A DNA stretch of 64,000 bases, taken from the NCBI GenBank assembly GCA_963813815.1, contig CAWFAD010000009.1, forward strand, positions 1-64,000, written 5' to 3'. Of the stretch, positions 1-64,000 are shown piece after piece. The notes below the pieces were generated by a model that was not told where the DNA came from, ran no database searches, and was given only the letters and a program-made list of their open reading frames with translations. This DNA is from an uncultured bacterium. GTDB lineage: Bacteria > Krumholzibacteriota > Krumholzibacteriia > Krumholzibacteriales > Krumholzibacteriaceae. The position numbers and the translations under genes were made by a program. Position 1 is the first letter of the stretch, and each line of letters starts with the position of its first letter.

Positions 1-97
1 CAAAAGAGTTATCGTGGACGGGAAAACGCGAAAGCACCTGCTGCTTGCGGGTGCGGACGTAGCGCCACTGTATCTCGGAAAAACAGACGACCTTCAT
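1..97 (-). CDS. Glycosyltransferase, N-terminal part only (runs off the window edge)
   Basis: Manual translation MKVVCFSEIQWRYVRTRKQQVLSRF...; GGGGAG RBS; lies directly downstream of the aminotransferase on the same strand; resembles the N-terminus of GT-B/TuaH-like proteins. Confidence 0.5.
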   Translation of the reverse strand, partial: MKVVCFSEIQWRYVRTRKQQVLSRFPVHDNSF

Positions 98-108
98 CGA
101 TCTCCCCG

Positions 109-1242
109 CTACCCGCGCCCCTCGGCGAACGAGCGGATACTCTCGGCGACGTGCTCCCGCGCGGCCGGCGGAAGCTCCGGATAGACCGGCAGCGCGAGGC
201 TCTCGCGCGCCGCGCGCTCCGACTCGGGACAATCCCCGTCGCGGCCCCCGAGATAGGCGAAACACCGCTGGAGATGGAGCGGAACGGGATAGTAGATCTC
301 GCAGCCGACGCCGCGCTTCTCGAGATGCGCCTTGAGCGCGTCGCGCGCGGCCGAGCGGATCACGTACTGGTTGTATATGCTCCTGTTGTGCTCCTCGACG
401 TGCGGCGTCTCGATCCCGGGGAGCCGGTCGAGGCTACGGTCGTACCAGGCGGCGTTCCGCCGGCGCCCCTCGTGCCAGGACTCGAGGTGCCGAAGCTTGA
501 CGAGGAGCACGGCCGCCTGCAGGGCGTCGAGCCTGCTGTTGATCCCGACGACGTCGTGGTAGTAGCGCTCGCGCCCGCCGTGCACGCGGAGCATTCGCAC
601 CTTATCCGCGAGCGCGGCGTCGGAGGTGACGACCATGCCCCCGTCGCCGTAGCCGCCGAGGTTCTTCGACGGGAAGAACGACAGACAGCCGGCAGCCCCG
701 ATCGAGCCCGCCGGGCGGCCCTTGTAGCGGGCGCCGATCGACTGGCAGGCGTCCTCGATCACGGGGATGCCGCGCGCGCCGGCCGCCTCCATGATCGGAT
801 CCATATCCGCCGTCTGGCCGAACAGGTGCACCGCGACGACCGCCTTCGTGCGCGGGCCGATGAGCCCGGCGGCGCTCGCGGGATCGACGTTGTACGTGCG
901 GGGATCGATGTCGGCGAAGCGCGGCGTCGCCCCGAGCCGGGCGATCGAGCTCGCCGTCGAGAAAAACGTGTAGGGAGTCGTCACGACCTCGTCCCCCGCC
1001 CCGACGCCGAGCGCCATGAGAGCGAGCAGGATGGCGTCGGTCCCCGACGCGACGCCGACGGCGTGCGCCGTGCCGCAGTACGAGGCGATCTCCCGCTCGA
1101 GCTCCTCGACCTTCCTCCCGAGGATGAACTGCTGGCTCGAGAGCACTTCGTCGATCGCGGCGCGGATTTCTTCCTCGATGCGTTCGTACTGGGCCGCGAG
1201 ATCGAGCAGCTTCACGGTCATCGGTCCGCCGGCGTTCGTCAT
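109..1242 (-). CDS. DegT/DnrJ/EryC1/StrS family PLP-dependent sugar aminotransferase
   Basis: VASGTDA, VHLFGQ, IEDACQ and SFFPSKNLG (PLP lysine) motifs; ATG at 1242 overlaps the upstream gene's stop (ATGA). Confidence 0.95.
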   Translation of the reverse strand: MTNAGGPMTVKLLDLAAQYERIEEEIRAAIDEVLSSQQFILGRKVEELEREIASYCGTAHAVGVASGTDAILLALMALGVGAGDEVVTTPYTFFSTASSIARLGATPRFADIDPRTYNVDPASAAGLIGPRTKAVVAVHLFGQTADMDPIMEAAGARGIPVIEDACQSIGARYKGRPAGSIGAAGCLSFFPSKNLGGYGDGGMVVTSDAALADKVRMLRVHGGRERYYHDVVGINSRLDALQAAVLLVKLRHLESWHEGRRRNAAWYDRSLDRLPGIETPHVEEHNRSIYNQYVIRSAARDALKAHLEKRGVGCEIYYPVPLHLQRCFAYLGGRDGDCPESERAARESLALPVYPELPPAAREHVAESIRSFAEGRG

Positions 1243-2444
1243 GTCGCCTTCCTGTTCGAGAGTGTCCGGTACAGATCGACGAGCGGCGCGGAGGTCCGCT
1301 CCCACGTGTAGCGATCGAGAACCGCCCGGCGGCCCGCCGCCCCCATCGCGCGGCGCCGCGCCGGGTCGCGGTACAGCTCCACGACGCGCTCGGCGAGCTC
1401 CGCGGGGCTGTCCCACCTGAAGACGAGTCCGCCCCCCGTGTCCTCCGCGATGCGCCGCAGCGGCGGGCAATCGCTCACGATCACCGCCCGTCCCCGCATG
1501 AGATACTGGAAAATCTTGTTCGGTATCGTCGTGTCGGTGTGGGGATTGCGCGCGTGCGGGACGAGGCAGACGTCGCTCGCCTCGATGTAGCTCCAGATCT
1601 CCTCCTGCCTCTTCCACCCCGTCCACTCGACGACGCCGGCGCAGCCGAGTCCGCGGGCGAGATCGTCGAGACGGCGCCGGTACGCCTCGTCGCCGCCGCC
1701 GACGAGAACGAGGACGAGCCCGGGCACGGCCTCCCGCAGGAGCGGGAGCGAGCGGATCACCGTGTCGAGCCCGCGATGCGGCGCGAAGCCGCCGACGTAC
1801 GACACGACGAAACGCCCGCGGTATCGATCCGCGACCGACGGATCGATCGCGACGCGGCCCGTCGAGGCGGGCACGGTGTTCGGCACGACGAGAATCCTCT
1901 CGCGGGGCACCCCGAGCGCCGCGATCCGCTCGCGGGCTTCCTCGATGACGACGATCACGGCGTCGACCTCGCGGAGGATCTCCCGCTCGTATCGCGCCCA
2001 CCGTTCGAAAGAATAGATCGTCCGGCGCTTGAGGGCGTTGCGGTACCAGACCTGAAGGCCCGCCGGATAGTTTTCGTGGAGATCCGCCACGACGGGAAGC
2101 CCGAGCCGCCTCCCCGCGCGGACCGCCTCCCGCGCGAGGGGAAGATCGTTCACGTGGAGCGCCTCGATCGCGCGCTCGCGCGCGAAGCGGTCGATGGCCC
2201 GCTCCCACATCGGATCGCGGTAGGTGAAGTTGAACGTGTACCGGTGCCACACCTCCCGGAGCGGCCCCATCCTCACGCCGCGCGAGAGGCGCACGGGACC
2301 GGCGGTCTCAGCGGGCTCCTCGCCCCGCCGCCGCTCGACGAGAAAATGAACCTCGTGTCCGTGAGCGGCGAGGGTGAGCGCCTCGTTCGATACGCGGACG
2401 TTCATCGGAGGAACTTTCCATTTCATCATCATGCCGATTCGCAT
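1239..2444 (-). CDS. Glycosyltransferase family 4 (GT-B)
   Basis: YVGGFAPHRGLD, PNKIFQY..G..VIVSD and C-terminal YTWE motifs; start chosen at MRIGMMM. Confidence 0.9.
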   Translation of the reverse strand: MRIGMMMKWKVPPMNVRVSNEALTLAAHGHEVHFLVERRRGEEPAETAGPVRLSRGVRMGPLREVWHRYTFNFTYRDPMWERAIDRFARERAIEALHVNDLPLAREAVRAGRRLGLPVVADLHENYPAGLQVWYRNALKRRTIYSFERWARYEREILREVDAVIVVIEEARERIAALGVPRERILVVPNTVPASTGRVAIDPSVADRYRGRFVVSYVGGFAPHRGLDTVIRSLPLLREAVPGLVLVLVGGGDEAYRRRLDDLARGLGCAGVVEWTGWKRQEEIWSYIEASDVCLVPHARNPHTDTTIPNKIFQYLMRGRAVIVSDCPPLRRIAEDTGGGLVFRWDSPAELAERVVELYRDPARRRAMGAAGRRAVLDRYTWERTSAPLVDLYRTLSNRKAT

Positions 2445-2610
2445 GCGGCGCTCTCCCATGCGGTCCCGCCCCGTTCGTCCGGCGCGGCGGGCCGGTTCGG
2501 GTAAGTATAGACGCCGGAAATCCGCCGGTAAAGGACAACTTCCCCGCGCGACGGAACCGCTCCGAGATTTGTGTTCCACATCGGGCGGCGCGCTGGTATA
2601 ACTGTGGCGC

Positions 2611-3753
2611 ATGCTCATCGAGATAAAAAAGATCGTGCACGGCGGCTACGGACTCGGCTTCTTCGAGGACCGGACCGTCCTCGTCCCGTACGCCGCCCCC
2701 GGCGATACGGTCGAGTGCGTTCCCGTGCGCGAGCGGAAAAAGGTCGTTTTCGCCCGCATCGAGCGGATCGTCTCTCCCGGGCCCTCGCGCCGCGAGAGCG
2801 AATGCCCCGTCTTCGGCGTCTGCGGCGGCTGCCATCTCCAGCATCTCGGCTACGAGGACGAGCTCGCGGCCAAGGGGGGCTCCGTCCTCGAGGATCTTTC
2901 GCGGATCGGGAAAATCGCCGCCGGCTTCGATCGCGTCATCCCGTCGCCGTCGCGATACGGATACCGCAACCACGCCATATTCAAGGTCGACGAGGAGCGC
3001 CGGCCCGGCTTTCTCATGCGCGAGTCGGAATCGCTCGTGCCCTTCCCGCCGGGAGGGTGCCTCCTGCTCCCGGAAGCGATGCGGGAAGCGATCGCGGCCC
3101 TGCCTCCCGGCGCCTTCGAACCGCTCTCGGAGGTCCGCGTCCGCATGGACCGGTTCGGGAACGTCCATTTCTGGGGTCTTCTCGACCGGGTCGGACCGCC
3201 CGAGATCCTCATGGAGGCCGGCTCGCTCCTCTTCCCGGTGAGCCCCGACTCGTTCTTTCAGGTGAATACGCTGCTCGGCCTGGAGCTTCAAGATCTCGTC
3301 CGCTCGCTTCCGCGGACGGTCCGCCGCAAGCTGCTCGACCTCTACTGCGGGGTCGGTTTCTTCACGCTGGCGCTCTCGGGAATGGCCGGCGAGGCCCTCG
3401 GAATCGAGCGCGATCGGGGGGCGGTCCGGAACGCGTCGGCGGCGGCTCGGCTCAACGGCATATCGAACGTGAAATTCCGGCGGGGGAACGCCGCGAGGGA
3501 GATCGCGAGGCTCCGCGATTTCGATCTCGCGCTCATCGATCCGCCGCGCCTCGGCGTGCCGAAGGAGCTCGTCGCGGGGCTCCTGAAGCTGCGCCCCTCG
3601 GAGATCATCTTCGTCTCGTGCGATCCGCCGACCTTCGCGCGCGACGCCGCCGCGCTCGTCGAGGCCGGATACCTTCTCTCGGGACTCAACCTCGTCGATC
3701 TCTTCCCGGCGACCTACCACGCGGAGATCGTTTCGATCTTCCGCCGCGGATAA
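2611..3753 (+). CDS. rlmD: 23S rRNA (uracil-C5)-methyltransferase, RlmD/TrmA family
   Basis: TRAM-like N-terminus, CPVFGVCGGC Fe-S motif, SFFQVN, LDLYCGVG, DPPR, VSCDP. Confidence 0.85.
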   Translation: MLIEIKKIVHGGYGLGFFEDRTVLVPYAAPGDTVECVPVRERKKVVFARIERIVSPGPSRRESECPVFGVCGGCHLQHLGYEDELAAKGGSVLEDLSRIGKIAAGFDRVIPSPSRYGYRNHAIFKVDEERRPGFLMRESESLVPFPPGGCLLLPEAMREAIAALPPGAFEPLSEVRVRMDRFGNVHFWGLLDRVGPPEILMEAGSLLFPVSPDSFFQVNTLLGLELQDLVRSLPRTVRRKLLDLYCGVGFFTLALSGMAGEALGIERDRGAVRNASAAARLNGISNVKFRRGNAAREIARLRDFDLALIDPPRLGVPKELVAGLLKLRPSEIIFVSCDPPTFARDAAALVEAGYLLSGLNLVDLFPATYHAEIVSIFRRG

Positions 3754-3774
3754 TGCTCCCCGCCCCGGCCCGCG

Positions 3775-4857
3775 CTACCCCTCGAGAAGCGGATTCTCGA
3801 TCTTCACGTTGAGCCGCTCCTTGTCGTAGAGCTTGTCGACGTCGACGAGGCGCGGCGATTTCCGCACTTCCTCGAGCGGCACGATCGTGAGCTTCGACCG
3901 CTGCACGCAAACCATGTGCCCGAACTTCCCGTCCTTGATGAGCTCGACGGCGCTGTGGCCGAACCGGCGGCCGATCTGCCGGTCGCGCTGCGTCGGCGGC
4001 GCCCCGCGCTGCAGGTAGGCGAGCGCCGTGTAGCGCGTGTGCTTGAACTCGTGCTCGAGGTATCCCTTGAGGGCGTCCCCGACGCCGCCGAGGCTGTAGT
4101 GCCCGAACTCGTCGAGCTTGCTGTCGCGCCGGATCGCGTCCTTTCCCTCGATGTGGGCCCCCTCCGCGACGACGATGATCTTGTAGCGGTGCTCGAAGCC
4201 GAGATGCTCGTTCTCCTTCTGCCGCTGCTTCAGGACGGAAACGAGCTTTTCGATCGAGAAGGGGTATTCGGGGATCAGGATGACGTCCGCGAACGCCGAC
4301 TCTCCGCCCCGGAGCGCGAGCCATCCGGCGTGCCGCCCCATCACCTCGAGAAAAAAGATCGTCTCGTGCGACTCGGCCGTATGGGCCACCCGCTCCGCGC
4401 TCTCGCAAATCACGTTGAGCGCCGTGTCGTAGCCGAGCGTGTATTCGGTGCCCGCGAGATCGCGGTCGATCGTCTTCGGAATGCCGACGACCGGAATCCC
4501 GCGCGTGTGGAGAACGTCGGCGGCGCCGAGCGTGTCCTCGCCGCCGATCGCGATGATCGCGTCGAGATTCCACTTCTTCATGTTTTCCCTGACGAGCTCG
4601 GTCCGGTCGTTGTCCCCCTTGACGGGGTTCGTCCGGCTGCACTGGAGCTTGCTCCCGCCGAGGCGGCTCCATTCCCGCACGATCTCGGGGCCGAGCTTTA
4701 TGATGTGGCCGTCGTTCTCCCGTATGGAGAGCGCCTGCCAGCCCCGTTTGAGTCCGACGACCTCGATGCCGTCCATGGAGGCCCGCTCCACCACGCCCGC
4801 GATCGCCGGATTGAGTCCCGGCGCGTCGCCTCCGCCCGTCAACACTCCGATTCTCAT
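3775..4857 (-). CDS. pfkA: 6-phosphofructokinase
   Basis: IGVLTGGGDAPGLN, GGEDT, PKTID, EVMGRHAGW, ILIPE motifs. Confidence 0.93.
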   Translation of the reverse strand: MRIGVLTGGGDAPGLNPAIAGVVERASMDGIEVVGLKRGWQALSIRENDGHIIKLGPEIVREWSRLGGSKLQCSRTNPVKGDNDRTELVRENMKKWNLDAIIAIGGEDTLGAADVLHTRGIPVVGIPKTIDRDLAGTEYTLGYDTALNVICESAERVAHTAESHETIFFLEVMGRHAGWLALRGGESAFADVILIPEYPFSIEKLVSVLKQRQKENEHLGFEHRYKIIVVAEGAHIEGKDAIRRDSKLDEFGHYSLGGVGDALKGYLEHEFKHTRYTALAYLQRGAPPTQRDRQIGRRFGHSAVELIKDGKFGHMVCVQRSKLTIVPLEEVRKSPRLVDVDKLYDKERLNVKIENPLLEG

Positions 4858-4887
4858 CTCACGCGCTCCTTCCCGTTCCGCGAGGGG

Positions 4888-5457
4888 CTATGCCCCCGAT
4901 TTCGCCGGATCGCAATCGCCGCTGCGCTTCAGGTATTCCTCGAACGTCATGCTCTGTTTGTAGCATTCCTTTTTCATGTACTGGAGAATGGGAAGAAAGG
5001 TCTCCGCCGGCACGAATCCGGGAATGACCGTCACGAGCTCCTGCCCGGCGTCGAGATAGGCGAGCGAGGGAAATCCCCGCACGCCGAACTTTCTACCGAG
5101 GTTCATGGGGCTGTAGTTCTCCCCCTGATAAAAGAGCGAATCGCTCCTGTTCTCGGCGTCGACGCGGATCGCCACGAAATTTTCTGCGAGATACCGCTTC
5201 ACGCCGGGATCGGAAAATGTCTCCCGATCCATCACCTTGCACCAGTGGCACCACGAAGTGTAGAAATCTATGACCACGGGTTTGCGTTCCTTCTCCGCGA
5301 GCGCCATTCCCTCGTTGAACGAAAGCCACGCCTTCGCGGCGGCCGCGCCCGCGGGCGGAGCGCTTCCCGCGCCGCGATCGTTCGAAGCTCCCTTATCTCC
5401 GCACGCGGCGAGCAGCGCCGGCAGCAGGAGGATTGCCACGGCATGGCGTATCTTCAT
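4888..5457 (-). CDS. Thioredoxin-family lipoprotein (SoxW/DsbD-gamma-like)
   Basis: Lipobox LAAC, WCHWC active site, cis-Pro motif GFP. Confidence 0.85.
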   Translation of the reverse strand: MKIRHAVAILLLPALLAACGDKGASNDRGAGSAPPAGAAAAKAWLSFNEGMALAEKERKPVVIDFYTSWCHWCKVMDRETFSDPGVKRYLAENFVAIRVDAENRSDSLFYQGENYSPMNLGRKFGVRGFPSLAYLDAGQELVTVIPGFVPAETFLPILQYMKKECYKQSMTFEEYLKRSGDCDPAKSGA

Positions 5458-5570
5458 CGCGCAACTCCTTTCAATGTCCGCGCACCGATTCCATTCCCGT
5501 ATGATATGAAAGAGAATGTCTTCGCGCAACTTCCTTTACGGCAAACCGTTCGGACGCCGCGTCGCCCCCC

Positions 5571-5599
5571 TTGAAATACCCCGCTCGACCCGCTATCAT
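5571..5599 (+). promoter_or_regulatory. Putative sigma70 promoter of the S9 peptidase gene
   Basis: TTGAAA-17 nt-TATCAT about 75 nt upstream of ATG 5673. Confidence 0.55.
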
Positions 5600-5672
5600 G
5601 GCGTCTGCGTAGGCCGTCATGAACCGTGGTCGACTTCGCGCGGCCGAGCGCGCCGCGCAAGAGAGGATTTCC

Positions 5673-8600
5673 ATGAAACGCACCCTCGCGCCGCTCGCGA
5701 TCAGCTTCTGCGTCATCCTCGCCCTCCTCTTCCCGGCGCCCGACTCTTCCGGCGCCCGGGAAGCGCCGGCCGGGACCGCCGATTCGGCGTCGATCCGCGT
5801 CGAGCGCTGGCTCGTCCTCGGACCGATCCCGTTCGTTCCGCCCGTCTTCGGCGCGGAGGGCGGAGCCAAGCCGGACGCGGCGGCGCTTCTCGCCGGAGAG
5901 GATATACCGCTCGCCTCGCTCGAGCCGGCCGCCGGCGGATCGCACGCGCTCCTCTTCGGAAAGACGGCCGCATGGCGGGCGGTCGACTGCGACACGAACG
6001 GGGCGGAAGCGGGCCCCGCGGGCGCGGCCCCGGCCGTCGCCTACCTCGCCGCCTACGTCGAGGCGCCCCGCTGGATGAAGGTGAAGGTGAGCGCGCGCGG
6101 CACGGGCGCGCTGCGGCTCTCGATCGACGGCGCCGAGATTCTGAAATGCGACCCCGGCGTCTCGGGCGGCGCGGGATCCGGAGAAACGGCGCTCGAGCGC
6201 GGCAAGCATCTCCTCGTCGTCAAGACGGTCCGGGCGGGCTCGGACACGGCCGCCTCATGGCGCGTCGAGGCGAGCGTGGCCCCGTCGAAGAAGGGAGATC
6301 CGGCGCCCGTCGTCTCCCTCTCCCCGGAGCGAGCGCTCTCGCTCGGCGACATCCTCGACATCGCATCGATCGCAAACGTCGCCATCTCCCCCGACGGCGC
6401 GCTCGTCGCCCTCACGGTGAGCTCGCGGCTTCCGGGAAAGGAATCGCCCGAGCAGAGAATCGAGATCCGCCGCGCGAAGGACGGGGCGCTCGTCCGCACG
6501 ATGTCGGACCTCAAAGGCGTCGGCGGCGTCCAATGGGCGCCGCGCGGCAACCGTCTCTCGTACATCGCCCGCGGCGAGGAATCGCTCGGCTCGATACGGG
6601 TCATGGACCTCGACACCGGCGAACTCTCGACGCCGGTCGAGCGCGTGAAGGAGCTCGAGGCGTACCGGTGGGCGCCGGACGGCTCGTTCCTCCTCTACTC
6701 GGCCACCGAGAAGCGCGAGCCCGACAAGAGGGGGATCAAGCACCTCACGAAGATCGAGGATCGTTGGGACGACGGCGGCGACCGCTCCTACCTTTACCTT
6801 TCGACGGTGCCGGGAGGCTACACGAGGCGTCTCACCGCCGGGCCCTTCGGCACGAGCATCGTCGACATTCACCCGGACGGCGCGCGAGCGCTCGTCATGA
6901 AGCACTACGAGGATCTATCGCAGCGCCCGTACGGCGAGAGCGAGGTGCACGTCGTCGACCTCGAGGACGGGAGCTCGGAGCTCATCTGGAAAGGCGGCTG
7001 GATCGACGACGTCTCGTATTCCCCGACGGGGGAACGATCCTGTTCACGGCGGGCCCATCGGCCTTCGGAGAGGCCGGCGTCAAGGTCCCCGAGGGAATGA
7101 CGCCGAACGAGTACGACGGGCAGCTCTACCTCTTCGACCCCGCGACGAAGCGCTCGGAGCCCCTGACGAGGGATTTCGATCCCGCGGTCCGGCACGCGCA
7201 CTGGTCGAAGGCGGACGGTAACATCTATATCGTCGCCGAGGACCGCTCGCGCACCGGGCTCTACCGCTGCGACCCGAAAACGAAGGCCATCCGGAGCATC
7301 CGGACGCCCTTCGAGGTCTCGCCGGAGTTCGATTTCGCCCTCGATCGCCCCGCGGCCGTTTTCGTCGGAAGCGGCGCCGTCGATCCTCCCCGTCTCTACG
7401 CGACCGACCTCCGGAAGGGCATCTCCCGAATGATATTCGATCCGAACGCCGAGAGGTTCGCGAACGTGATCCAGGGAGACGTCGTGCCGTGGACCTTCAC
7501 CGCCTCCTCCGGGAAAACGATCGACGGTCACTACTACCTGCCGCCCGGCTTCGATCCCGCCGGGAAGTACCCCTGCATCGTTTACTACTACGGCGGCACC
7601 TCGCCCGTCGACCGCAGCTACGGCGGCCGCTATCCGAAAAATCTCTGGGCGGCGCACGGCTACGTGGTCTACGTGCTGCAGCCGAGCGGAGCGACGGGCT
7701 ACGGACAGGAGTTTTCCGCGTACCACGTGAACGACTGGGGCGCCGTCGCCGCCGGCGAGGTCATCGAGGGCGCGAAGAAGTTCGTCGAAGCGCATCCGTG
7801 GGTCGACGGGACGCGGCTCGGCTGCATCGGCGCTTCCTTCGGGGGATTCATGACCCAGCTCGTCATCACCCGGACGGACCTCTTCGCCGCCGCGGTCTCG
7901 CACGCGGGAATCAGCTTCATCGGAAGCTACTGGGGCGAGGGGTACTGGGGCTACTCGTACAACGCCGTCGCAGCCGCGGGCAGCTTCCCCTGGAACCGGC
8001 GTGACATCTACGTCGACCGAAGCCCCCTCTTCAACGCCGACAAGGTCACGACCCCGCTCCTCCTCACCCACGGCACCGCGGACACGAACGTCCCGCCGGG
8101 GGAGAGCGAGCAGATGTTCACGGCCCTCAAGCTCCTCGGGAAGACGGTCGAGTACCTGCGGGTGGAGGGGCAGAATCACTTCGTGCTGGAGCGCCCCAAG
8201 CGCGAGCTCTGGTCGAAATCGATCATCGCGTGGTTCGACCGGTTCCTCAAGAACGAGCCGGAGTGGTGGCACGAGCTCTACCCGTCCGGCAAGGCCGAGG
8301 GCTCGCCCGGCGGCGAGGCCCCCGGCGCGGCCAAGAGGGAGCCCGCGGCGCCCCCGGCCCCCCTCGGCCCCACGGTCATCGAAAAGACGGACGGCTCGAA
8401 GGTCGTCCTCGGCGAGGTCGCGCGCCGGGATATCGCCGACAACCTCGCCGGCTGGGATGCGGAGTACTTCGACTACCGCCCGGACGAATCGCTCCTCGGC
8501 GAGATCGCCGGCCGGCTCGGCGGAATCGAGATAACCGTCGTTCTCGGCACCTGGTGCGGCGACTCGCGCCGGGAGGTGCCCCGATTCTGGAAGATCGCGG

Positions 8601-8839
8601 ACGCCGTCGGGCTGGATCCCTCGGCGCTCCGGATGTTCGCCGTCGAAAGCTCGCGCGCCAAACCCGACTCCATCCTCACGCAACCCCTCCTCGACTGGTC
8701 CCAGAGCGTTCGGGCATGGTACGGCGTCAAGGCGGTGGAGAGCATCATCGTGTTTCGGGGCGGCCGGGAGATCGGCCGGATAGTCGAGGCTCCGGCGGTG
8801 TCGATCGAGGCGGATTTGCTCGAAATATTGAAAAAATAG
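5673..8839 (+). CDS. Secreted S9 family (prolyl oligopeptidase-like) peptidase with beta-propeller and C-terminal thioredoxin-like domain; frameshift near 7021
   Basis: Signal peptide, SPDG propeller repeats, GASFGG nucleophile, HG.AD..V and GQNH triad motifs; adding one C to the CCCC run at 7021-7024 joins the two ORFs (YSPDGGTILF). Confidence 0.88.
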
Positions 8840-9197
8840 CCCCCCCGGGAGGGGTGGGCCGGACCCCAAAAATATTGCTGGCATAAAAAAGGGTTTGCAC
8901 GTATACTCATAACATACCGTTCTTGTCTGTGGAGGGCTTGCAAGAAAGAAAGTTACGGTTTCCAAGATCGCGTGATGCACAAGACCTATCGAGACGCTTC
9001 GCTCCTGCCTATCTAACTCACCGGGACATGCTTCTTCGATACTTCTCTTGTGATATCCATGCATCCCGCGCCGAATCCACAGCGCGGACGGCGACGGAGG
9101 AAACCGAACGAAGGGAGTGATGATCGTATTCGGCCTTAAGACTCGCAGTTTATCGTAGTTCGTTTGGTACCTATGTTCGCGAAAGGACTCTCTTCGT

Positions 9198-9548
9198 ATG
9201 GCTAAGAAGATTTACGTCGGCAACTTGTCATTCAATACGACGGACGATGACCTCTCCAAGCTTTTCCAGCCGTTCGGCCAGGTAAGCTCGGCCCGCGTCA
9301 TCACCGACAAGTTCACGAACCGCTCCCGCGGCTTCGGCTTCGTCGAGATGGATAACAGCGAGGAGGCCGACAAGGCCATCGCCGAGCTCAACGGCAAGAG
9401 CGTCGACGGACGCGCCCTCAAGGTCAACGAGGCGCAGCCGCGCGAGGACAAGCCGAGAGGCGGCGGCGGCGGCGGCTTCGGTGGCGGTGGAGGCTTCGGC
9501 GGCGGCGGCGGCGGCGGACGGAGAGGCGGCGGACGCGACCGCTTCTAA
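9198..9548 (+). CDS. RRM (RNP-1) RNA-binding protein with glycine-rich tail, copy 1
   Basis: RNP2 IYVGNL and RNP1 RGFGFVEM; GGF/RGG tail. Confidence 0.95.
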   Translation: MAKKIYVGNLSFNTTDDDLSKLFQPFGQVSSARVITDKFTNRSRGFGFVEMDNSEEADKAIAELNGKSVDGRALKVNEAQPREDKPRGGGGGGFGGGGGFGGGGGGGRRGGGRDRF

Positions 9549-9647
9549 TCCGGTTCGGCGTTGCAAATAGATTTGGACTGAAAGGGCCCGGGAGCCTTAT
9601 CCGGGCGCCGGGCCTAGTATTGCAGGAAGCGAAAGGATTCCGTGACC

Positions 9648-10015
9648 ATGGCCAAGAAGATCTATGTTGGCAACCTGTCGTTCAATACGACGGACGATGA
9701 CCTCTCCAAGCTTTTCCAGCCGTTCGGCCAGGTGAGCTCGGCCCGCGTCATCACCGACAAGTTCACGAACCGCTCCCGCGGTTTCGGATTCGTCGAAATG
9801 GATAAAAATGAAGAGGCCGACAAGGCCATCGCCGAGCTCAACGGCAAGAGCTCCGACGGACGGGCTCTCAAGGTGAGCGAAGCGCAGCCGCGCGAGGACA
9901 AGCCGAGAGGCGGCGGCGGCTTCGGTGGCGGTGGAGGTGGAGGCTTCGGTGGCGGTGGAGGATTCGGGGCGGCGGCGGCGGCGGACGGAGAGGCGGCGGA
10001 CGCGACCGCTTCTAG
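9648..10015 (+). CDS. RRM RNA-binding protein, copy 2 (1-bp deletion near 9966 in the Gly-rich tail)
   Basis: Nearly identical to copy 1; the shared ending GGACGCGACCGCTTC+stop is at 10013-10015 but out of frame by one base. Confidence 0.9.
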
Positions 10016-10081
10016 GGCGCGCAACGGCGTCCTTTTTGAAATAGAAACGTTTTCAGCAGTCAGCGAAAGGACTCGATAGTA

Positions 10082-10465
10082 ATGGCAAAGAAGATTTACG
10101 TGGGCAACCTCTCGTTCAACACGACCGACGATCAGCTGAACCAGCTGTTTGCTCCGTACGGTCAGATCACCTCCGCCCGGGTCGTGATGGACAACTTCAC
10201 GAGCCGCTCGAAGGGCTTCGGCTTCGTCGAGATGGAAAAGCCGGAAGAGGCCGACAAGGCCATCGCCGAGCTCAACGGCAAAGAGGTCGAGGGCCGGGCC
10301 CTCAAGGTGAGCGAAGCTCGTCCCCGCGAGGATAGGCCGAGAAGCGGCGGCAACCGCTTCGGCGGCAGCGGCGGTAGCGGCGGCGGCGGCGGCTTCGGTG
10401 GCGGTGGAGGCTTCGGCGGCGGCGGCGGCGGCGGACGGAGAGGCGGCGGACGCGACCGCTTCTAG
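10082..10465 (+). CDS. RRM RNA-binding protein, copy 3
   Basis: IYVGNL and KGFGFVEM motifs; same GGRRGGGRDRF end. Confidence 0.95.
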   Translation: MAKKIYVGNLSFNTTDDQLNQLFAPYGQITSARVVMDNFTSRSKGFGFVEMEKPEEADKAIAELNGKEVEGRALKVSEARPREDRPRSGGNRFGGSGGSGGGGGFGGGGGFGGGGGGGRRGGGRDRF

Positions 10466-10493
10466 CACGACGCCTGTCGACGGTTGAATACCG

Positions 10494-10530
10494 AGGGCGC
10501 GGGGATTTCGTTCCCCGCGCCCTTTCTTTT
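10494..10530 (+). terminator. Intrinsic terminator after the RRM cluster
   Basis: AGGGCGCGGGGA-loop-TCCCCGCGCCCT followed by TTCTTTT. Confidence 0.85.
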
Positions 10531-10544
10531 CGCCTTCGCCGCGC

Positions 10545-10580
10545 AAAAAAAAGGCCCCGCGGCTTTCGCCGCGAGGCCTT
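10545..10580 (-). terminator. Intrinsic terminator of tRNA-Asp
   Basis: GC-rich hairpin followed by T8 on the minus strand, just past the tRNA CCA end. Confidence 0.8.
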
Positions 10581-10586
10581 CGAGTC

Positions 10587-10664
10587 TGGCGGGGCCGACG
10601 AGATTCGAACTCGCGACCTCCTGCGTGACAGGCAGGCGTTCTAACCAAACTGAACTACGACCCC
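10587..10664 (-). tRNA. tRNA-Asp (GTC)
   Basis: Cloverleaf: acceptor GGGGTCG/CGGCCCC, anticodon arm CCTGC-CTGTCAC-GCAGG, TTCGAAT T-loop, encoded CCA. Confidence 0.97.
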
Positions 10665-10739
10665 GCTGATACGATCATTGTACGAGCAAGCGGCGGGCCG
10701 GAAAACGAAAAAAGCCGACACCCTCCGCCAGCTTAATCA

Positions 10740-10768
10740 TTTATAACAGACAAAAAAGGGCCTGTCAA
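10740..10768 (-). promoter_or_regulatory. Near-consensus sigma70 promoter of tRNA-Asp
   Basis: TTGACA-17 nt-TATAAA on the minus strand, about 75 nt upstream of the tRNA. Confidence 0.8.
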
Positions 10769-10771
10769 TCG

Positions 10772-12277
10772 CTATTTGGCGATCTCAACGCCGAGCAGAT
10801 CGGCGGCCGCGTCGTAGAGGCCGTAGGTGACGACCGCCCGGGCACCCGGCGGCAGGAGATCGGCCGCGTAGGGCCACCCGGCGACGACGACGAGGCGGGC
10901 GCCGGCCGAAAGGCGCGCGATCGTCTCTCCGTCGAGGGGCCGGCGGTTGAGAAAGAACACTGCGTCGGCCGGCGCTTCGGGTCCGGCCGCGCCGGGAAAG
11001 ACGCGGGATTCGAGGCCGGGAGGGGCGCCGGCGGCCTCTCCCTCCCGCGGACCGTCCGGGCGCTCCGCCGCGCCGAGGCTCCGGAGCGATCGCGCGATGA
11101 ACCTTCTCACGGGGAATCGCTCGAACTCGCCCCGCTCGGCGTGGAACACCGCTTTGAACGCGCCCGAGGGGAAGTCCGCTCCCGCGAAATCCCCGATGAG
11201 CCGGATCGACCTTCGGGCGATCTCCCCGTAGACCGACGAGTCGCCCGGAAGCTCGAACTCCCTCTCCCTCGCCGCGGCGGCTTCGATGAGCCGCCGCACG
11301 CGCGCCGCGGATACGTCCGCCGCGCCGCTCCATTCCTCGCTCCACAGCCCTTCCGCGGGCGCGTCGGATCCGGGCGACCGAAGGGCCTCGAAAACCTCGA
11401 CCGCCGGCTTCGAGAAGAGCAATACGTCGCACCCGGCCTCGAGCGAGAGCCTGCAGACCTCCGGCAGCGAGCGCGCGACGGCCCTCGCCCCCTCCATCTC
11501 GAGGGCGTCGGTCATGACGACCCCGTCGAATCCGAGCTCGCGGCGGAGCAGCCCTCCGATGATCTCGGGATCGAGAGAGGCCGGAAGCGAGCGGTCCCTC
11601 GGAGCGACATGTCCCATCATGACGCTCTCGGCGCCCGCCGCCGCTCCACGCGCGAAGGGGCGAACGTCCGATTTGCGGAGCTCGTCCACGGTGGCGGCGA
11701 GCGTAACGAACGCGAGATGCGAGTCGACGGCCGTGGCTCCGTGCCCGGGAAAATGCTTGAGACAGGTGAGGACTCCCTCCCGCCGCGCGGCGCTCACGGC
11801 CACGGCCGTGAGGTTCGAGACGAGAGAAACGTCCTCGCCGAAGCTGCGCGAGCCGATGACGGGGTTCCTGCTCTCAGAGTTGACGTCGGCGACGGGGCCG
11901 AGCAGCATGTTCACGCCGCAGGACCGCAGACGCCGGGCGTTCTCGGCGAAGAGCCGCTCGCAGAGCTCGGCCTTCCCCGTCCGCGCGGCCGCCATCTGCG
12001 TCGGCGGCACGCCGATCGCCCGCGCGAGGACCGAGATGATCCCGCCCTCGTGATCCGCGGCGATGACCGGCACCGCGCCCCGGGAGTCCCGGAAGACGCG
12101 GCGGATATCCTGCGTGAGCTCCATGAGCGCTCTGGCGCCGGCCACGTTGCGGTCGAAGAGAATCACGCCCGCGACGGGGTAGCGGGAGAGAATGGAGCGC
12201 TCCTCGTCCGTGAGCGCCGGCCCGGCGAGGCCGACGACGCAATGAGGGGCTATCGTATGCAGCGACGCATCGGTCAT
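10772..12277 (-). CDS. nagZ: Beta-N-acetylhexosaminidase, GH3 (NagZ-like)
   Basis: ADHEGG, IGSRSFG, KHFPGHG, DSH and MTDAL motifs. Confidence 0.85.
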   Translation of the reverse strand: MTDASLHTIAPHCVVGLAGPALTDEERSILSRYPVAGVILFDRNVAGARALMELTQDIRRVFRDSRGAVPVIAADHEGGIISVLARAIGVPPTQMAAARTGKAELCERLFAENARRLRSCGVNMLLGPVADVNSESRNPVIGSRSFGEDVSLVSNLTAVAVSAARREGVLTCLKHFPGHGATAVDSHLAFVTLAATVDELRKSDVRPFARGAAAGAESVMMGHVAPRDRSLPASLDPEIIGGLLRRELGFDGVVMTDALEMEGARAVARSLPEVCRLSLEAGCDVLLFSKPAVEVFEALRSPGSDAPAEGLWSEEWSGAADVSAARVRRLIEAAAAREREFELPGDSSVYGEIARRSIRLIGDFAGADFPSGAFKAVFHAERGEFERFPVRRFIARSLRSLGAAERPDGPREGEAAGAPPGLESRVFPGAAGPEAPADAVFFLNRRPLDGETIARLSAGARLVVVAGWPYAADLLPPGARAVVTYGLYDAAADLLGVEIAK

Positions 12278-12280
12278 GTA

Positions 12281-13642
12281 TCACCGGTAGAGGGCGACGA
12301 TCCGCGTTCCCGGGTAATAGTGCGCGATGATCTCCTCGCCCGAGTAGCCGAGCTCGGCCATGCGTATCGCTCCCGTCTGGCACATCCCGACGCCGTGGCC
12401 GTTGCCGCCGCCGAGGAGCTCGACGGAGGCCACGCGATCGCCCATGCGCGACACCTCGACGTTGAAGAGGGTGCTCCGGAGGATGGCGTCGGAGTCGGGA
12501 TCGGGTTTCAAGACCCATCTCGTCCGGTCCCCTTGAACCGTGAAGCTTCCGCGATCGGTCGCGATCTCGATCCCCGGAACCCTGCCGTCCCGGCCGCGGC
12601 CGAGCGGGCGGAGGTCGAGAAACTTGCCGACGTTCTTCGAGGAAGAGCCGAGCTCCCGGGGGATCGTTCGCCTGAGAATGCCGCCGAGAGAAGCCGCGCT
12701 CCAATGCACCCGCCACCGGAAATGCCGCGAGCCCCGGCAGAGCGACTCGCCGGGAGCCTCGGGAACCGTGTCCCGCACGCCGTAGAGGTATGGGTACGGC
12801 GTTTTCCACGGCCAGACGACGCGGATATCGGCGGTGTGCCCGCCGCAGCAAGCGCAGTAGAAGGCGCGCGCCGGCTCGCCCAGAAAGGCGCAGACGAGCC
12901 CCCGGGTCTCTTCGACGGCGCGATTGCCGGCCTCGCTCTCGCCCGAGACGCCTTTGTACACCTGATCCATCACCGTCGCGTTGAGATCGTAGAGCTCGCC
13001 GCTCTTTTCGCCGAGCTTGCTCAGGGCGTACGACCGGGCCGCGATCGCCTGCGCGCGGAACGCCTGATACTGCTCTTCCTTGAGATACCCGATCTCCGAG
13101 GGAAGCACGCCCTTGAGATACGCGTCTATGTCGAGGACGTTGATCGCCGCGACCCCCTTCTTCGACGCGACGAAGAGAATCTCTCCGCGATACATCTCGC
13201 CGTTGAGGGAAGAGACGTCGTTTCCTTCGGGGACGACGCGCAGCCGCCGGGCGGAGGCGATCCTGCGCCGCCCGTCGGAGAGCGCCACTTCGCCGTCCGC
13301 GAGGCGAACGGAGAGATCGCCCCCCCGCTCCGCGCGGACCGCGCTCCCGCCGGGAGAGTCGAGAACGGCCTCGTATGCCCCGGGAAGGTGAAGCCGAAGC
13401 GGGCCCCGGCCTTCGAGAACGAGAACACGCACGAGAGGAGGCCGTTCGAGGAGCGCCACTCCCTCGGGCTCCGGCGGCTCGATGACGACGGGAACCGCGA
13501 TTTCCGCCGGAGGCGGCGCGGCGTCCGGCGCCTCGAGGGCGTCCGCCGGCGCATGGGCGGCCGGGCGCCTCTCGGCGCAGCCGGCCGCGAGCAGCGCGCA
13601 TAAAAAGAACGCCGGCGCGAGACGGCGATCAAACGGTTTCAT
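12281..13642 (-). CDS. SpoIID/LytB domain lipoprotein (lytic transglycosylase-like)
   Basis: Lipobox AAGC, YLKGVLPSE, AQAIAARSY, DQVY, G.GHGVGMCQ.GA, HYYPG. Confidence 0.92.
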   Translation of the reverse strand: MKPFDRRLAPAFFLCALLAAGCAERRPAAHAPADALEAPDAAPPPAEIAVPVVIEPPEPEGVALLERPPLVRVLVLEGRGPLRLHLPGAYEAVLDSPGGSAVRAERGGDLSVRLADGEVALSDGRRRIASARRLRVVPEGNDVSSLNGEMYRGEILFVASKKGVAAINVLDIDAYLKGVLPSEIGYLKEEQYQAFRAQAIAARSYALSKLGEKSGELYDLNATVMDQVYKGVSGESEAGNRAVEETRGLVCAFLGEPARAFYCACCGGHTADIRVVWPWKTPYPYLYGVRDTVPEAPGESLCRGSRHFRWRVHWSAASLGGILRRTIPRELGSSSKNVGKFLDLRPLGRGRDGRVPGIEIATDRGSFTVQGDRTRWVLKPDPDSDAILRSTLFNVEVSRMGDRVASVELLGGGNGHGVGMCQTGAIRMAELGYSGEEIIAHYYPGTRIVALYR

Positions 13643-13700
13643 ACGCCCATTTCCCGGAAATCATCGCTCCCCCGGCGAGCGTCGGCGCTCCGGCGCGCCC

Positions 13701-14411
13701 TCACCGCGGAAAGAAGAACTCCCCGCAGAGACACGACCTGCCGTCCGCGACCGGGGAACGAAGCGTTTTGGCGGCGGAGGCTTTCCCGGCGCCCTTCTTC
13801 GCCGCGGCGGAGGGGGCGCGGCCGATGATCGTTCCATCGCTGAAAATCGCCTCGTTCGTGAGAAGCGCCACGGTGACAGCCTCCCGCGCCTCGTCCCCGA
13901 CGGCGAATCGCTCGATCATCCCGCTCACGATCCCCTTGAGAAGCGGCTCCCGCACGGCGAGAAAGTCGCCGGCCGGGTCGTCCGTGCCGATGCGGAAGCG
14001 GCTCGCCACGACGCGGTCGGTCATTTCGCTCAGGCCCGCCGGATCCTCCGGGAACGCGTGCGGGCCTATCTCGAGACACTTGAGACCGATGATATCGATC
14101 TCCTCCCCCGCGGCGTCCGCGACGGCGAGCACCTCGTCGTAGAGCTTCGTAAGGTCGTGGAGGACGAGGAAGTTGATGCCGGCGAGCTCGTCCGAGCTGA
14201 ACTTCTCCTTGCGCTCGAGAGCCCCGAGAGCGGCCTGGAGGTCGCGGTTCACCCCGCGCGATTCGAAGCCGAGAACGGCGAGCACCGTTTCGTCCCCGCT
14301 GCCCGATACCTCGACGAGAACCGCGCCGAGCTTCCCCGGCGCGCTCCCCGTCTCCATGCCGATGATGAGCCGCTTCTCTTTCTTCCTGAGAGCATCGAGA
14401 CGTTTTTTCAA
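13701..14411 (-). CDS. Short, degenerate anhydro-N-acetylmuramic acid kinase (AnmK)-like protein
   Basis: TTG start with GGAGG RBS; AnmK-like N-terminus (KRLIIGM), IDIIG, VVASRFR and EAREAVTVALL segments; canonical motifs altered. Confidence 0.6.
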   Translation of the reverse strand: MKKRLDALRKKEKRLIIGMETGSAPGKLGAVLVEVSGSGDETVLAVLGFESRGVNRDLQAALGALERKEKFSSDELAGINFLVLHDLTKLYDEVLAVADAAGEEIDIIGLKCLEIGPHAFPEDPAGLSEMTDRVVASRFRIGTDDPAGDFLAVREPLLKGIVSGMIERFAVGDEAREAVTVALLTNEAIFSDGTIIGRAPSAAAKKGAGKASAAKTLRSPVADGRSCLCGEFFFPR

Positions 14412-14535
14412 CGAATACCTCCGGCTGATCCCGGGGTCGCTGACCGGAGCGCCCTTCGCCCCGCGGCGAAACGGGCGCTTCCGCTCGAGGCGATTGTACG
14501 GAAGGCCATCGGAGGAGGTAAAGATATTTTTACGG

Positions 14536-17500
14536 CTACTCGAGCTTGACGATCTTCCCCTCGATATCGATGCTCCGTCCCCCGCGATCGACCCGCAGAA
14601 CGTAGATGTAGGTTCCGTTCGCGACGCGGTCTCCCGCCAGATCGCGCCCGTCCCATACGATCGAATGGGGGCTGATGAAGCTCGCCGCGAGAAGATCTCC
14701 CGTCCCGAGGGCAAAGCTTCTCACGAGAACGCCGCTCACGTTGTAAATGTCGATGCGGCCGGCGTCGGCGGCGAGATTCATCGTGTAGACGATGTTGGTC
14801 TCGCCCCTGAACGGGTTCGGGAAGTTGAAAACGTCGACGACGAGCGCGTCCCCGGTGACGGCGAAGACGATGTCCCGCGAGAACTCCCCGGTCTTCACCG
14901 TGAAAACGCGCGTTCCCGCCGGGAGCGTGCGCTCGAAGGAGGCCTCCCAGCGGAGCGAGTCGGCCGGATCCGGGACGACGAAATGAACGCCGTCCTCCGG
15001 GATGCCGTCGATGGAAAGCGTCGGCGGAGACGCGAGATAGGCCGGGAAATCCGCCGTGACGGTGAAGGTTCCCGTCGGCGGGCTCTCCACGCCCGGCAGT
15101 ATCTCGAGGTAGTCGTTGTAAAAGAGACGAATCTGCGTCGCGATCGAGACCTCGAGCCTCCCCGCCTCTTCCCCCTCCGGCGTCGCCACGCCCCACACGA
15201 GGAGCTCGTCGGCCGGATCGATCGTGTACCGCACGTCCGCCCGGTACGAGCGGGAGAAGGTCTCGTTCGTGTCGAGCAGCGCGGTGATCCCGAGCGAATC
15301 CGACCAGCTCTCGCCGTCGATCGCGAGGGAGACCGGCCCGATCGCGACGACGTCGCTCGCGGTGAGGCGCAACGCCACCTCGTTCGTGCCGTTTCGGGCC
15401 CGGAGCGTTCCGGTTCCGACGGGCTCGAACCCCTCGCCCCAGTCCGCCTCGAGGCGGAGCAGCGGCGGGCCCGGATCCACCCGCAGCATGGGATCGCCGA
15501 GGAGATGGTAGCGCAGAATCTGATCGACCCCGAACGATGTCTGTCCCATGTGCTCGATCTCGGCCTGGGTAATCATCTCCCCGAGAATCCAGTGGGCCCC
15601 CGTGTACTCGTTGAGCGGCGCGACCGAATCGACGGGGGGGCGCTTGAACACGTTCTCGATGAGACATTCGGCGAGCTCGGAGTTCTGCGAGAGGTACTCG
15701 AACGCGCCGCTCGCGTACGTGGAGATCGCGCCGCCGCCCGGCTTGAAGAGCAGCTGCTCGCTCATGCAGTCGCCCTGCTGCCCGACGTACGACGAGTAGG
15801 AGAGCTCCTGCCAGACGGAGAAATCGCTGATGTGGCAGCCGAACGCGCCGAAGACGAACGGAATGGCGGTCCGCAGGCTGTCGATGTCGTTGTAGAACTG
15901 GAGAGCGAAGGCCGACTCCGTCGTGAGGACGGCGCGGTTCGCGTGCCCCTGATACAGGTGCAGCAGACAGCCCCTGTTGAGCGCCGCGACGAGCGCCGGC
16001 GTGAACGTCCGGCGCGTCAGATCGCGGGCGCGCGAGAACACCTCGCTCCCGTATTCATCCAGATTGGGATGGGCGGGGGCCGTATAGGGAGCGAGAAAGA
16101 GCCGGTTGACCTCGAATCCTCCCGGGAGCGAGCGCTCGACGATGGCGCCGCAGGAATCGGTGCTCCACTCGAACTCGAGCTCGTACGGACGGTACCGGTA
16201 ATCGCCGCCGGTACCCGACCAGGCGTCGTCCGAAAAGAGCACGACGCGCCGGCGCCAGAGGTCGTCCGGCTCGGCGCTCTCGTCGCGATAGAGCTTGGTG
16301 AGGAGGGCGCGCAGCTCCACGTCGCGCCCGACCGGGAACCGCCCGATGAAAACGTCCGGATAGGCGTCGGCGCCCGGATTGCCGTCGAGAAAGGCGTACC
16401 ACTTGTCGGACGAAACGGTCTCGTCGTCGTACGATCCGGTGACGCTCTCCACGTAGCTGTACGAGGGCACGTAATCGGGCGGAGAGCCGCGCAGATCTCC
16501 ATCCGGGTAGGCATAGATACGCTTGTGATCCTCGCTCGCGTCCCCCACGAGCAGCACGTATTCGACGCCCCAGCGGTCGAAGGCGTCCTTGATGAATCGC
16601 TTGATCGCGGCCGCGTGCGGCCTGCCGCCGTTGTACTCGTCGAAGACGTCCTCGACGTCCGCGGTAAAGACGCGGTATCCCTGCGCCCTCCGCCAATCGA
16701 CGTACTCTCCGATCCGCTGCAGGAAATCCCCGTGCGAGACGACGAGCGTTTGATAGCTCCCCGGCGTCGCGCGAAGCGCGGACGGCGCGTCCACCTCCGC
16801 CGCCCGAGCGGGAAACGCGGTTCCGGCGAGACCCCCGAGCGCGATGAAACGGCGCGGCGAATAGCTCTCCTCGAGGTTGAGAGCGAGCTTCCACCCTCCG
16901 CTCCCGTCCTCCGCGAAATCGGACGCGCCGAGCTCGCGATACACGGGATGCCGCGCGTCGGTGATCTCGACGAGAAGGCCCGAGGAAACGGTGAATCCGG
17001 CTATTTCGATTCCCGCGGCTCCGCCCGCCGGATCGAGCGTGAACTCGAGTGCGTTCCCGCTCGCGACGAACCGGCCGGGATGCTCGACCGTAAAATCGTT
17101 CACGAGGTGCGCGAAGTCCGCGTCGCAGACGACGACGAGCTCGTTCTGGCCGTCGGCGAGCCAGATGGCCGGAAGGTCGGCGAAGTGAAAGGTCTTCGCC
17201 TCCTTGGCGCCGAAGCCTCCGGCGCCGATGAGATGCGTGCCGGCGCCGTTACGCAGGCTGAAGGAAATCGTATGGTCGTAGCCGAGCCCGTCTCCCCCCT
17301 GGATCCTGATCGTGATCGCCCAAACCCCCGTCGAGGAGGGCTCGTGCAGATCGAAGGGGATCGCGTACTCCCGGTAGTCCTTCCCCTTGCGAAAATAGAA
17401 ATCGAATGTTCCCGGCACGGCGTTTTTCATGAACGCCGTGTCCTCGCGCTCCAGCTTCACGGCCCGGTACGACGAGACGGGGACCTCGTAGGAGGGGGCG

Positions 17501-18585
17501 AGCGGTATCCCGGAGCTCATGAGCGCGCCCGCCGAGCCCTCCTCGAGCCAGAGAACGTTGTCGCCGGTATAGAGAGCGTCCCGATCTCCCGCGAGCGAGT
17601 CGTCCTTGACGCCGAGCGCGTAGAAGTAGAGGCGATCGTCTCCGTCGAGCACGCCGGCGCTTCCGCCCGCTCCCTCGCGCACGAGGAGCGGCACGTCGAC
17701 CGCGCGAACGAAGCCGGGCGCCGCCGCGTCGTAGTAGCGCTTTCGGAGCGCAATCTCTCCCGGCGCGAGCCCCGGAGAGAGCCCCGCGGCGATGAGGGAG
17801 TCGGCGCGGATGACGTAGAGCCCCGTATCCGGCACGCGGAGCTTGAGGCACTTCCCCTCGAGCGCCGGCGCGGCGGCGGCGAGCCCCGAGGGGAGAGGCA
17901 GACGATAGGCCGAAACGTCGGCGGGGTTGACGAGCAGGTTGCCGTAGAGCCGTTTCCATCCTCCCGAGAGGGGCGTCTCGACGGCCCCCGCTTCGCCGAG
18001 CGGCGCGCGCGGCGCCTCGAAGCTCACCGTGAGAAGGATGCGGCGGGCGAGGCGCGCCTCCCCCCGCTCGTCGATCGAGAGAGGATTCACCCTCACGGGG
18101 AGAACGCGCTGGCGTCCCATGAAGGACGGCTCGAGCGCCGAGGCGAGCGGCGGCGCGTCCCCCGCGCGCCACGGATCGGGCGGAAGGTATCGCTCGGACG
18201 AGGGGAGGCCGTCGCGCCCCTCGACGAGCCGCTCGCCGTACACGCGGGCGAGAGCCACGCGCCCGAGGCTCTCCTCCTCGAGCACGGAAAACGATAAACG
18301 CGAGGCGCCCGCGGCGGGTATCGCCACGTGATACGTCCTGCCGGGGAGCTCCGCCGCTCCCGGAGGCGAGAACGTTCCGAATCCGTCGATGAGAACCCGA
18401 ACCGCCCCATCTTCCGCCCGCTCGATGCGGGGGGAGGGAATCGCGATCTCGAAGGTCAGCGAGCCGCGGCCCGACGAAACGAGACGGGCTCCCTCCGGGG
18501 AAGCCGCGGCGCGCCCCGGCATGGCGCACACGACAACGCAGAGGGCGCCTGCGACGAGCGCCGCTCGACTCACCTGTCCGATCAC
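14536..18585 (-). CDS. C25 family (gingipain/PorU-like) cysteine peptidase with propeptide and C-terminal FlgD-Ig/T9SS-like domain
   Basis: GTG start with GAGGTG RBS; VEDVFDEYNGG, YVLLVGDA, IGRFP, YQGH (His), FGC (Cys), LLGDP; C-terminal NFPNPF...WDGRD..G..VANG.YIY. Confidence 0.88.
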   Translation of the reverse strand: MIGQVSRAALVAGALCVVVCAMPGRAAASPEGARLVSSGRGSLTFEIAIPSPRIERAEDGAVRVLIDGFGTFSPPGAAELPGRTYHVAIPAAGASRLSFSVLEEESLGRVALARVYGERLVEGRDGLPSSERYLPPDPWRAGDAPPLASALEPSFMGRQRVLPVRVNPLSIDERGEARLARRILLTVSFEAPRAPLGEAGAVETPLSGGWKRLYGNLLVNPADVSAYRLPLPSGLAAAAPALEGKCLKLRVPDTGLYVIRADSLIAAGLSPGLAPGEIALRKRYYDAAAPGFVRAVDVPLLVREGAGGSAGVLDGDDRLYFYALGVKDDSLAGDRDALYTGDNVLWLEEGSAGALMSSGIPLAPSYEVPVSSYRAVKLEREDTAFMKNAVPGTFDFYFRKGKDYREYAIPFDLHEPSSTGVWAITIRIQGGDGLGYDHTISFSLRNGAGTHLIGAGGFGAKEAKTFHFADLPAIWLADGQNELVVVCDADFAHLVNDFTVEHPGRFVASGNALEFTLDPAGGAAGIEIAGFTVSSGLLVEITDARHPVYRELGASDFAEDGSGGWKLALNLEESYSPRRFIALGGLAGTAFPARAAEVDAPSALRATPGSYQTLVVSHGDFLQRIGEYVDWRRAQGYRVFTADVEDVFDEYNGGRPHAAAIKRFIKDAFDRWGVEYVLLVGDASEDHKRIYAYPDGDLRGSPPDYVPSYSYVESVTGSYDDETVSSDKWYAFLDGNPGADAYPDVFIGRFPVGRDVELRALLTKLYRDESAEPDDLWRRRVVLFSDDAWSGTGGDYRYRPYELEFEWSTDSCGAIVERSLPGGFEVNRLFLAPYTAPAHPNLDEYGSEVFSRARDLTRRTFTPALVAALNRGCLLHLYQGHANRAVLTTESAFALQFYNDIDSLRTAIPFVFGAFGCHISDFSVWQELSYSSYVGQQGDCMSEQLLFKPGGGAISTYASGAFEYLSQNSELAECLIENVFKRPPVDSVAPLNEYTGAHWILGEMITQAEIEHMGQTSFGVDQILRYHLLGDPMLRVDPGPPLLRLEADWGEGFEPVGTGTLRARNGTNEVALRLTASDVVAIGPVSLAIDGESWSDSLGITALLDTNETFSRSYRADVRYTIDPADELLVWGVATPEGEEAGRLEVSIATQIRLFYNDYLEILPGVESPPTGTFTVTADFPAYLASPPTLSIDGIPEDGVHFVVPDPADSLRWEASFERTLPAGTRVFTVKTGEFSRDIVFAVTGDALVVDVFNFPNPFRGETNIVYTMNLAADAGRIDIYNVSGVLVRSFALGTGDLLAASFISPHSIVWDGRDLAGDRVANGTYIYVLRVDRGGRSIDIEGKIVKLE

Positions 18586-18711
18586 GCGGGGTTCACCTCG
18601 TTTCCAGGGGCGCTGCGATGGAGAGCGCGGGAGACGGCGAGGAGCCGCCATGTCCTGCATTGAATCTATTTTCCCGCTCCCGAAAAGACAAGCCGAAAAT
18701 GGCGAAGGCCG

Positions 18712-18748
18712 AAAACGCCGATGGGGACCCATCAGGGTCCCCATCGGC
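18712..18748 (-). terminator. Hairpin/terminator after WGAIK paralog 1
   Basis: GCCGATGGGGACCC-ATCA-GGGTCCCCATCGGC followed by GTTTTC on the minus strand. Confidence 0.7.
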
Positions 18749-18775
18749 TTCACTATGCGCACCGAGTAAGAGCGT

Positions 18776-19317
18776 TTAGAAAAGGCTCTTAATTGCGCCC
18801 CAGCTCGACTCTTCAGTCGCCACGCCGCACGGCTGGTTGAGATACAGCTGGGTGAGAATCGTGAGAGGATAAATCGGGATAACCGAGCTCGCAGCTCGCG
18901 ATCTGGAGAAGGTAGGGCAGGCTGAGCGGCTTGCCTTCGACCTTGATGATCGAGGCGGTCGGAGTCGCGATGCTCATGCAGGTAATCTTCTGCGCCCAGA
19001 CCCAATCCATCCAGCAGCTCGCGTAGGACACGCTGATGCCGGCGGCCCAGTCGCCGAGGGTGAGGTTGATGTCGGGGTTCGTCGTCGTGCCCGTCGAAAT
19101 GATCCCGGCCGGAAGGATGACACGGTACTCGGCGGCCCGAATGCCGGTGCCGTCCTGGTTGACCATGAACACGTAGCAGTCGAACGGCGTGTACATGCCG
19201 GTGGCTCACGGAGCACAGGCTGTGCGCCGCATCGCTGTAAAGCCCTACGTATTTCGCTGCGTTCGCGGAGCCGGTGATGAGCAGAAGCATCGTTCCAAGG
19301 ATGAGCGCCTTTTTCAT
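18776..19317 (-). CDS. Secreted beta-rich protein with C-terminal TEESSWGAIKSLF motif (paralog 1; two apparent +1 indels near 19204 and 18876)
   Basis: Signal peptide MKKALILGTMLLLITGSANA; after removing two bases it aligns along its length with 19595-20128. Confidence 0.8.
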
Positions 19318-19483
19318 GTTGTCTTTCCTCCGAACTAGTGTTGCGGCGAGCCGGTCTCTGATTCTGGCTGCCATGCTAACCAATTTATTTGTTCGCCGTT
19401 TCCTTTCCGGATTACTCCTTTCCGCCGTCAAGGCCGCTGAGCTCAATTGGTAGTTAACAAACCGCTATTTCTGACACACGACA

Positions 19484-19512
19484 ATTGTACCATACCCGGG
19501 AAATTTTGTAAA
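19484..19512 (-). promoter_or_regulatory. Putative sigma70 promoter of paralog 1
   Basis: TTTACA-17 nt-TACAAT with extended TG. Confidence 0.65.
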
Positions 19513-19533
19513 GCGGCATGAGCGGGAAATGAT

Positions 19534-19570
19534 AAAAAAATGATGGGGACCCAAATCGGATCCCCATCAT
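19534..19570 (-). terminator. Intrinsic terminator after WGAIK paralog 2
   Basis: TGATGGGGA-loop-TCCCCATCA plus T7 on the minus strand; same stem core as the 18712 hairpin. Confidence 0.8.
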
Positions 19571-19594
19571 TATCAATCAGTTAGAGCCGCTGTC

Positions 19595-20128
19595 TTAGAA
19601 AAGGCTCTTTATCGCGCCCCAGCTCGTTTCCTCGGTGCCGATAACACACGAGCAGTTGAGGGCCAGGTGGTTGAGAACCTTGAGCGGGTAGATCGGGAAA
19701 CCGAGCTCGCAGCTCGCGACCTGGAGGAAGTAGGGCAGGCTGAGCGGCTTGCCTTCGACCGTGATGAATCCCGGCGCCGCCACTCCGAGGCTCAGGCAGC
19801 TGATGTGCTGCGGCCACACCCACGTCTGCCAGCAGGTCATGAACGACACGCTGATGCCAGCGGCCCAGTCGCCGAGGGTGAGGTTGATGTCGGGGTTGGT
19901 CGTCGTGGCCGTCGAAATGATACCGGCCGGAAGAATGAGTCTGTACTCGGCCGCCTGAATGCCCCGCTCGGGATAGCTCATGAGAACCCAGCACTCGAAG
20001 GGCGTGTAGGGCATAACGGTCACGCTGCAGCTGACGCGGCCCGCGTCGGCGTAGAGACCGACGTACTGCGCGTTCGCGGCGCTCGCGAGGACGAGAATCG
20101 CGCTGGCAATCAAAAGCACCTTCTTCAT
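19595..20128 (-). CDS. Secreted beta-rich protein with C-terminal TEETSWGAIKSLF motif (paralog 2)
   Basis: Signal peptide MKKVLLIASAILVLASAANA; AAGGA RBS; intact ORF. Confidence 0.85.
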   Translation of the reverse strand: MKKVLLIASAILVLASAANAQYVGLYADAGRVSCSVTVMPYTPFECWVLMSYPERGIQAAEYRLILPAGIISTATTTNPDINLTLGDWAAGISVSFMTCWQTWVWPQHISCLSLGVAAPGFITVEGKPLSLPYFLQVASCELGFPIYPLKVLNHLALNCSCVIGTEETSWGAIKSLF

Positions 20129-20267
20129 TTCCTTCAACTCCTTCTCTGCTTTTCGGTGAAGGTGGTTGGATGAGCGCGGATGCGCCCACCCAACCACAAT
20201 CCCTACTTCATAACTCAACGACCCGATCCACGGTCTGCTTCTTGCGCTTCGATCTTCAGCGTTCGCC

Positions 20268-20933
20268 CTAGAAGCAGCGGTGCTGATAGTGCGTTCCCAT
20301 GAGCGCGAAATCGCTCAGGTTGACCGTGTTGTCGTCGTTGAAATCGGCGCAGGCGTTGTAACCCGTGGCGCCGAGGCTCTTGTTGAACGTGGCGGCAAAC
20401 GGAATGATATCGGACAGATCGTTCTTGCAGTCAGGCAAGCCGCCAGCACCGGTCATGTCCGGACCCTTCACGATGATAGCGATACAGAGCGGGTTCGGGT
20501 TCGGGCACGGTTTTGCCTTGATAACCTTGCCCTGAATGGCCCACCAAATACCGGCTGTGAGAGAGCAACCGCCGCCGGCAACGCGACCGGTGAAGGTCGT
20601 GCGGCCGTTGATGCCCGTCAACGAATCGGCAACGACGGGCTGCGAGCACAGGCAGAACGACTTCGCTGCGTCGCACGAGTTCAGCCAGTAATCCGTCCAG
20701 GGAATGCCCTGAATCGCAAGGTTCGAGGCATCTCTCGCTTCGACCCAGATGTAGTCTGCCGCGCCGCCGCAGGCAGTGCGGATGTACTCGAAATCGCCGG
20801 CCGGGCAAATCGAAAGCTTCATAGTCGTGCAGCTCACGCCAGCGTTGCTGTAACAGTCATCCACATCACCGGCAAAAGCGGAGGTTGCCATCAGGAGCAT
20901 CAATGCGAAAGCAACCACTTTTCCTTTGAACAT
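20268..20933 (-). CDS. Secreted Cys-rich protein with C-terminal dockerin-like (EF-hand) repeats
   Basis: Signal peptide, 13 Cys, repeats PDMTG...DCKNDLSD and ADFNDDNTVNLSD; AGGAGG RBS. Confidence 0.8.
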   Translation of the reverse strand: MFKGKVVAFALMLLMATSAFAGDVDDCYSNAGVSCTTMKLSICPAGDFEYIRTACGGAADYIWVEARDASNLAIQGIPWTDYWLNSCDAAKSFCLCSQPVVADSLTGINGRTTFTGRVAGGGCSLTAGIWWAIQGKVIKAKPCPNPNPLCIAIIVKGPDMTGAGGLPDCKNDLSDIIPFAATFNKSLGATGYNACADFNDDNTVNLSDFALMGTHYQHRCF

Positions 20934-21056
20934 CGCGTTAACCTCCTAAACCTCCTACAAAGGTTCGGGGACGTACAGAAACAGGCCTTGGGGGTAGCGT
21001 CAACCTCCTTCCGCCGGAACAGTGTTGGAGATACCATCACTTACTCGACAGGGGAT

Positions 21057-21086
21057 ATTTTATCATATGCGAAGCAATTATGTCAA
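21057..21086 (-). promoter_or_regulatory. Strong sigma70-type promoter of the dockerin-like gene
   Basis: TTGACA-18 nt-TAAAAT with extended TG. Confidence 0.7.
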
Positions 21087-21210
21087 TGCCAAATGCCGGA
21101 TTCGGGGGGCTCGCGCCCGGCCGCCCGGGGCTCGTCGAACCCCGGACGGCGGCGCATTCTAACCTATTGTGGAATAAGTAGATGGTTGGCGTTTGCCGGG
21201 GGTGGTCCGG

Positions 21211-24200
21211 CTATCCGGCGGCCCGCTCCCGCCGGCCGGCCACGGTCACCCCGTCAAATATTGTATAGGCCACCGGAACGATGAAAAGCGTAAAGAAGGC
21301 CGAAATGACGACGCCGCCTATTTGCACGACGGCCATCGGAGCCCGGAACTCGTACCCCGCCGCGCCGCCCACGATCTGCGGAATCATTCCCACGACGATC
21401 GCGAGGTTTGCCATGATGATCGGCCGCAGCCTCGTCGAGCATGCCTCGAGGAGCGCCTCCTTGATCTTTTTCCCCTGCGAGCGCAGCTGAGCCGTGTAGT
21501 CGAGCATGAGAATGGCGTTGTTGACGACGATGCCGGTGAGCATCACGACCGACATGAGCGAGAAGATGTTGATCGTCTGGCCGGAGAAAAACAGCGACAC
21601 GGCCACGCCGATGAGGGCGAGGGGCAGCGTGAGCATGATCGTCACCGGATGCACGAAGCTTTCCATGATGGCGGCCATCACGATGTAGAGGAGCACGATC
21701 GCGAGCACGAGGGCCGTGAAGATCGAGGCGAACGATTCGTCCTGCATCTCGGACATTCCTCCGTGGCGGACCGTGACGTCGCGCGGCACGCCCATCTCCG
21801 CGAGCTCCGCGTCGAAAAGGGCGCGGACCTCGCTCAGGGAGCCGGCGGCGATGTTCGCGTTGACCGTAACGAGCCGCTGTTTGCTCTTGTGCTGTATCTG
21901 CGACTCTCCCGAGCGGACGGCGAGGTCGCCGATCTCCGAGAGCGGCACGTCTCCCGAGGACGTGGCGACCGGCATGTCGGCGATGAACGCGGGGTCGGCC
22001 CTATCCGAGGCCGCGAACTTGACCCAGATCTCGTACTCCTCACCCTTCTCCCGGTACGCCCCCGCCTCGATCCCCTCGTACGCGGCCCGCATGAGGCCGC
22101 CCATGGCGGACGCGCTCACGCCGCGCTCGGCGAGATCGTTGCGCCGGGGCGTGACGGCGATCTCGGGCTTGCCCGCCTCCCGGCTCGACTGAACCTCGAC
22201 GAGGCCGGGAATGCGGCGCATGATGCGATAGACGGAATCGGCGACCGCGTCGAGATGGCGTTGATCCGAGGAGAGCACTTCGATGACGAAATCCGCCTCG
22301 CCCCCGCCGGAGAAGCCCGTCTCGGTCGAGAGCCGGATATCGGCGTCGGGAATCCCCGCGAGCGCGGGGCGAAGGACGTTGAGGAACTCGGTCGCGTGGA
22401 GCGACCGGCGCTCGGGAGGAACGAGCTGGGCGATGATGTCGGCGTCCTCGACGCCCCGCTGCTGGCCGCCGATCTTGACGACCGTCCCCTCGATCTCCGG
22501 ACGGGAGGCGAGAACCTCCTCGACGAAAGCGGCGGCTTCCCGCGTGCGCTCGATGCTCGTTCCCGGCGGGAGCTCGAGGGTAATGATGACGACGTTCTGG
22601 TCGACGCGCGGTATGAACTCGCCGCCCACGAATCCGAAGAGCAAGAGGGCCCCGGCGAAGATGATCGCGGTGGCGAGAATCGGCCATCGGCGCCGGTCGA
22701 GAAACCGCCCGAGGACGCGGCGGTAGCGCGCGGAAAGGGCGTCGTAGAAGCCGTCCCACTTCCGGCAGAGCGTCGCGAACCGCCCGCAGGCCGCGCCGCT
22801 GCGCTCCTGCGCCTGCGGCTTGATGAGGCGCGCCGAGAGCATCGGAACGATCGTGTAGCTCACGACGATGGAAAAGATCGTCGCGTAAACGACCGTGAGG
22901 CCGAACTGGACGAAGAACCTCCCGATGATGCCGCTCATGAACGCGATCGGCGTGAAGACGACGATGTTCGTGAGCGTCGAGGCCGCGACCGCCACGGCGA
23001 CCTCGGAGGTTCCCTTGACGGCCGCCTCCTCGGGATCCATGCCGAGGTGGACGTGCCGGGTGATGTTCTCGATGATGACGATCGAATTCGTCACGAGCGT
23101 CCCGATCGAAATGCCGAGTCCGAGGAGCGACATGACGTTGAGCGAGAACCCGGACCGCTCCATGAGGAGGAAGGTCGCCACCACGGAGACGGGCATCGAA
23201 AGCGCCGCGACGAGCGTCTGCTGCCAGTTGTGGAGAAAGATGAGGAGGAGGAGCGCCGTGAGCACGATTCCGATCATCACGTTGCCGAGCACGTCGCTCA
23301 CGGCCGCCTTGACGAAGGGAGCGGAGTCGTTCGTGATCTTGACGTCGATGTCGTCATCGAGCGTTTTCCGCAGCTCGTCGAGGGCGGCGTACACGTCTTC
23401 GGCGACCTGAACGGTGTTGCCGTCGGACCGCTTGATGATCGAGAGCCCGATGACCGATTTGCCGTTGTACGTGGACGACTCCCGGAGCTCCTCGACCGTA
23501 TCGAGCACCTCCGCCACCTCCGAGAGCGGCACGGTGCCGCCCGAGCGGAGCGGCAGCCGGAGCCCGGCGATCTCGCCGGGGCTCGACACCTCGCCCATCA
23601 TGCGGAGCGTGATCTCTCGGGGGCCCCGCGTGATGTGTCCAGCGGGAACGTTCACGTTCTCGGCGGCGATCGCGCCGACGACGTCGAGAAGGCTCAGACC
23701 GTACGCGCGCAGCTTCGCCGGCGAAACCTCGACGCGGATCTGACGCTCGCGCTTGCCGGTGACGTCGACCGAGGCCACGCCGTTCACGCGGCTGAGGCGC
23801 TCCCGGATCACCTTGTCCGCCACCCGGTAGATATCCTCGAGCGGGCGCGGCGCGGAGACGGCGATCTCGATAACGGGGTAGGCGCTGAAGTCGAACTTGC
23901 TGATGGCCGACGCTTCGGCGTTCTCCGGCATGTCGTACTGGATCGCGTCGACCTTGTCCTTCACGTCGATCGCGTCGAGGTCGACGTTGGTCTCGAGCTC
24001 GAACTCGATGAAGACCTGCGAGAGGTTCTCCTGCGAGATCGAGGTGAGGGTCTTCACGTTGGCGATCGTCGAGACGGCGTCCTCGATCTTCTTCGTGACC
24101 TGCGTCTCGACCTCGCCCGGCGAGGCCCCCGGGTAAACCGTCGTGACGATAACGAAGGGAAACTCGATGTTCGGCATGAGCTCGATCGGCATGCGCCCGT

Positions 24201-24285
24201 ACGAATAGAGTCCGAGCACGATGAACGCGAGCGTGATCATCGTCGTGAGGACCGGGCGCTTGACGAAGATGCGAATGATGTTCAT
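21211..24285 (-). CDS. RND efflux transporter permease (AcrB/AcrD/AcrF family)
   Basis: 1024 aa; [36 protein letters not shown] motifs. Confidence 0.95.
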   Translation of the reverse strand: MNIIRIFVKRPVLTTMITLAFIVLGLYSYGRMPIELMPNIEFPFVIVTTVYPGASPGEVETQVTKKIEDAVSTIANVKTLTSISQENLSQVFIEFELETNVDLDAIDVKDKVDAIQYDMPENAEASAISKFDFSAYPVIEIAVSAPRPLEDIYRVADKVIRERLSRVNGVASVDVTGKRERQIRVEVSPAKLRAYGLSLLDVVGAIAAENVNVPAGHITRGPREITLRMMGEVSSPGEIAGLRLPLRSGGTVPLSEVAEVLDTVEELRESSTYNGKSVIGLSIIKRSDGNTVQVAEDVYAALDELRKTLDDDIDVKITNDSAPFVKAAVSDVLGNVMIGIVLTALLLLIFLHNWQQTLVAALSMPVSVVATFLLMERSGFSLNVMSLLGLGISIGTLVTNSIVIIENITRHVHLGMDPEEAAVKGTSEVAVAVAASTLTNIVVFTPIAFMSGIIGRFFVQFGLTVVYATIFSIVVSYTIVPMLSARLIKPQAQERSGAACGRFATLCRKWDGFYDALSARYRRVLGRFLDRRRWPILATAIIFAGALLLFGFVGGEFIPRVDQNVVIITLELPPGTSIERTREAAAFVEEVLASRPEIEGTVVKIGGQQRGVEDADIIAQLVPPERRSLHATEFLNVLRPALAGIPDADIRLSTETGFSGGGEADFVIEVLSSDQRHLDAVADSVYRIMRRIPGLVEVQSSREAGKPEIAVTPRRNDLAERGVSASAMGGLMRAAYEGIEAGAYREKGEEYEIWVKFAASDRADPAFIADMPVATSSGDVPLSEIGDLAVRSGESQIQHKSKQRLVTVNANIAAGSLSEVRALFDAELAEMGVPRDVTVRHGGMSEMQDESFASIFTALVLAIVLLYIVMAAIMESFVHPVTIMLTLPLALIGVAVSLFFSGQTINIFSLMSVVMLTGIVVNNAILMLDYTAQLRSQGKKIKEALLEACSTRLRPIIMANLAIVVGMIPQIVGGAAGYEFRAPMAVVQIGGVVISAFFTLFIVPVAYTIFDGVTVAGRRERAAG

Positions 24286-24286
24286 C

Positions 24287-25402
24287 CTACCGGCCCTCCC
24301 CGCCCTTGACGATCTTGACGAGGTCGCCGTCCTCGAGCATGGTCTGGCCGAAGAGCACGACGCGGTCGCCGGCGCTCACGCCCGATCTGATCTCGACTTC
24401 GTCGGTGGTGCGGAGCCCCGGTTGCACCGCCCGCAGGCGCGCCACGGAGCGGGAGCTGTCGTCCTGCGCCACGACGTACACGTGCGGCTCGCCCCGCACC
24501 TCGAACAGGCTTTCCGCGGGGACCTTCACGACGCCTCTCCGGAAACCCGCGAGAACGTCGAACGAGAGAAGAATCCCCGGCATGAGCTTGCCGTTCGCGT
24601 TCGGAAACGAGGCCTCGCCGCGGACGAGGTGGCTCTCCGGATCGGCCGCCAGATCGAGCTTGCTGACGATCCCCGAGCCGGAGGCGCCGTTCGACGCGGA
24701 GCGCCAGACGGCCTTCTGTCCCCGCGCGAGGATCATCGCCTGACGGCTGCCGGCCTCGAAGCTCACGCGCACCGAGTCGGTGCGGGCCACCCACATGAGC
24801 GGCGAATAGGCGGGCGCCATCTCCCCTTCCTTCACGAGCACGATCGTGACGATCCCGGCGTGCGTCGCGAGCAGGCTCGTGCTCTGCCGGGCGTTCGAGA
24901 GATCGGTCTTCGCGACCGCGACCGCGAGCTCCGCCTTTTCGAGCGCCTGCTGCGACACGGCCCCTTCCTTGAAGAGGTTTCGCATTCTCTCGACGTCGGC
25001 GAGGGCGTCCTGATACACGGCGAGGGAACGGTCGTAGGAGTGGAGCATCGGATTGGGCGCCGCCGTCTCGAGGCGAATGAGCACGTCCCCCTTCTTCACG
25101 CGGTCCCCCTCCCGCTTCGGCACGCCGACGATCGTGATCGAGTTCGTGGAGATCACGGGGTACTGCAGCGAGCCTTCGACGGTGCCGGCGAGGGTCGTCC
25201 ACGAATCGAGATCGCCCGCCGCGGCGACGACGACCTCGACCGGCTTCCCATCGCGCGCCTGAATCTCGGTGATGCTCGCGTAGCTCTTTCGCTCGCCGAT
25301 CTGCAGAAACCGCAGAACGAAGATCATTGCGATGACGGCGACCGCGGCCGGCGCCGCCCAGCGGGCGAGCCCTCGTTTTCCGCCTCTCGACCGTTCTTCC
25401 AT
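24287..25402 (-). CDS. RND efflux periplasmic adaptor (MFP)
   Basis: N-terminal TM, EGDRVKKGDVL lipoyl motif, VEIRSGV..GDRVV. Confidence 0.9.
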   Translation of the reverse strand: MEERSRGGKRGLARWAAPAAVAVIAMIFVLRFLQIGERKSYASITEIQARDGKPVEVVVAAAGDLDSWTTLAGTVEGSLQYPVISTNSITIVGVPKREGDRVKKGDVLIRLETAAPNPMLHSYDRSLAVYQDALADVERMRNLFKEGAVSQQALEKAELAVAVAKTDLSNARQSTSLLATHAGIVTIVLVKEGEMAPAYSPLMWVARTDSVRVSFEAGSRQAMILARGQKAVWRSASNGASGSGIVSKLDLAADPESHLVRGEASFPNANGKLMPGILLSFDVLAGFRRGVVKVPAESLFEVRGEPHVYVVAQDDSSRSVARLRAVQPGLRTTDEVEIRSGVSAGDRVVLFGQTMLEDGDLVKIVKGGEGR

Positions 25403-25482
25403 TCCTATTCTTCCTTTCGATAATGCCGGTTCGGCTTTCTTGCCCGCCGGAAACCGGCTCTGTTCATCCGGTGCGTCCGGCC

Positions 25483-26883
25483 TCATTTCGGGCCGGCGAG
25501 AGCTTCCGTTCCGACGGCGAGCTCGAGATACGCCTCGGCCATGCGCGATGAAAAGAGCGCCTCGACGAGCTGGGCCCGCGCCGTCGTCATCGCGAGCTCG
25601 GCGTCGAGCCGCTCGAGCGGGGTGGCGAGCCCGTTCGTGAGCCGCACGAGGGCGATCCGGTAGGTCTCCTCGGCGAGCGCCACCGATTCCTCGCGCCCCT
25701 CGAGCGCCGAAAGGGCGTTCTCGAGATTGCGGTACGATTGCCGCACGGCGAGGTCCTTGTCCCGCGTGACGCGCTCGAGCTCGAGCTCCGCGCCGCGCAG
25801 GTCGGCCGCGGCTTTTCCGATCTTTCCCTTGGCGCTGAATCCGTCGAATATCGGTATCTGAAATCCTATCTGAACCGCTGCGGACTTGGCGACGAGGTCC
25901 TGAGGCGGCAGCCATTCGTTCGACCACTGGGTCTGCACCGCGTAGTAGGCGTCGAGGCTCAGCATCGGGTAGCGGTCGGCCTTCGCGATGCGCAGAAACT
26001 GTTTCTCGGCGCCGACGGCGCTCCGCAGGGCCTGAATCTCGGGGCTCGAAGCGAGCATCGCCGCGAGCACGGCGTCGATCCCCGCCGGAGGCGCGCCCGC
26101 GGAGAGCGAGTCGGTGAGCGTCACGGCATCCCCCGCGTCGATGCCGCACCGGCGGCGCAGCGTGAGGAGCGCCTGATCGTAATCGTTTCGCGCCTTGACG
26201 AGGGGCGCCTTCCGGTTCGCGAGCTCGACTTCGGCGCGCAGCCTGTCGTACCGGCTCACGACTCCCTCGTCGAACCCGACGCGCGCGATGCGCGCCGCCT
26301 CGGCGACCGTTTCGGAGGCCTTCTCCTCGATGCGAAGAAGCTCGGCGGCGAGGAGAACGCCGTAGTACGCCTCCTTGACGCTGAACCGCACGTAATCCGA
26401 CGCCGCGCTCTCCCGGTACCGGGCCGAGGCCAGATAGTGCTTCGCGGCCTCGAGCCCCGCCGACACGCGCCCGGCCGCCCAGAGCACTTGGCTCACGGAA
26501 GCGGCGGCCTGAAAGTCGTTGTCTTCCCCGATCTCGATCTTGACGGAGCCCGAGCCCTCCCCGAAGAACGCGGCCGGAAGGAAGAACGATGGCCGCAGGA
26601 GATTGCGCCCGTACTGCCCGGAAACCGACAGGTGCGGCAAGGCGTTCGCCCGCGCTTCCATGACCTGCCCCTCGGCTCCCGCCACCGCCTGCGTCACCTG
26701 CCGGAGCATCTCGTCGTTCTGGATGCCGAGATCGATCGCCTTCTCGAGGCCGAGGCTCATCTCCCCGGCGCCCGCCGAGGAGGGGCCCGGCCCGGCGAGT
26801 ATCGCGCCGCCGATGAGAAGCGCCGCCGCGGCGCGCAACGGGGCGCCCCGCAGGCCGCTACGGCCGCCTGCTGTCACCGTCAT
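25483..26883 (-). CDS. TolC family outer membrane efflux protein
   Basis: Signal peptide, helical repeats, IPIFDG, GLAT.LE.LDA. Confidence 0.9.
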   Translation of the reverse strand: MTVTAGGRSGLRGAPLRAAAALLIGGAILAGPGPSSAGAGEMSLGLEKAIDLGIQNDEMLRQVTQAVAGAEGQVMEARANALPHLSVSGQYGRNLLRPSFFLPAAFFGEGSGSVKIEIGEDNDFQAAASVSQVLWAAGRVSAGLEAAKHYLASARYRESAASDYVRFSVKEAYYGVLLAAELLRIEEKASETVAEAARIARVGFDEGVVSRYDRLRAEVELANRKAPLVKARNDYDQALLTLRRRCGIDAGDAVTLTDSLSAGAPPAGIDAVLAAMLASSPEIQALRSAVGAEKQFLRIAKADRYPMLSLDAYYAVQTQWSNEWLPPQDLVAKSAAVQIGFQIPIFDGFSAKGKIGKAAADLRGAELELERVTRDKDLAVRQSYRNLENALSALEGREESVALAEETYRIALVRLTNGLATPLERLDAELAMTTARAQLVEALFSSRMAEAYLELAVGTEALAGPK

Positions 26884-26887
26884 TTCG

Positions 26888-27532
26888 TCATTCCTTTCCC
26901 TGAAGTTCCGGCCGCCCAAGAAGCGGCTCGATGATCAAACGGTCTATGACCCCCGGAACGTCGTCGAAGCACTCGACGTTCCGCCGCGTCATGTACAAGT
27001 GCAGTAGCTCGTGCACGGCGCCCACGAGGATGGCCGCGAGCACGGCGGGATCCATGCGCCGGACATCCCCCCGCTCCATCGCCTTCTTGCAGAGAACCTC
27101 TATTGTTTCGCGGTTTCGCTCGATCTCGCCGCGAATGCTCCCTTCGAGGTATATCGGGCACTCCTTCGTGTAGATCAGGAAAAAGTCGAGGTGCTTCTTG
27201 AAATGCCTGATCGCCGCCGCCAGCCGGCACCGGAGCTGCTCGACGGGAGGGTCGTCCGGACGACAGGAGGCGTCCCCCTCGCGGCGCATCTCCTCCACGT
27301 ATGTCTCGAGGAGCTTCCGGAATATTTCCTCTTTGCCGGTGAAGTACGAGTAGAGCTTTCCCACGGACATGTCGGCCCGATCCGCAATGTCCTTCATGCT
27401 CGTTTTCTGATACCCCTGATGGCCGATCAGTTCAACGGCGGAGGCGAGAATGATCTCCCGGCATCTTCGACGCTCGCGGTCTCGTCGCGTGCTGTGGCTA
27501 TCATCCCCCGCATGGAGCGCGCCCGACTTCAC
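26888..27532 (-). CDS. TetR/AcrR family transcriptional regulator
   Basis: HTH GYQKTSMKDIADRADMSVGKLYSYFTGKEEI; GTG start with GGAGG RBS. Confidence 0.92.
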   Translation of the reverse strand: MKSGALHAGDDSHSTRRDRERRRCREIILASAVELIGHQGYQKTSMKDIADRADMSVGKLYSYFTGKEEIFRKLLETYVEEMRREGDASCRPDDPPVEQLRCRLAAAIRHFKKHLDFFLIYTKECPIYLEGSIRGEIERNRETIEVLCKKAMERGDVRRMDPAVLAAILVGAVHELLHLYMTRRNVECFDDVPGVIDRLIIEPLLGRPELQGKE

Positions 27533-27568
27533 GATAGATCCTCCGGGTTCGGCCGATACCGGCGCCAT

Positions 27569-27599
27569 GAATACAAATTCGAAATATGAATATACATTC
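27569..27599. promoter_or_regulatory. Tandem palindromes GAAT-N4-ATTC, candidate TetR operators
   Basis: GAATACAAATTC (27569-27580) and GAATATACATTC (27588-27599) just upstream of the TetR gene. Confidence 0.6.
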
Positions 27600-27732
27600 T
27601 GAATCGTAGTACGCAAGCAAAATACCAGCGGAGCCCGAATGCGCCGAGGGCGATGGATCATGCTCCATCGCCCTCTATCCGCGGGTCACACCCTCACGTG
27701 GTGCTATCTATTCATTCGACAAGCTATTTCCT

Positions 27733-29664
27733 CTAAATACTCGACAGCTTGCCGTTCTTGTAGAGGAATCTGTCTCCCCGCGCCAGCGGAAGTCCCTGCG
27801 GCACGACGCACCCGGCCTTCCGCGCATCCCCCTCGAAGTCGTAGTAGCGCTTGCAGCTGCTGCCGCCGTGCATCGGAAAGATGCACTCGGGGCTCAGCTT
27901 GTTCACGGCGAAATAGACGCCTTTCTTGACGATCTCCTGATCGCCGAACCCGCACCCCGAGACGGGGAAGAACGCGAAATCGATCTCGCGGCCGAGCCCC
28001 GCGAGGTAATCGATCTCGGCGGCGTAGGCGCCGTCGACGTTGGCGTCGCGGTTATGATGGTCGCCCGAGTGCAGGAAGGTGACGCCGTCGACCGTGACGA
28101 GGAATCCGACGCCGGCGTCGGTCGAGCGGATCGCCGTCACGTCGATCCCGCCGATGCTCTTCGTTTGACGCGGATCGATGCGCTCGCACGCCACGTTCGT
28201 ATCCGGCTCCTGCCCAAACACCCACGTGATGCCGTCGAGCCCCTCGTTCCATTTGAAATTCGCCTTGTTGTAATGATCGACGTGCGACGTGTGCGAAACG
28301 AAAGCCGTCACCTTCTTGCCCCGCAGATCCCCGGGGTTGACGCAGCCGTTGAGAAGGCTCGGCGAATCGGGGGCGCGGCCGTCCTGAAAATAGTCGAAGA
28401 TCATGACGTTGCTCTTCGTCTGCACGATCCAGCCGGAGTGACCCGTGTAGTATACGATCGCTTCTCCGTCGCCGAGCTTCTTCGAGAGGAGCGCGGCCGC
28501 CGAGGCTTCCTTGCCGGCGCCCTTTCCACCCTTCGCCTTGATGGCGCGCGCCACTGACGCGTTGCCGTGCCTCGCCGCGTAGTGGAGCGGCGTGTTTCCG
28601 AAGCGATCCTCGACGTTCAGGGACGCTCCCTTCTCGATGAGCAGCTCCGCGACGTCCCCATACCCCTTGGCCGCCGCCAGATGCAGCGCCGTGGCGCCGA
28701 AGTTGCCGTCGAGGGCGTCCATTTTCGCTCCCGCCGAAATGAGATATCGCGTTAAATCGGGGTTCCCCCGTTCGGCCGCGATGAGCAGAGGGGTGAGCCC
28801 CTCGTTGTTCACGAGATCGATCTCGCACCCTTTCTCCACGAGGAGCCGCGCGAGTTCGGCGCTGCCGCGATACGCGAGACGGTGCAGAGCGTTGTTGCCG
28901 AAAGGATCGACGCCTTTCGCGTCCGCTCCCCGCGCGAGGAGGAGCTCGATGAGATCGCTCGATCCCGCGATCATGGACACCGCGAGCGGAGATTGACCGT
29001 TGTGGCTCGTTTCGTTCGGATCGGCGCCGTTGTCGAGGAGATAGGCGGCCATCTCCGTCCGGCCGCGCATGGCGGCCGCTACGAGTGGCGTGTTGCCGAA
29101 CTGATCGCAGCCGGCGGCGAGAGAAGCCCCATTCGACACGAGCTCCTTGAGGGCGGCGACGTCGCCGCGATAGCAGGCGAAATGAACGAGCGACGATCCC
29201 TGCGTCGTCCGGTCGTCGAGCTTTCCGCCCTTCGAGGCGAGATAGCGCACCAGCTCGAACCTGCCGCGCGAACCGGCGAACAGCACGGCGGTCATGCCGT
29301 TATCGTCCTTCGAGTTTATATCGACCCCACGCGAGAGAATAAGATCCAATATCTCCCGGCTTTCGCCGCATGCCGCCAGATGCAACGCGTTGCTGTTCTC
29401 GTTGTCGCCGAGATTCGGGTCGGCGCCCCTGTCGAGAAGAAGACGCGCGGCCTCCACGTTGCCGATGATGATCGCCACGTGAAGCGGCGGGTTGCCGTCC
29501 GCGTCTTTGAGACCGAGAACGGATTTGTCGGCCGCGACGAGACGCTCGATCGTCCCGACGTCCCCGAGGCGGACCGCCTCGTGGATCTCTCCCGCCATGA
29601 GCCCGGCGGCCGAGCCGAGAACGGCGAGAGCGAGCAAACATATACGCATGATACGCATGGGCAC
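27733..29664 (-). CDS. Secreted ankyrin-repeat protein fused to a metallo-beta-lactamase-fold domain
   Basis: Many G.TPLH.AA..G ankyrin repeats; C-terminal GHSG, SHTSHVDH, HSGD, FPMH motifs. Confidence 0.85.
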   Translation of the reverse strand: MPMRIMRICLLALAVLGSAAGLMAGEIHEAVRLGDVGTIERLVAADKSVLGLKDADGNPPLHVAIIIGNVEAARLLLDRGADPNLGDNENSNALHLAACGESREILDLILSRGVDINSKDDNGMTAVLFAGSRGRFELVRYLASKGGKLDDRTTQGSSLVHFACYRGDVAALKELVSNGASLAAGCDQFGNTPLVAAAMRGRTEMAAYLLDNGADPNETSHNGQSPLAVSMIAGSSDLIELLLARGADAKGVDPFGNNALHRLAYRGSAELARLLVEKGCEIDLVNNEGLTPLLIAAERGNPDLTRYLISAGAKMDALDGNFGATALHLAAAKGYGDVAELLIEKGASLNVEDRFGNTPLHYAARHGNASVARAIKAKGGKGAGKEASAAALLSKKLGDGEAIVYYTGHSGWIVQTKSNVMIFDYFQDGRAPDSPSLLNGCVNPGDLRGKKVTAFVSHTSHVDHYNKANFKWNEGLDGITWVFGQEPDTNVACERIDPRQTKSIGGIDVTAIRSTDAGVGFLVTVDGVTFLHSGDHHNRDANVDGAYAAEIDYLAGLGREIDFAFFPVSGCGFGDQEIVKKGVYFAVNKLSPECIFPMHGGSSCKRYYDFEGDARKAGCVVPQGLPLARGDRFLYKNGKLSSI

Positions 29665-29759
29665 CCCTTTCTTTATAAAGGGATATACGACGCGAGCTCA
29701 CAAAAGTGCCGCGATACCTCAAAAATGAGGAAACAATTGTGGACGGTCGAGCGTACTAC

Positions 29760-29789
29760 TGTTAAGTTAGCGATAGTGTTAAATTAACA
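29760..29789. promoter_or_regulatory. Candidate PadR operator pair
   Basis: Palindrome TGTTAA-A-TTAACA (29777-29789) and a degenerate copy TGTTAAGTTAGCG (29760-29772). Confidence 0.5.
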
Positions 29790-29810
29790 ATATTCGGTGG
29801 AGGTGCGCAA

Positions 29811-30179
29811 TTGATTGAAAAACCGCCGGATAAGAAGTTCCAGAAGGAGCTCAACGCCGGGACCGCCGCGCTCGTGCTCCTCGGAGTCCTCGAGAGGAGC
29901 CGCGAGCCGATGTACGGGTATCAGCTCGCGAAGCTCATCTCCTCGTCGAGCGACGAGACGCCGATGATGAAGCAGGGCGCCCTGTACCCGGTGCTCCGCT
30001 CCCTCGAGCGGAGCGGCCTGCTCGAGAGCTCCGTCGAAACCTCCGTCTCCGGTCCGCCCCGCCGGTACTACGTCATAACCGGGGCGGGGCGCGAAACGCT
30101 CGCGCGCTGGATCGAGATGTGGAAGGGAAGCAGGGATTTCGTCGACTCGATTCTCAGGGGGGTGCACGATGAATCATGA
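29811..30179 (+). CDS. PadR family transcriptional regulator
   Basis: MYGYQL, GALYPVLRSLE, PPRRYY.IT..G motifs; TTG start with GGAGG. Confidence 0.93.
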   Translation: MIEKPPDKKFQKELNAGTAALVLLGVLERSREPMYGYQLAKLISSSSDETPMMKQGALYPVLRSLERSGLLESSVETSVSGPPRRYYVITGAGRETLARWIEMWKGSRDFVDSILRGVHDES

Positions 30180-31053
30180 GATTGGGGAGTACTTGGAAAG
30201 GCTCAAGGCCGCGCTCCGGGGAGCCGACCCGGCGACGATCCAGGACGCCCTCGCCGACGCCGAAGAGCATCTCACCTTGGCTGCGCAGCGGGAGAGCGCC
30301 GGCGGAGAGGCCCGCTCGTTCGAGGGAATCATCGCGGAATACGGATCGCCCGAGGAAATCGCCTCGGCCTATCGCGAGCTCGAGGCGAAAAGCCCCGTGC
30401 CGTTCCCGGCCATCGCGCCCGCCGCGAACGGCCGCTCCTTCTGGAAGAGGTTTTTCGGCGTCACCGTCGATCTGCGGGCGTACGCCGCGCTCATCTATCT
30501 CTTCGCGTCGATCGCGCTCGGCGTTCTCTACTTCACGATCGCCACGACGGGCGTCAGCCTGTCGCTCGGTCTCATCGTCCTCATCATAGGCGTTCCCTTC
30601 GCCGTCGGATTCCTCACCTCGGTGCGCGGGATAGCCGTCCTCGAGGGGCGCATCGTCGAGGTCCTCCTCGGCGTGCGCATGCCGCGATTGCCGGTATTTC
30701 TGCGGAAGGACCTCAAGTGGCATCAGAGAATCGGAAAGATCTTCTCCGACAGGAGCACGTGGACCGCGCTGCTCTATCTCGTGCTCATGCTCCCCCTCGG
30801 GATCGTCTACTTCACGCTGGCGATCGTGCTGCTGACGATCTCCCTCGCCCTATTCGTTTCGCCATTCTACCTGTACGTGCTGGGGTTCCCGCTCTACGAG
30901 ATGAACCGGTACGCGTACTTCCCTCCGGGATGGATGCTGCCGCTCTTCGTCGCGGCGGGGGCTCTCCTTTTCATCCTGACGCTCCATTTCGCGAAATGGC
31001 TCGGCGGAGTCCACGGCCGGTACGCGAAGGCGATGCTCGTGAAGACGGAATAA
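30169..31053 (+). CDS. Membrane protein with HAAS/DUF1700-like N-terminus and 'putative sensor' TM domain
   Basis: YLERLK.AL...G.PEEIA..Y motif, four TM segments; overlaps the PadR stop. Confidence 0.8.
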   Translation: MNHEIGEYLERLKAALRGADPATIQDALADAEEHLTLAAQRESAGGEARSFEGIIAEYGSPEEIASAYRELEAKSPVPFPAIAPAANGRSFWKRFFGVTVDLRAYAALIYLFASIALGVLYFTIATTGVSLSLGLIVLIIGVPFAVGFLTSVRGIAVLEGRIVEVLLGVRMPRLPVFLRKDLKWHQRIGKIFSDRSTWTALLYLVLMLPLGIVYFTLAIVLLTISLALFVSPFYLYVLGFPLYEMNRYAYFPPGWMLPLFVAAGALLFILTLHFAKWLGGVHGRYAKAMLVKTE

Positions 31054-31340
31054 AGGGCCTCCGCGACCCGCTCCGAATGCGGGCCGATAAATGGCATTCT
31101 GATCTCGGGAAAATGGCATTTTGCCATGGGCGAGGGCGCTCAGGTCCGCGCGCGGGCGGGCCCGGGGCGGCGCCGCCCGCCGCAATCGACGGCGCCTTCG
31201 GGACCCCAAAGACGCAACCCATTGCCAATTAGTCAATTAGAGGCCAAAGCGGCGTCCGAGGGGACGCCGGGAAACGCTCCCCGCCGCGCGGGCCATCGTC
31301 CCGTCCGGCGGGGTCGCGGCCCGGCGTTTCGAACCATTCT

Positions 31341-31355
31341 TGGCACCAGTGTTGC
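31341..31355 (+). promoter_or_regulatory. Sigma54 (-24/-12) promoter of GAF gene 1
   Basis: TGGCAC-CAGTG-TTGC, exact consensus spacing. Confidence 0.8.
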
Positions 31356-31417
31356 GTTCACCGTTCATTGGAGGCAACACGGGCCGCCCACCGGGGCGCG
31401 GCGCCGGTTGAATAACC

Positions 31418-32353
31418 ATGAATGAACCGCTTTCGAGGAACGGGGATTGCATTCCGATGCCGGAAAGTCATGACGCCGAAGGCGTGGATTCCGGCGACGC
31501 TCCGCGGATCTCGCGGAGCCGGCAGCTCTATAGCAGCATCTGGCACAACTGGCTCATGCTCATCTCGGTGATGTGCATCTCGACGTTCGGTCTCGTCGCC
31601 GCGATCCCGCCGCTTCTCGGCGGGCCGGCCGCGACGGAGTGGCCGTGGGCGATGACCGATCGATTCCTGCTCGTCGCGCTCTCTCTCCTCGTGCTGGGGG
31701 CCGCCGCATACCTCACCCGTCATCAGCGGCGCATCATAGAGCTCCACCGCGAGCTCACTATCCTCCGCGAGGATTCGGACAAGCTGATCCGCCAGCATAC
31801 GACGAGGCTCTTCGCGCTCTCGAGCATCAATCGCATGATCAGCGTCGAAACGGACCTCCAGAAGGTCTTCGACCGAATCACCAAGATGTGCGTCGAGAAC
31901 TTCAACTGCCATCGAGCCTCGCTCATGTTGCACGACGCGGACGGCGGCGACCTGATCATCCGATCGGTATGCGGCCAATCGAACGCTGGCATGCTGAACA
32001 CCCGGCAACGAATTGGAGACGGGATCGCCGGATATGCCGCCGAGCGTCGCAAATCGGTGCTCATCTCGAGACCGGCCGATTCGACCCGATACTCCGGCCT
32101 CGAGCTCAAGGACCCCTCCCTCACTTCCGCCATGGTCGTTCCGATCGTCGTTCGGGATGAGCTCGTCGGCGTCATCAATGTCAGCAGCCGTTCGGCCGAT
32201 ACCGTCTACGACGATAACGACCTCCTCATGCTCGAGGCCTTCGCCTCGTGCGCCGGCGCATGCATCCGGCATACGGAGCATGTGAACTGGATGCGGCACA
32301 TGGTGCCGCAGCTCTGCGGCGAGGTGGGCGACGACGCGGCGCGGGAGAGATGA
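31418..32353 (+). CDS. Membrane-anchored GAF domain protein, copy 1
   Basis: Two TM helices, coiled coil, GAF (GDGIAGYAA, SAMVVPI, GVINV); ends shortly after the GAF. Confidence 0.88.
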   Translation: MNEPLSRNGDCIPMPESHDAEGVDSGDAPRISRSRQLYSSIWHNWLMLISVMCISTFGLVAAIPPLLGGPAATEWPWAMTDRFLLVALSLLVLGAAAYLTRHQRRIIELHRELTILREDSDKLIRQHTTRLFALSSINRMISVETDLQKVFDRITKMCVENFNCHRASLMLHDADGGDLIIRSVCGQSNAGMLNTRQRIGDGIAGYAAERRKSVLISRPADSTRYSGLELKDPSLTSAMVVPIVVRDELVGVINVSSRSADTVYDDNDLLMLEAFASCAGACIRHTEHVNWMRHMVPQLCGEVGDDAARER

Positions 32354-33018
32354 TCGCCCGGCCGGCGCCGACGAACCCGTCGATGATCGTTCCGCGAGCA
32401 ACCGTCTCGGGCCCCCCGCGCATGGCGGCATTCCGACCGAAGGCGAATGGCAATTTGCCAGAAAGAACCGCGCGTCGCGACTCGCGGACCGGGCGCAAGG
32501 GTGCTCGGACCGGCGCGATCCAAGAATTCGCGGCGGCCGATAGCGGCGCGCTGTCGTCTCCCGTGGACGACAAACGGCGACACCCCGCGAGACTGCCATG
32601 GAAACCGCGCGCCGAAGCACCGATGCCGCACGGGAAGGCGGGCGACCCATCCGAGCGGATGCACGAGCGATGAAAGAGCCTTCCGTATACGCGGAATCGA
32701 GGATCGTACCGCCGCGGATAGGGGCGCGCCGGGCGCCATTCATGGGTTGATAGACCTGTGTTTCATGCTCGTCCTCGTGTCAACGGCCGCGACGCGAATT
32801 ATTTGACGATATATTGGGCGATTGTTCCCGACTATTCCGCATACGTCCCCCGATTGTAAAGAGCCGGCGACACTCTCGACATACCTGTAAACGAATCCGG
32901 TGCCGAACCGTTGACAAGGGCCCTAAAACAGGGCGGCGGACAGTCAAGAAACGCCGACGCTCCGCGCCGTTTGCGCCTCGCCCCGACCGCGCGGCGGCGC
33001 CGGGCCGCGGGCCGCCTT

Positions 33019-33033
33019 TGGCACCAGTGTTGC
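33019..33033 (+). promoter_or_regulatory. Sigma54 (-24/-12) promoter of GAF gene 2
   Basis: Identical TGGCACCAGTGTTGC element. Confidence 0.8.
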
Positions 33034-33095
33034 GTTTGCCGTCCGTCGGAGGCGACACGGGCCGCCCGCTGCGGCGCGGCAACGGTTGGAGAACG

Positions 33096-34034
33096 ATGAA
33101 CGAGTCGATTTCGAGGGATACGGAACGCACGGCCATGACGCAGGACGATCACGCCGGCGGCGGCGGGGGATGCGGCGACGCGCCGCAGAACGCGCGGAGC
33201 CGTCAGCTCTATCGCAGCATCTGGCACAACTGGCTCATGCTCGCGTCCGTGCTGTGCATATCGACGTTCGGCCTCGCCGCCGCGATCCCGCCTCTCCTCA
33301 GCGGGGAAGGGGTGACGCGGTGGCCGTGGGGGATAACCGATCGAGCGCTGCTCGTGGCGCTCTCGCTCCTCGTCATCGCGGCCGTCGCCTACCTCACCGA
33401 TCAGCAGAGGCGCGTCATCGCGATGCACGGCGAGATCACCATTCTCCGCGAGGAGTCGGACAGGCGGATTCGCCAGCATACGACGAGACTCTTCGCGCTT
33501 TCGAACATCAGCCGCATGATCAGCGTCGAAACGGACCTTCACAATATCTTCGATCGAATCACCCGGATGTGCGTCGAGACCTTCAGCTGCTATCGGGCCT
33601 CGCTCATGCTGTACGACGCCAAACGCGAAGACCTCGCCGTCCGATCGGTGTGCGGGCACTCGGACGCGGGAATACTGAACGCACGGCAGCGGATCGGGGA
33701 GGGGATCGCTGGCTATGCCGCCAAGCGTCGCGAACCGATACTCCTCTCCGGCCCTGCCGATTCGACCCGATACCCCGGTCTCGAGCTCAAGGATCCGTCC
33801 CTGACCTCCGCCATGGTCGTGCCGATCATCGTCCGGGACGAGCTCGTCGGGGTTCTCAACGTGAGCAGCCGCTCTCCGGAGGTCGTCTACGACAAGAACG
33901 ACCTCCTCGCCCTCGAGGGCTTCGCCTCGAGCGCCGGCGCCTGCATCCGGCATACCGAGCACGTGAACTGGATGCGGCACATGGTGCCGCAGCTCTGCGG
34001 CGAGGGGCGAGGCGACCCGGCGCGGACGCGCTGA
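33096..34034 (+). CDS. Membrane-anchored GAF domain protein, copy 2 (tandem paralog)
   Basis: Colinear with copy 1, including an identical GACIRHTEHVNWMRHMVPQLCGE stretch; GGAG RBS. Confidence 0.88.
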   Translation: MNESISRDTERTAMTQDDHAGGGGGCGDAPQNARSRQLYRSIWHNWLMLASVLCISTFGLAAAIPPLLSGEGVTRWPWGITDRALLVALSLLVIAAVAYLTDQQRRVIAMHGEITILREESDRRIRQHTTRLFALSNISRMISVETDLHNIFDRITRMCVETFSCYRASLMLYDAKREDLAVRSVCGHSDAGILNARQRIGEGIAGYAAKRREPILLSGPADSTRYPGLELKDPSLTSAMVVPIIVRDELVGVLNVSSRSPEVVYDKNDLLALEGFASSAGACIRHTEHVNWMRHMVPQLCGEGRGDPARTR

Positions 34035-34302
34035 TCGCCGGGCCCGGCGGCGCGCGCCGGACGAAATTACCGATTACGCGGGAGCATTGGAAACCACACT
34101 CCTCCCTGCCGCCCCCGAACGACGCGGGAAGCGGCAGGGATCTCCCGCTTTTGGCGGCAGGGATTTCCCGCTTTTGACGGCCGCCCGATTTTTCCCCGCA
34201 GCGCCGCGCATTCTCCGTTGACAGCTCGATCGGTTTACCTTTCAATGAAGGCGGGGCAATGGATCATCCCATTCGGCGCGGCCCGCAGGCCGCGAAGGGA
34301 CC

Positions 34303-35112
34303 GTGCGGATCTTCGATTTCGAAAGAATCGCGCGAAGCGACCGCACCGCGGAGCGGTATCTCCTCGACTCAATCGTCAAGACGGGCCCCATCGCCTGTCC
34401 CCAATGCCGGGCGGAGAAGCTGTACGCCATCGAGGGCGGAGCGCGCCGCAGATGCGTCCGTTGCGGACACTCGTTTCATCCATGGAACGGCCGCTGGATC
34501 GGCGAGGTGAAGATCTCCGCGAAAAAATGGCTCTGGATAGTGAAGTTCTTCGAGCTCGAGATGCCCGCATCGAAAATCAGCGCTGAAACCGGCGTCAGCT
34601 ATCCCACCTGCCTCAAGGCTCTCAACGTCGTCAGACGATCTCTCGCCGCTCCCGCCGCGGACGAGGTGCTCGACCGCTCTCCGGCGGCCGGAACCGAGCC
34701 GGTCATCGGCACGCTCGAGACCCGCGACGGCGGCGCCGAGATTTATGGAGCCGTTTCGCCGGAGGCCATCCGGTGCATTCTGCGGATGGCCGGCGGCTAC
34801 CTCGTCGCGGTCGATCGCTCGCTCGCCTACGCGAGCATGCACTACCGCGGGCAGGAGCTCGCGATCGTCGACAAGGGCGATAGATTCCCGTTCTGGCGCG
34901 TGTACTGCTCGGGCAAGCCGGGCGTCTGGCATGCCGCGAAGACCGGCCTCGTCCGGCACCACGGCGTCTCCGGCGCGAAGCTTCCGCTCTACATCCGGGA
35001 GATGGAGTTCCGGTACCTCAACCGCCACCGAGACCTCTTTGACCTCATCGTGGAGCGGATCTGCGGCCCCGCGGCGCCGGCGGACCGGAGTTTGGCTTTG
35101 ATTTCGGTCTGA
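34303..35112 (+). CDS. IS1595/ISXO2-like transposase-derived protein (Zn ribbon + HTH + degenerate DDE domain)
   Basis: CPQC...CVRC Zn ribbon, HTH ASKISAETGVSYPT, C-terminal HGVS..LPLYIREMEFRY.NR. Confidence 0.75.
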   Translation: MRIFDFERIARSDRTAERYLLDSIVKTGPIACPQCRAEKLYAIEGGARRRCVRCGHSFHPWNGRWIGEVKISAKKWLWIVKFFELEMPASKISAETGVSYPTCLKALNVVRRSLAAPAADEVLDRSPAAGTEPVIGTLETRDGGAEIYGAVSPEAIRCILRMAGGYLVAVDRSLAYASMHYRGQELAIVDKGDRFPFWRVYCSGKPGVWHAAKTGLVRHHGVSGAKLPLYIREMEFRYLNRHRDLFDLIVERICGPAAPADRSLALISV

Positions 35113-35136
35113 GGCTCTGCTACGTTCGCGGCGGCG

Positions 35137-36114
35137 ATGAGATTCAAGAAACCCTTCATAGTCCTGAACGCGGCGGCGGGCAGGGGCTCGTCCGGCGAGG
35201 CCCGGGCCGCCCTCGTCCGGCATTTCGCCGCGGCGGGCGGCGATGCGCCAATCCACGAAGCCGCCCATGGCGAGCGGATCGACGAAACCGTCCGCGCGGC
35301 CGTCGCGGGCGGATGCGACGTCGTCGTCGCGGCGGGGGGCGACGGAACCGTCTCGGCCGCCATGACGGGAGTGGCCGGAACCGCGATCCCGCTCGGGATC
35401 GTCCCCACCGGGACCACGAACCTCATCGCCCGCGAGCTCGGCATTCCCCTCGATCCGGCGGCCGCCGCCGCGCTCGCCGCGAGCGGCGACGCGACGCGGA
35501 GCATCGACGGCATGGCGATCGCGGGCCGCCACTATTTCCTGCAGGTGGGGGTGGGACTCACGGCGCTCGCCGTCGACGGAGCGACGCGCGAGCTCAAGAG
35601 CCGCTTCGGCGTCCTCGCCTACGTCGGGACGGCCGCGCGGCGCCTCGTCGGGCTTCGCCCGAGCCGCCTCGAGATCGAGGTGGACGGAGAAACGCATCGC
35701 GTTCACTCGATCGAAGCGACCGTCGCCAACAACGGCATCCTCGCGAGGGCGTTCTTCCGCAAGGGCCCCGACGTCCGCATGGACGACGGACGGCTCGACG
35801 TGTGCGTGCTCGTCACGAGGACGCTGCTCGACTACCCGCGGCTCGCCTTCGACCTCGTCACCGGCCGCCACGGCGCGCCGGGCGTTCTCTTCCTCGCCGC
35901 CGGGCGCAGCGTCGCGATACGGAGCCGGACGCCGCTCGTCGTCCAGGCGGACGGCGACCTCATCGGCACGACGCCGGTCGAGATCGAGGTCGTTCCCCGC
36001 GCCGTCACGGTCATCGCTCCGGAGGCGCTCGAGAGGGCCGCCGAGCGGCCTCTCGCCCGCTCTCTCATTCTCGATCCGTACCTCGCCGATCTCAGGAAGC
36101 AATGGAGCACCTGA
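35137..36114 (+). CDS. Diacylglycerol kinase family lipid kinase (YegS/DAGK)
   Basis: AAGGDGT, PTGTTN, DDGRLD, QADGD motifs. Confidence 0.92.
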   Translation: MRFKKPFIVLNAAAGRGSSGEARAALVRHFAAAGGDAPIHEAAHGERIDETVRAAVAGGCDVVVAAGGDGTVSAAMTGVAGTAIPLGIVPTGTTNLIARELGIPLDPAAAAALAASGDATRSIDGMAIAGRHYFLQVGVGLTALAVDGATRELKSRFGVLAYVGTAARRLVGLRPSRLEIEVDGETHRVHSIEATVANNGILARAFFRKGPDVRMDDGRLDVCVLVTRTLLDYPRLAFDLVTGRHGAPGVLFLAAGRSVAIRSRTPLVVQADGDLIGTTPVEIEVVPRAVTVIAPEALERAAERPLARSLILDPYLADLRKQWST

Positions 36115-36247
36115 CCGGGGGCGAACCTCCCGGAACGCACTGGCGGGTGGCGCTCTCCCGGCCGGTGTGCTATCTTTCTTGCCGCCCGATCCGCGCGGCG
36201 CGCGCCGCGCGGGAAAACCCACCGGCACGACGAGAAAGAGAGAGGTC

Positions 36248-37231
36248 ATGGCTGATCTATCGACGAAATACCTGGGGCTCCGGCTCGCCAACCCCTTCAT
36301 CGTCGCGAGCTGCGGCCACACGAAGACCGTCGAGGGCGTCCAGAAGTGTGCCGAGGGCGGCGCCGGCGCCGTCGTCCTCAAGTCCCTCTTCGAGGAGCAG
36401 ATCCTCGCCGACATGCGCCAGAGCGAAATCCAGAAGGAGCAGCTCTGGCATCCCGAGGCGCTCGATTACGTGCAGCGGATGGGGCTCGAGCTCGGTCCCG
36501 CCGAATACCTTCGGCTCGTGCGGGGCGCCAAGAAGGCCGTATCGATCCCCGTCATCGCGAGCCTCCACTGCGTGACGCCGAATCTCTGGATCGACTACGC
36601 GCGCAAGATCGCCGACGCCGGGGCCGACGCGATCGAGCTCAACATCTCCCTCATGCCGAGCGACCCGAAGCGGACCCCCGCCGACATCGAGAAACGGCAC
36701 CTCGACATCGTCGAGGGGGCCGTTCGCGCGGTCGGGATTCCCGTGGCCGTGAAGATCGGCCCGAGCTTCACGTCGATCGCGTACATGGCGAACGAGATCT
36801 GGAAGCGCGGAGCCTCCTCTCTCGTGCTCTTCAACCGCTTCTACCAGTTCGACGTCGATCTCGAGAAGCTCGAGCTGCGGGGCGCCTACCGCCTCAGCAC
36901 GCCGTTCGAGATCGCCCTGCCGCTGCGATGGATCGCGCTCCTCTCGGGCAGGGTGCAATGCGACCTCTCCGCCTCGACCGGCGTCCATGACGCCTCCGGG
37001 GCGATCAAGATGCTGCTCGCGGGAGCGACCACCGTTCAGCTCTGCTCGACCCTCTACCTCAAGGGCCTCGGACAGATCGCCGTCATCCGGGACGGAGTCT
37101 CTATGTGGATGGACGCCCACGGCATGAAATCGCTCGACGGCATGCGGGGGAGCATGAGCCAGATGCGGAGCGGCGCCCCGGAGCTCTACGAACGCCTCCA
37201 GTACATCAAGGCGCTCGTCGGAATCGACTAG
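36248..37231 (+). CDS. Dihydroorotate dehydrogenase-like protein
   Basis: YLGL.L.NP, VVLKSLFEEQI, AIELN, VAVK, LFNRF, LLAGA..VQ.CS. Confidence 0.88.
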   Translation: MADLSTKYLGLRLANPFIVASCGHTKTVEGVQKCAEGGAGAVVLKSLFEEQILADMRQSEIQKEQLWHPEALDYVQRMGLELGPAEYLRLVRGAKKAVSIPVIASLHCVTPNLWIDYARKIADAGADAIELNISLMPSDPKRTPADIEKRHLDIVEGAVRAVGIPVAVKIGPSFTSIAYMANEIWKRGASSLVLFNRFYQFDVDLEKLELRGAYRLSTPFEIALPLRWIALLSGRVQCDLSASTGVHDASGAIKMLLAGATTVQLCSTLYLKGLGQIAVIRDGVSMWMDAHGMKSLDGMRGSMSQMRSGAPELYERLQYIKALVGID

Positions 37232-37267
37232 AGGACCGGACACCCGAACCGAGGAGGATCGCGGATC

Positions 37268-39367
37268 ATGAAATGCCTGTCCGTGCTCGCCCTGTTGCTC
37301 TGTCTCGCGGTTTCGGCCGCGCGGACGGAAACGAACCCCCTGATCGAGGAATGGAAGACCCCCTTCGGCGCGCCGCCCTTCGATCGAATCCAGAACGCGC
37401 ACTACGCGCCGGCCGTCCGAGAGGCGATGCGCCGGCAGCGGGAGGCGATCGCCGTCATCGCGGCCGATCCGGCGGCGCCGACCTTCGTCAATACGATCGC
37501 GGCTCTCGAGCGGAGCGGCGAGCTCCTCGCCCGAGTCGGCAACGTCTTCCGTTCGATGATCTCGGCGAACACGAGCGACGAGATACAAGGGATCGCGCGC
37601 GAGCTCGCCCCCGAGCAATCCGCGCACGCTGACGCGATCCTCTTCGATGCGGGGCTCTTCGCGAGGATCAAGGTCGTCTACGACTCGCGGGACGGGCTCT
37701 CCCTCTCGCCCGAAGAGCGGCGACTCCTCGACCTGACGTACCGCACGTTCGTCCGGGGCGGCGCCCTTCTCGACGAAACGAAGAAAAAACGGCTCGCCGG
37801 GATCAACGAGGAGCTCTCGCTCCTCGGCCTCCGCTTCGCGGAGAACCTGCTCGAGGAAACGAACAAGTTCGAGCTCGTCATCGATTCGAAGAGCGATCTC
37901 GCGGGCCTTCCCCCCTCCGCGGTGGAGGCGGCGGCGGAGGCGGCCGCGCGGCGCGGCCGCCCCGGGGCGTGGATCTTCACCCTCCACAAGCCGAGCCTCG
38001 TGCCCTTCCTCCAGTACGCCGAGCGGCGCGATCTGCGGGAGAGGATATTCAAGGGATACGTCGGGCGGGGCGACAACGGCGGCGAGCTCGACAACAACGC
38101 CCTGTGCTCCCGCATCGCCGCGCTGCGGGCCGAGCGCGCGAAGCTGCTGGGGTACGAGACGCACGCGCATTACGTACTCGAGGAGAACATGGCGAAGGAG
38201 CCGAAGCGCGTGTACGAGTTCCTCGACCAGCTCTGGACCCCCGCCCTCGCCCGCGCGAAGGACGAAACGAGAGCGCTCCAGGCCATCATCGACAAGGAAG
38301 GGGGCGCGTTCAAGCTCGAGCCGTGGGACTGGTGGTACTACGCCGAGAAGCTCCGCAAGGCCGAGTACGAGCTCGACGACGAGATGCTCCGCCCGTACTT
38401 TCAGCTCGAGAACGTCATCGCGGGCGCCTTCGGCGTCGCGACGAAGCTCTGGGGAATCACCCTGAGCGAGCTCTCCGGCATGCCCGTCTACAACGACGAG
38501 GTCCGGGTCTACGAGGTCAAGGAAGCGGACGGAAGCCATATCGGAGTCCTCTACACCGATTACTTCCCTCGCGAGAACAAGCGGGGCGGGGCCTGGTGCG
38601 GCGAGTTCCGCGGCGGGTCCGCGATGGACGGCGTCCCCGTGACCCCGATCATCACGAACTGCGGGAACTTCACCCGCCCGTCGGGAGAAACCCCCTCGCT
38701 CCTCAACTTCGACGAGGTCACGACGCTCTTCCACGAGTTCGGCCACGCCCTGCACGGGCTCTTGACCGAATGCGTCTATCCGACCCTCGCGGGAACGGCG
38801 GTCGCGACTGATTTCGTCGAGCTTCCCTCGCAGATCATGGAGAACTGGGCGCTCCAACCCGAGGTGCTGCGCTCGTACGCCCGGCACTACGAAACGGGCG
38901 AGACGATCCCGCCGGCGCTCGTCGACAGGATCAAGAAATCGGGCTTCTTCAATCAGGGATTCGCCACGGTCGAGTACCTCGCGGCGTCCTACCTCGACAT
39001 GGACTGGCACACGCTCGGCGAGCCGAAGGAGCGCGACGCGGCGGCGTTCGAAGCGGCCTCGCTCGGACGGATCGGCCTCATCCCCGAGATCGTGACGCGG
39101 TACCGGAGCCCCTATTTCAACCACGTTTTCGGCGGGGGCGGGGGATACGCGGCGGGCTACTACAGCTACATCTGGGCCGAAGTCCTCGACGCCGACGCCT
39201 TTCAGGCGTTCGAGGAGACGAGCCTCTTCGACCGCGCCGCCGCGGAGTCGTTCCGGAAGAACATTCTCGCGATGGGCGGGGCGGCCGATCCGATGGAGCT
39301 CTACAAGCGATTCCGCGGCCGCGAGCCGAGGATCGAGCCGATTCTCGAGCGGCGGGGCCTGAAATAG
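37268..39367 (+). CDS. dcp: M3 family metallopeptidase (peptidyl-dipeptidase Dcp-like), secreted
   Basis: FHEFGHALH, DFVELPSQ, YAAGYYSY.WA; signal peptide. Confidence 0.92.
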   Translation: MKCLSVLALLLCLAVSAARTETNPLIEEWKTPFGAPPFDRIQNAHYAPAVREAMRRQREAIAVIAADPAAPTFVNTIAALERSGELLARVGNVFRSMISANTSDEIQGIARELAPEQSAHADAILFDAGLFARIKVVYDSRDGLSLSPEERRLLDLTYRTFVRGGALLDETKKKRLAGINEELSLLGLRFAENLLEETNKFELVIDSKSDLAGLPPSAVEAAAEAAARRGRPGAWIFTLHKPSLVPFLQYAERRDLRERIFKGYVGRGDNGGELDNNALCSRIAALRAERAKLLGYETHAHYVLEENMAKEPKRVYEFLDQLWTPALARAKDETRALQAIIDKEGGAFKLEPWDWWYYAEKLRKAEYELDDEMLRPYFQLENVIAGAFGVATKLWGITLSELSGMPVYNDEVRVYEVKEADGSHIGVLYTDYFPRENKRGGAWCGEFRGGSAMDGVPVTPIITNCGNFTRPSGETPSLLNFDEVTTLFHEFGHALHGLLTECVYPTLAGTAVATDFVELPSQIMENWALQPEVLRSYARHYETGETIPPALVDRIKKSGFFNQGFATVEYLAASYLDMDWHTLGEPKERDAAAFEAASLGRIGLIPEIVTRYRSPYFNHVFGGGGGYAAGYYSYIWAEVLDADAFQAFEETSLFDRAAAESFRKNILAMGGAADPMELYKRFRGREPRIEPILERRGLK

Positions 39368-39402
39368 GGAGCGGCCGGCGGCCCGAGCCCGGAGGAAACG
39401 CG

Positions 39403-40089
39403 ATGATATCGTGGATACCGTTCGGCTGTTTGCCGTTCGTCGTTCTCATCGGTCTCGTCGTTCTCTTTCCGATCATGCTCGCCGATCTCATGGCGACCGC
39501 TCTCGGAAAGCTCGGGCTCGGCGCCGCCCAATCGCTCCTCGTCATGCTGGCGATGCTCGCCGGCGGGCTCGTGAACATTCCCGTGCGGAAGATTCCGCGC
39601 GTGCTCTCGGTCGACGCCAAACCGCCCGGGCTCTACGGGTTCGAGCGTCTCTTTCCGGGCCTTTTCCGCGAGAGCCCCTACACGGTCATCGCGGTGAACG
39701 TCGGCGGCTGCGTCATCCCCTGCGCGATCGTGGCGTACGAGCTCGTCCGCATCGCCTCGCGAGGTCCGGCCGCGCTCTGGCTCACGCTGCTCGCGGTCCT
39801 CATCAACGCGGCCGTCTGTTTCCGGCTCGCCCGCCCCGTGCCGAACGTCGGCATAGCTCTTCCCGCGATCATTCCGGCGCTCGTGTCGGCGGCGAGCGCG
39901 TACCTCCTCGTGCGGGATTTCGCCCCTCCCGTCGCGTTCACGGCGGGGGTGCTCGGGACGCTCATCGGCGCCGACATCCTGCATCTGCGCTCCATCGGCA
40001 GGATCAGCACGGGAATGGCGAGCATCGGGGGCGCCGGCACCTTCGACGGCATCGTGCTCTCGGGGCTCGCCGCCACGCTCCTCTCCTGA
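39403..40089 (+). CDS. DUF1614 family membrane protein
   Basis: IAVNVGGCVIP, GTLIGADI, SIGGAGTFDGI motifs. Confidence 0.88.
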   Translation: MISWIPFGCLPFVVLIGLVVLFPIMLADLMATALGKLGLGAAQSLLVMLAMLAGGLVNIPVRKIPRVLSVDAKPPGLYGFERLFPGLFRESPYTVIAVNVGGCVIPCAIVAYELVRIASRGPAALWLTLLAVLINAAVCFRLARPVPNVGIALPAIIPALVSAASAYLLVRDFAPPVAFTAGVLGTLIGADILHLRSIGRISTGMASIGGAGTFDGIVLSGLAATLLS

Positions 40090-40140
40090 AAAAAAAGACC
40101 CGGCTGCCGGATCCGCCGCGGATTCGACAGCCGGGGTCTC
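40088..40140 (-). terminator. Hairpin between convergent genes, T-tract on the minus strand
   Basis: AGACCCGGCTG...CAGCCGGGGTCT flanked by an A-run. Confidence 0.6.
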
Positions 40141-40168
40141 CTGGGAGCCGAGTCGTCCGGGATTCGCT

Positions 40169-42418
40169 CTACCGGACGAGCGTGATCTTTTGCGTCAGCG
40201 CGAAATCCCCCGCCTCGAGGCGGCAGAAGTATAGACCGCTCGCGAGCCCGGTCGCCGTCCAGCGCACGACGTGTTCGCCCGCGGGCCGTATCTCGTCGAC
40301 GAGCACCGCCACGAGCCGCCCCGAAACGTCGAAGACGGAGATGCGGACTCTCCCGCTCTCGGGCAGCCAGTACGACACGCTCGTCGAAGGATTGAACGGG
40401 TTCGGCGACGCCGCGTTGAGACGGGGCTTGCGATCGCGATACCGGTCCTCCCTGTCGGGATTCCCGACGAAGACGACGCAGTCCCCGGCCTCGAACGCCG
40501 TGCCGTCGGCGAGCGAGCCGGTGAGCGTCAGCGCGCGCGTTTCGCCCCGAACGAGCGGTCCCGCCGCGGCGAGCGCGAGGGCGATCTCCTGATTGCTGAA
40601 CTTGAGCGAGAGATCGAGGTAGCCGTCGCCGCCGTCGGTCGTGCACGCGCACGGGGAGGCATCCGCGACCGGCCGCGAGACGTCCTCGTACTGCGCTTCC
40701 TTGTCGAGGGGCGCCACCCCCTCGAGACGCACCGTGGCGATATCGATGTCGCCCGCGTCGAAGCCCTCGCCCCCGAGTATCGCCACCGGCAGCACGCCGC
40801 CCTTCTTCGGGTTGTCGCCGGCCGCGAAATCGAGCGCGATCATGTTGAATGGATTGGGACAGGAGCCCGGACGGATGTCCATCCCGGCTTCGATGACGAG
40901 CGGCTCCCCGAGCGCCCAATGAACCTGCGTCTCGTCGCCGCCGACGCCGGTCCTGAAGAGGAGGCTGTCGGCTGCGTCGTAGAGGCAGGTCGCGAGATAC
41001 GTCTCTTCCCTCTCGCAATCGGCGTTGACCCACGCGATCGCGCCCGCGGGGACGTCGATGGGAGTCGCGAGCTCCGGCCGGCATTTGTCCACGACGACGC
41101 CCGCCGCGGGGCCGTACACGGGCGACTCTCTCCCGTCGATCCCGGTCATGGCGTTTCGATCGACGTCGTACCACGTTCCGTCGTAGAGACGCTGCGCGCT
41201 CGCGGCGTTCTCGAGCATTCCCGCGAGGCCGGCTCCGGCGACGAATCCGAAGCTCAGCTCGATCGACTCTCCGGGCCGGAGCCTCGGGAAGGGTCCCACG
41301 CTCATGAGCCCGCGGTAATCCCCCGGAGCGAGGAGGTTCCTGTCGATGCGCCCCGACGCCAGCACCTCGTAGCGCTGAAAATCGTTCGCGGGGTCCCCGC
41401 CGTTTTCGTACGGCTGAGTGCCGCTCATGACGCGGTAGGTTCGAACCTTCACCTGGGCGGGAGCCGAGATCCCGAGCGGATCGACGGTATGCCCGAGAAG
41501 CATGCAACCGAGATACCCCGGCGTCTTGCCGGCGTCTCCATCGGCGTCGTAACCGTACATGACGTTGAGCGACGCGGGGCCGATATCGGTGCACTTCGGC
41601 CCGAACCAGGAGCTGATGAGGTCATCCGTCCAGTAGTCGGCGGTGGTTCGCGCTCCCGCGTCGAAATCCGCGAAGAGCCCGAGGTACATCTGCTCGATCG
41701 CCACATCCCCCCTGTTGGTGATTTTCAGGGTGACCCCGACGAAATCGTCGAAGCGCGGATCGTCCCACTGGTAGCTCTCCTGCTCCACGACGATGCCGAG
41801 CGGTCTGTGCTGGGGATACAGCTGCGCGGACGCCGGCTCGTAATCGTTGTACCAGCTCGTGAACATCTGCTTCGAGATCGCGGCGAAATCCTCGTCGACG
41901 AAGCCGTCGCCGTCGTTGTCGCGCCCGTCGAGGCGATCCTCGTCGATCGATCCGTCGCGGTCGTCGTCCGCGCCGGGAAACGGAAAGCGGGCGCCGCCCG
42001 GGGCGCCGGCATACGTCCGATAGATGATGTCGATCGGATCGGCGGTCGGTCTGAGCTCCATCTCGAACAGGGAAGTCGATACGGATGGAACCCCGCCCAC
42101 GATCCCTCCGATCCAGACACCGGCCGCGTAGAGATACTCGACGCCGCTCCCCGCCGGCCACTCGGCCGATGGAGCGAACGAAAATGGAAACGTCGCCGAC
42201 GGCATCGAACCGAAGAGGCCCCAGTTGCTCATGTGCATCCGGAGCATCCCGGCGTCGTGAACGAAGCTCCCGTCGAGAACGAGCGCGCGAGCCGGATCGG
42301 CGAGGTCCTTGTCCGCGGGCTCGACGGCCGCCTCCCGCGCGAGCGCGCGGTCCGCCGCGACCTGAAGCATGACGATGAAAATGAGCGCGATGCCGAGAAT
42401 CAGCGTGCGTTTCTTCAT
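40169..42418 (-). CDS. Secreted protein with Ca-binding DxDxDG repeats and C-terminal FlgD-Ig/T9SS-like sorting domain
   Basis: Signal peptide; DDDRDG.IDED..DG.DNDGDG..DED; C-terminal PNPFNP...FDVSGRLV...SGLYFCRL...KITLVR. Confidence 0.8.
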   Translation of the reverse strand: MKKRTLILGIALIFIVMLQVAADRALAREAAVEPADKDLADPARALVLDGSFVHDAGMLRMHMSNWGLFGSMPSATFPFSFAPSAEWPAGSGVEYLYAAGVWIGGIVGGVPSVSTSLFEMELRPTADPIDIIYRTYAGAPGGARFPFPGADDDRDGSIDEDRLDGRDNDGDGFVDEDFAAISKQMFTSWYNDYEPASAQLYPQHRPLGIVVEQESYQWDDPRFDDFVGVTLKITNRGDVAIEQMYLGLFADFDAGARTTADYWTDDLISSWFGPKCTDIGPASLNVMYGYDADGDAGKTPGYLGCMLLGHTVDPLGISAPAQVKVRTYRVMSGTQPYENGGDPANDFQRYEVLASGRIDRNLLAPGDYRGLMSVGPFPRLRPGESIELSFGFVAGAGLAGMLENAASAQRLYDGTWYDVDRNAMTGIDGRESPVYGPAAGVVVDKCRPELATPIDVPAGAIAWVNADCEREETYLATCLYDAADSLLFRTGVGGDETQVHWALGEPLVIEAGMDIRPGSCPNPFNMIALDFAAGDNPKKGGVLPVAILGGEGFDAGDIDIATVRLEGVAPLDKEAQYEDVSRPVADASPCACTTDGGDGYLDLSLKFSNQEIALALAAAGPLVRGETRALTLTGSLADGTAFEAGDCVVFVGNPDREDRYRDRKPRLNAASPNPFNPSTSVSYWLPESGRVRISVFDVSGRLVAVLVDEIRPAGEHVVRWTATGLASGLYFCRLEAGDFALTQKITLVR

Positions 42419-42593
42419 ATCGATAGCCCCCCTTTTCCTCCAGACGGATCGACGGCCTCTATCTCGAATGCGACGAGGCGCCGCATTACATTATAGCAGA
42501 AGGGGAGGACGCGGTTTTGTGCGGGGGGGTCTCCTGCCTTCAATATGAAGATCGGAAAGGCCTCGCGGCAAGCGATTCCTCGGGCCGCCGCCG

Positions 42594-43646
42594 CTACTTC
42601 TCGAAGAGCTTCAGGTACTTTCCGTACCCCTCTTTTTCGAGATCTTCCCGGGGAATGAACCGGAGCGACGCGGAGTTGACGCAGTAGCGGAGATTCGTCG
42701 GCTTCGGCCCGTCCGGGAAAACGTGTCCGAGGTGCGAGTCGCCGGCGGCGCTCCGCACCTCGACGCGAGCCATGCCGTGGCTTGTGTCCGGCCGCTCGAC
42801 GACGCTCGCCGGCTCGATCGGCTTCGTGAAGCTCGGCCAGCCCGTGCCGCTGTCGAACTTGTCGCGCGAGCTGAAGAGCGGCTCTCCCGACACGGCGTCG
42901 ACGTAGATCCCCTCGCGGTGGTTGTCCCAGTAGGCGTTCGCGAAGGGCGTCTCGGTGCCGCAGAGCTGCGTCACCCGGTACTGCTCGGTGTCGACGCCGC
43001 GCGGCACGGTCGCGCCGTTCTTCCAGGCGTCCTTGATGAACCGGTCGCGCCCCGAGCCCTCGCGGTAGAGACGGTAGTTGACCGAGCACGTCCGGTGGTA
43101 GTCCTGATGGTACTCTTCCGCCTCGAAGAACTCTTCCGCGGGACGGATGGCGGTCACGATCGGCCGGTCGAAAATTCCCGAGGCCTCGAGGGCGGCTTTC
43201 GAGCGCGCGGCGAGACGCTTCTGCTCCTCGTCGTGATAGAAGATGACGCTTCGATACTGCGGACCGCGGTCGGCGAACTGTCCGAGCGCGTCCGTGGGAT
43301 CGACGTGCTTCCAGTACACCTCGAGCAGGTCCTCGTAGCTCGCCTTCGACGGATCGTAGTGAACCTGCACCGCCTCCACGTGCCCCGTCGTCCCGGCGCA
43401 CACCTGCTGGTAGGTCGGCCGCGGCACGCTGCCGCCGGTATATCCCGAAACAGCCTTGACGACGCCGGGAACCTTGTCGAACTCGGCCTCCGTGCACCAG
43501 AAGCAGCCTCCGGCGAACGTGGCGACCTTCTCGGCAATTGCAGCATCGGCCATATTCGAACGTCCTCCTCCCCATCCCGTCGCCGCGTGGGCGCCGAGGA
43601 CGGCGAATGCGATCATGAGAGCCCGTCGTATCGAGATTCGCGCCAT
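42594..43646 (-). CDS. msrAB: Bifunctional peptide-methionine sulfoxide reductase MsrA/MsrB with export signal
   Basis: [16 protein letters not shown] (MsrA); GWPSF, HLGHVF.DGP, RYCVNS (MsrB); GGGGAGG RBS. Confidence 0.93.
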
Positions 43647-43678
43647 AGCGTACCTCCCCGCTCCGGCATCCATGGCGG

Positions 43679-44920
43679 CTAGATCATCCTCCTCAGACGA
43701 ACGGCCATCTCGCTCTCCTCCTCGCCGCGTTTCACGGTGAGGCGCACGGTCTCTCCGTCCCGCTGGAGGTAATCCCGAAGGCCGTCCTTCGTGTAGGACG
43801 CCGGCGGGCGGCCGTCGATCGCCGTTACGAGGTCGCCCTCTTTGACGCCCGCCTCGGCGGCCGGCGAGCCCTCGTAGATCGCAAAGACCCTGTACGCGTC
43901 GAACCGCTCGCCCTCCATGACGAAGCGTATGCCGCACATGTCGAACTCGAAGGGAGCTGCGAAGGCGCCGTTTTTCTCGAGAACGATCTGCGATCTCTTG
44001 TAGTCGAGCACGAGGGTGAACCGGCTCAATATGTCGGCGCCGATGATTCCCGAAAAATCGGGAGACGCGAGCACCCCCGTCGTGTCGGTCGAGAAATCGA
44101 CGACGGGATTCTCGATGCGCTGAGAGCCGATACGGATCTCCTTCACGCGGCCGATGACGCCGCGGCTGAGGCCGCCGAGGCCGAACCCCGTCACACCCGT
44201 CACGGTCGCCGGGCTTTGGCCCGCGAGCCCGTGCTCCTTCGAGAATGGAGTGTTGAAGAGGGTCATCCGGACGCCCGTGTCGAGCATCATGAAAGCGCTC
44301 ACGGGCTCGTCCGCGCCGTACGGCACGAGCCCCACCTCGAGAAAGAGGTAACCGCCCATCACCTGCACGGGGATTCGCTCGCCGGGTCCCTCGTACTCGT
44401 AGGACGTGGCGTCGTGGAACGCGAGCTTCGCGCGCTCGTAATCGATCACCGTCACGAGCGTCGAGAGCAGGTCTCCGCCGACGAGTCCGTCCTTGCGCTT
44501 TCCCCAATGGGGGTCCATCCGGTGGAGCGGAATGCCCGCGACGATGCGCGGATCGAAGGCGAGCCCCTCGAGCGCGACGGCGGCGGAATCGACCCGGAAG
44601 ATGTCGACCGCGTCCTCTCCCGCGCCGCCCCCCTTCATGAGGAGCGACTGGCGCAGCCCGATGAGAGAGGCGACCGAGTAATCGAGCGCGGAGAGCGCCC
44701 CCGCCCCCGTGTCGAGCACGAACGTGAAGGGGCCGACCCCGTTGACCGAGGCCGGCAGGTACACGATCCGGTCGAAAAGCTCCATGCCGGCGACCTCGAC
44801 GCTCTTCCCGCGCTCGAACCGCGGGACGGCCGCGGGCTGTTCGAGCTGGGCCCGCGCGGACGCGCCGCACAGGATGACGGAGAGACAGATGACGCACACA
44901 AACGCTGCCGCCGACTTCAT
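43679..44920 (-). CDS. Secreted retropepsin-like aspartyl protease with C-terminal PDZ domain
   Basis: Two LDTG motifs with paired G..G.D motifs; GSPAAEAG...GD....IDG. Confidence 0.88.
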
Positions 44921-45066
44921 GAGACGCCCTCCTTCGAACCCGAGTTCCCCGCGACCAGCCGAAACCAGAAACTTTTCGCCTGGACATGCATATGAATAAT
45001 AGAGAATTTATGGTACCTTGTGAATCTGTTTCAAACGCGCCACGACGAACGATTGGAACGTAATCT

Positions 45067-46260
45067 ATGAAAAGACCCGTCGTTATCATCCCGCTCGTCA
45101 TCCTCGCCGCCGCGCTCGCCGTGCGCATCGGCTTCTTTCTGGCCAAGGGCTCCGGGGACGCGGGGAGAGGCGAGCTTCCTCCCGTGGCGGTCGAGGTGGA
45201 CAGCGTCCGTTTCGGGCCCATCGAAGAGGTCCGCGAGTTCACCGGGTCCGTCTTTCCCTACAACCAATATATCGTCGCGCCGAAGGTGTCCGGGCGCCTC
45301 GTCGAGATCCGCAAGCGCATCGGCGATAGAGTTCGCGCGGGCGAGCTCATCGCCCGCATCGACGACGCCGAGTTCCTGCAGGCTCTCCGGGAGGCCGAGG
45401 CGAACCTCAAGATCGCGGTGGCCTCGGTCGCCGAGGCCGAGAGCCAGCTCGAGCTCGCGAGGGATCAGAAGGAGCGGATGGAATCGCTCAGCGAGAAGGA
45501 CCTCGCCTCCTCCGCCGAGCTCGACGCGGCGCTCACCGATTTCGCGGCGAAGCGGTCGCGCCACGAGCTCTCCCGCGCGCAGGTGGAGCAGCGCGAGGCG
45601 GCGCGCGAGGCGGCGCGCATCCGTCTCGGGTACACGAGGCTCTCCGCGACGCGGGCCGGATACGTCGGCGAGAGGTTCGTCGACGAAGGGGCGCTCCTCG
45701 CTCCGAACGCCGCCATCGTTTCCGTCATCGAGATCGGCTCGGTGATCGTGCGGACCGCCGTCACCGAGCGGGATTACCGCCTCGTGAAACCGGGGCAGAC
45801 CGCGGAGGTGCTCGTCGAAGCTCTTCCCGAGCGGACCTTTGCGGGGCGCGTCTCCCGCATAGCTCCGATGCTCCGGGAGACCTCCCGCATGGCCGAGCTC
45901 GAGGTGGAGGTCCCGAACGCCGGGCTCCTCCTCAAACCGGGCATGTTCGCGCGGATTCGAGTCATGATCGCCTCGCGCGACAGGGCGCAGGTCGTCCCGA
46001 GCCGGTCCGTCGTGAGCACCGCCGCGGGAACCGGGCTCTTCGTCGTTCGCGACGGCGAGAGCGTGGCCCGCTTCGTTCCGGCCGAGATCGGAATCGCGAC
46101 GCCGGATCTCGTCGAGGTCGTCTCCCCCGTGCTCGACGGGCGCGTGGTCACCCTCGGGCAGCACCTCCTCGCCGACGGCAGCCCCGTGCTGCTCCCCGGA
46201 GGCTCGCCGGCCGGCGCGGGAGCCCCCGATGCGCCGGAGGGCGAGAAGGCGGGCCGATGA
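45067..46260 (+). CDS. RND efflux periplasmic adaptor (MFP)
   Basis: APKVSG, GDRV..G..IA.ID, LKPGMFA motifs. Confidence 0.92.
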
Positions 46261-49200
46261 ACCTCGCGCGGGGACCGATCGAGCGTCCCATCCTCACGGC
46301 GATCATCTACCTCGTCGTCATCACGCTCGGCATCGTTTCGTGGAGCCGCCTCTCGATCGACCTCATGCCCGAGGTCACCTACCCCACGATCTCCGTCATC
46401 ACGAGCTACGGCAACGTCGGCCCCGAGGAGATGGAGGAGTCGGTCACCCGGCCGATCGAGGAAGCGCTCGCGGCGGTGCAAGGAGTGGAGGAGATCACGT
46501 CGGTCTCCACCGAGGGAACGAGCCAGGTGCGGGTCTCCTTCTCGTGGGGAACCGACCTCGACGTCGCGGCGAACGACATCCGCGACCGCATCGACCGCGT
46601 GCTCGGGCAGCTCCCCGAGGACATCACGCGCCCGATGATCCGCAAGTTCGACCTCTCAGCGTTTCCGATCATGATGATCGGGCTCTCGGGCGATTTGAAC
46701 CCCCTCGACCTGCGGCGCATCGCCGAGGATCAGGTGAAATACCGCCTCGAGCGCGTGCCCGGGGTGGCCTCCGTCGACATACGGGGCGGCCTCTACCGCG
46801 AGATCCACGTCAACCTGCGCGCCGCCAAGCTCAAGGCGATCGGCATTTCGACGGAAGCGGTCCTCGCCGCGCTCCGGAACGAAAACCGCAACGTCCCGGC
46901 CGGGCTCTACGAGCAGGGGAACCTCGAGGTCCTCGTGCGGACGCAGGGCGAGTACCGCGATCTCGACGAGATCCGCAACACGGTCGTCGCCATGCGCGGG
47001 GGCTCGCCGGTCCGCGTCGGGGACATCGCGAGCGTCGAGGACTCATGGGAGGAGGTCCGCCAGATCGTCCGCATCGACGGACGCCCGGGGCTTCGCGTGT
47101 CGGTGAGCAAGCAGTCCGGAGCCAACACGGTCGCCGTCGCCGAGGGCGTGCGCGCCGAGATCGCCCGCATCAACCGCGACATCCCGCAGCTCGAACTCAC
47201 CCCCCTCATGGACAGCTCGACGTACATCGAGCGATCGATCGGCAACACGGGCCTGACGCTCCTTCTCGGCGGAGCGCTCGCGATTCTCATACTCTTTCTC
47301 TTTCTCCGCAACGTGTCGAGCACGCTCATCATATCGACCGCCATTCCCATCTCGATCATCGCCACCTTCGCTCTCATGTACTTCGGCGGCTTCACGCTCA
47401 ACATCATCACCTTCGGCGGCCTCGCGCTCGGCATCGGCATGCTCGTCGACAACGCGATCGTCGTGCTCGAGAACATCTACCGGCACCGCGAGGCGGGCGC
47501 CTCGCCCGTTCAGAGCGCGATGGACGGCACGGCCGAGGTCTGGTCGGCCATCCTCGCGAGCACGCTGACGACGCTCGTCGTCTTTTTTCCCGTCGTCTTC
47601 ATCCGCGGCATGTCGGGGATCATGTTTCAACAGATGGCGCTCGTCGTGAGCTTTTCGCTCCTCTGCTCGCTCATCGTGGCGCTCACGCTCGTCCCGATGC
47701 TCGCCTCCCGCTTTCTCCGGTTCCAGAGCGCCGAGCACTACCGGAACGAGAGCCGCCTCCACCGCGTCTACGCGCGGAGCGAGGAGACGTTCCGCCGCGT
47801 CGAGGAGCTCTACTCGCGGCTCCTCACCTGGGCGCTCGGACGCAAGCGCCTCGTGGTGTTCGCCATGTTCGGCCTCTTCGCGCTCTCCCTCGTGCTCATC
47901 CGGTTCGTCGGCGTCGAGCTCATGCCCGCGGCGGACGAGGGCGAGGTGCGCGTCAGCCTCGAGATGGCGGTCGGCACCAAGCTCGCGCTCATGGACGAGA
48001 CGACGCGCGCGGTCGAGGATATCATCCGGGAGAAGGTGCCCGAGATGACCTCCATCGTTTCCTTCGCCGGAAGCGGCGGGTGGGGCGCCTCGGGGGGCCA
48101 CACGGCCGAGATCCGCATGAGCCTCGCGCCGCGCGGCGAGCGGAGGCGCAGCAGCGAGCAGGTGGCGAACGATCTGCGGCGCGCGCTCGCCGGTCTACCC
48201 GGGGTCACGGTCCGCACGAGGGCGGGGCAGGGGCTCTTCATCCTCCGCATGGGCGCCCAGTCGCAAACCGCGCTCACGCTCGAGGTCCGCGGCTACGACC
48301 TCGAGACGGCGCACGCGCTCGCGCGGCGGGTGAACGAGGTCGTCGGCGGCGTCCGGGGCATCACCGATACGCGGATCAGCCGCGAGGAGGGAAACCCCGA
48401 GCGCACCGTGCGGATCAATCGCGCCAAGGCCGCCGATCTCGGGCTCGGCGTCTCGCGCGTCGGCGACGCCCTCGAGACGGCCGTCGGCGGCACCCGCGCC
48501 TCCATCTTCCGCGAGGGCGGCAAGCAGTACAACATCCTGCTGCGGCTCGCCGAGGAAGACCGCAAGAGCCTCGGCGACATTCTCGATCTCACCGTCGTCA
48601 ACAGCCGCGGCGAGCCCGTCGTGCTCCGCAACGTCGTCGAGGCCGAGCAGGACGAGGGTCCCGTCCGGATCGAGCGAAAGGACCAGGAGCGCATCATCAC
48701 GATCGAGGCGAACTACACCGGCCGCGACATGGGCTCGATCATCCGCGACGTTCGGCGCGAGCTGCGCGCGGTGCCGGTGCCGAAGGATTTCGCGGTTCTT
48801 TTCGGCGGCGACTACGAAGAGCAGCAGAAGGCCTTCCGCGAGCTCCTCACCGGCCTCGTGCTCGCCATTTTCCTCGTCTACATGGTCATGGCGGGACAAT
48901 TCGAGTCGTGGCGCGACCCGCTCGTCGTGCTCTTCTCGATACCGATGGCGGTCATCGGCGTCACGATCGTCATGATACTCACCGGCACCATCTTCAGCAT
49001 GCAGGCCTTCATCGGGTGCATCATGCTCGCCGGCATCGTCGTCAACAACGCGATCCTGCTCGTCGACTACACGAACCGGCTCCGCCGCATCGACGGGATG
49101 GAGCTCGACGAGGCGATACGCACGGCCGGATCGCGGCGCCTCCGCCCCATCCTCATGACCACCCTCACGACGGTTCTCGGCCTTCTCCCCCTCTCCTTCG

Positions 49201-49352
49201 GCCTCGGCGAGGGAGGCGAGGCGCAGGCGCCTCTCGCCCGCGTCGTGATCGGAGGGCTTCTCAGCTCCTCGCTCATCACCCTCGTGCTCGTGCCCGTCGT
49301 GTACGCGGTTTTCGAGAAGAGACTCAAGCGGAAATCGAACGTCGGATCGTAA
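46257..49352 (+). CDS. RND efflux transporter permease
   Basis: 1031 aa; [34 protein letters not shown]. Confidence 0.95.
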
Positions 49353-49369
49353 GTCGGCGCCGCCGGGCC

Positions 49370-50608
49370 CTACGGTTGCCGGTATACCCGCCAGAGGAGC
49401 GCCGCGTTTTCGTCGCCGTCCGTAAAGAGACGAATGGCGTTCTCTCCGACCTTCACGAGCCCGTCGCGCAGCCGCACCGTCCGCGGGGCGAAGCCGGCCG
49501 AGTCATACGGAGCGCGCCGGTACTCGAACGCGAGCTCCCCGTTGATCCACGCCGCGGCCGTGTCGACGACGGCCGGAAGGGGCCACTCGAAGGGCGGCGG
49601 CGCGACGTCGAGATAGTACGAATACACGACCGTCAGAAGCGACGGCGGACTGACGAAGGTCGCGTTGAGCTCGAAGCTCGTGACGGTTGCCGGCCCCACG
49701 AGAACCGGCCCGAAGAGAACCTCGGGAACGGGCGCCAGAATCGGGAAGAGCCCGAAATGCGCGCTCACGTAGTTCTGAACGACGCCGTCGCGCTCGACGA
49801 GGGTGACGAGCAGCGGATTGGCGGTCGTCACCTCCCAGACGTCCTCGCGGGCGGCGACCATGACCTTGTACACTCCCGCCGCGAGCCCCCCGAAACGGTA
49901 CCGGCCGAGCGAGTCCGTCCGCGAGAGAAGCATGACCGTACCGGTCGAGAGGGGCTGCTCGATGGCGACCGTGATGCCCGGGATGCCCGGCTCCTGCACG
50001 CCGTCGCAGCGATCGAACTCGCCGTCTCGATCGGCGTCGAGATACACGATCCCGTAGATCGTACCCTCCCCCTCGGCGGGCCCGACGTCGATCCGGTATC
50101 CGATGGCGAACGACCGCGCCGTGACCGTGTGGAACTTCATCGCGACCGGAGCCGTGCGCTCCTCGGGCGAGAAGAGATCGTCATCGCCGAGCGCGTCGCT
50201 GAAATCGTAGAACGGAAATCCGTCGGGCGAGCTTCCGTCGGGCCGGACGACCGCGATGTCCGCCGGCGCGACGCTCGTGATGACGAAACGAATCGGCGCC
50301 GGAATGACGACGAGGCTCCTGTTCACGAGCTCGACGTCGAACGAAACGATCCCCGTCTCCTCGTCGAACGCGAGGTCCTTCGCCCAGATTTCGATGCGCC
50401 CGGGCGTCAGCTCGGCGTTCGACACCGAACCGAGGAGAAAATCGCCCGGCGTCTCGGGATCGATCGCGCCGGTTCCGGAGAGGTCGCCCACGATCTCGTC
50501 GTAGAGGATCGACGACTCCTGATCGCATGAGAGCGTAAAGACCAGCGTCGCCGAAAGCAGCAGGAGAACGATGAGCGAGGCGATGGAGAAACGATTGTGA
50601 CGCGCCAT
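49370..50608 (-). CDS. Hypothetical lipoprotein with SdrD-B/Cna-B-like domain
   Basis: Lipobox TLSC; GIVYLDADRDG...EPGIPG..V...TDSLGRYRF..L..G.Y. Confidence 0.7.
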   Translation of the reverse strand: MARHNRFSIASLIVLLLLSATLVFTLSCDQESSILYDEIVGDLSGTGAIDPETPGDFLLGSVSNAELTPGRIEIWAKDLAFDEETGIVSFDVELVNRSLVVIPAPIRFVITSVAPADIAVVRPDGSSPDGFPFYDFSDALGDDDLFSPEERTAPVAMKFHTVTARSFAIGYRIDVGPAEGEGTIYGIVYLDADRDGEFDRCDGVQEPGIPGITVAIEQPLSTGTVMLLSRTDSLGRYRFGGLAAGVYKVMVAAREDVWEVTTANPLLVTLVERDGVVQNYVSAHFGLFPILAPVPEVLFGPVLVGPATVTSFELNATFVSPPSLLTVVYSYYLDVAPPPFEWPLPAVVDTAAAWINGELAFEYRRAPYDSAGFAPRTVRLRDGLVKVGENAIRLFTDGDENAALLWRVYRQP

Positions 50609-50752
50609 GGCTGGCACCTCCGGAACGGCGGGTTTTCTCGAGGAGTCTCTCCATAAACATAGCACGAGCGCCGGCGGATTCAAAGAGGCTCTGCCGCCCG
50701 CCGCGTCCGCGTTCTTGACCGGGGCGGCCGATTCGGGTATACCAAAGGCGCC

Positions 50753-51922
50753 ATGAGCGGCAAACGCGCGATCTTCCAGAACCTTCTCCTCTTCTTCGGC
50801 GGGCTCGCCGCGGCCGTGCTCCTCTGCGAGGCGGCGCTCCGGATCGCGGATTTCTCCTCCCCGCATTTCTACACGTTCGACGACACCGTTGGCCATCGCC
50901 TGCTCCCCGGCGCCCGCGGGTGGTACCGCGGGGAGGGACACGCGCTCGTCGAGATAAACGGCGACGGTCTCCGCGACCGGGAGCACGCGATCGCGAAGCC
51001 TCCGAACACGCTCCGGATCGCCGTGCTCGGCGATTCCTTCGCCGAGGCGCTGCAGGTCTCGCGCGAGGAGGCCTTCTGGGCGGTCATGGAGCGGCGGCTC
51101 GATTCCTGCATGGCGACCCGCGGCGCGCGCGTCGAGGCGTTGAACTTCGGCGTGTCGGGCTACGGGACGACCGAGGAGCTTCTCACGCTCCGCGACCGGG
51201 TCTGGAAATACGACCCCGACATCGTGCTTCTCGCCTTTCTCACGGCGAACGACGTGCAGGATAACTCGAAGCGCCTCCAGCCTCCGGGCTACCCCCGCCC
51301 CTACTTCGTCGCGAGCGGCGACTCGCTCGCGCTCGACCTGTCGTTTCGAGACGACCCGGCCTACCGGCGAAAATCGGGAGCGCTCTGGCCCGTTCGTCTC
51401 GCCCTCATGCGCTGGTCGCGGACGTATCAGCTTCTCGTCCGCGTCCTGAAGCGCGCCAAGGCCCCGAACCGCGCGCCTTCCGGAGTCGCCGGCGACGAGC
51501 CCGGGCTCGAGATCGCCGTCTACGCGGAGCCCTCGACCGGCGAATGGCGCGAGGCGTGGGCGATAACGGAGGGCGTTCTGAAATCGATGCGGGACGAGGC
51601 CGCCTCGCACGGCGCTCGGCTCGTCGTCGCCACGCTCTCGAACGGCATCCAGGTTCATCCCGACGCCGAGGCCCGGCGACGGTTCATGGAGCGTTACGGG
51701 CTCGAGGAGCTCTTCTACCCCGACGAGCGGATCGCGCGGTTCTGCGAGGCGCAAGGGATCGAGGTCGTCACGCTCGCGCCGCCCCTCCGGCGGTACGCCG
51801 AGGAGCGCGGAGCGTTTCTGCACGGTTTCGAGGGCCATCCGCCGGGCACGGGCCACTGGAACGTCGAGGGGCACCGGGCCGCGGGAACGTTCATCGCCGA
51901 TTATCTCTGTCGGGCCGAATAA
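50753..51922 (+). CDS. SGNH/GDSL hydrolase family protein
   Basis: LGDSF, NFGVSGY, AND, GHWN..GH blocks. Confidence 0.88.
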   Translation: MSGKRAIFQNLLLFFGGLAAAVLLCEAALRIADFSSPHFYTFDDTVGHRLLPGARGWYRGEGHALVEINGDGLRDREHAIAKPPNTLRIAVLGDSFAEALQVSREEAFWAVMERRLDSCMATRGARVEALNFGVSGYGTTEELLTLRDRVWKYDPDIVLLAFLTANDVQDNSKRLQPPGYPRPYFVASGDSLALDLSFRDDPAYRRKSGALWPVRLALMRWSRTYQLLVRVLKRAKAPNRAPSGVAGDEPGLEIAVYAEPSTGEWREAWAITEGVLKSMRDEAASHGARLVVATLSNGIQVHPDAEARRRFMERYGLEELFYPDERIARFCEAQGIEVVTLAPPLRRYAEERGAFLHGFEGHPPGTGHWNVEGHRAAGTFIADYLCRAE

Positions 51923-51985
51923 GCGGGCGTTCGCCCCTGTAATCCGCTAGTATAGAGACGTCATTCGCCAACAAAGGAGGCTGCT

Positions 51986-52885
51986 ATGCTGTATTTTGTC
52001 ATCGGAGCCGTCGTCCTCTTCCTGTTTCTCGTCGGCGTCAGGGTCGTGCGGCCGACCCACCGCGGGCTCATCGAGCGGATGGGAAAATACCAGCGGTTCG
52101 CCCAGCCGGGCTTTCACTGGGTCATTCCGATCGTCGAGCGGATGATCAGGGTCAACGTCACCGAGCAGATGATCGACGCCGAGCCGCAGGAGATCATCAC
52201 GAACGACAACCTCAACGCTCGGGTCGACGCGCAGGTCTACTTCAAGGTGAAGGCCGACGAGGAGAGCGTGAAGTCCTCGCAGTACAACGTCAACAGCTAC
52301 GAGTACCAGATCGTGAACCTCGCCCGCACGACGCTGCGCAACATCATCGGCACGCTCACGCTGAAGTCCGCGAACAGCGAGCGCAACAGGATCAACGGCG
52401 ACCTCCTCTCGACGCTGGCCCACGAAACGCAAAGCTGGGGCATGGAGATCGTGCGCACCGAGCTCAAGGAGATCGACCCGCCGAAGGACGTGCAGGAGAC
52501 GATGAACAAGGTCGTGAAGGCCGAGAACGAGAAGGTCGCCTCGCTCGATTTCGCGAACGCGCGGGAGCGCGAGGCCGACGGTATGAAGCGCGCCGAGATC
52601 AAGAAGGCCGAGGGAATCAAGCAGGGGCAGATCCTTCAGGCCGAGGGCCAGGCGGAGGCGATCCGGCTCGTCAACGAGGCCGCGAACAAGTATTTCATCG
52701 GGAACGCCCAGCTTCTGAGAAAGCTCGAGACGGTCGAGCGTTCGCTCAAAGACAACGCCAAGATCGTCATCCCGGCCGAATCGGAGCTCGTGAACGTCAT
52801 CGGCGATCTCTCGGGCGTGCTGCCGCTTCGCCGCGGCGAGCGCGAGGAGCGCGCCGAGCAGCGCGAGCCCGGCCGGCAGGCGTAA
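51986..52885 (+). CDS. SPFH/band 7 (stomatin/prohibitin) protein
   Basis: N-terminal TM, QEIIT.DN, LRNIIG, WG......E, coiled-coil tail; AAGGAGG RBS. Confidence 0.93.
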   Translation: MLYFVIGAVVLFLFLVGVRVVRPTHRGLIERMGKYQRFAQPGFHWVIPIVERMIRVNVTEQMIDAEPQEIITNDNLNARVDAQVYFKVKADEESVKSSQYNVNSYEYQIVNLARTTLRNIIGTLTLKSANSERNRINGDLLSTLAHETQSWGMEIVRTELKEIDPPKDVQETMNKVVKAENEKVASLDFANAREREADGMKRAEIKKAEGIKQGQILQAEGQAEAIRLVNEAANKYFIGNAQLLRKLETVERSLKDNAKIVIPAESELVNVIGDLSGVLPLRRGEREERAEQREPGRQA

Positions 52886-52952
52886 CGCGCCGAAGAAATC
52901 TCCCGCCGTATCGAGCAAGGGCCGCCGTGCGCGACAGCCGCGCACGGCGGCC

Positions 52953-53267
52953 TCACCGTCGCTTCCACTGATATCGTTTCAAATCGATCCCGCCGTCGGC
53001 GTCGAACCTCACGCCTTCGATCTCGAGTCTCACGCGCTGCTCGTCCTCTCCGTCGGGATCAATCGAACCGAGGCTGATGCGCCCCCTCGCGTTTACGACG
53101 CGGTGCCACGGCACGTCCGATCCTGCCGGCAGGGCGTGCAGCGCATACCCCACGCGCCGGGCGTGCCCGGGGATGCCCGCGAGCTCGGCGATCTGCCCGT
53201 ACGTCGCCACGCGCCCGCGCGGTATGCGGCGGACGAGCGAGTAAACGTCTTCATAGCTGCTGCTCAT
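52953..53267 (-). CDS. Alkyltransferase-like protein (MGMT family, Atl/YbaZ)
   Basis: IPRGRVATYGQIA, ARRVG and PWHRV (Trp replaces the catalytic Cys). Confidence 0.9.
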   Translation of the reverse strand: MSSSYEDVYSLVRRIPRGRVATYGQIAELAGIPGHARRVGYALHALPAGSDVPWHRVVNARGRISLGSIDPDGEDEQRVRLEIEGVRFDADGGIDLKRYQWKRR

Positions 53268-53349
53268 AATTTGTTCGCGCGCCTGGCGCCAGTATGGGGA
53301 AGCGGCGGCTCGGCCATCAAGGGCAATCTGGCATCCGTCGAAAGTCGGC

Positions 53350-53378
53350 TTGCGCAACCCGCCGCAACTTATTATTAT
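53350..53378 (+). promoter_or_regulatory. Putative sigma70 promoter of typA
   Basis: TTGCGC-17 nt-TATTAT. Confidence 0.55.
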
Positions 53379-53464
53379 TCGCCGAGTCTACGAGAACTCG
53401 GGCCGCGGGTTTCCGGGCCCGGTTCTGTTTTTTTATGGTCTTCCGAGCGGCGGTTCGTGCCAGT

Positions 53465-55378
53465 ATGACGTCGGTCAAACACATACGCAACCTCGCGATC
53501 ATCGCGCATATCGATCACGGCAAGACGACGCTCATCGACTCCATCTTTCGCGCGACCCGCACGTTCCGCGACAACGAGCAGGTCGCCGAGCGCCTCATGG
53601 ACAACAACGACCTCGAGCGCGAGCGCGGCATCACGATCCGGGCCAAGCACTGCACGGTCAACTGGAACGGATACCTCATCAACATCATCGACACGCCGGG
53701 GCACGCCGATTTCTCGGGCGAGGTCGAGCGGGTGCTCTCGATGGTCGACGCGGTTCTCTTGCTCGTCGACGCCAACGAGGGGCCGATGCCGCAGACCCGG
53801 TACGTGCTCATGCGCTCGCTGCGGCTCGGACTCCGACCCATCGTCATCGTCAACAAGGTCGATCGCCCGCACGCGCGCCCCGATCACACGCTGAACAAAA
53901 CGTTCGACCTCTTCCTCGACCTCGGCGCGAGCGACGAGCAGGCGCACTTCCCCGTTCTCTACGGCTCGGGGCTCGACGGCTGGCTCGTGCGGGACCTCGA
54001 GAAGGACGCGCACGAAGGCATGGACGCTCTCTTCGAAACGATCGTCGAGCACGTGAAGCCCCCGAAGGTCGACCGGCATGGCCCCTTTCTCATGCAGGTG
54101 AGCACGCTCGCCTGGAGCGACTACATAGGCCAGATCGGCTGCGGCCGCGTGCTGCGCGGCACGCTCGCGAAGGGCGGCGAGTTCACGCGGTTCGTGACGC
54201 GTTGGAAGAACGCCGCCGATCAGGACGCCGGCTGGGACGTGACGGGCGCGGCCAAGGAAAAGAGCGTGCAGCTCTGGGTGACCCGCGGCCTGCAGCGCGT
54301 CGAAGTGGACTCCATCAGCGCGGGCGATATCGTCTGGCTCGCCGGGCCGCGCGAGATCGGCATCGGAGACACCTTCTCGACCATCGAAGACCCCGCGGCG
54401 GCTCTCAAGCCCCTCGAGATCGAGGAGCCGACGGTGTCGATGTTCTTTCTCGTCAACACGGGGCCCTTCTCGGGAAACGACGGCACGGCCATCACGCTGC
54501 GACAGCTCAAGGAGCGCCTCCAGCGGGAGCTGCGCACCAACGTGGCGCTCCGCATGGAGGATCTCGGACGATCCGACGGCGTAAAGGTGCTCGGCCGGGG
54601 CGAGCTGCACCTCGCCATTCTCATCGAGGAGATGCGGCGCGAGGGGCTCGAGATCTGCGTCTCCCGCCCCGAGGTCATCACGCACCGCGACGCGGACGGC
54701 AACCTTCTCGAGCCGATCGAGCAGCTCATCATCGACGTCCCCGGCGAGCATCAGGGGATCATCATCGAGAAGCTCGCGCGCCGCAAGGCGGAGCTTCGAA
54801 CCGTCGAGAACTCGGGCGCCGCGGTCGTGCGGATCGAGTTCGAGATACCGACCCGCGGGCTCATCGGATACCGGTCCGAGTTTCTGACGGACACCCGCGG
54901 CCTCGGAATCATGTCCTCCCGCTTCCTCGCGTACGGGCCCTGGCGGGGCGAGATCGCCTCGCGCAACCGCGGCTCGCTCGTGAGCATCGCCACGGGATCG
55001 GCGACGGGGTACTCGATCGAAGCGCTCCAGGAGCGCTCGGTGATCTTCGTGCAGCCGGCCGAAAAGGTCTACACCGGGCAGGTCGTGGGCGAGAACTCGC
55101 GGGGCGACGATATGGAGTGCAATCCGACGAAGCAAAAGCACCTCACGAACCACCGCTCCTCCACGAAGGACATCGCGGTCGCGATCAACGTGCCGCGCTC
55201 GATGTCGCTCGAGCAGGCGCTCGGTTGGATCGCCGCCGATGAGCTCGTGGAAGTCACGCCGAAGGCGATTCGGATGCGCAAGGCGATACTCGACGCCCTG
55301 CAGAGAAAACGCTCGCAGAAGACGCAGAACGCCTCCGCGAGGGAGATCGGCGCGCCGCCGGTTCAGCCGGCCGCCTGA
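53465..55378 (+). CDS. typA: Translational GTPase TypA/BipA
   Basis: [40 protein letters not shown]. Confidence 0.96.
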
Positions 55379-55390
55379 TCCAACGACCCT

Positions 55391-57740
55391 CTACAGCCTG
55401 AAGAAATACTGCATTTTGAAAAACAGGTGCCACTCGGTCGGCTCGAAGCCTTGATGGGGATTCCCGGGTTCGGGGCCGAAGCGCGCGAAATCGAAATAGT
55501 TCGATCCGCCGCCGACGTAGAAAACGCTGAACGGGTTGATCTGGTACGTGAGCAGCGGCTCGACGTCGAGATCGCCCGTGAAATCGTCGTACTGAACGAC
55601 GAACCGAAGAAACAGCTCGCGATTGAACTGATAGTTGATCCGCGTTCTCAGTATATAGCCGTCGAACACCTCTTCGCCCGTGTCCTTGCGGGAGAGCTCT
55701 GAATAGGTGAGGATCGGCTCTACCACGAGCCGCTGAGCGAGCTTGATCGTGGCCCAGGCATCGACGTGGGAGCCCTCTCCCAGCGCGGGAGGGCTTTCCG
55801 TGCGGGCTATCCTGTCTCCCAGGCCCAGCCAGAATCCGCACTGAAGATTGTCGCTGAAGGCGGTTCTCATCTCCGTGTAGAACAGCCGTATATCGTCGAA
55901 AAAGACTTCCCGGAAGCGCTCGGCGTAGAAATCGTACCCCACCATCACGCTGGTTTGCCGCTTGAACACCACCTCCACCCAGTTTTCCACCGACTGGGCC
56001 TTGTAGACGCTGAACGCGTTCCATCTCCGGCTGTACTCGTTCGTCGGGATGATCTCGTCGAGCCACCGGTTGTCCAGGTAGAACACGTACGAGTTGCTCC
56101 ATTCGACGCGGCGGTCGCTGTTGCGGAACACGAACCCGTTGTCCGCGCGAAAGGTCGGGCTCGAATCCCAGAAATCGAGGCTCGACCGCCAGCGCCGCGC
56201 GTCGCGTTCGAGGCCCACGTACGCTCCGTACCCCGTGTACGATTCGCCGTCGAGCGCGACGGTGTAATCCCCGCGGTCGAAGGTGGCGTCTCCGGCGTCC
56301 TCGACGAGCGCGGGATTGTCGGGCTCGCGCGTGATGCTCAGAAGCCCCTGTGTCTTCAGCGCGTAGTTCTGCTTGAAACGTACCAAGCCGTCGAGTCCCG
56401 CGACGGTTCCCGAGCCGCCGTCGTCGTACCCTCGGCTCGTCGCGACCGCGCCGAGATAGCTATCGTCCTTGAACGACCTGCGGAAACGCACGATGCCGCA
56501 CGTGCTCTTGCCCGCGTCCGCCACGAGGCTGTATTCCTCAAAGGGGAGAATGAGGGGCGTATGCTCGTCCCTCGCCGCCAGAGCGACGAATCCCGTCTTG
56601 CTCGTCCTTCCCGTGACCTTGGCCGCGAGCGACGGATCGTTGATGGTTCGCGTGTACACCGCGTTCCACCAGGTTCGGAAGAGATCGCTCCCCTCCTGAA
56701 AGAACGGCCTCCGCTCCGGAAAGAAAAGGGCGAAGGTCGTGTTCACGTCAATCTGGGCGACGTCGGATTCGACCTGGCTGAAATCGGGATTGAGAGCGAG
56801 CTCGGCCCCGACGCTCGAGCTGATGCCGTAGCGGATGCCGAGAGACGGATCGACGTCGAAATCGCGATTGTCGAATCCCGAGTCGGGATCCTCGCCGTCG
56901 CGAAGCGCTCCCGATTGCGAGCCGACGATCGTGGGAAGGAACTCGAACGAGCTTCCGGGCCGGACTCCGCTGATGCCGCTCAGCGTTCCCAGCTGGCAGA
57001 GAATGCAGGGGTTGTCGCGGAGCACCGCGGCCCACGAGTAGCTCCTCCTGCTGTCGCGCGGGTGATTGCGCCAGAAGGTGATGCGCCAGCTCTGATCTTC
57101 GCGGTCCGGGAATCTGAGGCTCTTGAACGGAATGGCGATCTCCACCTGATAGCCGTCGGGCGTAATCCGCCCGGCGGAATCGAACACGACGTCGAATCCC
57201 AGGTCTTCATACCCCTTTCCTGATGGCCTGGCCGCCGGCTCCGTACTCGACGTCCGAGCCCTCGTCCTCTTCCGAAAGCGTCCACCGCTTGTCCCCCTGG
57301 ATGCCGAGCGGGTTGACGAACAGCTCGTACGCCCAGGCGGTGTTGTCGTACGTGTCGAGGATGATGCCGACGTAGTCGTCGTTGAATATTTCGTCGCGGG
57401 CCCGCAACGTCGCCCGAATCGCCGAAGGATCGTCATGGGCGAAAAAGGCGATATACAAGCGGCTCCGGTCGTAGGTCACGAGAACCTCGGTGTCGGCCTG
57501 GGGCCGCACCTGATCTCCGGGGGAGATTTCGGCGAAATTGCCCGCGCGGGCGGCGTTCTTCCATCCGTCGTCGTCGAGGAGCCCGTCGATGCGGATAGCG
57601 CCATCGATCGGCGCGACGCGAAGCGCCGGCCGCACGTTCGGGCTGAACGAAGCGGCCTCCTCGCCCGCGACCGCGACGGAGGATAAAACTCCAAGCGCCG
57701 CGCAAAACGCAAGAATACTTCTCAAAGGACAACGCCTCAT
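55391..57740 (-). CDS. CBM9-like/DUF5916 outer membrane protein; frameshift near 57212
   Basis: IDG.LDD..W, EIAIPFKSLRF, NPDFSQVE.D, FPERRPFF.EG, C-terminal K.QYFF; removing one base from the homopolymer at 57212-57215 joins the ORFs. Confidence 0.85.
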
Positions 57741-57845
57741 CTGCATATAAATAGAAATGCGGATAGATCCTGGCACCGTCCCCAGTCTGGCCGATTCGCC
57801 GGAAGCGTGTCAATAGTTTTAGGAGCGCGGCTCGCGAAAGCGCAT

Positions 57846-57874
57846 TTGACACATGTGTCAACATTTGTTAACGT
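57846..57874 (+). promoter_or_regulatory. Putative sigma70 promoter of the kinase operon, overlapped by a perfect 16-bp palindrome
   Basis: TTGACA-17 nt-TAACGT with extended TG; TTGACACATGTGTCAA at 57846-57861. Confidence 0.6.
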
Positions 57875-57939
57875 AGTCGCCAGGCGATAGCTCCAACGCA
57901 CAGCTTCTCCACTGCATCCGACCGGCAGAGGTCTCGCCC

Positions 57940-60547
57940 ATGGACTCTCTCGTCGGCAAAATCGTCTCGCACTACAGAATCATCGAGAGAATCGGCGCCG
58001 GCGGCATGGGCGTCGTGTACAAGGCCGAGGACACGAAGCTCGGCCGCACCGTCGCCCTCAAGTTTTTGCCCCCCGAGATGACCCGCGACCGCAAGGCCAA
58101 GGAGCGCTTCGTGGCCGAGGCGCGGGCGGCCTCCGCGATAGAGCATTCCAACATCTGCACGATATTCGAGGTCGACGAGATCGAGGACGACCGGATATTC
58201 ATCTCGATGGCCTATTACCAGGGCAAGACGCTGAGAGAGCGCATCGCCGAGGGGCCGCTCGGGCTCGCGGAAGCGCTCGACGTCGCCTCGCAGACCGCCC
58301 ACGGGCTCGCCAAGGCCCACGCCCACGGGATCGTGCACAGGGACATCAAACCGGGCAACATTTTCCTCACGGATGACGGCGCGGTGAAGATCGTCGACTT
58401 CGGGCTCGCCAAGCTCGCCGGGCAGGCGAGGCTCACGACCTCGGGGAAAACGATGGGCACCGTCTCGTACATGTCCCCCGAGCAGGCGCGGGGCGAGGAG
58501 ACGGGCCCCCGGACGGACGTCTGGGCCTTGGGAGTCGTGCTCTACGAAATGGTGACGGGCGAGCTGCCGTTTCGGGGCGACTACGACGTCGCGGTCATCT
58601 ACTCGATCTTGAACGAGACGCCCCCGGCGATGAGCGCCGTCCGCCCCGGCATACCGGAGGAGCTCGAGAAGATCGTCGAGAAGGCGCTCGCGCGCGACGA
58701 GGCCGGGCGCTACGAGGACGCGGGCGCGCTCCATTCGGATCTCGCCGCGCTCAAACAGCAGCTCGATTTCAGCACGTTCACGGGCGCGCACGAGTGGAAT
58801 TTCAAAGGCGGGAAAAGGAGGCGGATAATGGCTCTCGTGGGCGCGGCGGTCGCCGTCGCGGCCCTCGCCGTCGTCTGGCGGACCGCGGGCGAAAGGCGAG
58901 GCCCCGCGCCCGGGCTGCCCGGTCAGGCCCGCAAGGTCACGAGCGGCGACGCATGGCAGGGCGATCCCGCCCTCTCGCCGGACGGAAGCAGAATCGCGTA
59001 CTCCTCGGACGAATCAGGCAACAAAGACATCTACATCACGAACGCGAGCGGAGAGAGCAACCTGAGGCTCACGAACGACCCCGCTCCCGATTATTACCCG
59101 GCGTGGTTTCCCGACGGAGAGGCGATCGTCTTCGTCTCGGAGCGGAGCGGCATCCCCTCGATCTGGAAAATGAGCTCGCTCGGTGGCGGCGCCACCTTGC
59201 TCGTCGAGAACGCCATCGATCCCGCGATATCGCCCGATGGCGCGCGGATCGCGTTCACGACGCTCTTGCCGGGAGGGGATCAGTTCATCGCCGTCGCTTC
59301 GCTCGCCGATGCCGGAAAGGTGACGCTTCTCACGGGGCCGTCGGACGGGCTGTGGGACCACCGAAAGCCGGCGTGGTCTCCCGACGGAAGAACGATCTGC
59401 TACGCCAGCGCGGCAGGACCTCTGGACCGTATCCGCTTCGGGCGGTCCGGCCATGCGTCTGACGAGAGAGGGGGAGAACGACACGAGCCCCGCGTGGTCG
59501 AGCGACGGCAAGCGCGTGTACTTCTCCTCCGAGCGCGAAGGGACGCTCGCCCTTTGGCGCATCGACGTCAGGGGGGCCGCGCTCACGAGGCTCACGCAGG
59601 GACCGGGGTACGAGTACGACCCGAGCGTCAGCGGGGACGGCTCGCGAATCGCCTACGCGACGCGGAGAGAGCCGGGGGCGCTGTACCTCAGGGATATGAG
59701 GGCGAAGACGGACACGAAGCTCGCCGGGATACGGGGCGACTGTCTCGCCGCCATCGCGCCGGACGGGAGCAAAATCGTGTTCGCGTCGGATCGCGGAGGC
59801 GTGATGTTCGATCTCTGGATGCAGCCGCTCGAAGGCGGACTCCCCTCGGGGCAGCCGCAGCGCCTCACCGAGGACTCGGCGCACGCCTCGTGCCCGATGT
59901 TCTCGCCCGACGGCAAGTGGATCGCGTACTACCGGCTTCTCGGCGAGCAGCGCGACGTCTATACGATTTCGGCCTCGGGCGGCCAGCCGATCAGGTTCAC
60001 CGACGATCCCGCGTCCGACGTCCAGCCGGCGTGGTCTCCGGACGGCTCCAAGATCGCTTTCGCCTCGGAGCGCGGCGGCCGCTTCGACATCTGGATCGCT
60101 CCGGTGGCCGAGGGACGACCCACCGGCCCGCCGCTGCGCCTCACGAGCGCTCCCGCGGACGCCATCGCTCCCGTCTGGTCGCCCGATGGAACGCGCATCG
60201 CGTACGTCGGCGACACCGAGAGCGGCCCCGACGTCTGGATCGTGCCGGCGGACGGCAAGGCGCCGGGGAAAAGAATCACATCGGGGGCGAACGTGGAGAC
60301 GGTTCGGTGGGACCCCCTCGCCGGGGCGCTCCTCGCGAGCGGAAGATGGGGCGAGGACGAGCTGAGCATTCGCCGGGTCTCGCCCGAAGGAGGGGCGGTT
60401 TCGCCGATCGATCCGCCCATCGTTCTCGGCCCCGCGCCGACGACCGCGTTATTCGACGTCACGCTCGACGGAGGTCTCGTGCTCTTTCCTCGCGAGAACA
60501 AGCGGGGAAACATTTGGGCGCACGAGGCGAAGAAGGGAACGTTCTGA
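57940..60547 (+). CDS. Hanks-type Ser/Thr protein kinase with TM helix and TolB/PD40 beta-propeller; frameshift near 59407
   Basis: GAGGMG.VY, VALK, HRDIKPGN, DFG, YMSPEQ; repeated P.WSPDG..IA; frame changes at TICYA/RQDLWTVS. Confidence 0.9.
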
Positions 60548-60570
60548 CTCTGACGAAAAGGAGGGACGAC

Positions 60571-60996
60571 ATGGTAGCGCGAAAACCGGCGCCCCGGGCT
60601 CTGGCCGCGAGGCGCGAGACGCGGAAGGCGCTCTTGGAGGCGCTCGCCTCCATCCGCGCGGCGAAGAGGGCCATCGTCAAGACGGGAGCGATGAGGACGA
60701 CCGTCTACCCCGCGGTATTCCCGCCGCAGACGCCGACGAGCGTTTGCAAGACGATCACCACGGATTCCATCGTCCTGAACCCGCCCTACGTGCCGTTCAC
60801 CAAGTGCAGGGCCTTCTATCCTCCGAGGGTTCCGTTCAAAATATGCGGCATTCCGCCGCGTGGGATCGATGTGACGAGGGAAGATTTCAGGAAGGGGCTC
60901 GAGGCGATCGAGCTGTGGATACGGTACGTGCAGAAGGTCTTCGACACGGCCGCTTCGAAGAGACCGGCGCTGCCCAAACCGAAAGCCCGGCGGTAA
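60571..60996 (+). CDS. 141-aa protein with three PPxxPxxxC repeats; candidate radical SAM substrate
   Basis: AAGGAGG RBS, ATG 60571; lies 23 nt after the kinase and 15 nt before the radical SAM gene. Confidence 0.75.
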   Translation: MVARKPAPRALAARRETRKALLEALASIRAAKRAIVKTGAMRTTVYPAVFPPQTPTSVCKTITTDSIVLNPPYVPFTKCRAFYPPRVPFKICGIPPRGIDVTREDFRKGLEAIELWIRYVQKVFDTAASKRPALPKPKARR

Positions 60997-61011
60997 GGGC
61001 GGCGGAAGAGC

Positions 61012-62235
61012 ATGTCCCCCCTCGAGCGTATCGAGGCGCTCACCCTCATCCTCACGTCGCGCTGCAACATGCGCTGCGCCTACTGCTACCAGAGCGCGAA
61101 ACGGCCGGCGAGCGCGTCGTGGAGGACGATCGGCGCCGCGATCGACCTCGCGATGGACGGCGGGCGCGGGGAGATCGACATCGGGTTCTGCGGGGGCGAG
61201 CCGCTTCTCGAGTTTCCCCTCATGCGACGCGCGGTCGCGCGCGCCGAGGGGAAGCGGCCGGGCGGACGGGGCGCGACGTACTACATCAGCACGAACGGCA
61301 CGCTCCTCACTGAGGAGATCGCCGCCTTTCTCGAAGAGCATCGCTTCGAGACGCAGATCAGCTTCGACGGCGTCGCGGCCGCTCAGGACCTTCGAGGACG
61401 CGGCACCTTCCGGACTCTCGACCGGCTGCTCGCGCGGTTGCGAATAAGGCACGCCGGGTTCTACGAGAGCAACGTCTCGATCGCCCTCACCGTGACCCCG
61501 CGCAACCTCGCGCAGCTCGCCGAGTCGGTCTCCTACTTTCTCGACATGGGCGCGTCGAGAATCGTGATCGCGCCGGCCATCGCCTCGGACGCCGAGTGGA
61601 GCGACGATCTCATGGGCGGGCTCGACGCGCAGCTCGCCTCGGCGTTCGAGAGAAGCCTCGCGTACTACGAGGAAACGGGAGAGATACCGGTTCAAATGTT
61701 TCGCGGCGGGGACGCGCCCTCGAGCGCGCCGAGAGGGCGGCCACTCTGCGGCGCCGCTCGCGCGGCGGGCATCACGGTCGACGTCGACGGCGAGGTCTAC
61801 GGATGCTCCATGTTCGCTCGCTCCTACCTCGACGTCGAATCGCCGCTCCTTCGCGCGTGCGTGGAGGCGATGCGCCTCGGGAGGATCGACGATCCCGGTC
61901 TCTCCCGCCGCCTCGCCTCCCACCCCGCGGCGGTGCGGCGGGCGGGGATATTCCACCGCAAGGACCGAAAGCGCTCGGCGCACGCGAGGTGCGCCGAGTG
62001 CCGCTATCTCGATCGCTGCTTCGTCTGCCCCGCGTGCATCGCCTTCGCGCCCGGGAACGGCGACCCCGACAGGATCTCGGACTTCTGCTGCGCCTTTAAT
62101 CAAGCGGCGCTGAAATATCAGGACCGCTTCCCGCGCGAGGCGGCGGCCGGCGACGCGCTCCTCGCGCCCCCCGGCGCCGCGGCCGAGATGGAGCGCTGGA
62201 GGATTCTCGCCGGCGGAGCGCCGCGCCCCGCATAG
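61012..62235 (+). CDS. Radical SAM/SPASM domain protein
   Basis: CNMRCAYC, GGEPLL, STNG, ISFDG; SPASM LC...DGEVYGC and CAEC.....C..C..C...CC. Confidence 0.92.
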   Translation: MSPLERIEALTLILTSRCNMRCAYCYQSAKRPASASWRTIGAAIDLAMDGGRGEIDIGFCGGEPLLEFPLMRRAVARAEGKRPGGRGATYYISTNGTLLTEEIAAFLEEHRFETQISFDGVAAAQDLRGRGTFRTLDRLLARLRIRHAGFYESNVSIALTVTPRNLAQLAESVSYFLDMGASRIVIAPAIASDAEWSDDLMGGLDAQLASAFERSLAYYEETGEIPVQMFRGGDAPSSAPRGRPLCGAARAAGITVDVDGEVYGCSMFARSYLDVESPLLRACVEAMRLGRIDDPGLSRRLASHPAAVRRAGIFHRKDRKRSAHARCAECRYLDRCFVCPACIAFAPGNGDPDRISDFCCAFNQAALKYQDRFPREAAAGDALLAPPGAAAEMERWRILAGGAPRPA

Positions 62236-62345
62236 CCCGCATCCTCGTAGCCCGCATCCACTTCAAAGCCCGCTCATTCGACGATATTTGGCGGATGCGA
62301 CATATGGTATCCTGCATCCGCACGATGCGAGAAAGGAGCGCCGCT

Positions 62346-64000
62346 TTGAAACGACATGGTCCTCACGGCTCAATCGTCGCGGCCGCCGCGGCCGCGTTGC
62401 TGCTCGTCTCGTTCGCCTCGGCGCCGGGACGCGCGGGCGAGGTCTCCTCGCTCGCCATCGAGAACGGCGTCATCCGCTGCTCGATCGAGCTCGAGCGAGG
62501 CGCGCTTCGATCCGAGCGCATCGAGCTTCTGCCGGGAGAGTCTCGGGGGCGAGGCGCGGGCGCGCTTCCCGCGATCGAGCTCGACGCGGATTTCGCGATC
62601 GACGTCATGTACACGGACTGGTCGGCGCCGGGCAAGATCGACAACGCCGACAACCCCGTCCTCCTCTCGAAATCGAGCTTCACGGTCCTCTCGAGCGAGA
62701 CGCGCGAAGAGGGGGGCGCCAAGGAGCTCACGCTCCTCTGCCGCGGAGCGGATCATCCGATCGAGCTTCGTATCACTTACCGCCTCGAGCCCGAGGCCTT
62801 CTACGTAAAGCGCTGCATCGCCGTGCGCGACACGACGTCCGGCCGCCATTTCTTGAGGCGGCTCTGGCCGAGGAGCGGCGAGGTCCGCGGAATCGCCTCG
62901 ATCGTGAAGCCGGGCGGCTTCGGCCAGCCCGTCGCGGCGCTTCATTCCAAGGGGCGGGGCCTTCTTCGGCGTCGAGTACCCGGCCGCCGAGAACCATATC
63001 GAAGCCGCGGCAGGCGGGAGATACACCCTCCGCTGCGGGCAGGAGCACGGCGCGATCATCGGCCGGGACTGGCTCGCGAGCGACTGGGTCGTCGCGGGCC
63101 TCTCGCCCGACGGGCACGTGAAGCGATGGTTCTTCGAGTACCTCGACCGCGTGCGCGTCGCGCCGCTTCGCCCCTACGCCCTCTACAACACGTGGTACGA
63201 CCTCCGCTCCCCCGAGTACCCGAAATGGTCCGCCGATCGCGTCATGAGCGAGGCGACGTGCCTCGCGATGGCCCGCGTTCTCCGCGAGCAGATGGAGCGG
63301 CACGGCATCCGTCTCGACGCCTTCGTGCTCGACGACGGCTGGGACGTCTACGAGAGCGATTGGGTCATTCGAAAGAAGCAGTGGCCGGCGGGCTTCAAGC
63401 CGCTCTCCGACGAGCTCGCGAAGTCAGGCACGAGCCTCGGCGTCTGGTTCGGGCCGACGGGAGGCTACTGTTCCACGAGAGCGCCTCTCGTGGATGAAAG
63501 CGCACGGCTACGAGACCGTGGGGGATATGCTCTGCGTCGCGGGCGGGAAATACGGCGGCGCTCCTTCGCCGCCGCGTCGAGCGATCTCGTCGAGCGCGAC
63601 GGCGTCGGATATTTCAAATGGGATGGAATTCAGTTCTCGTGCAGCGAGCCGGGCCACGGACATCCGACGGACGTCTACTCCCGCAGGGCCGTCATGGAGT
63701 CCGTGGCCGCCATGTGCCGCGCCGTGCGCGAGAGGCGGCCGGACATTTTTCTCAATATCTCGTCGGGCACGTGGCTCAGCCCGTGGTGGGTGCGCTACGC
63801 GAACACGATCTGGATGCAGGGGATGGACTACGGCTTCGCCGACGTGCCGTCCATGAGCCGGCGCGACGGCTCCATCACGTACCGCGACTTCGTGCTCTAC
63901 GACGACTTCCGCGTGCAGGACCGGTGGTTTCCCATCGCGAACCTCATGACCCACGGCATCATCAAGGGAAAGGATTTCTCGGTCGGCGTCGAGAGCGAGC
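62346..64000 (+). CDS. Secreted GH36-like (alpha-galactosidase-like) TIM-barrel protein; several frameshifts, truncated at window end
   Basis: TTG start with AAGGAG RBS; across frames YNTWYD, FVLDDGW, LGVWFGP.GGY, YFKWDG; frame changes near 62955, 63475 and 63560-63585. Confidence 0.75.

Follow-up and report, generated by a model that had tools for sequence, protein, structure and literature searches.

Organization of the locus

Three genes follow each other on the forward strand of the window, which is the whole stretch of 64,000 nucleotides that was analysed: a gene for a Ser/Thr kinase with a PD40 β-propeller, a gene for a small protein and a gene for a radical SAM (rSAM)/SPASM enzyme (Table 1). 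The gaps are short, with 23 nt from the kinase gene to the small open reading frame (ORF) and 15 nt from the stop of the latter to the rSAM gene, the ATG of which lies at 61012, in agreement with the initial annotation.

Table 1. Features of the kinase, small-protein and radical SAM genes in the window
Feature	Position	Strand	Evidence
Ser/Thr protein kinase with one hydrophobic segment and PD40 (TolB-like) β-propeller	57940..60547	+	Pfam, tblastn; read in two frames
Shine-Dalgarno-like GGAGGG, 5 nt 5' of the small-ORF ATG	60560..60565	+	sequence reading
Small protein, candidate precursor/substrate, 141 aa and stop	60571..60996	+	translation, relatives, metagenome contig
N-terminal basic amphipathic helix, residues 8-37	60592..60681	+	AlphaFold2 block pLDDT 80-90; kept in A3 alignment
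Repeat 1, PPQTPTSVC, residues 51-59	60721..60747	+	translation, A3 alignment
Repeat 2, PPYVPFTKC, residues 71-79	60781..60807	+	translation, A3 alignment
Repeat 3, PPRVPFKIC, residues 84-92	60820..60846	+	translation, A3 alignment
Conserved recognition-like helix module, about residues 98-135 (model helix 103-128), C-terminal to the core	60862..60975	+	hhalign
Radical SAM/SPASM enzyme, 407 aa, without RRE	61012..62235	+	Pfam, NCBIfam, PDB profile, AlphaFold2, Foldseek
CX3CX2C cluster motif, C18/C22/C25 (CNMRCAYC, residues 18-25)	61063..61086	+	invariant in 22/22
SPASM region, Cys 246, 265, 327, 330, 336, 339, 360	61747..62091	+	invariant in 22 homologues

The small protein

The small protein had been described as the product of a 141-aa ORF with three PPxxPxxxC repeats, and retranslation of positions 60571-60996 reproduced the ORF and each repeat position by position. 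The Cys that terminate the repeats are the only ones in the translation, and a partial fourth repeat (IPPRG) follows the last of them, as had also been noticed. The ORF is indeed masked as the tail of a longer frame, namely an open frame of 1018 aa (57940-60996) in which it is buried because the kinase gene shifts frame near 59409-59411. When the 141-aa sequence was shuffled, three matches to PP..P...C were obtained in 0/200,000 cases and at least one match in 894. In an alignment of seven small-protein sequences (A3), repeat 3 is present in 7/7 members, single-repeat forms included, and a conserved G-I-P-P comes next; P84, P85, P88 and C92 are invariant. Thr and Ser are abundant in the core of the window protein (TPTSVCKTITTDS).

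The flanks of the core had been read as helix-like, and AlphaFold2 predicted helices at residues 8-37 and 103-128 (block pLDDT about 76-90), residues 50-95 scoring below 50. The resulting model, built on a shallow alignment of 7 sequences and with a mean pLDDT of 63, fits the picture of a helical hairpin. The protein is present as a single copy in its own genome; no signal peptide was found in it, and Pfam gave no match below E = 0.1. An identity as a CnrY anti-sigma factor was rejected as a chance match under the cut-off (E 0.1-0.22).

Across relatives, the frame of the small ORF is maintained, with indels of whole codons, and the helices and Cys repeats are conserved. A metagenome contig about 96% identical to the window crosses the ORF without indel. 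The dN/dS ratio ranges from 0.22 to 0.35 in close pairs and from 0.45 to 0.53 when the window is compared with the others; it lies below 0.55 in 7/10 pairs and is about 1 for L089 versus L082-84. A word-index protein search with the small protein returned the query alone, an empty result that reflects a limitation of the index, since a profile search did find relatives. That the ORF would be a chance, non-coding frame in GC-rich DNA, where long spurious frames abound (e.g., 714 aa antisense at 59959-62103) and where the word-index search gave no homologue, is hardly credible and largely refuted already, given the 16 relatives beyond the window's own protein found by the profile search, the conservation and dN/dS ratios just described, the GGAGGG ribosome-binding site preceding the ATG and the presence of an ORF at the equivalent position in loci of other phyla.

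The kinase-propeller gene

The gene upstream had been seen as a mere frameshifted neighbour, a view that did not hold. Pfam recognized a Pkinase domain (171 bits, residues 12-259) and PD40 repeats (104 and 192 bits), and the HRD and DFG motifs as well as a hydrophobic stretch (IMALVGAAVAVAALAVVW) can be read from the sequence. The protein is predicted to span the membrane once, with the PD40 propeller probably outside the cytoplasm. Using the intact 897-aa homologue of L089, tblastn aligned the gene at 73-75% identity and placed the frame switch at window position 59409/59411; one base is missing at 59408 in the contigs of two sequencing runs, which come from two studies.

Family loci were collected from metagenome contigs with a C-terminal rSAM alignment (A2). 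The kinase-propeller gene was present upstream, in the same orientation, in 41/41 loci with at least 1000 nt of upstream sequence and in 45/46 with at least 700 nt, versus 0/77 control rSAM/SPASM loci (the 77 non-family loci among 79 listed in genome contigs by generic rSAM patterns, the other 2 being family loci). This gene is a third, invariant constituent of the cassette. With PADLOC 2.0, the kinase domain, and this domain only, matches PD-T4-6 kinase models (up to 311 bits) and the rSAM enzyme weakly matches viperin models (50 bits), the small protein and the propeller being without match.

The radical SAM/SPASM enzyme

Besides the CX3CX2C motif, the enzyme carries the Cys-rich SPASM domain that had been announced, with seven further invariant Cys arranged as C246-x13-G-x4-C265 ... 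C327-x2-C330-x5-C336-x2-C339 ... C360. It thus presents both marks of the rSAM/SPASM subfamily, CX3CX2C and about seven C-terminal Cys for two auxiliary clusters. Pfam scored Radical_SAM at 50 bits and SPASM at 16.9 bits, under the gathering score of 21.5. The AlphaFold2 model (mean pLDDT 81.9) matched CteB, anSME, ChlB and TigE in Foldseek, and the full-length match of the fold to CteB and anSME is consistent with SPASM enzymes. An N-terminal RRE, already reported as lacking, was found neither with NCBIfam nor by searching the PDB with the rSAM profile (A1), position 1 of which meets residue 90 of CteB; with CNMRCAYC at residues 18-25, there is no space for one.

The top NCBIfam model is that of the ranthipeptide maturase PapB (NF047865), which scores 135.6 bits (cut-off 340, E 2.2e-39). 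All 22 rSAM family members examined match this model (22/22, best E 9.7e-46), the window score remaining below the curated cut-off. The enzyme is not a member of the SCIFF maturases ScfB/CteB (TIGR03974, 54.4 bits vs 425, no RRE), anSME (TIGR03942, 56.4 vs 349.45), QhpD (TIGR03906, 86.5 vs 453) or the mycofactocin maturase MftC (TIGR03962, 55.3 vs 265), and PqqE is a weak fold match only (TMq 0.49). Grouping with sulfatase or cofactor maturases had been named as the outcome that would speak against the initial proposal; the enzyme falls in none of these families, all NCBIfam cut-offs being missed. The label "sulfatase maturation enzyme AslB" given to homologues by JGI is generic, and the anSME model fails. 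Searched against the PDB, the A1 profile retrieved CteB first (E 4.7e-27) and anSME at E 7e-17. CteB is the top structure by fold as well. By sequence, the enzyme is closest to the thioether-forming maturases (PapB model, CteB), while far under every curated cut-off.

A complex model of the enzyme (three 4Fe-4S clusters and SAM) with the small protein scored 0.02 against a mark of 0.32; it was made without controls and carries no weight either way.

A recurrent three-gene unit

The pairing of the small ORF with rSAM homologues, on which the initial proposal depended, was borne out: an ORF with Cys lies just upstream in 55 of the 56 other loci holding the rSAM 5' end. Including the window, an ORF with Cys ends no more than 230 nt upstream of the rSAM gene in 56/57 such loci. 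Locus L114 has 123 nt of upstream sequence only; in L127 the Cys ORF lies 12 nt upstream of the rSAM gene, and in L002 the small-ORF stop overlaps the rSAM start. These upstream ORFs represent 47 distinct small proteins, all chosen for having Cys, 18 of which have exactly one. Among 208 sampled genomes of the window's phylum, 27 encode the rSAM enzyme, and the 19 new loci found there have a small Cys ORF in 17 cases and the kinase-propeller gene upstream in 18. The association of a small Cys/Pro protein, an rSAM enzyme and a receptor kinase is a recurrent three-gene unit of uncultured bacteria.

The rSAM family counts 749 proteins at E<=0.001 in a word-index search, the best 120 of these all at E<=1e-104, and its hosts are uncultured bacteria of soil, sediment and freshwater. 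The sequencing runs listed as holding the locus are DNA runs, with shares of at most 0.35, and no RNA run is among those listed. As first noticed in the window, no dedicated peptidase or exporter is adjacent, and none is conserved in the family, the largest gene cluster shared downstream being found in 4/50 loci. The sole conserved neighbours of the rSAM gene are the small ORF and the kinase-propeller gene. The unit does not form a canonical RiPP cluster (leader, RRE enzyme or PqqD, peptidase or exporter): a precursor-like ORF is present and the RRE absent.

A movable helix and a variable core

Proteins of the PPxxPxxxC type number 17, the window's own included, at E<=1e-3 in a profile search of 1.84 billion representatives. 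The motif, taken initially as defining the system, is present in close relatives but is a subfamily feature, given this low number. Inspection of the ORFs upstream of rSAM homologues, a check that the initial annotation had proposed, showed that those of close homologues bear one, two or three [FYH]PPxxPxx(x)C motifs; in a distant member from the phylum sample, three FFPGxC replace the Pro-rich repeats.

The element of the small proteins that is conserved family-wide is not the core but a helix of about 35 residues, along with Cys that often adjoin Pro and follow Asp or Asn. With respect to the Cys core, this helix is N-terminal in some relatives and C-terminal in the window protein. With hhalign, residues 98-135 of the window protein matched both the leader helix found at the N-terminus in single-Cys relatives (E 2.3e-5, probability 76%) and the helix at the C-terminus in other relatives of the hairpin type (E 1.3e-5, 80%), and these two helices matched each other (E 2.4e-9, 96%). 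On these profile comparisons, the helix is judged homologous across architectures and movable relative to the core. Many relatives have polybasic ends.

In the single-Cys proteins, Asp or Asn occurs at -1 to -3 of the Cys in 12/18 (shuffle mean 3.4, with 0/5000 shuffles reaching 12) and Pro at +1 to +3 in 12/18 (shuffle mean 4.7), counts that exaggerate independence because the sequences are related. When all Cys of the upstream proteins are considered, Asp or Asn is present at -1 to -3 in 51/111, and the commonest residue at +2 is Pro (25/111). In the window repeats, neither Asp nor Asn occurs close to Cys, the -3/-2 residues being T/S, F/T and F/K, and the acceptor to which distant relatives point is thus missing here. 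Thr, which like Asp, Asn and Glu is an acceptor residue of ranthipeptide precursors, where donor Cys and acceptor stand at a fixed short spacing, is located at -3 in the first repeat and at -2 in the second. In some single-Cys relatives (L115, L124), Cys is the final residue.

Proposed function

We consider it fairly probable that the three genes form a conserved operon in which the rSAM enzyme docks on a helix of the small protein and likely crosslinks the core Cys by thioethers, the modified protein working with the kinase. Gene 1 would provide a Hanks-type Ser/Thr kinase with one membrane-spanning segment and a PD40 propeller that is probably extracytoplasmic; gene 2, a fast-evolving small protein combining a constant amphipathic helix of about 35 residues with a variable, Cys-containing, Pro-rich core; and gene 3, an RRE-less radical SAM enzyme that has a complete SPASM domain. 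The small protein is the putative substrate of the enzyme and its Cys the presumed targets. Docking would take place on the conserved helix, which in the window protein, being C-terminal to the core, may pack on the second, N-terminal helix; the core of about 45 residues would therefore be displayed as a loop. The enzyme would act at each core Cys, three times in the window protein.

The likeliest reaction would be a short-range, ranthipeptide-like thioether crosslink: with its thiolate bound to an auxiliary cluster, the Cys would be linked to a carbon radical generated on a residue located a few positions upstream. We only infer this chemistry, because the enzyme is far below the curated cut-offs and structurally as near a sulfatase maturase. 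Since the unit contains no peptidase or exporter, the product in the window subfamily probably remains a modified 141-aa protein, and the invariable pairing with the kinase suggests that the small protein would work with it as a ligand, regulator or substrate. A role as ligand would require a further export route, the small protein having no signal peptide and the propeller being probably outside. Against the operon reading as a whole stand the dN/dS near 1 for L089 versus L082-84, the frame break of the window kinase and the shallow alignment behind the hairpin model.

It is tempting, and on balance doubtful, to see in the cassette a self-contained peptide-signalling circuit, in which the constrained epitope made by the rSAM enzyme would be the ligand of the adjacent kinase's PD40 propeller and would reach it by an unlinked export route or by cell lysis. 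If true, fast-evolving cores and variable repeat numbers would set a lineage-specific identity, like pherotypes, and peptide and receptor kinase would together represent a new class of such pairs in bacteria, with a wide distribution among uncultured phyla.

The same substrate could be modified without crosslink, the core Cys being oxidised to Cα-formylglycine or undergoing another single-residue change. Here the enzyme would abstract a Cys Cβ hydrogen, as anSMEs do, and leave a reactive aldehyde surrounded by Pro-rich sequence. The enzyme has exactly the architecture of anSMEs (no RRE, about 400 aa, full SPASM), the Foldseek comparison with 4k36-4k39 gives a TM of 0.72-0.74 by target length (E about 5e-15), CteB being equally close, and the A1 profile matches anSME as given above. 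The preference for Pro at +2 of Cys is reminiscent of the sulfatase motif, C-x-P-x-R, but Arg is outside the six commonest residues at +4. Relatives with a single Cys, in some of them placed last, also count for a one-residue change, since no partner residue is required. However, we hold this chemistry to be unlikely, as the TIGR03942 score is far from its cut-off, the conserved unit contains no sulfatase gene, the sequence affinity is greater to thioether maturases, and seven SPASM Cys are invariant whereas the anSME SPASM region has eight.

Finally, the small protein may be an adaptor or regulator of the kinase (e.g., a hairpin binder or phosphorylation target) and no substrate of the rSAM enzyme, which would act elsewhere, for instance on a small molecule, on the kinase or on its propeller. 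As a neighbour, the kinase gene is no less invariant than the rSAM gene, the window protein has a Thr/Ser-rich core, the polybasic ends of many relatives suit membrane or protein docking, and RRE, peptidase and exporter are all absent. This is nevertheless quite improbable: Cys is the sole constant of hypervariable cores, 18/47 proteins (a set chosen for Cys) having a single one in a non-random context; rSAM/SPASM enzymes of the same clade modify adjacent small gene products (NCBIfam list); and the small ORF and rSAM gene are very close in the window and overlap in L002.

Significance

New peptide chemistry comes in large part from radical SAM/SPASM enzymes that act on the products of small genes. 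To our knowledge, the cases studied so far nearly all stem from cultured Firmicutes, Actinobacteria or Proteobacteria and involve an RRE-bound leader. The present family stands apart as it is large, found in uncultured bacteria and without RRE, and it appears to recognise a helix placed on either side of the core. The cassette seems to represent a novel type of modified-peptide system. The initial statement that no described family has such a PPxxPxxxC system withstood literature searches, which gave no match, and every curated cut-off was missed; full-text searches likewise found no description of the kinase/small-protein/rSAM cassette. In a term search of the article text of PMC10288494, the words kinase, propeller, TolB, Acidobacteria and proline were all absent.

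The cassette would tie peptide modification to Hanks-kinase signalling, a link that literature searches did not find elsewhere. The 141-aa protein, with three sites of identical logic, and its single enzyme form a compact pair for finding the reaction, and the small protein is a candidate partner for the bacterial PD40-propeller kinase of the cassette.

Comparison with known systems

The closest systems are PapB/freyrasin and the SCIFF maturases CteB and Tte1186, which share with the window the CX3CX2C motif, a two-cluster SPASM domain and an adjacent Cys-bearing gene product. The freyrasin precursor has repeated Cys motifs and six Cys-Asp bridges (PMC8326336, in excerpt), and the window protein resembles it by its repeated Cys motifs within one precursor. 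The auxiliary cluster of CteB has an open iron site (PMC8326336, in excerpt), and by analogy the seven invariant SPASM Cys would fit such a cluster. On the contrary, the window enzyme is far below the cut-offs and is missing the N-terminal RRE of CteB; unlike in ranthipeptide precursors, the helical module may stand on either side of the core and the Pro-rich motif of the window protein has no fixed acidic acceptor; and the cassette always comes with a receptor kinase, in uncultured Gram-negative-type phyla and not in Firmicutes.

In Streptococcus, Cys23 of NxxcA is joined by a thioether to Asn20, three residues upstream (PMC8326336, in excerpt), a single short link that resembles the [D/N]-x(0-2)-C of single-Cys relatives. 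The window repeats have no NxxC, and a quorum-sensing regulator of the streptococcal type is lacking; no NxxcB model is among the NCBIfam matches listed. As for anSME/AtsB, they have the same domain plan, no RRE, a similar length and one of the two closest folds. They target Cys or Ser of a protein and not a leader-bearing peptide (PMC10114670, in excerpt), whereas the candidate substrate here is a dedicated small protein without sulfatase partner.

Thioethers installed by rSAM/SPASM enzymes on proteins that stay proteins are known from QhpD (passages of PMC10114670 and PMC8326336) and from CrpC/CrpA (PMC13692751, in excerpt). QhpD/QhpC differ by the score of the window enzyme, far from the QhpD cut-off, and by the lack of qhp genes here; CrpC differs by its predicted RRE and its Cys-rich archaeal substrate (PMC13692751, in excerpt). 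The vWA-MoxR rSAM-SPASM genes with FxSxx peptides, as described by Kaur et al. (2020, PMC7159879, in excerpt), are a different system. Lastly, SuiB, which makes streptide, forms a Lys-Trp C-C link, has an RRE of its own and matches less well in fold (TMq about 0.50); nevertheless, its helical precursor leader binds the enzyme outside the RRE (PMC8326336, in excerpt), providing a precedent for the helix-based recognition proposed here.

The small gene and its coding evidence

Several lines of sequence evidence identify the small open reading frame (ORF) upstream of the radical SAM (rSAM)/SPASM gene as a real gene. A profile of seven syntenic homologues retrieved 17 proteins at E ≤ 1e-3, the window's own included, among 1.84 billion cluster representatives, whereas a word-index protein search with the small protein returned no homologue. 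These relatives harbor [FYH]PPxxPxx(x)C in one, two or three copies flanked by the same two helices, a variation in repeat number for which the initial annotation had suggested looking. Their indels comprise whole codons, and a metagenome contig about 96% identical covers the ORF with no indel. Close pairs gave dN/dS values of 0.22-0.35, and comparisons of the window with others gave 0.45-0.53; the value of about 1 between locus L089 and loci L082-84 indicates that the small protein is fast-evolving. It is single-copy in the window's genome.

Coordinates of the cassette and of an overlapping antisense frame in the window
Feature	Position	Strand	Remark
Kinase-propeller gene	57940-60547	+
GGAGGG	5 nt 5' of the small-protein ATG	+	read from sequence
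Small protein, 141 aa	60571-60996	+	translation
rSAM/SPASM gene	61012-62235	+	begins 15 nt past the small-ORF stop
Open frame, 714 aa	59959-62103	-	extends from the propeller end through the small ORF into the rSAM gene, most of which it covers; Arg/Ala/Gly-rich, looks like a GC-content artefact

Translation agrees exactly with the initial annotation as to the position of the repeats and their holding the only cysteines: there are three, each terminating a repeat (PPQTPTSVC, PPYVPFTKC and PPRVPFKIC), and IPPRG follows. None of 200,000 shuffled versions of the protein contained PP..P...C three times. The helix-like segments noticed on both sides of the core were recovered in an AlphaFold2 model based on 7 relatives (mean pLDDT 63, outline only), with confident helices at residues 8-37 and 103-128; the core between them (50-95) is unstructured.

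As had also been remarked, the ORF is masked within a single 1018-aa frame (57940-60996), because the kinase gene shifts frame near 59409-59411, after which the incorrect frame stays open into the ORF. Between 59400 and 59415, one extra base lies near 59408 relative to the intact L089 homologue. Contigs of two runs, which belong to two studies, lack this base, so that the break probably reflects misassembly or a frameshift specific to the strain and is not a family trait.

In the window's genus, L082 (about 930-1000) and L083 encode an additional paralogue that has one repeat (FPPQMPxAPC) and the same C-terminal helix. It lies downstream of the propeller gene and 5' of the main small ORF, which has three repeats. 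P0130, found by the profile search, represents this single-repeat type. L002 and L179, the latter from the phylum sample described below, have identical small ORFs and probably derive from one genome or from two nearly identical ones.

A conserved cassette

Loci were gathered from species genomes related to the window, from a metagenome scan with the C-terminal rSAM alignment, and from one Acidobacteriota genome and one other found in a generic scan. A Cys-containing ORF ends at most 230 nt upstream of the rSAM in 56 of the 57 loci (window included) that hold the rSAM 5' end. Upstream DNA at L114 is only 123 nt, and at L127 the Cys ORF was recognized by inspection 12 nt upstream of the rSAM, the automatic pick having taken another ORF. 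With a minimum of 1000 nt of upstream DNA, the kinase-propeller gene is found upstream on the same strand in 41/41 loci; with a minimum of 700 nt the figure is 45/46, compared to 0/77 other rSAM/SPASM loci used as control. In a separate sample of the window's phylum, the rSAM was present in 27 of 208 genomes, and the 19 new loci showed the propeller gene upstream in 18 (at the remaining one, upstream DNA amounts to 274 nt) and the small ORF in 17. The small neighbor postulated from the window is thus recurrent among rSAM homologues. Downstream genes vary, the largest cluster comprising 4/50 loci, all close relatives, and no peptidase or exporter is conserved, in line with the initial annotation. 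The window cassette is flanked by genes for a DUF5916 protein and a melibiase-like protein. L116 presents an additional Ser/Thr kinase domain (3458-4285) downstream of the rSAM, besides the upstream propeller gene.

The window kinase gene encodes Pkinase and PD40 domains, with intact HRD and DFG motifs. A single hydrophobic segment, read from the sequence, separates the two domains, and the PD40 propeller is therefore probably extracytoplasmic. The small protein, which may be a ligand, regulator or substrate of the kinase, has no signal peptide, which argues against simple secretion. Among PADLOC models, those for PD-T4-6 defence kinases scored up to 311 bits against the kinase domain (57940-58800) and that domain only, which says nothing specific on defence.

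Full-text literature searches and look-ups in selected papers yielded no description of a kinase/small-protein/rSAM cassette, and Pfam, NCBIfam and PADLOC contain no model specific to it. As far as these sources extend, we rate it as an rSAM-modified peptide or protein system of previously undescribed form.

The radical SAM/SPASM enzyme

The initial description of the enzyme was borne out: residues 18-25 are CNMRCAYC, and another seven cysteines, invariant across 22 homologues, show SPASM-like spacing. Pfam detected Radical_SAM and, weakly, SPASM. The best NCBIfam (release 20) model was the PapB ranthipeptide maturase (135.6 bits, cut-off 340), matched by 22/22 aligned homologues (best E 9.7e-46). 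Scores also stayed below the cut-offs of all other families, among them SCIFF (54.4/425 bits) and the sulfatase or cofactor maturases with which a grouping had been considered, namely anSME (56.4/349), QhpD (86.5/453) and MftC (55.3/265). A profile search of PDB sequences ranked CteB first (E 4.7e-27), followed by ChlB, TigE and anSME; residue 1 aligned to CteB residue 90, past the RiPP recognition element (RRE) of CteB, consistent with the reported lack of an N-terminal RRE. The AlphaFold2 model (pLDDT 81.9) matched CteB (E 7.6e-16, TMq 0.63-0.66) and anSME (TM 0.72-0.74 by target length) about equally. Model hits, PDB alignment and fold matches therefore describe an RRE-less rSAM/SPASM protein which, judged by sequence, is nearest to thioether maturases and falls in no curated family.

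Close homologues are many (best 120 matches: E ≤ 1e-104, 42-68% identity), and source names include Vicinamibacteria, Desulfobacterales and Candidatus Eiseniibacteriota. At 61636-61643, within the rSAM gene, contigs of two runs have one base inserted and another deleted at a distance of 7 nt, which alters two or three residues with the frame intact. At L173 (G105:C19), the rSAM match is part of a far longer open frame, of 1132 aa between stops and 786 aa when counted from the chosen start; the protein may be fused to a downstream domain. That genome also holds a second family member, L182.

A shared helix in three layouts

Profile comparisons indicate that the conserved element of the small-protein family is a helix module and not the PPxxPxxxC motif. 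Three layouts were found. In the first, the helix is a leader and precedes a short C-terminal core, which often contains a single Cys (ends ...WDDGCPPPE, ...SGGNCPPPE, ...SAGNC). The second, to which the window protein belongs, is helix-core-helix. In the third, a Cys-rich core occupies the N-terminus and the helix comes after it. Examples of the last, follower-only layout are L113 2213-2449, L121 3213-3428 and L149 1642-1905, with 5-6 Cys (e.g., ...WPNFCCGC...). In profile-profile alignments, the window C-terminal helix (residues 98-135) matched the leader helix of the first layout (E 2.3e-5, probability 76%) and, in other hairpin types, the C-terminal helix (E 1.3e-5), and these two matched each other (E 2.4e-9, probability 96%). 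The module, of rough consensus VT-x-x-DL-x-x-AL-x-x-IE-x-W-x-x-x-VR-x-x-L, can therefore serve as leader or follower.

Proline is enriched around Cys at -4 and +2 to +4 (background 9.7%). Asp or Asn occurs at -1 to -3 of Cys in 12/18 single-Cys proteins (shuffle mean 3.4; 12 reached in 0/5000 shuffles), a figure inflated by relatedness; the window's three repeats have neither near their Cys. The distant hairpin-type member at L168 (5' of the rSAM at 1184) carries FFPGxC three times in place of PPxxPxxxC, which looks like an independent origin, multi-site cores having thus arisen more than once.

Proposed chemistry and known systems

The conserved helix would act as docking element for the RRE-less enzyme, and each core Cys would be a site of its action. 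SuiB, whose helical leader binds outside the RRE according to part of PMC8326336, offers a precedent for helix-based docking. In CteB, the substrate thiolate is bound at the open iron site of an auxiliary cluster (part of PMC8326336), and the seven invariant SPASM cysteines fit a similar cluster here. Together with the Asp/Asn context, such a cluster favors short thioether rings as the putative reaction. Formylglycine-type oxidation of the core Cys is kept as a live rival, consistent with the domain plan that the rSAM has in common with sulfatase maturases (anSME) and with Pro at +2 of Cys. As for short thioether rings, the Asp/Asn-before-Cys context in distant relatives resembles NxxcA, where Cys23 is joined to Asn20 (part of PMC8326336). 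Since no peptidase or exporter is conserved, hairpin-form products probably remain proteins; thioethers on proteins have precedents in QhpD (parts of PMC10114670 and PMC8326336) and CrpC/CrpA (part of PMC13692751).
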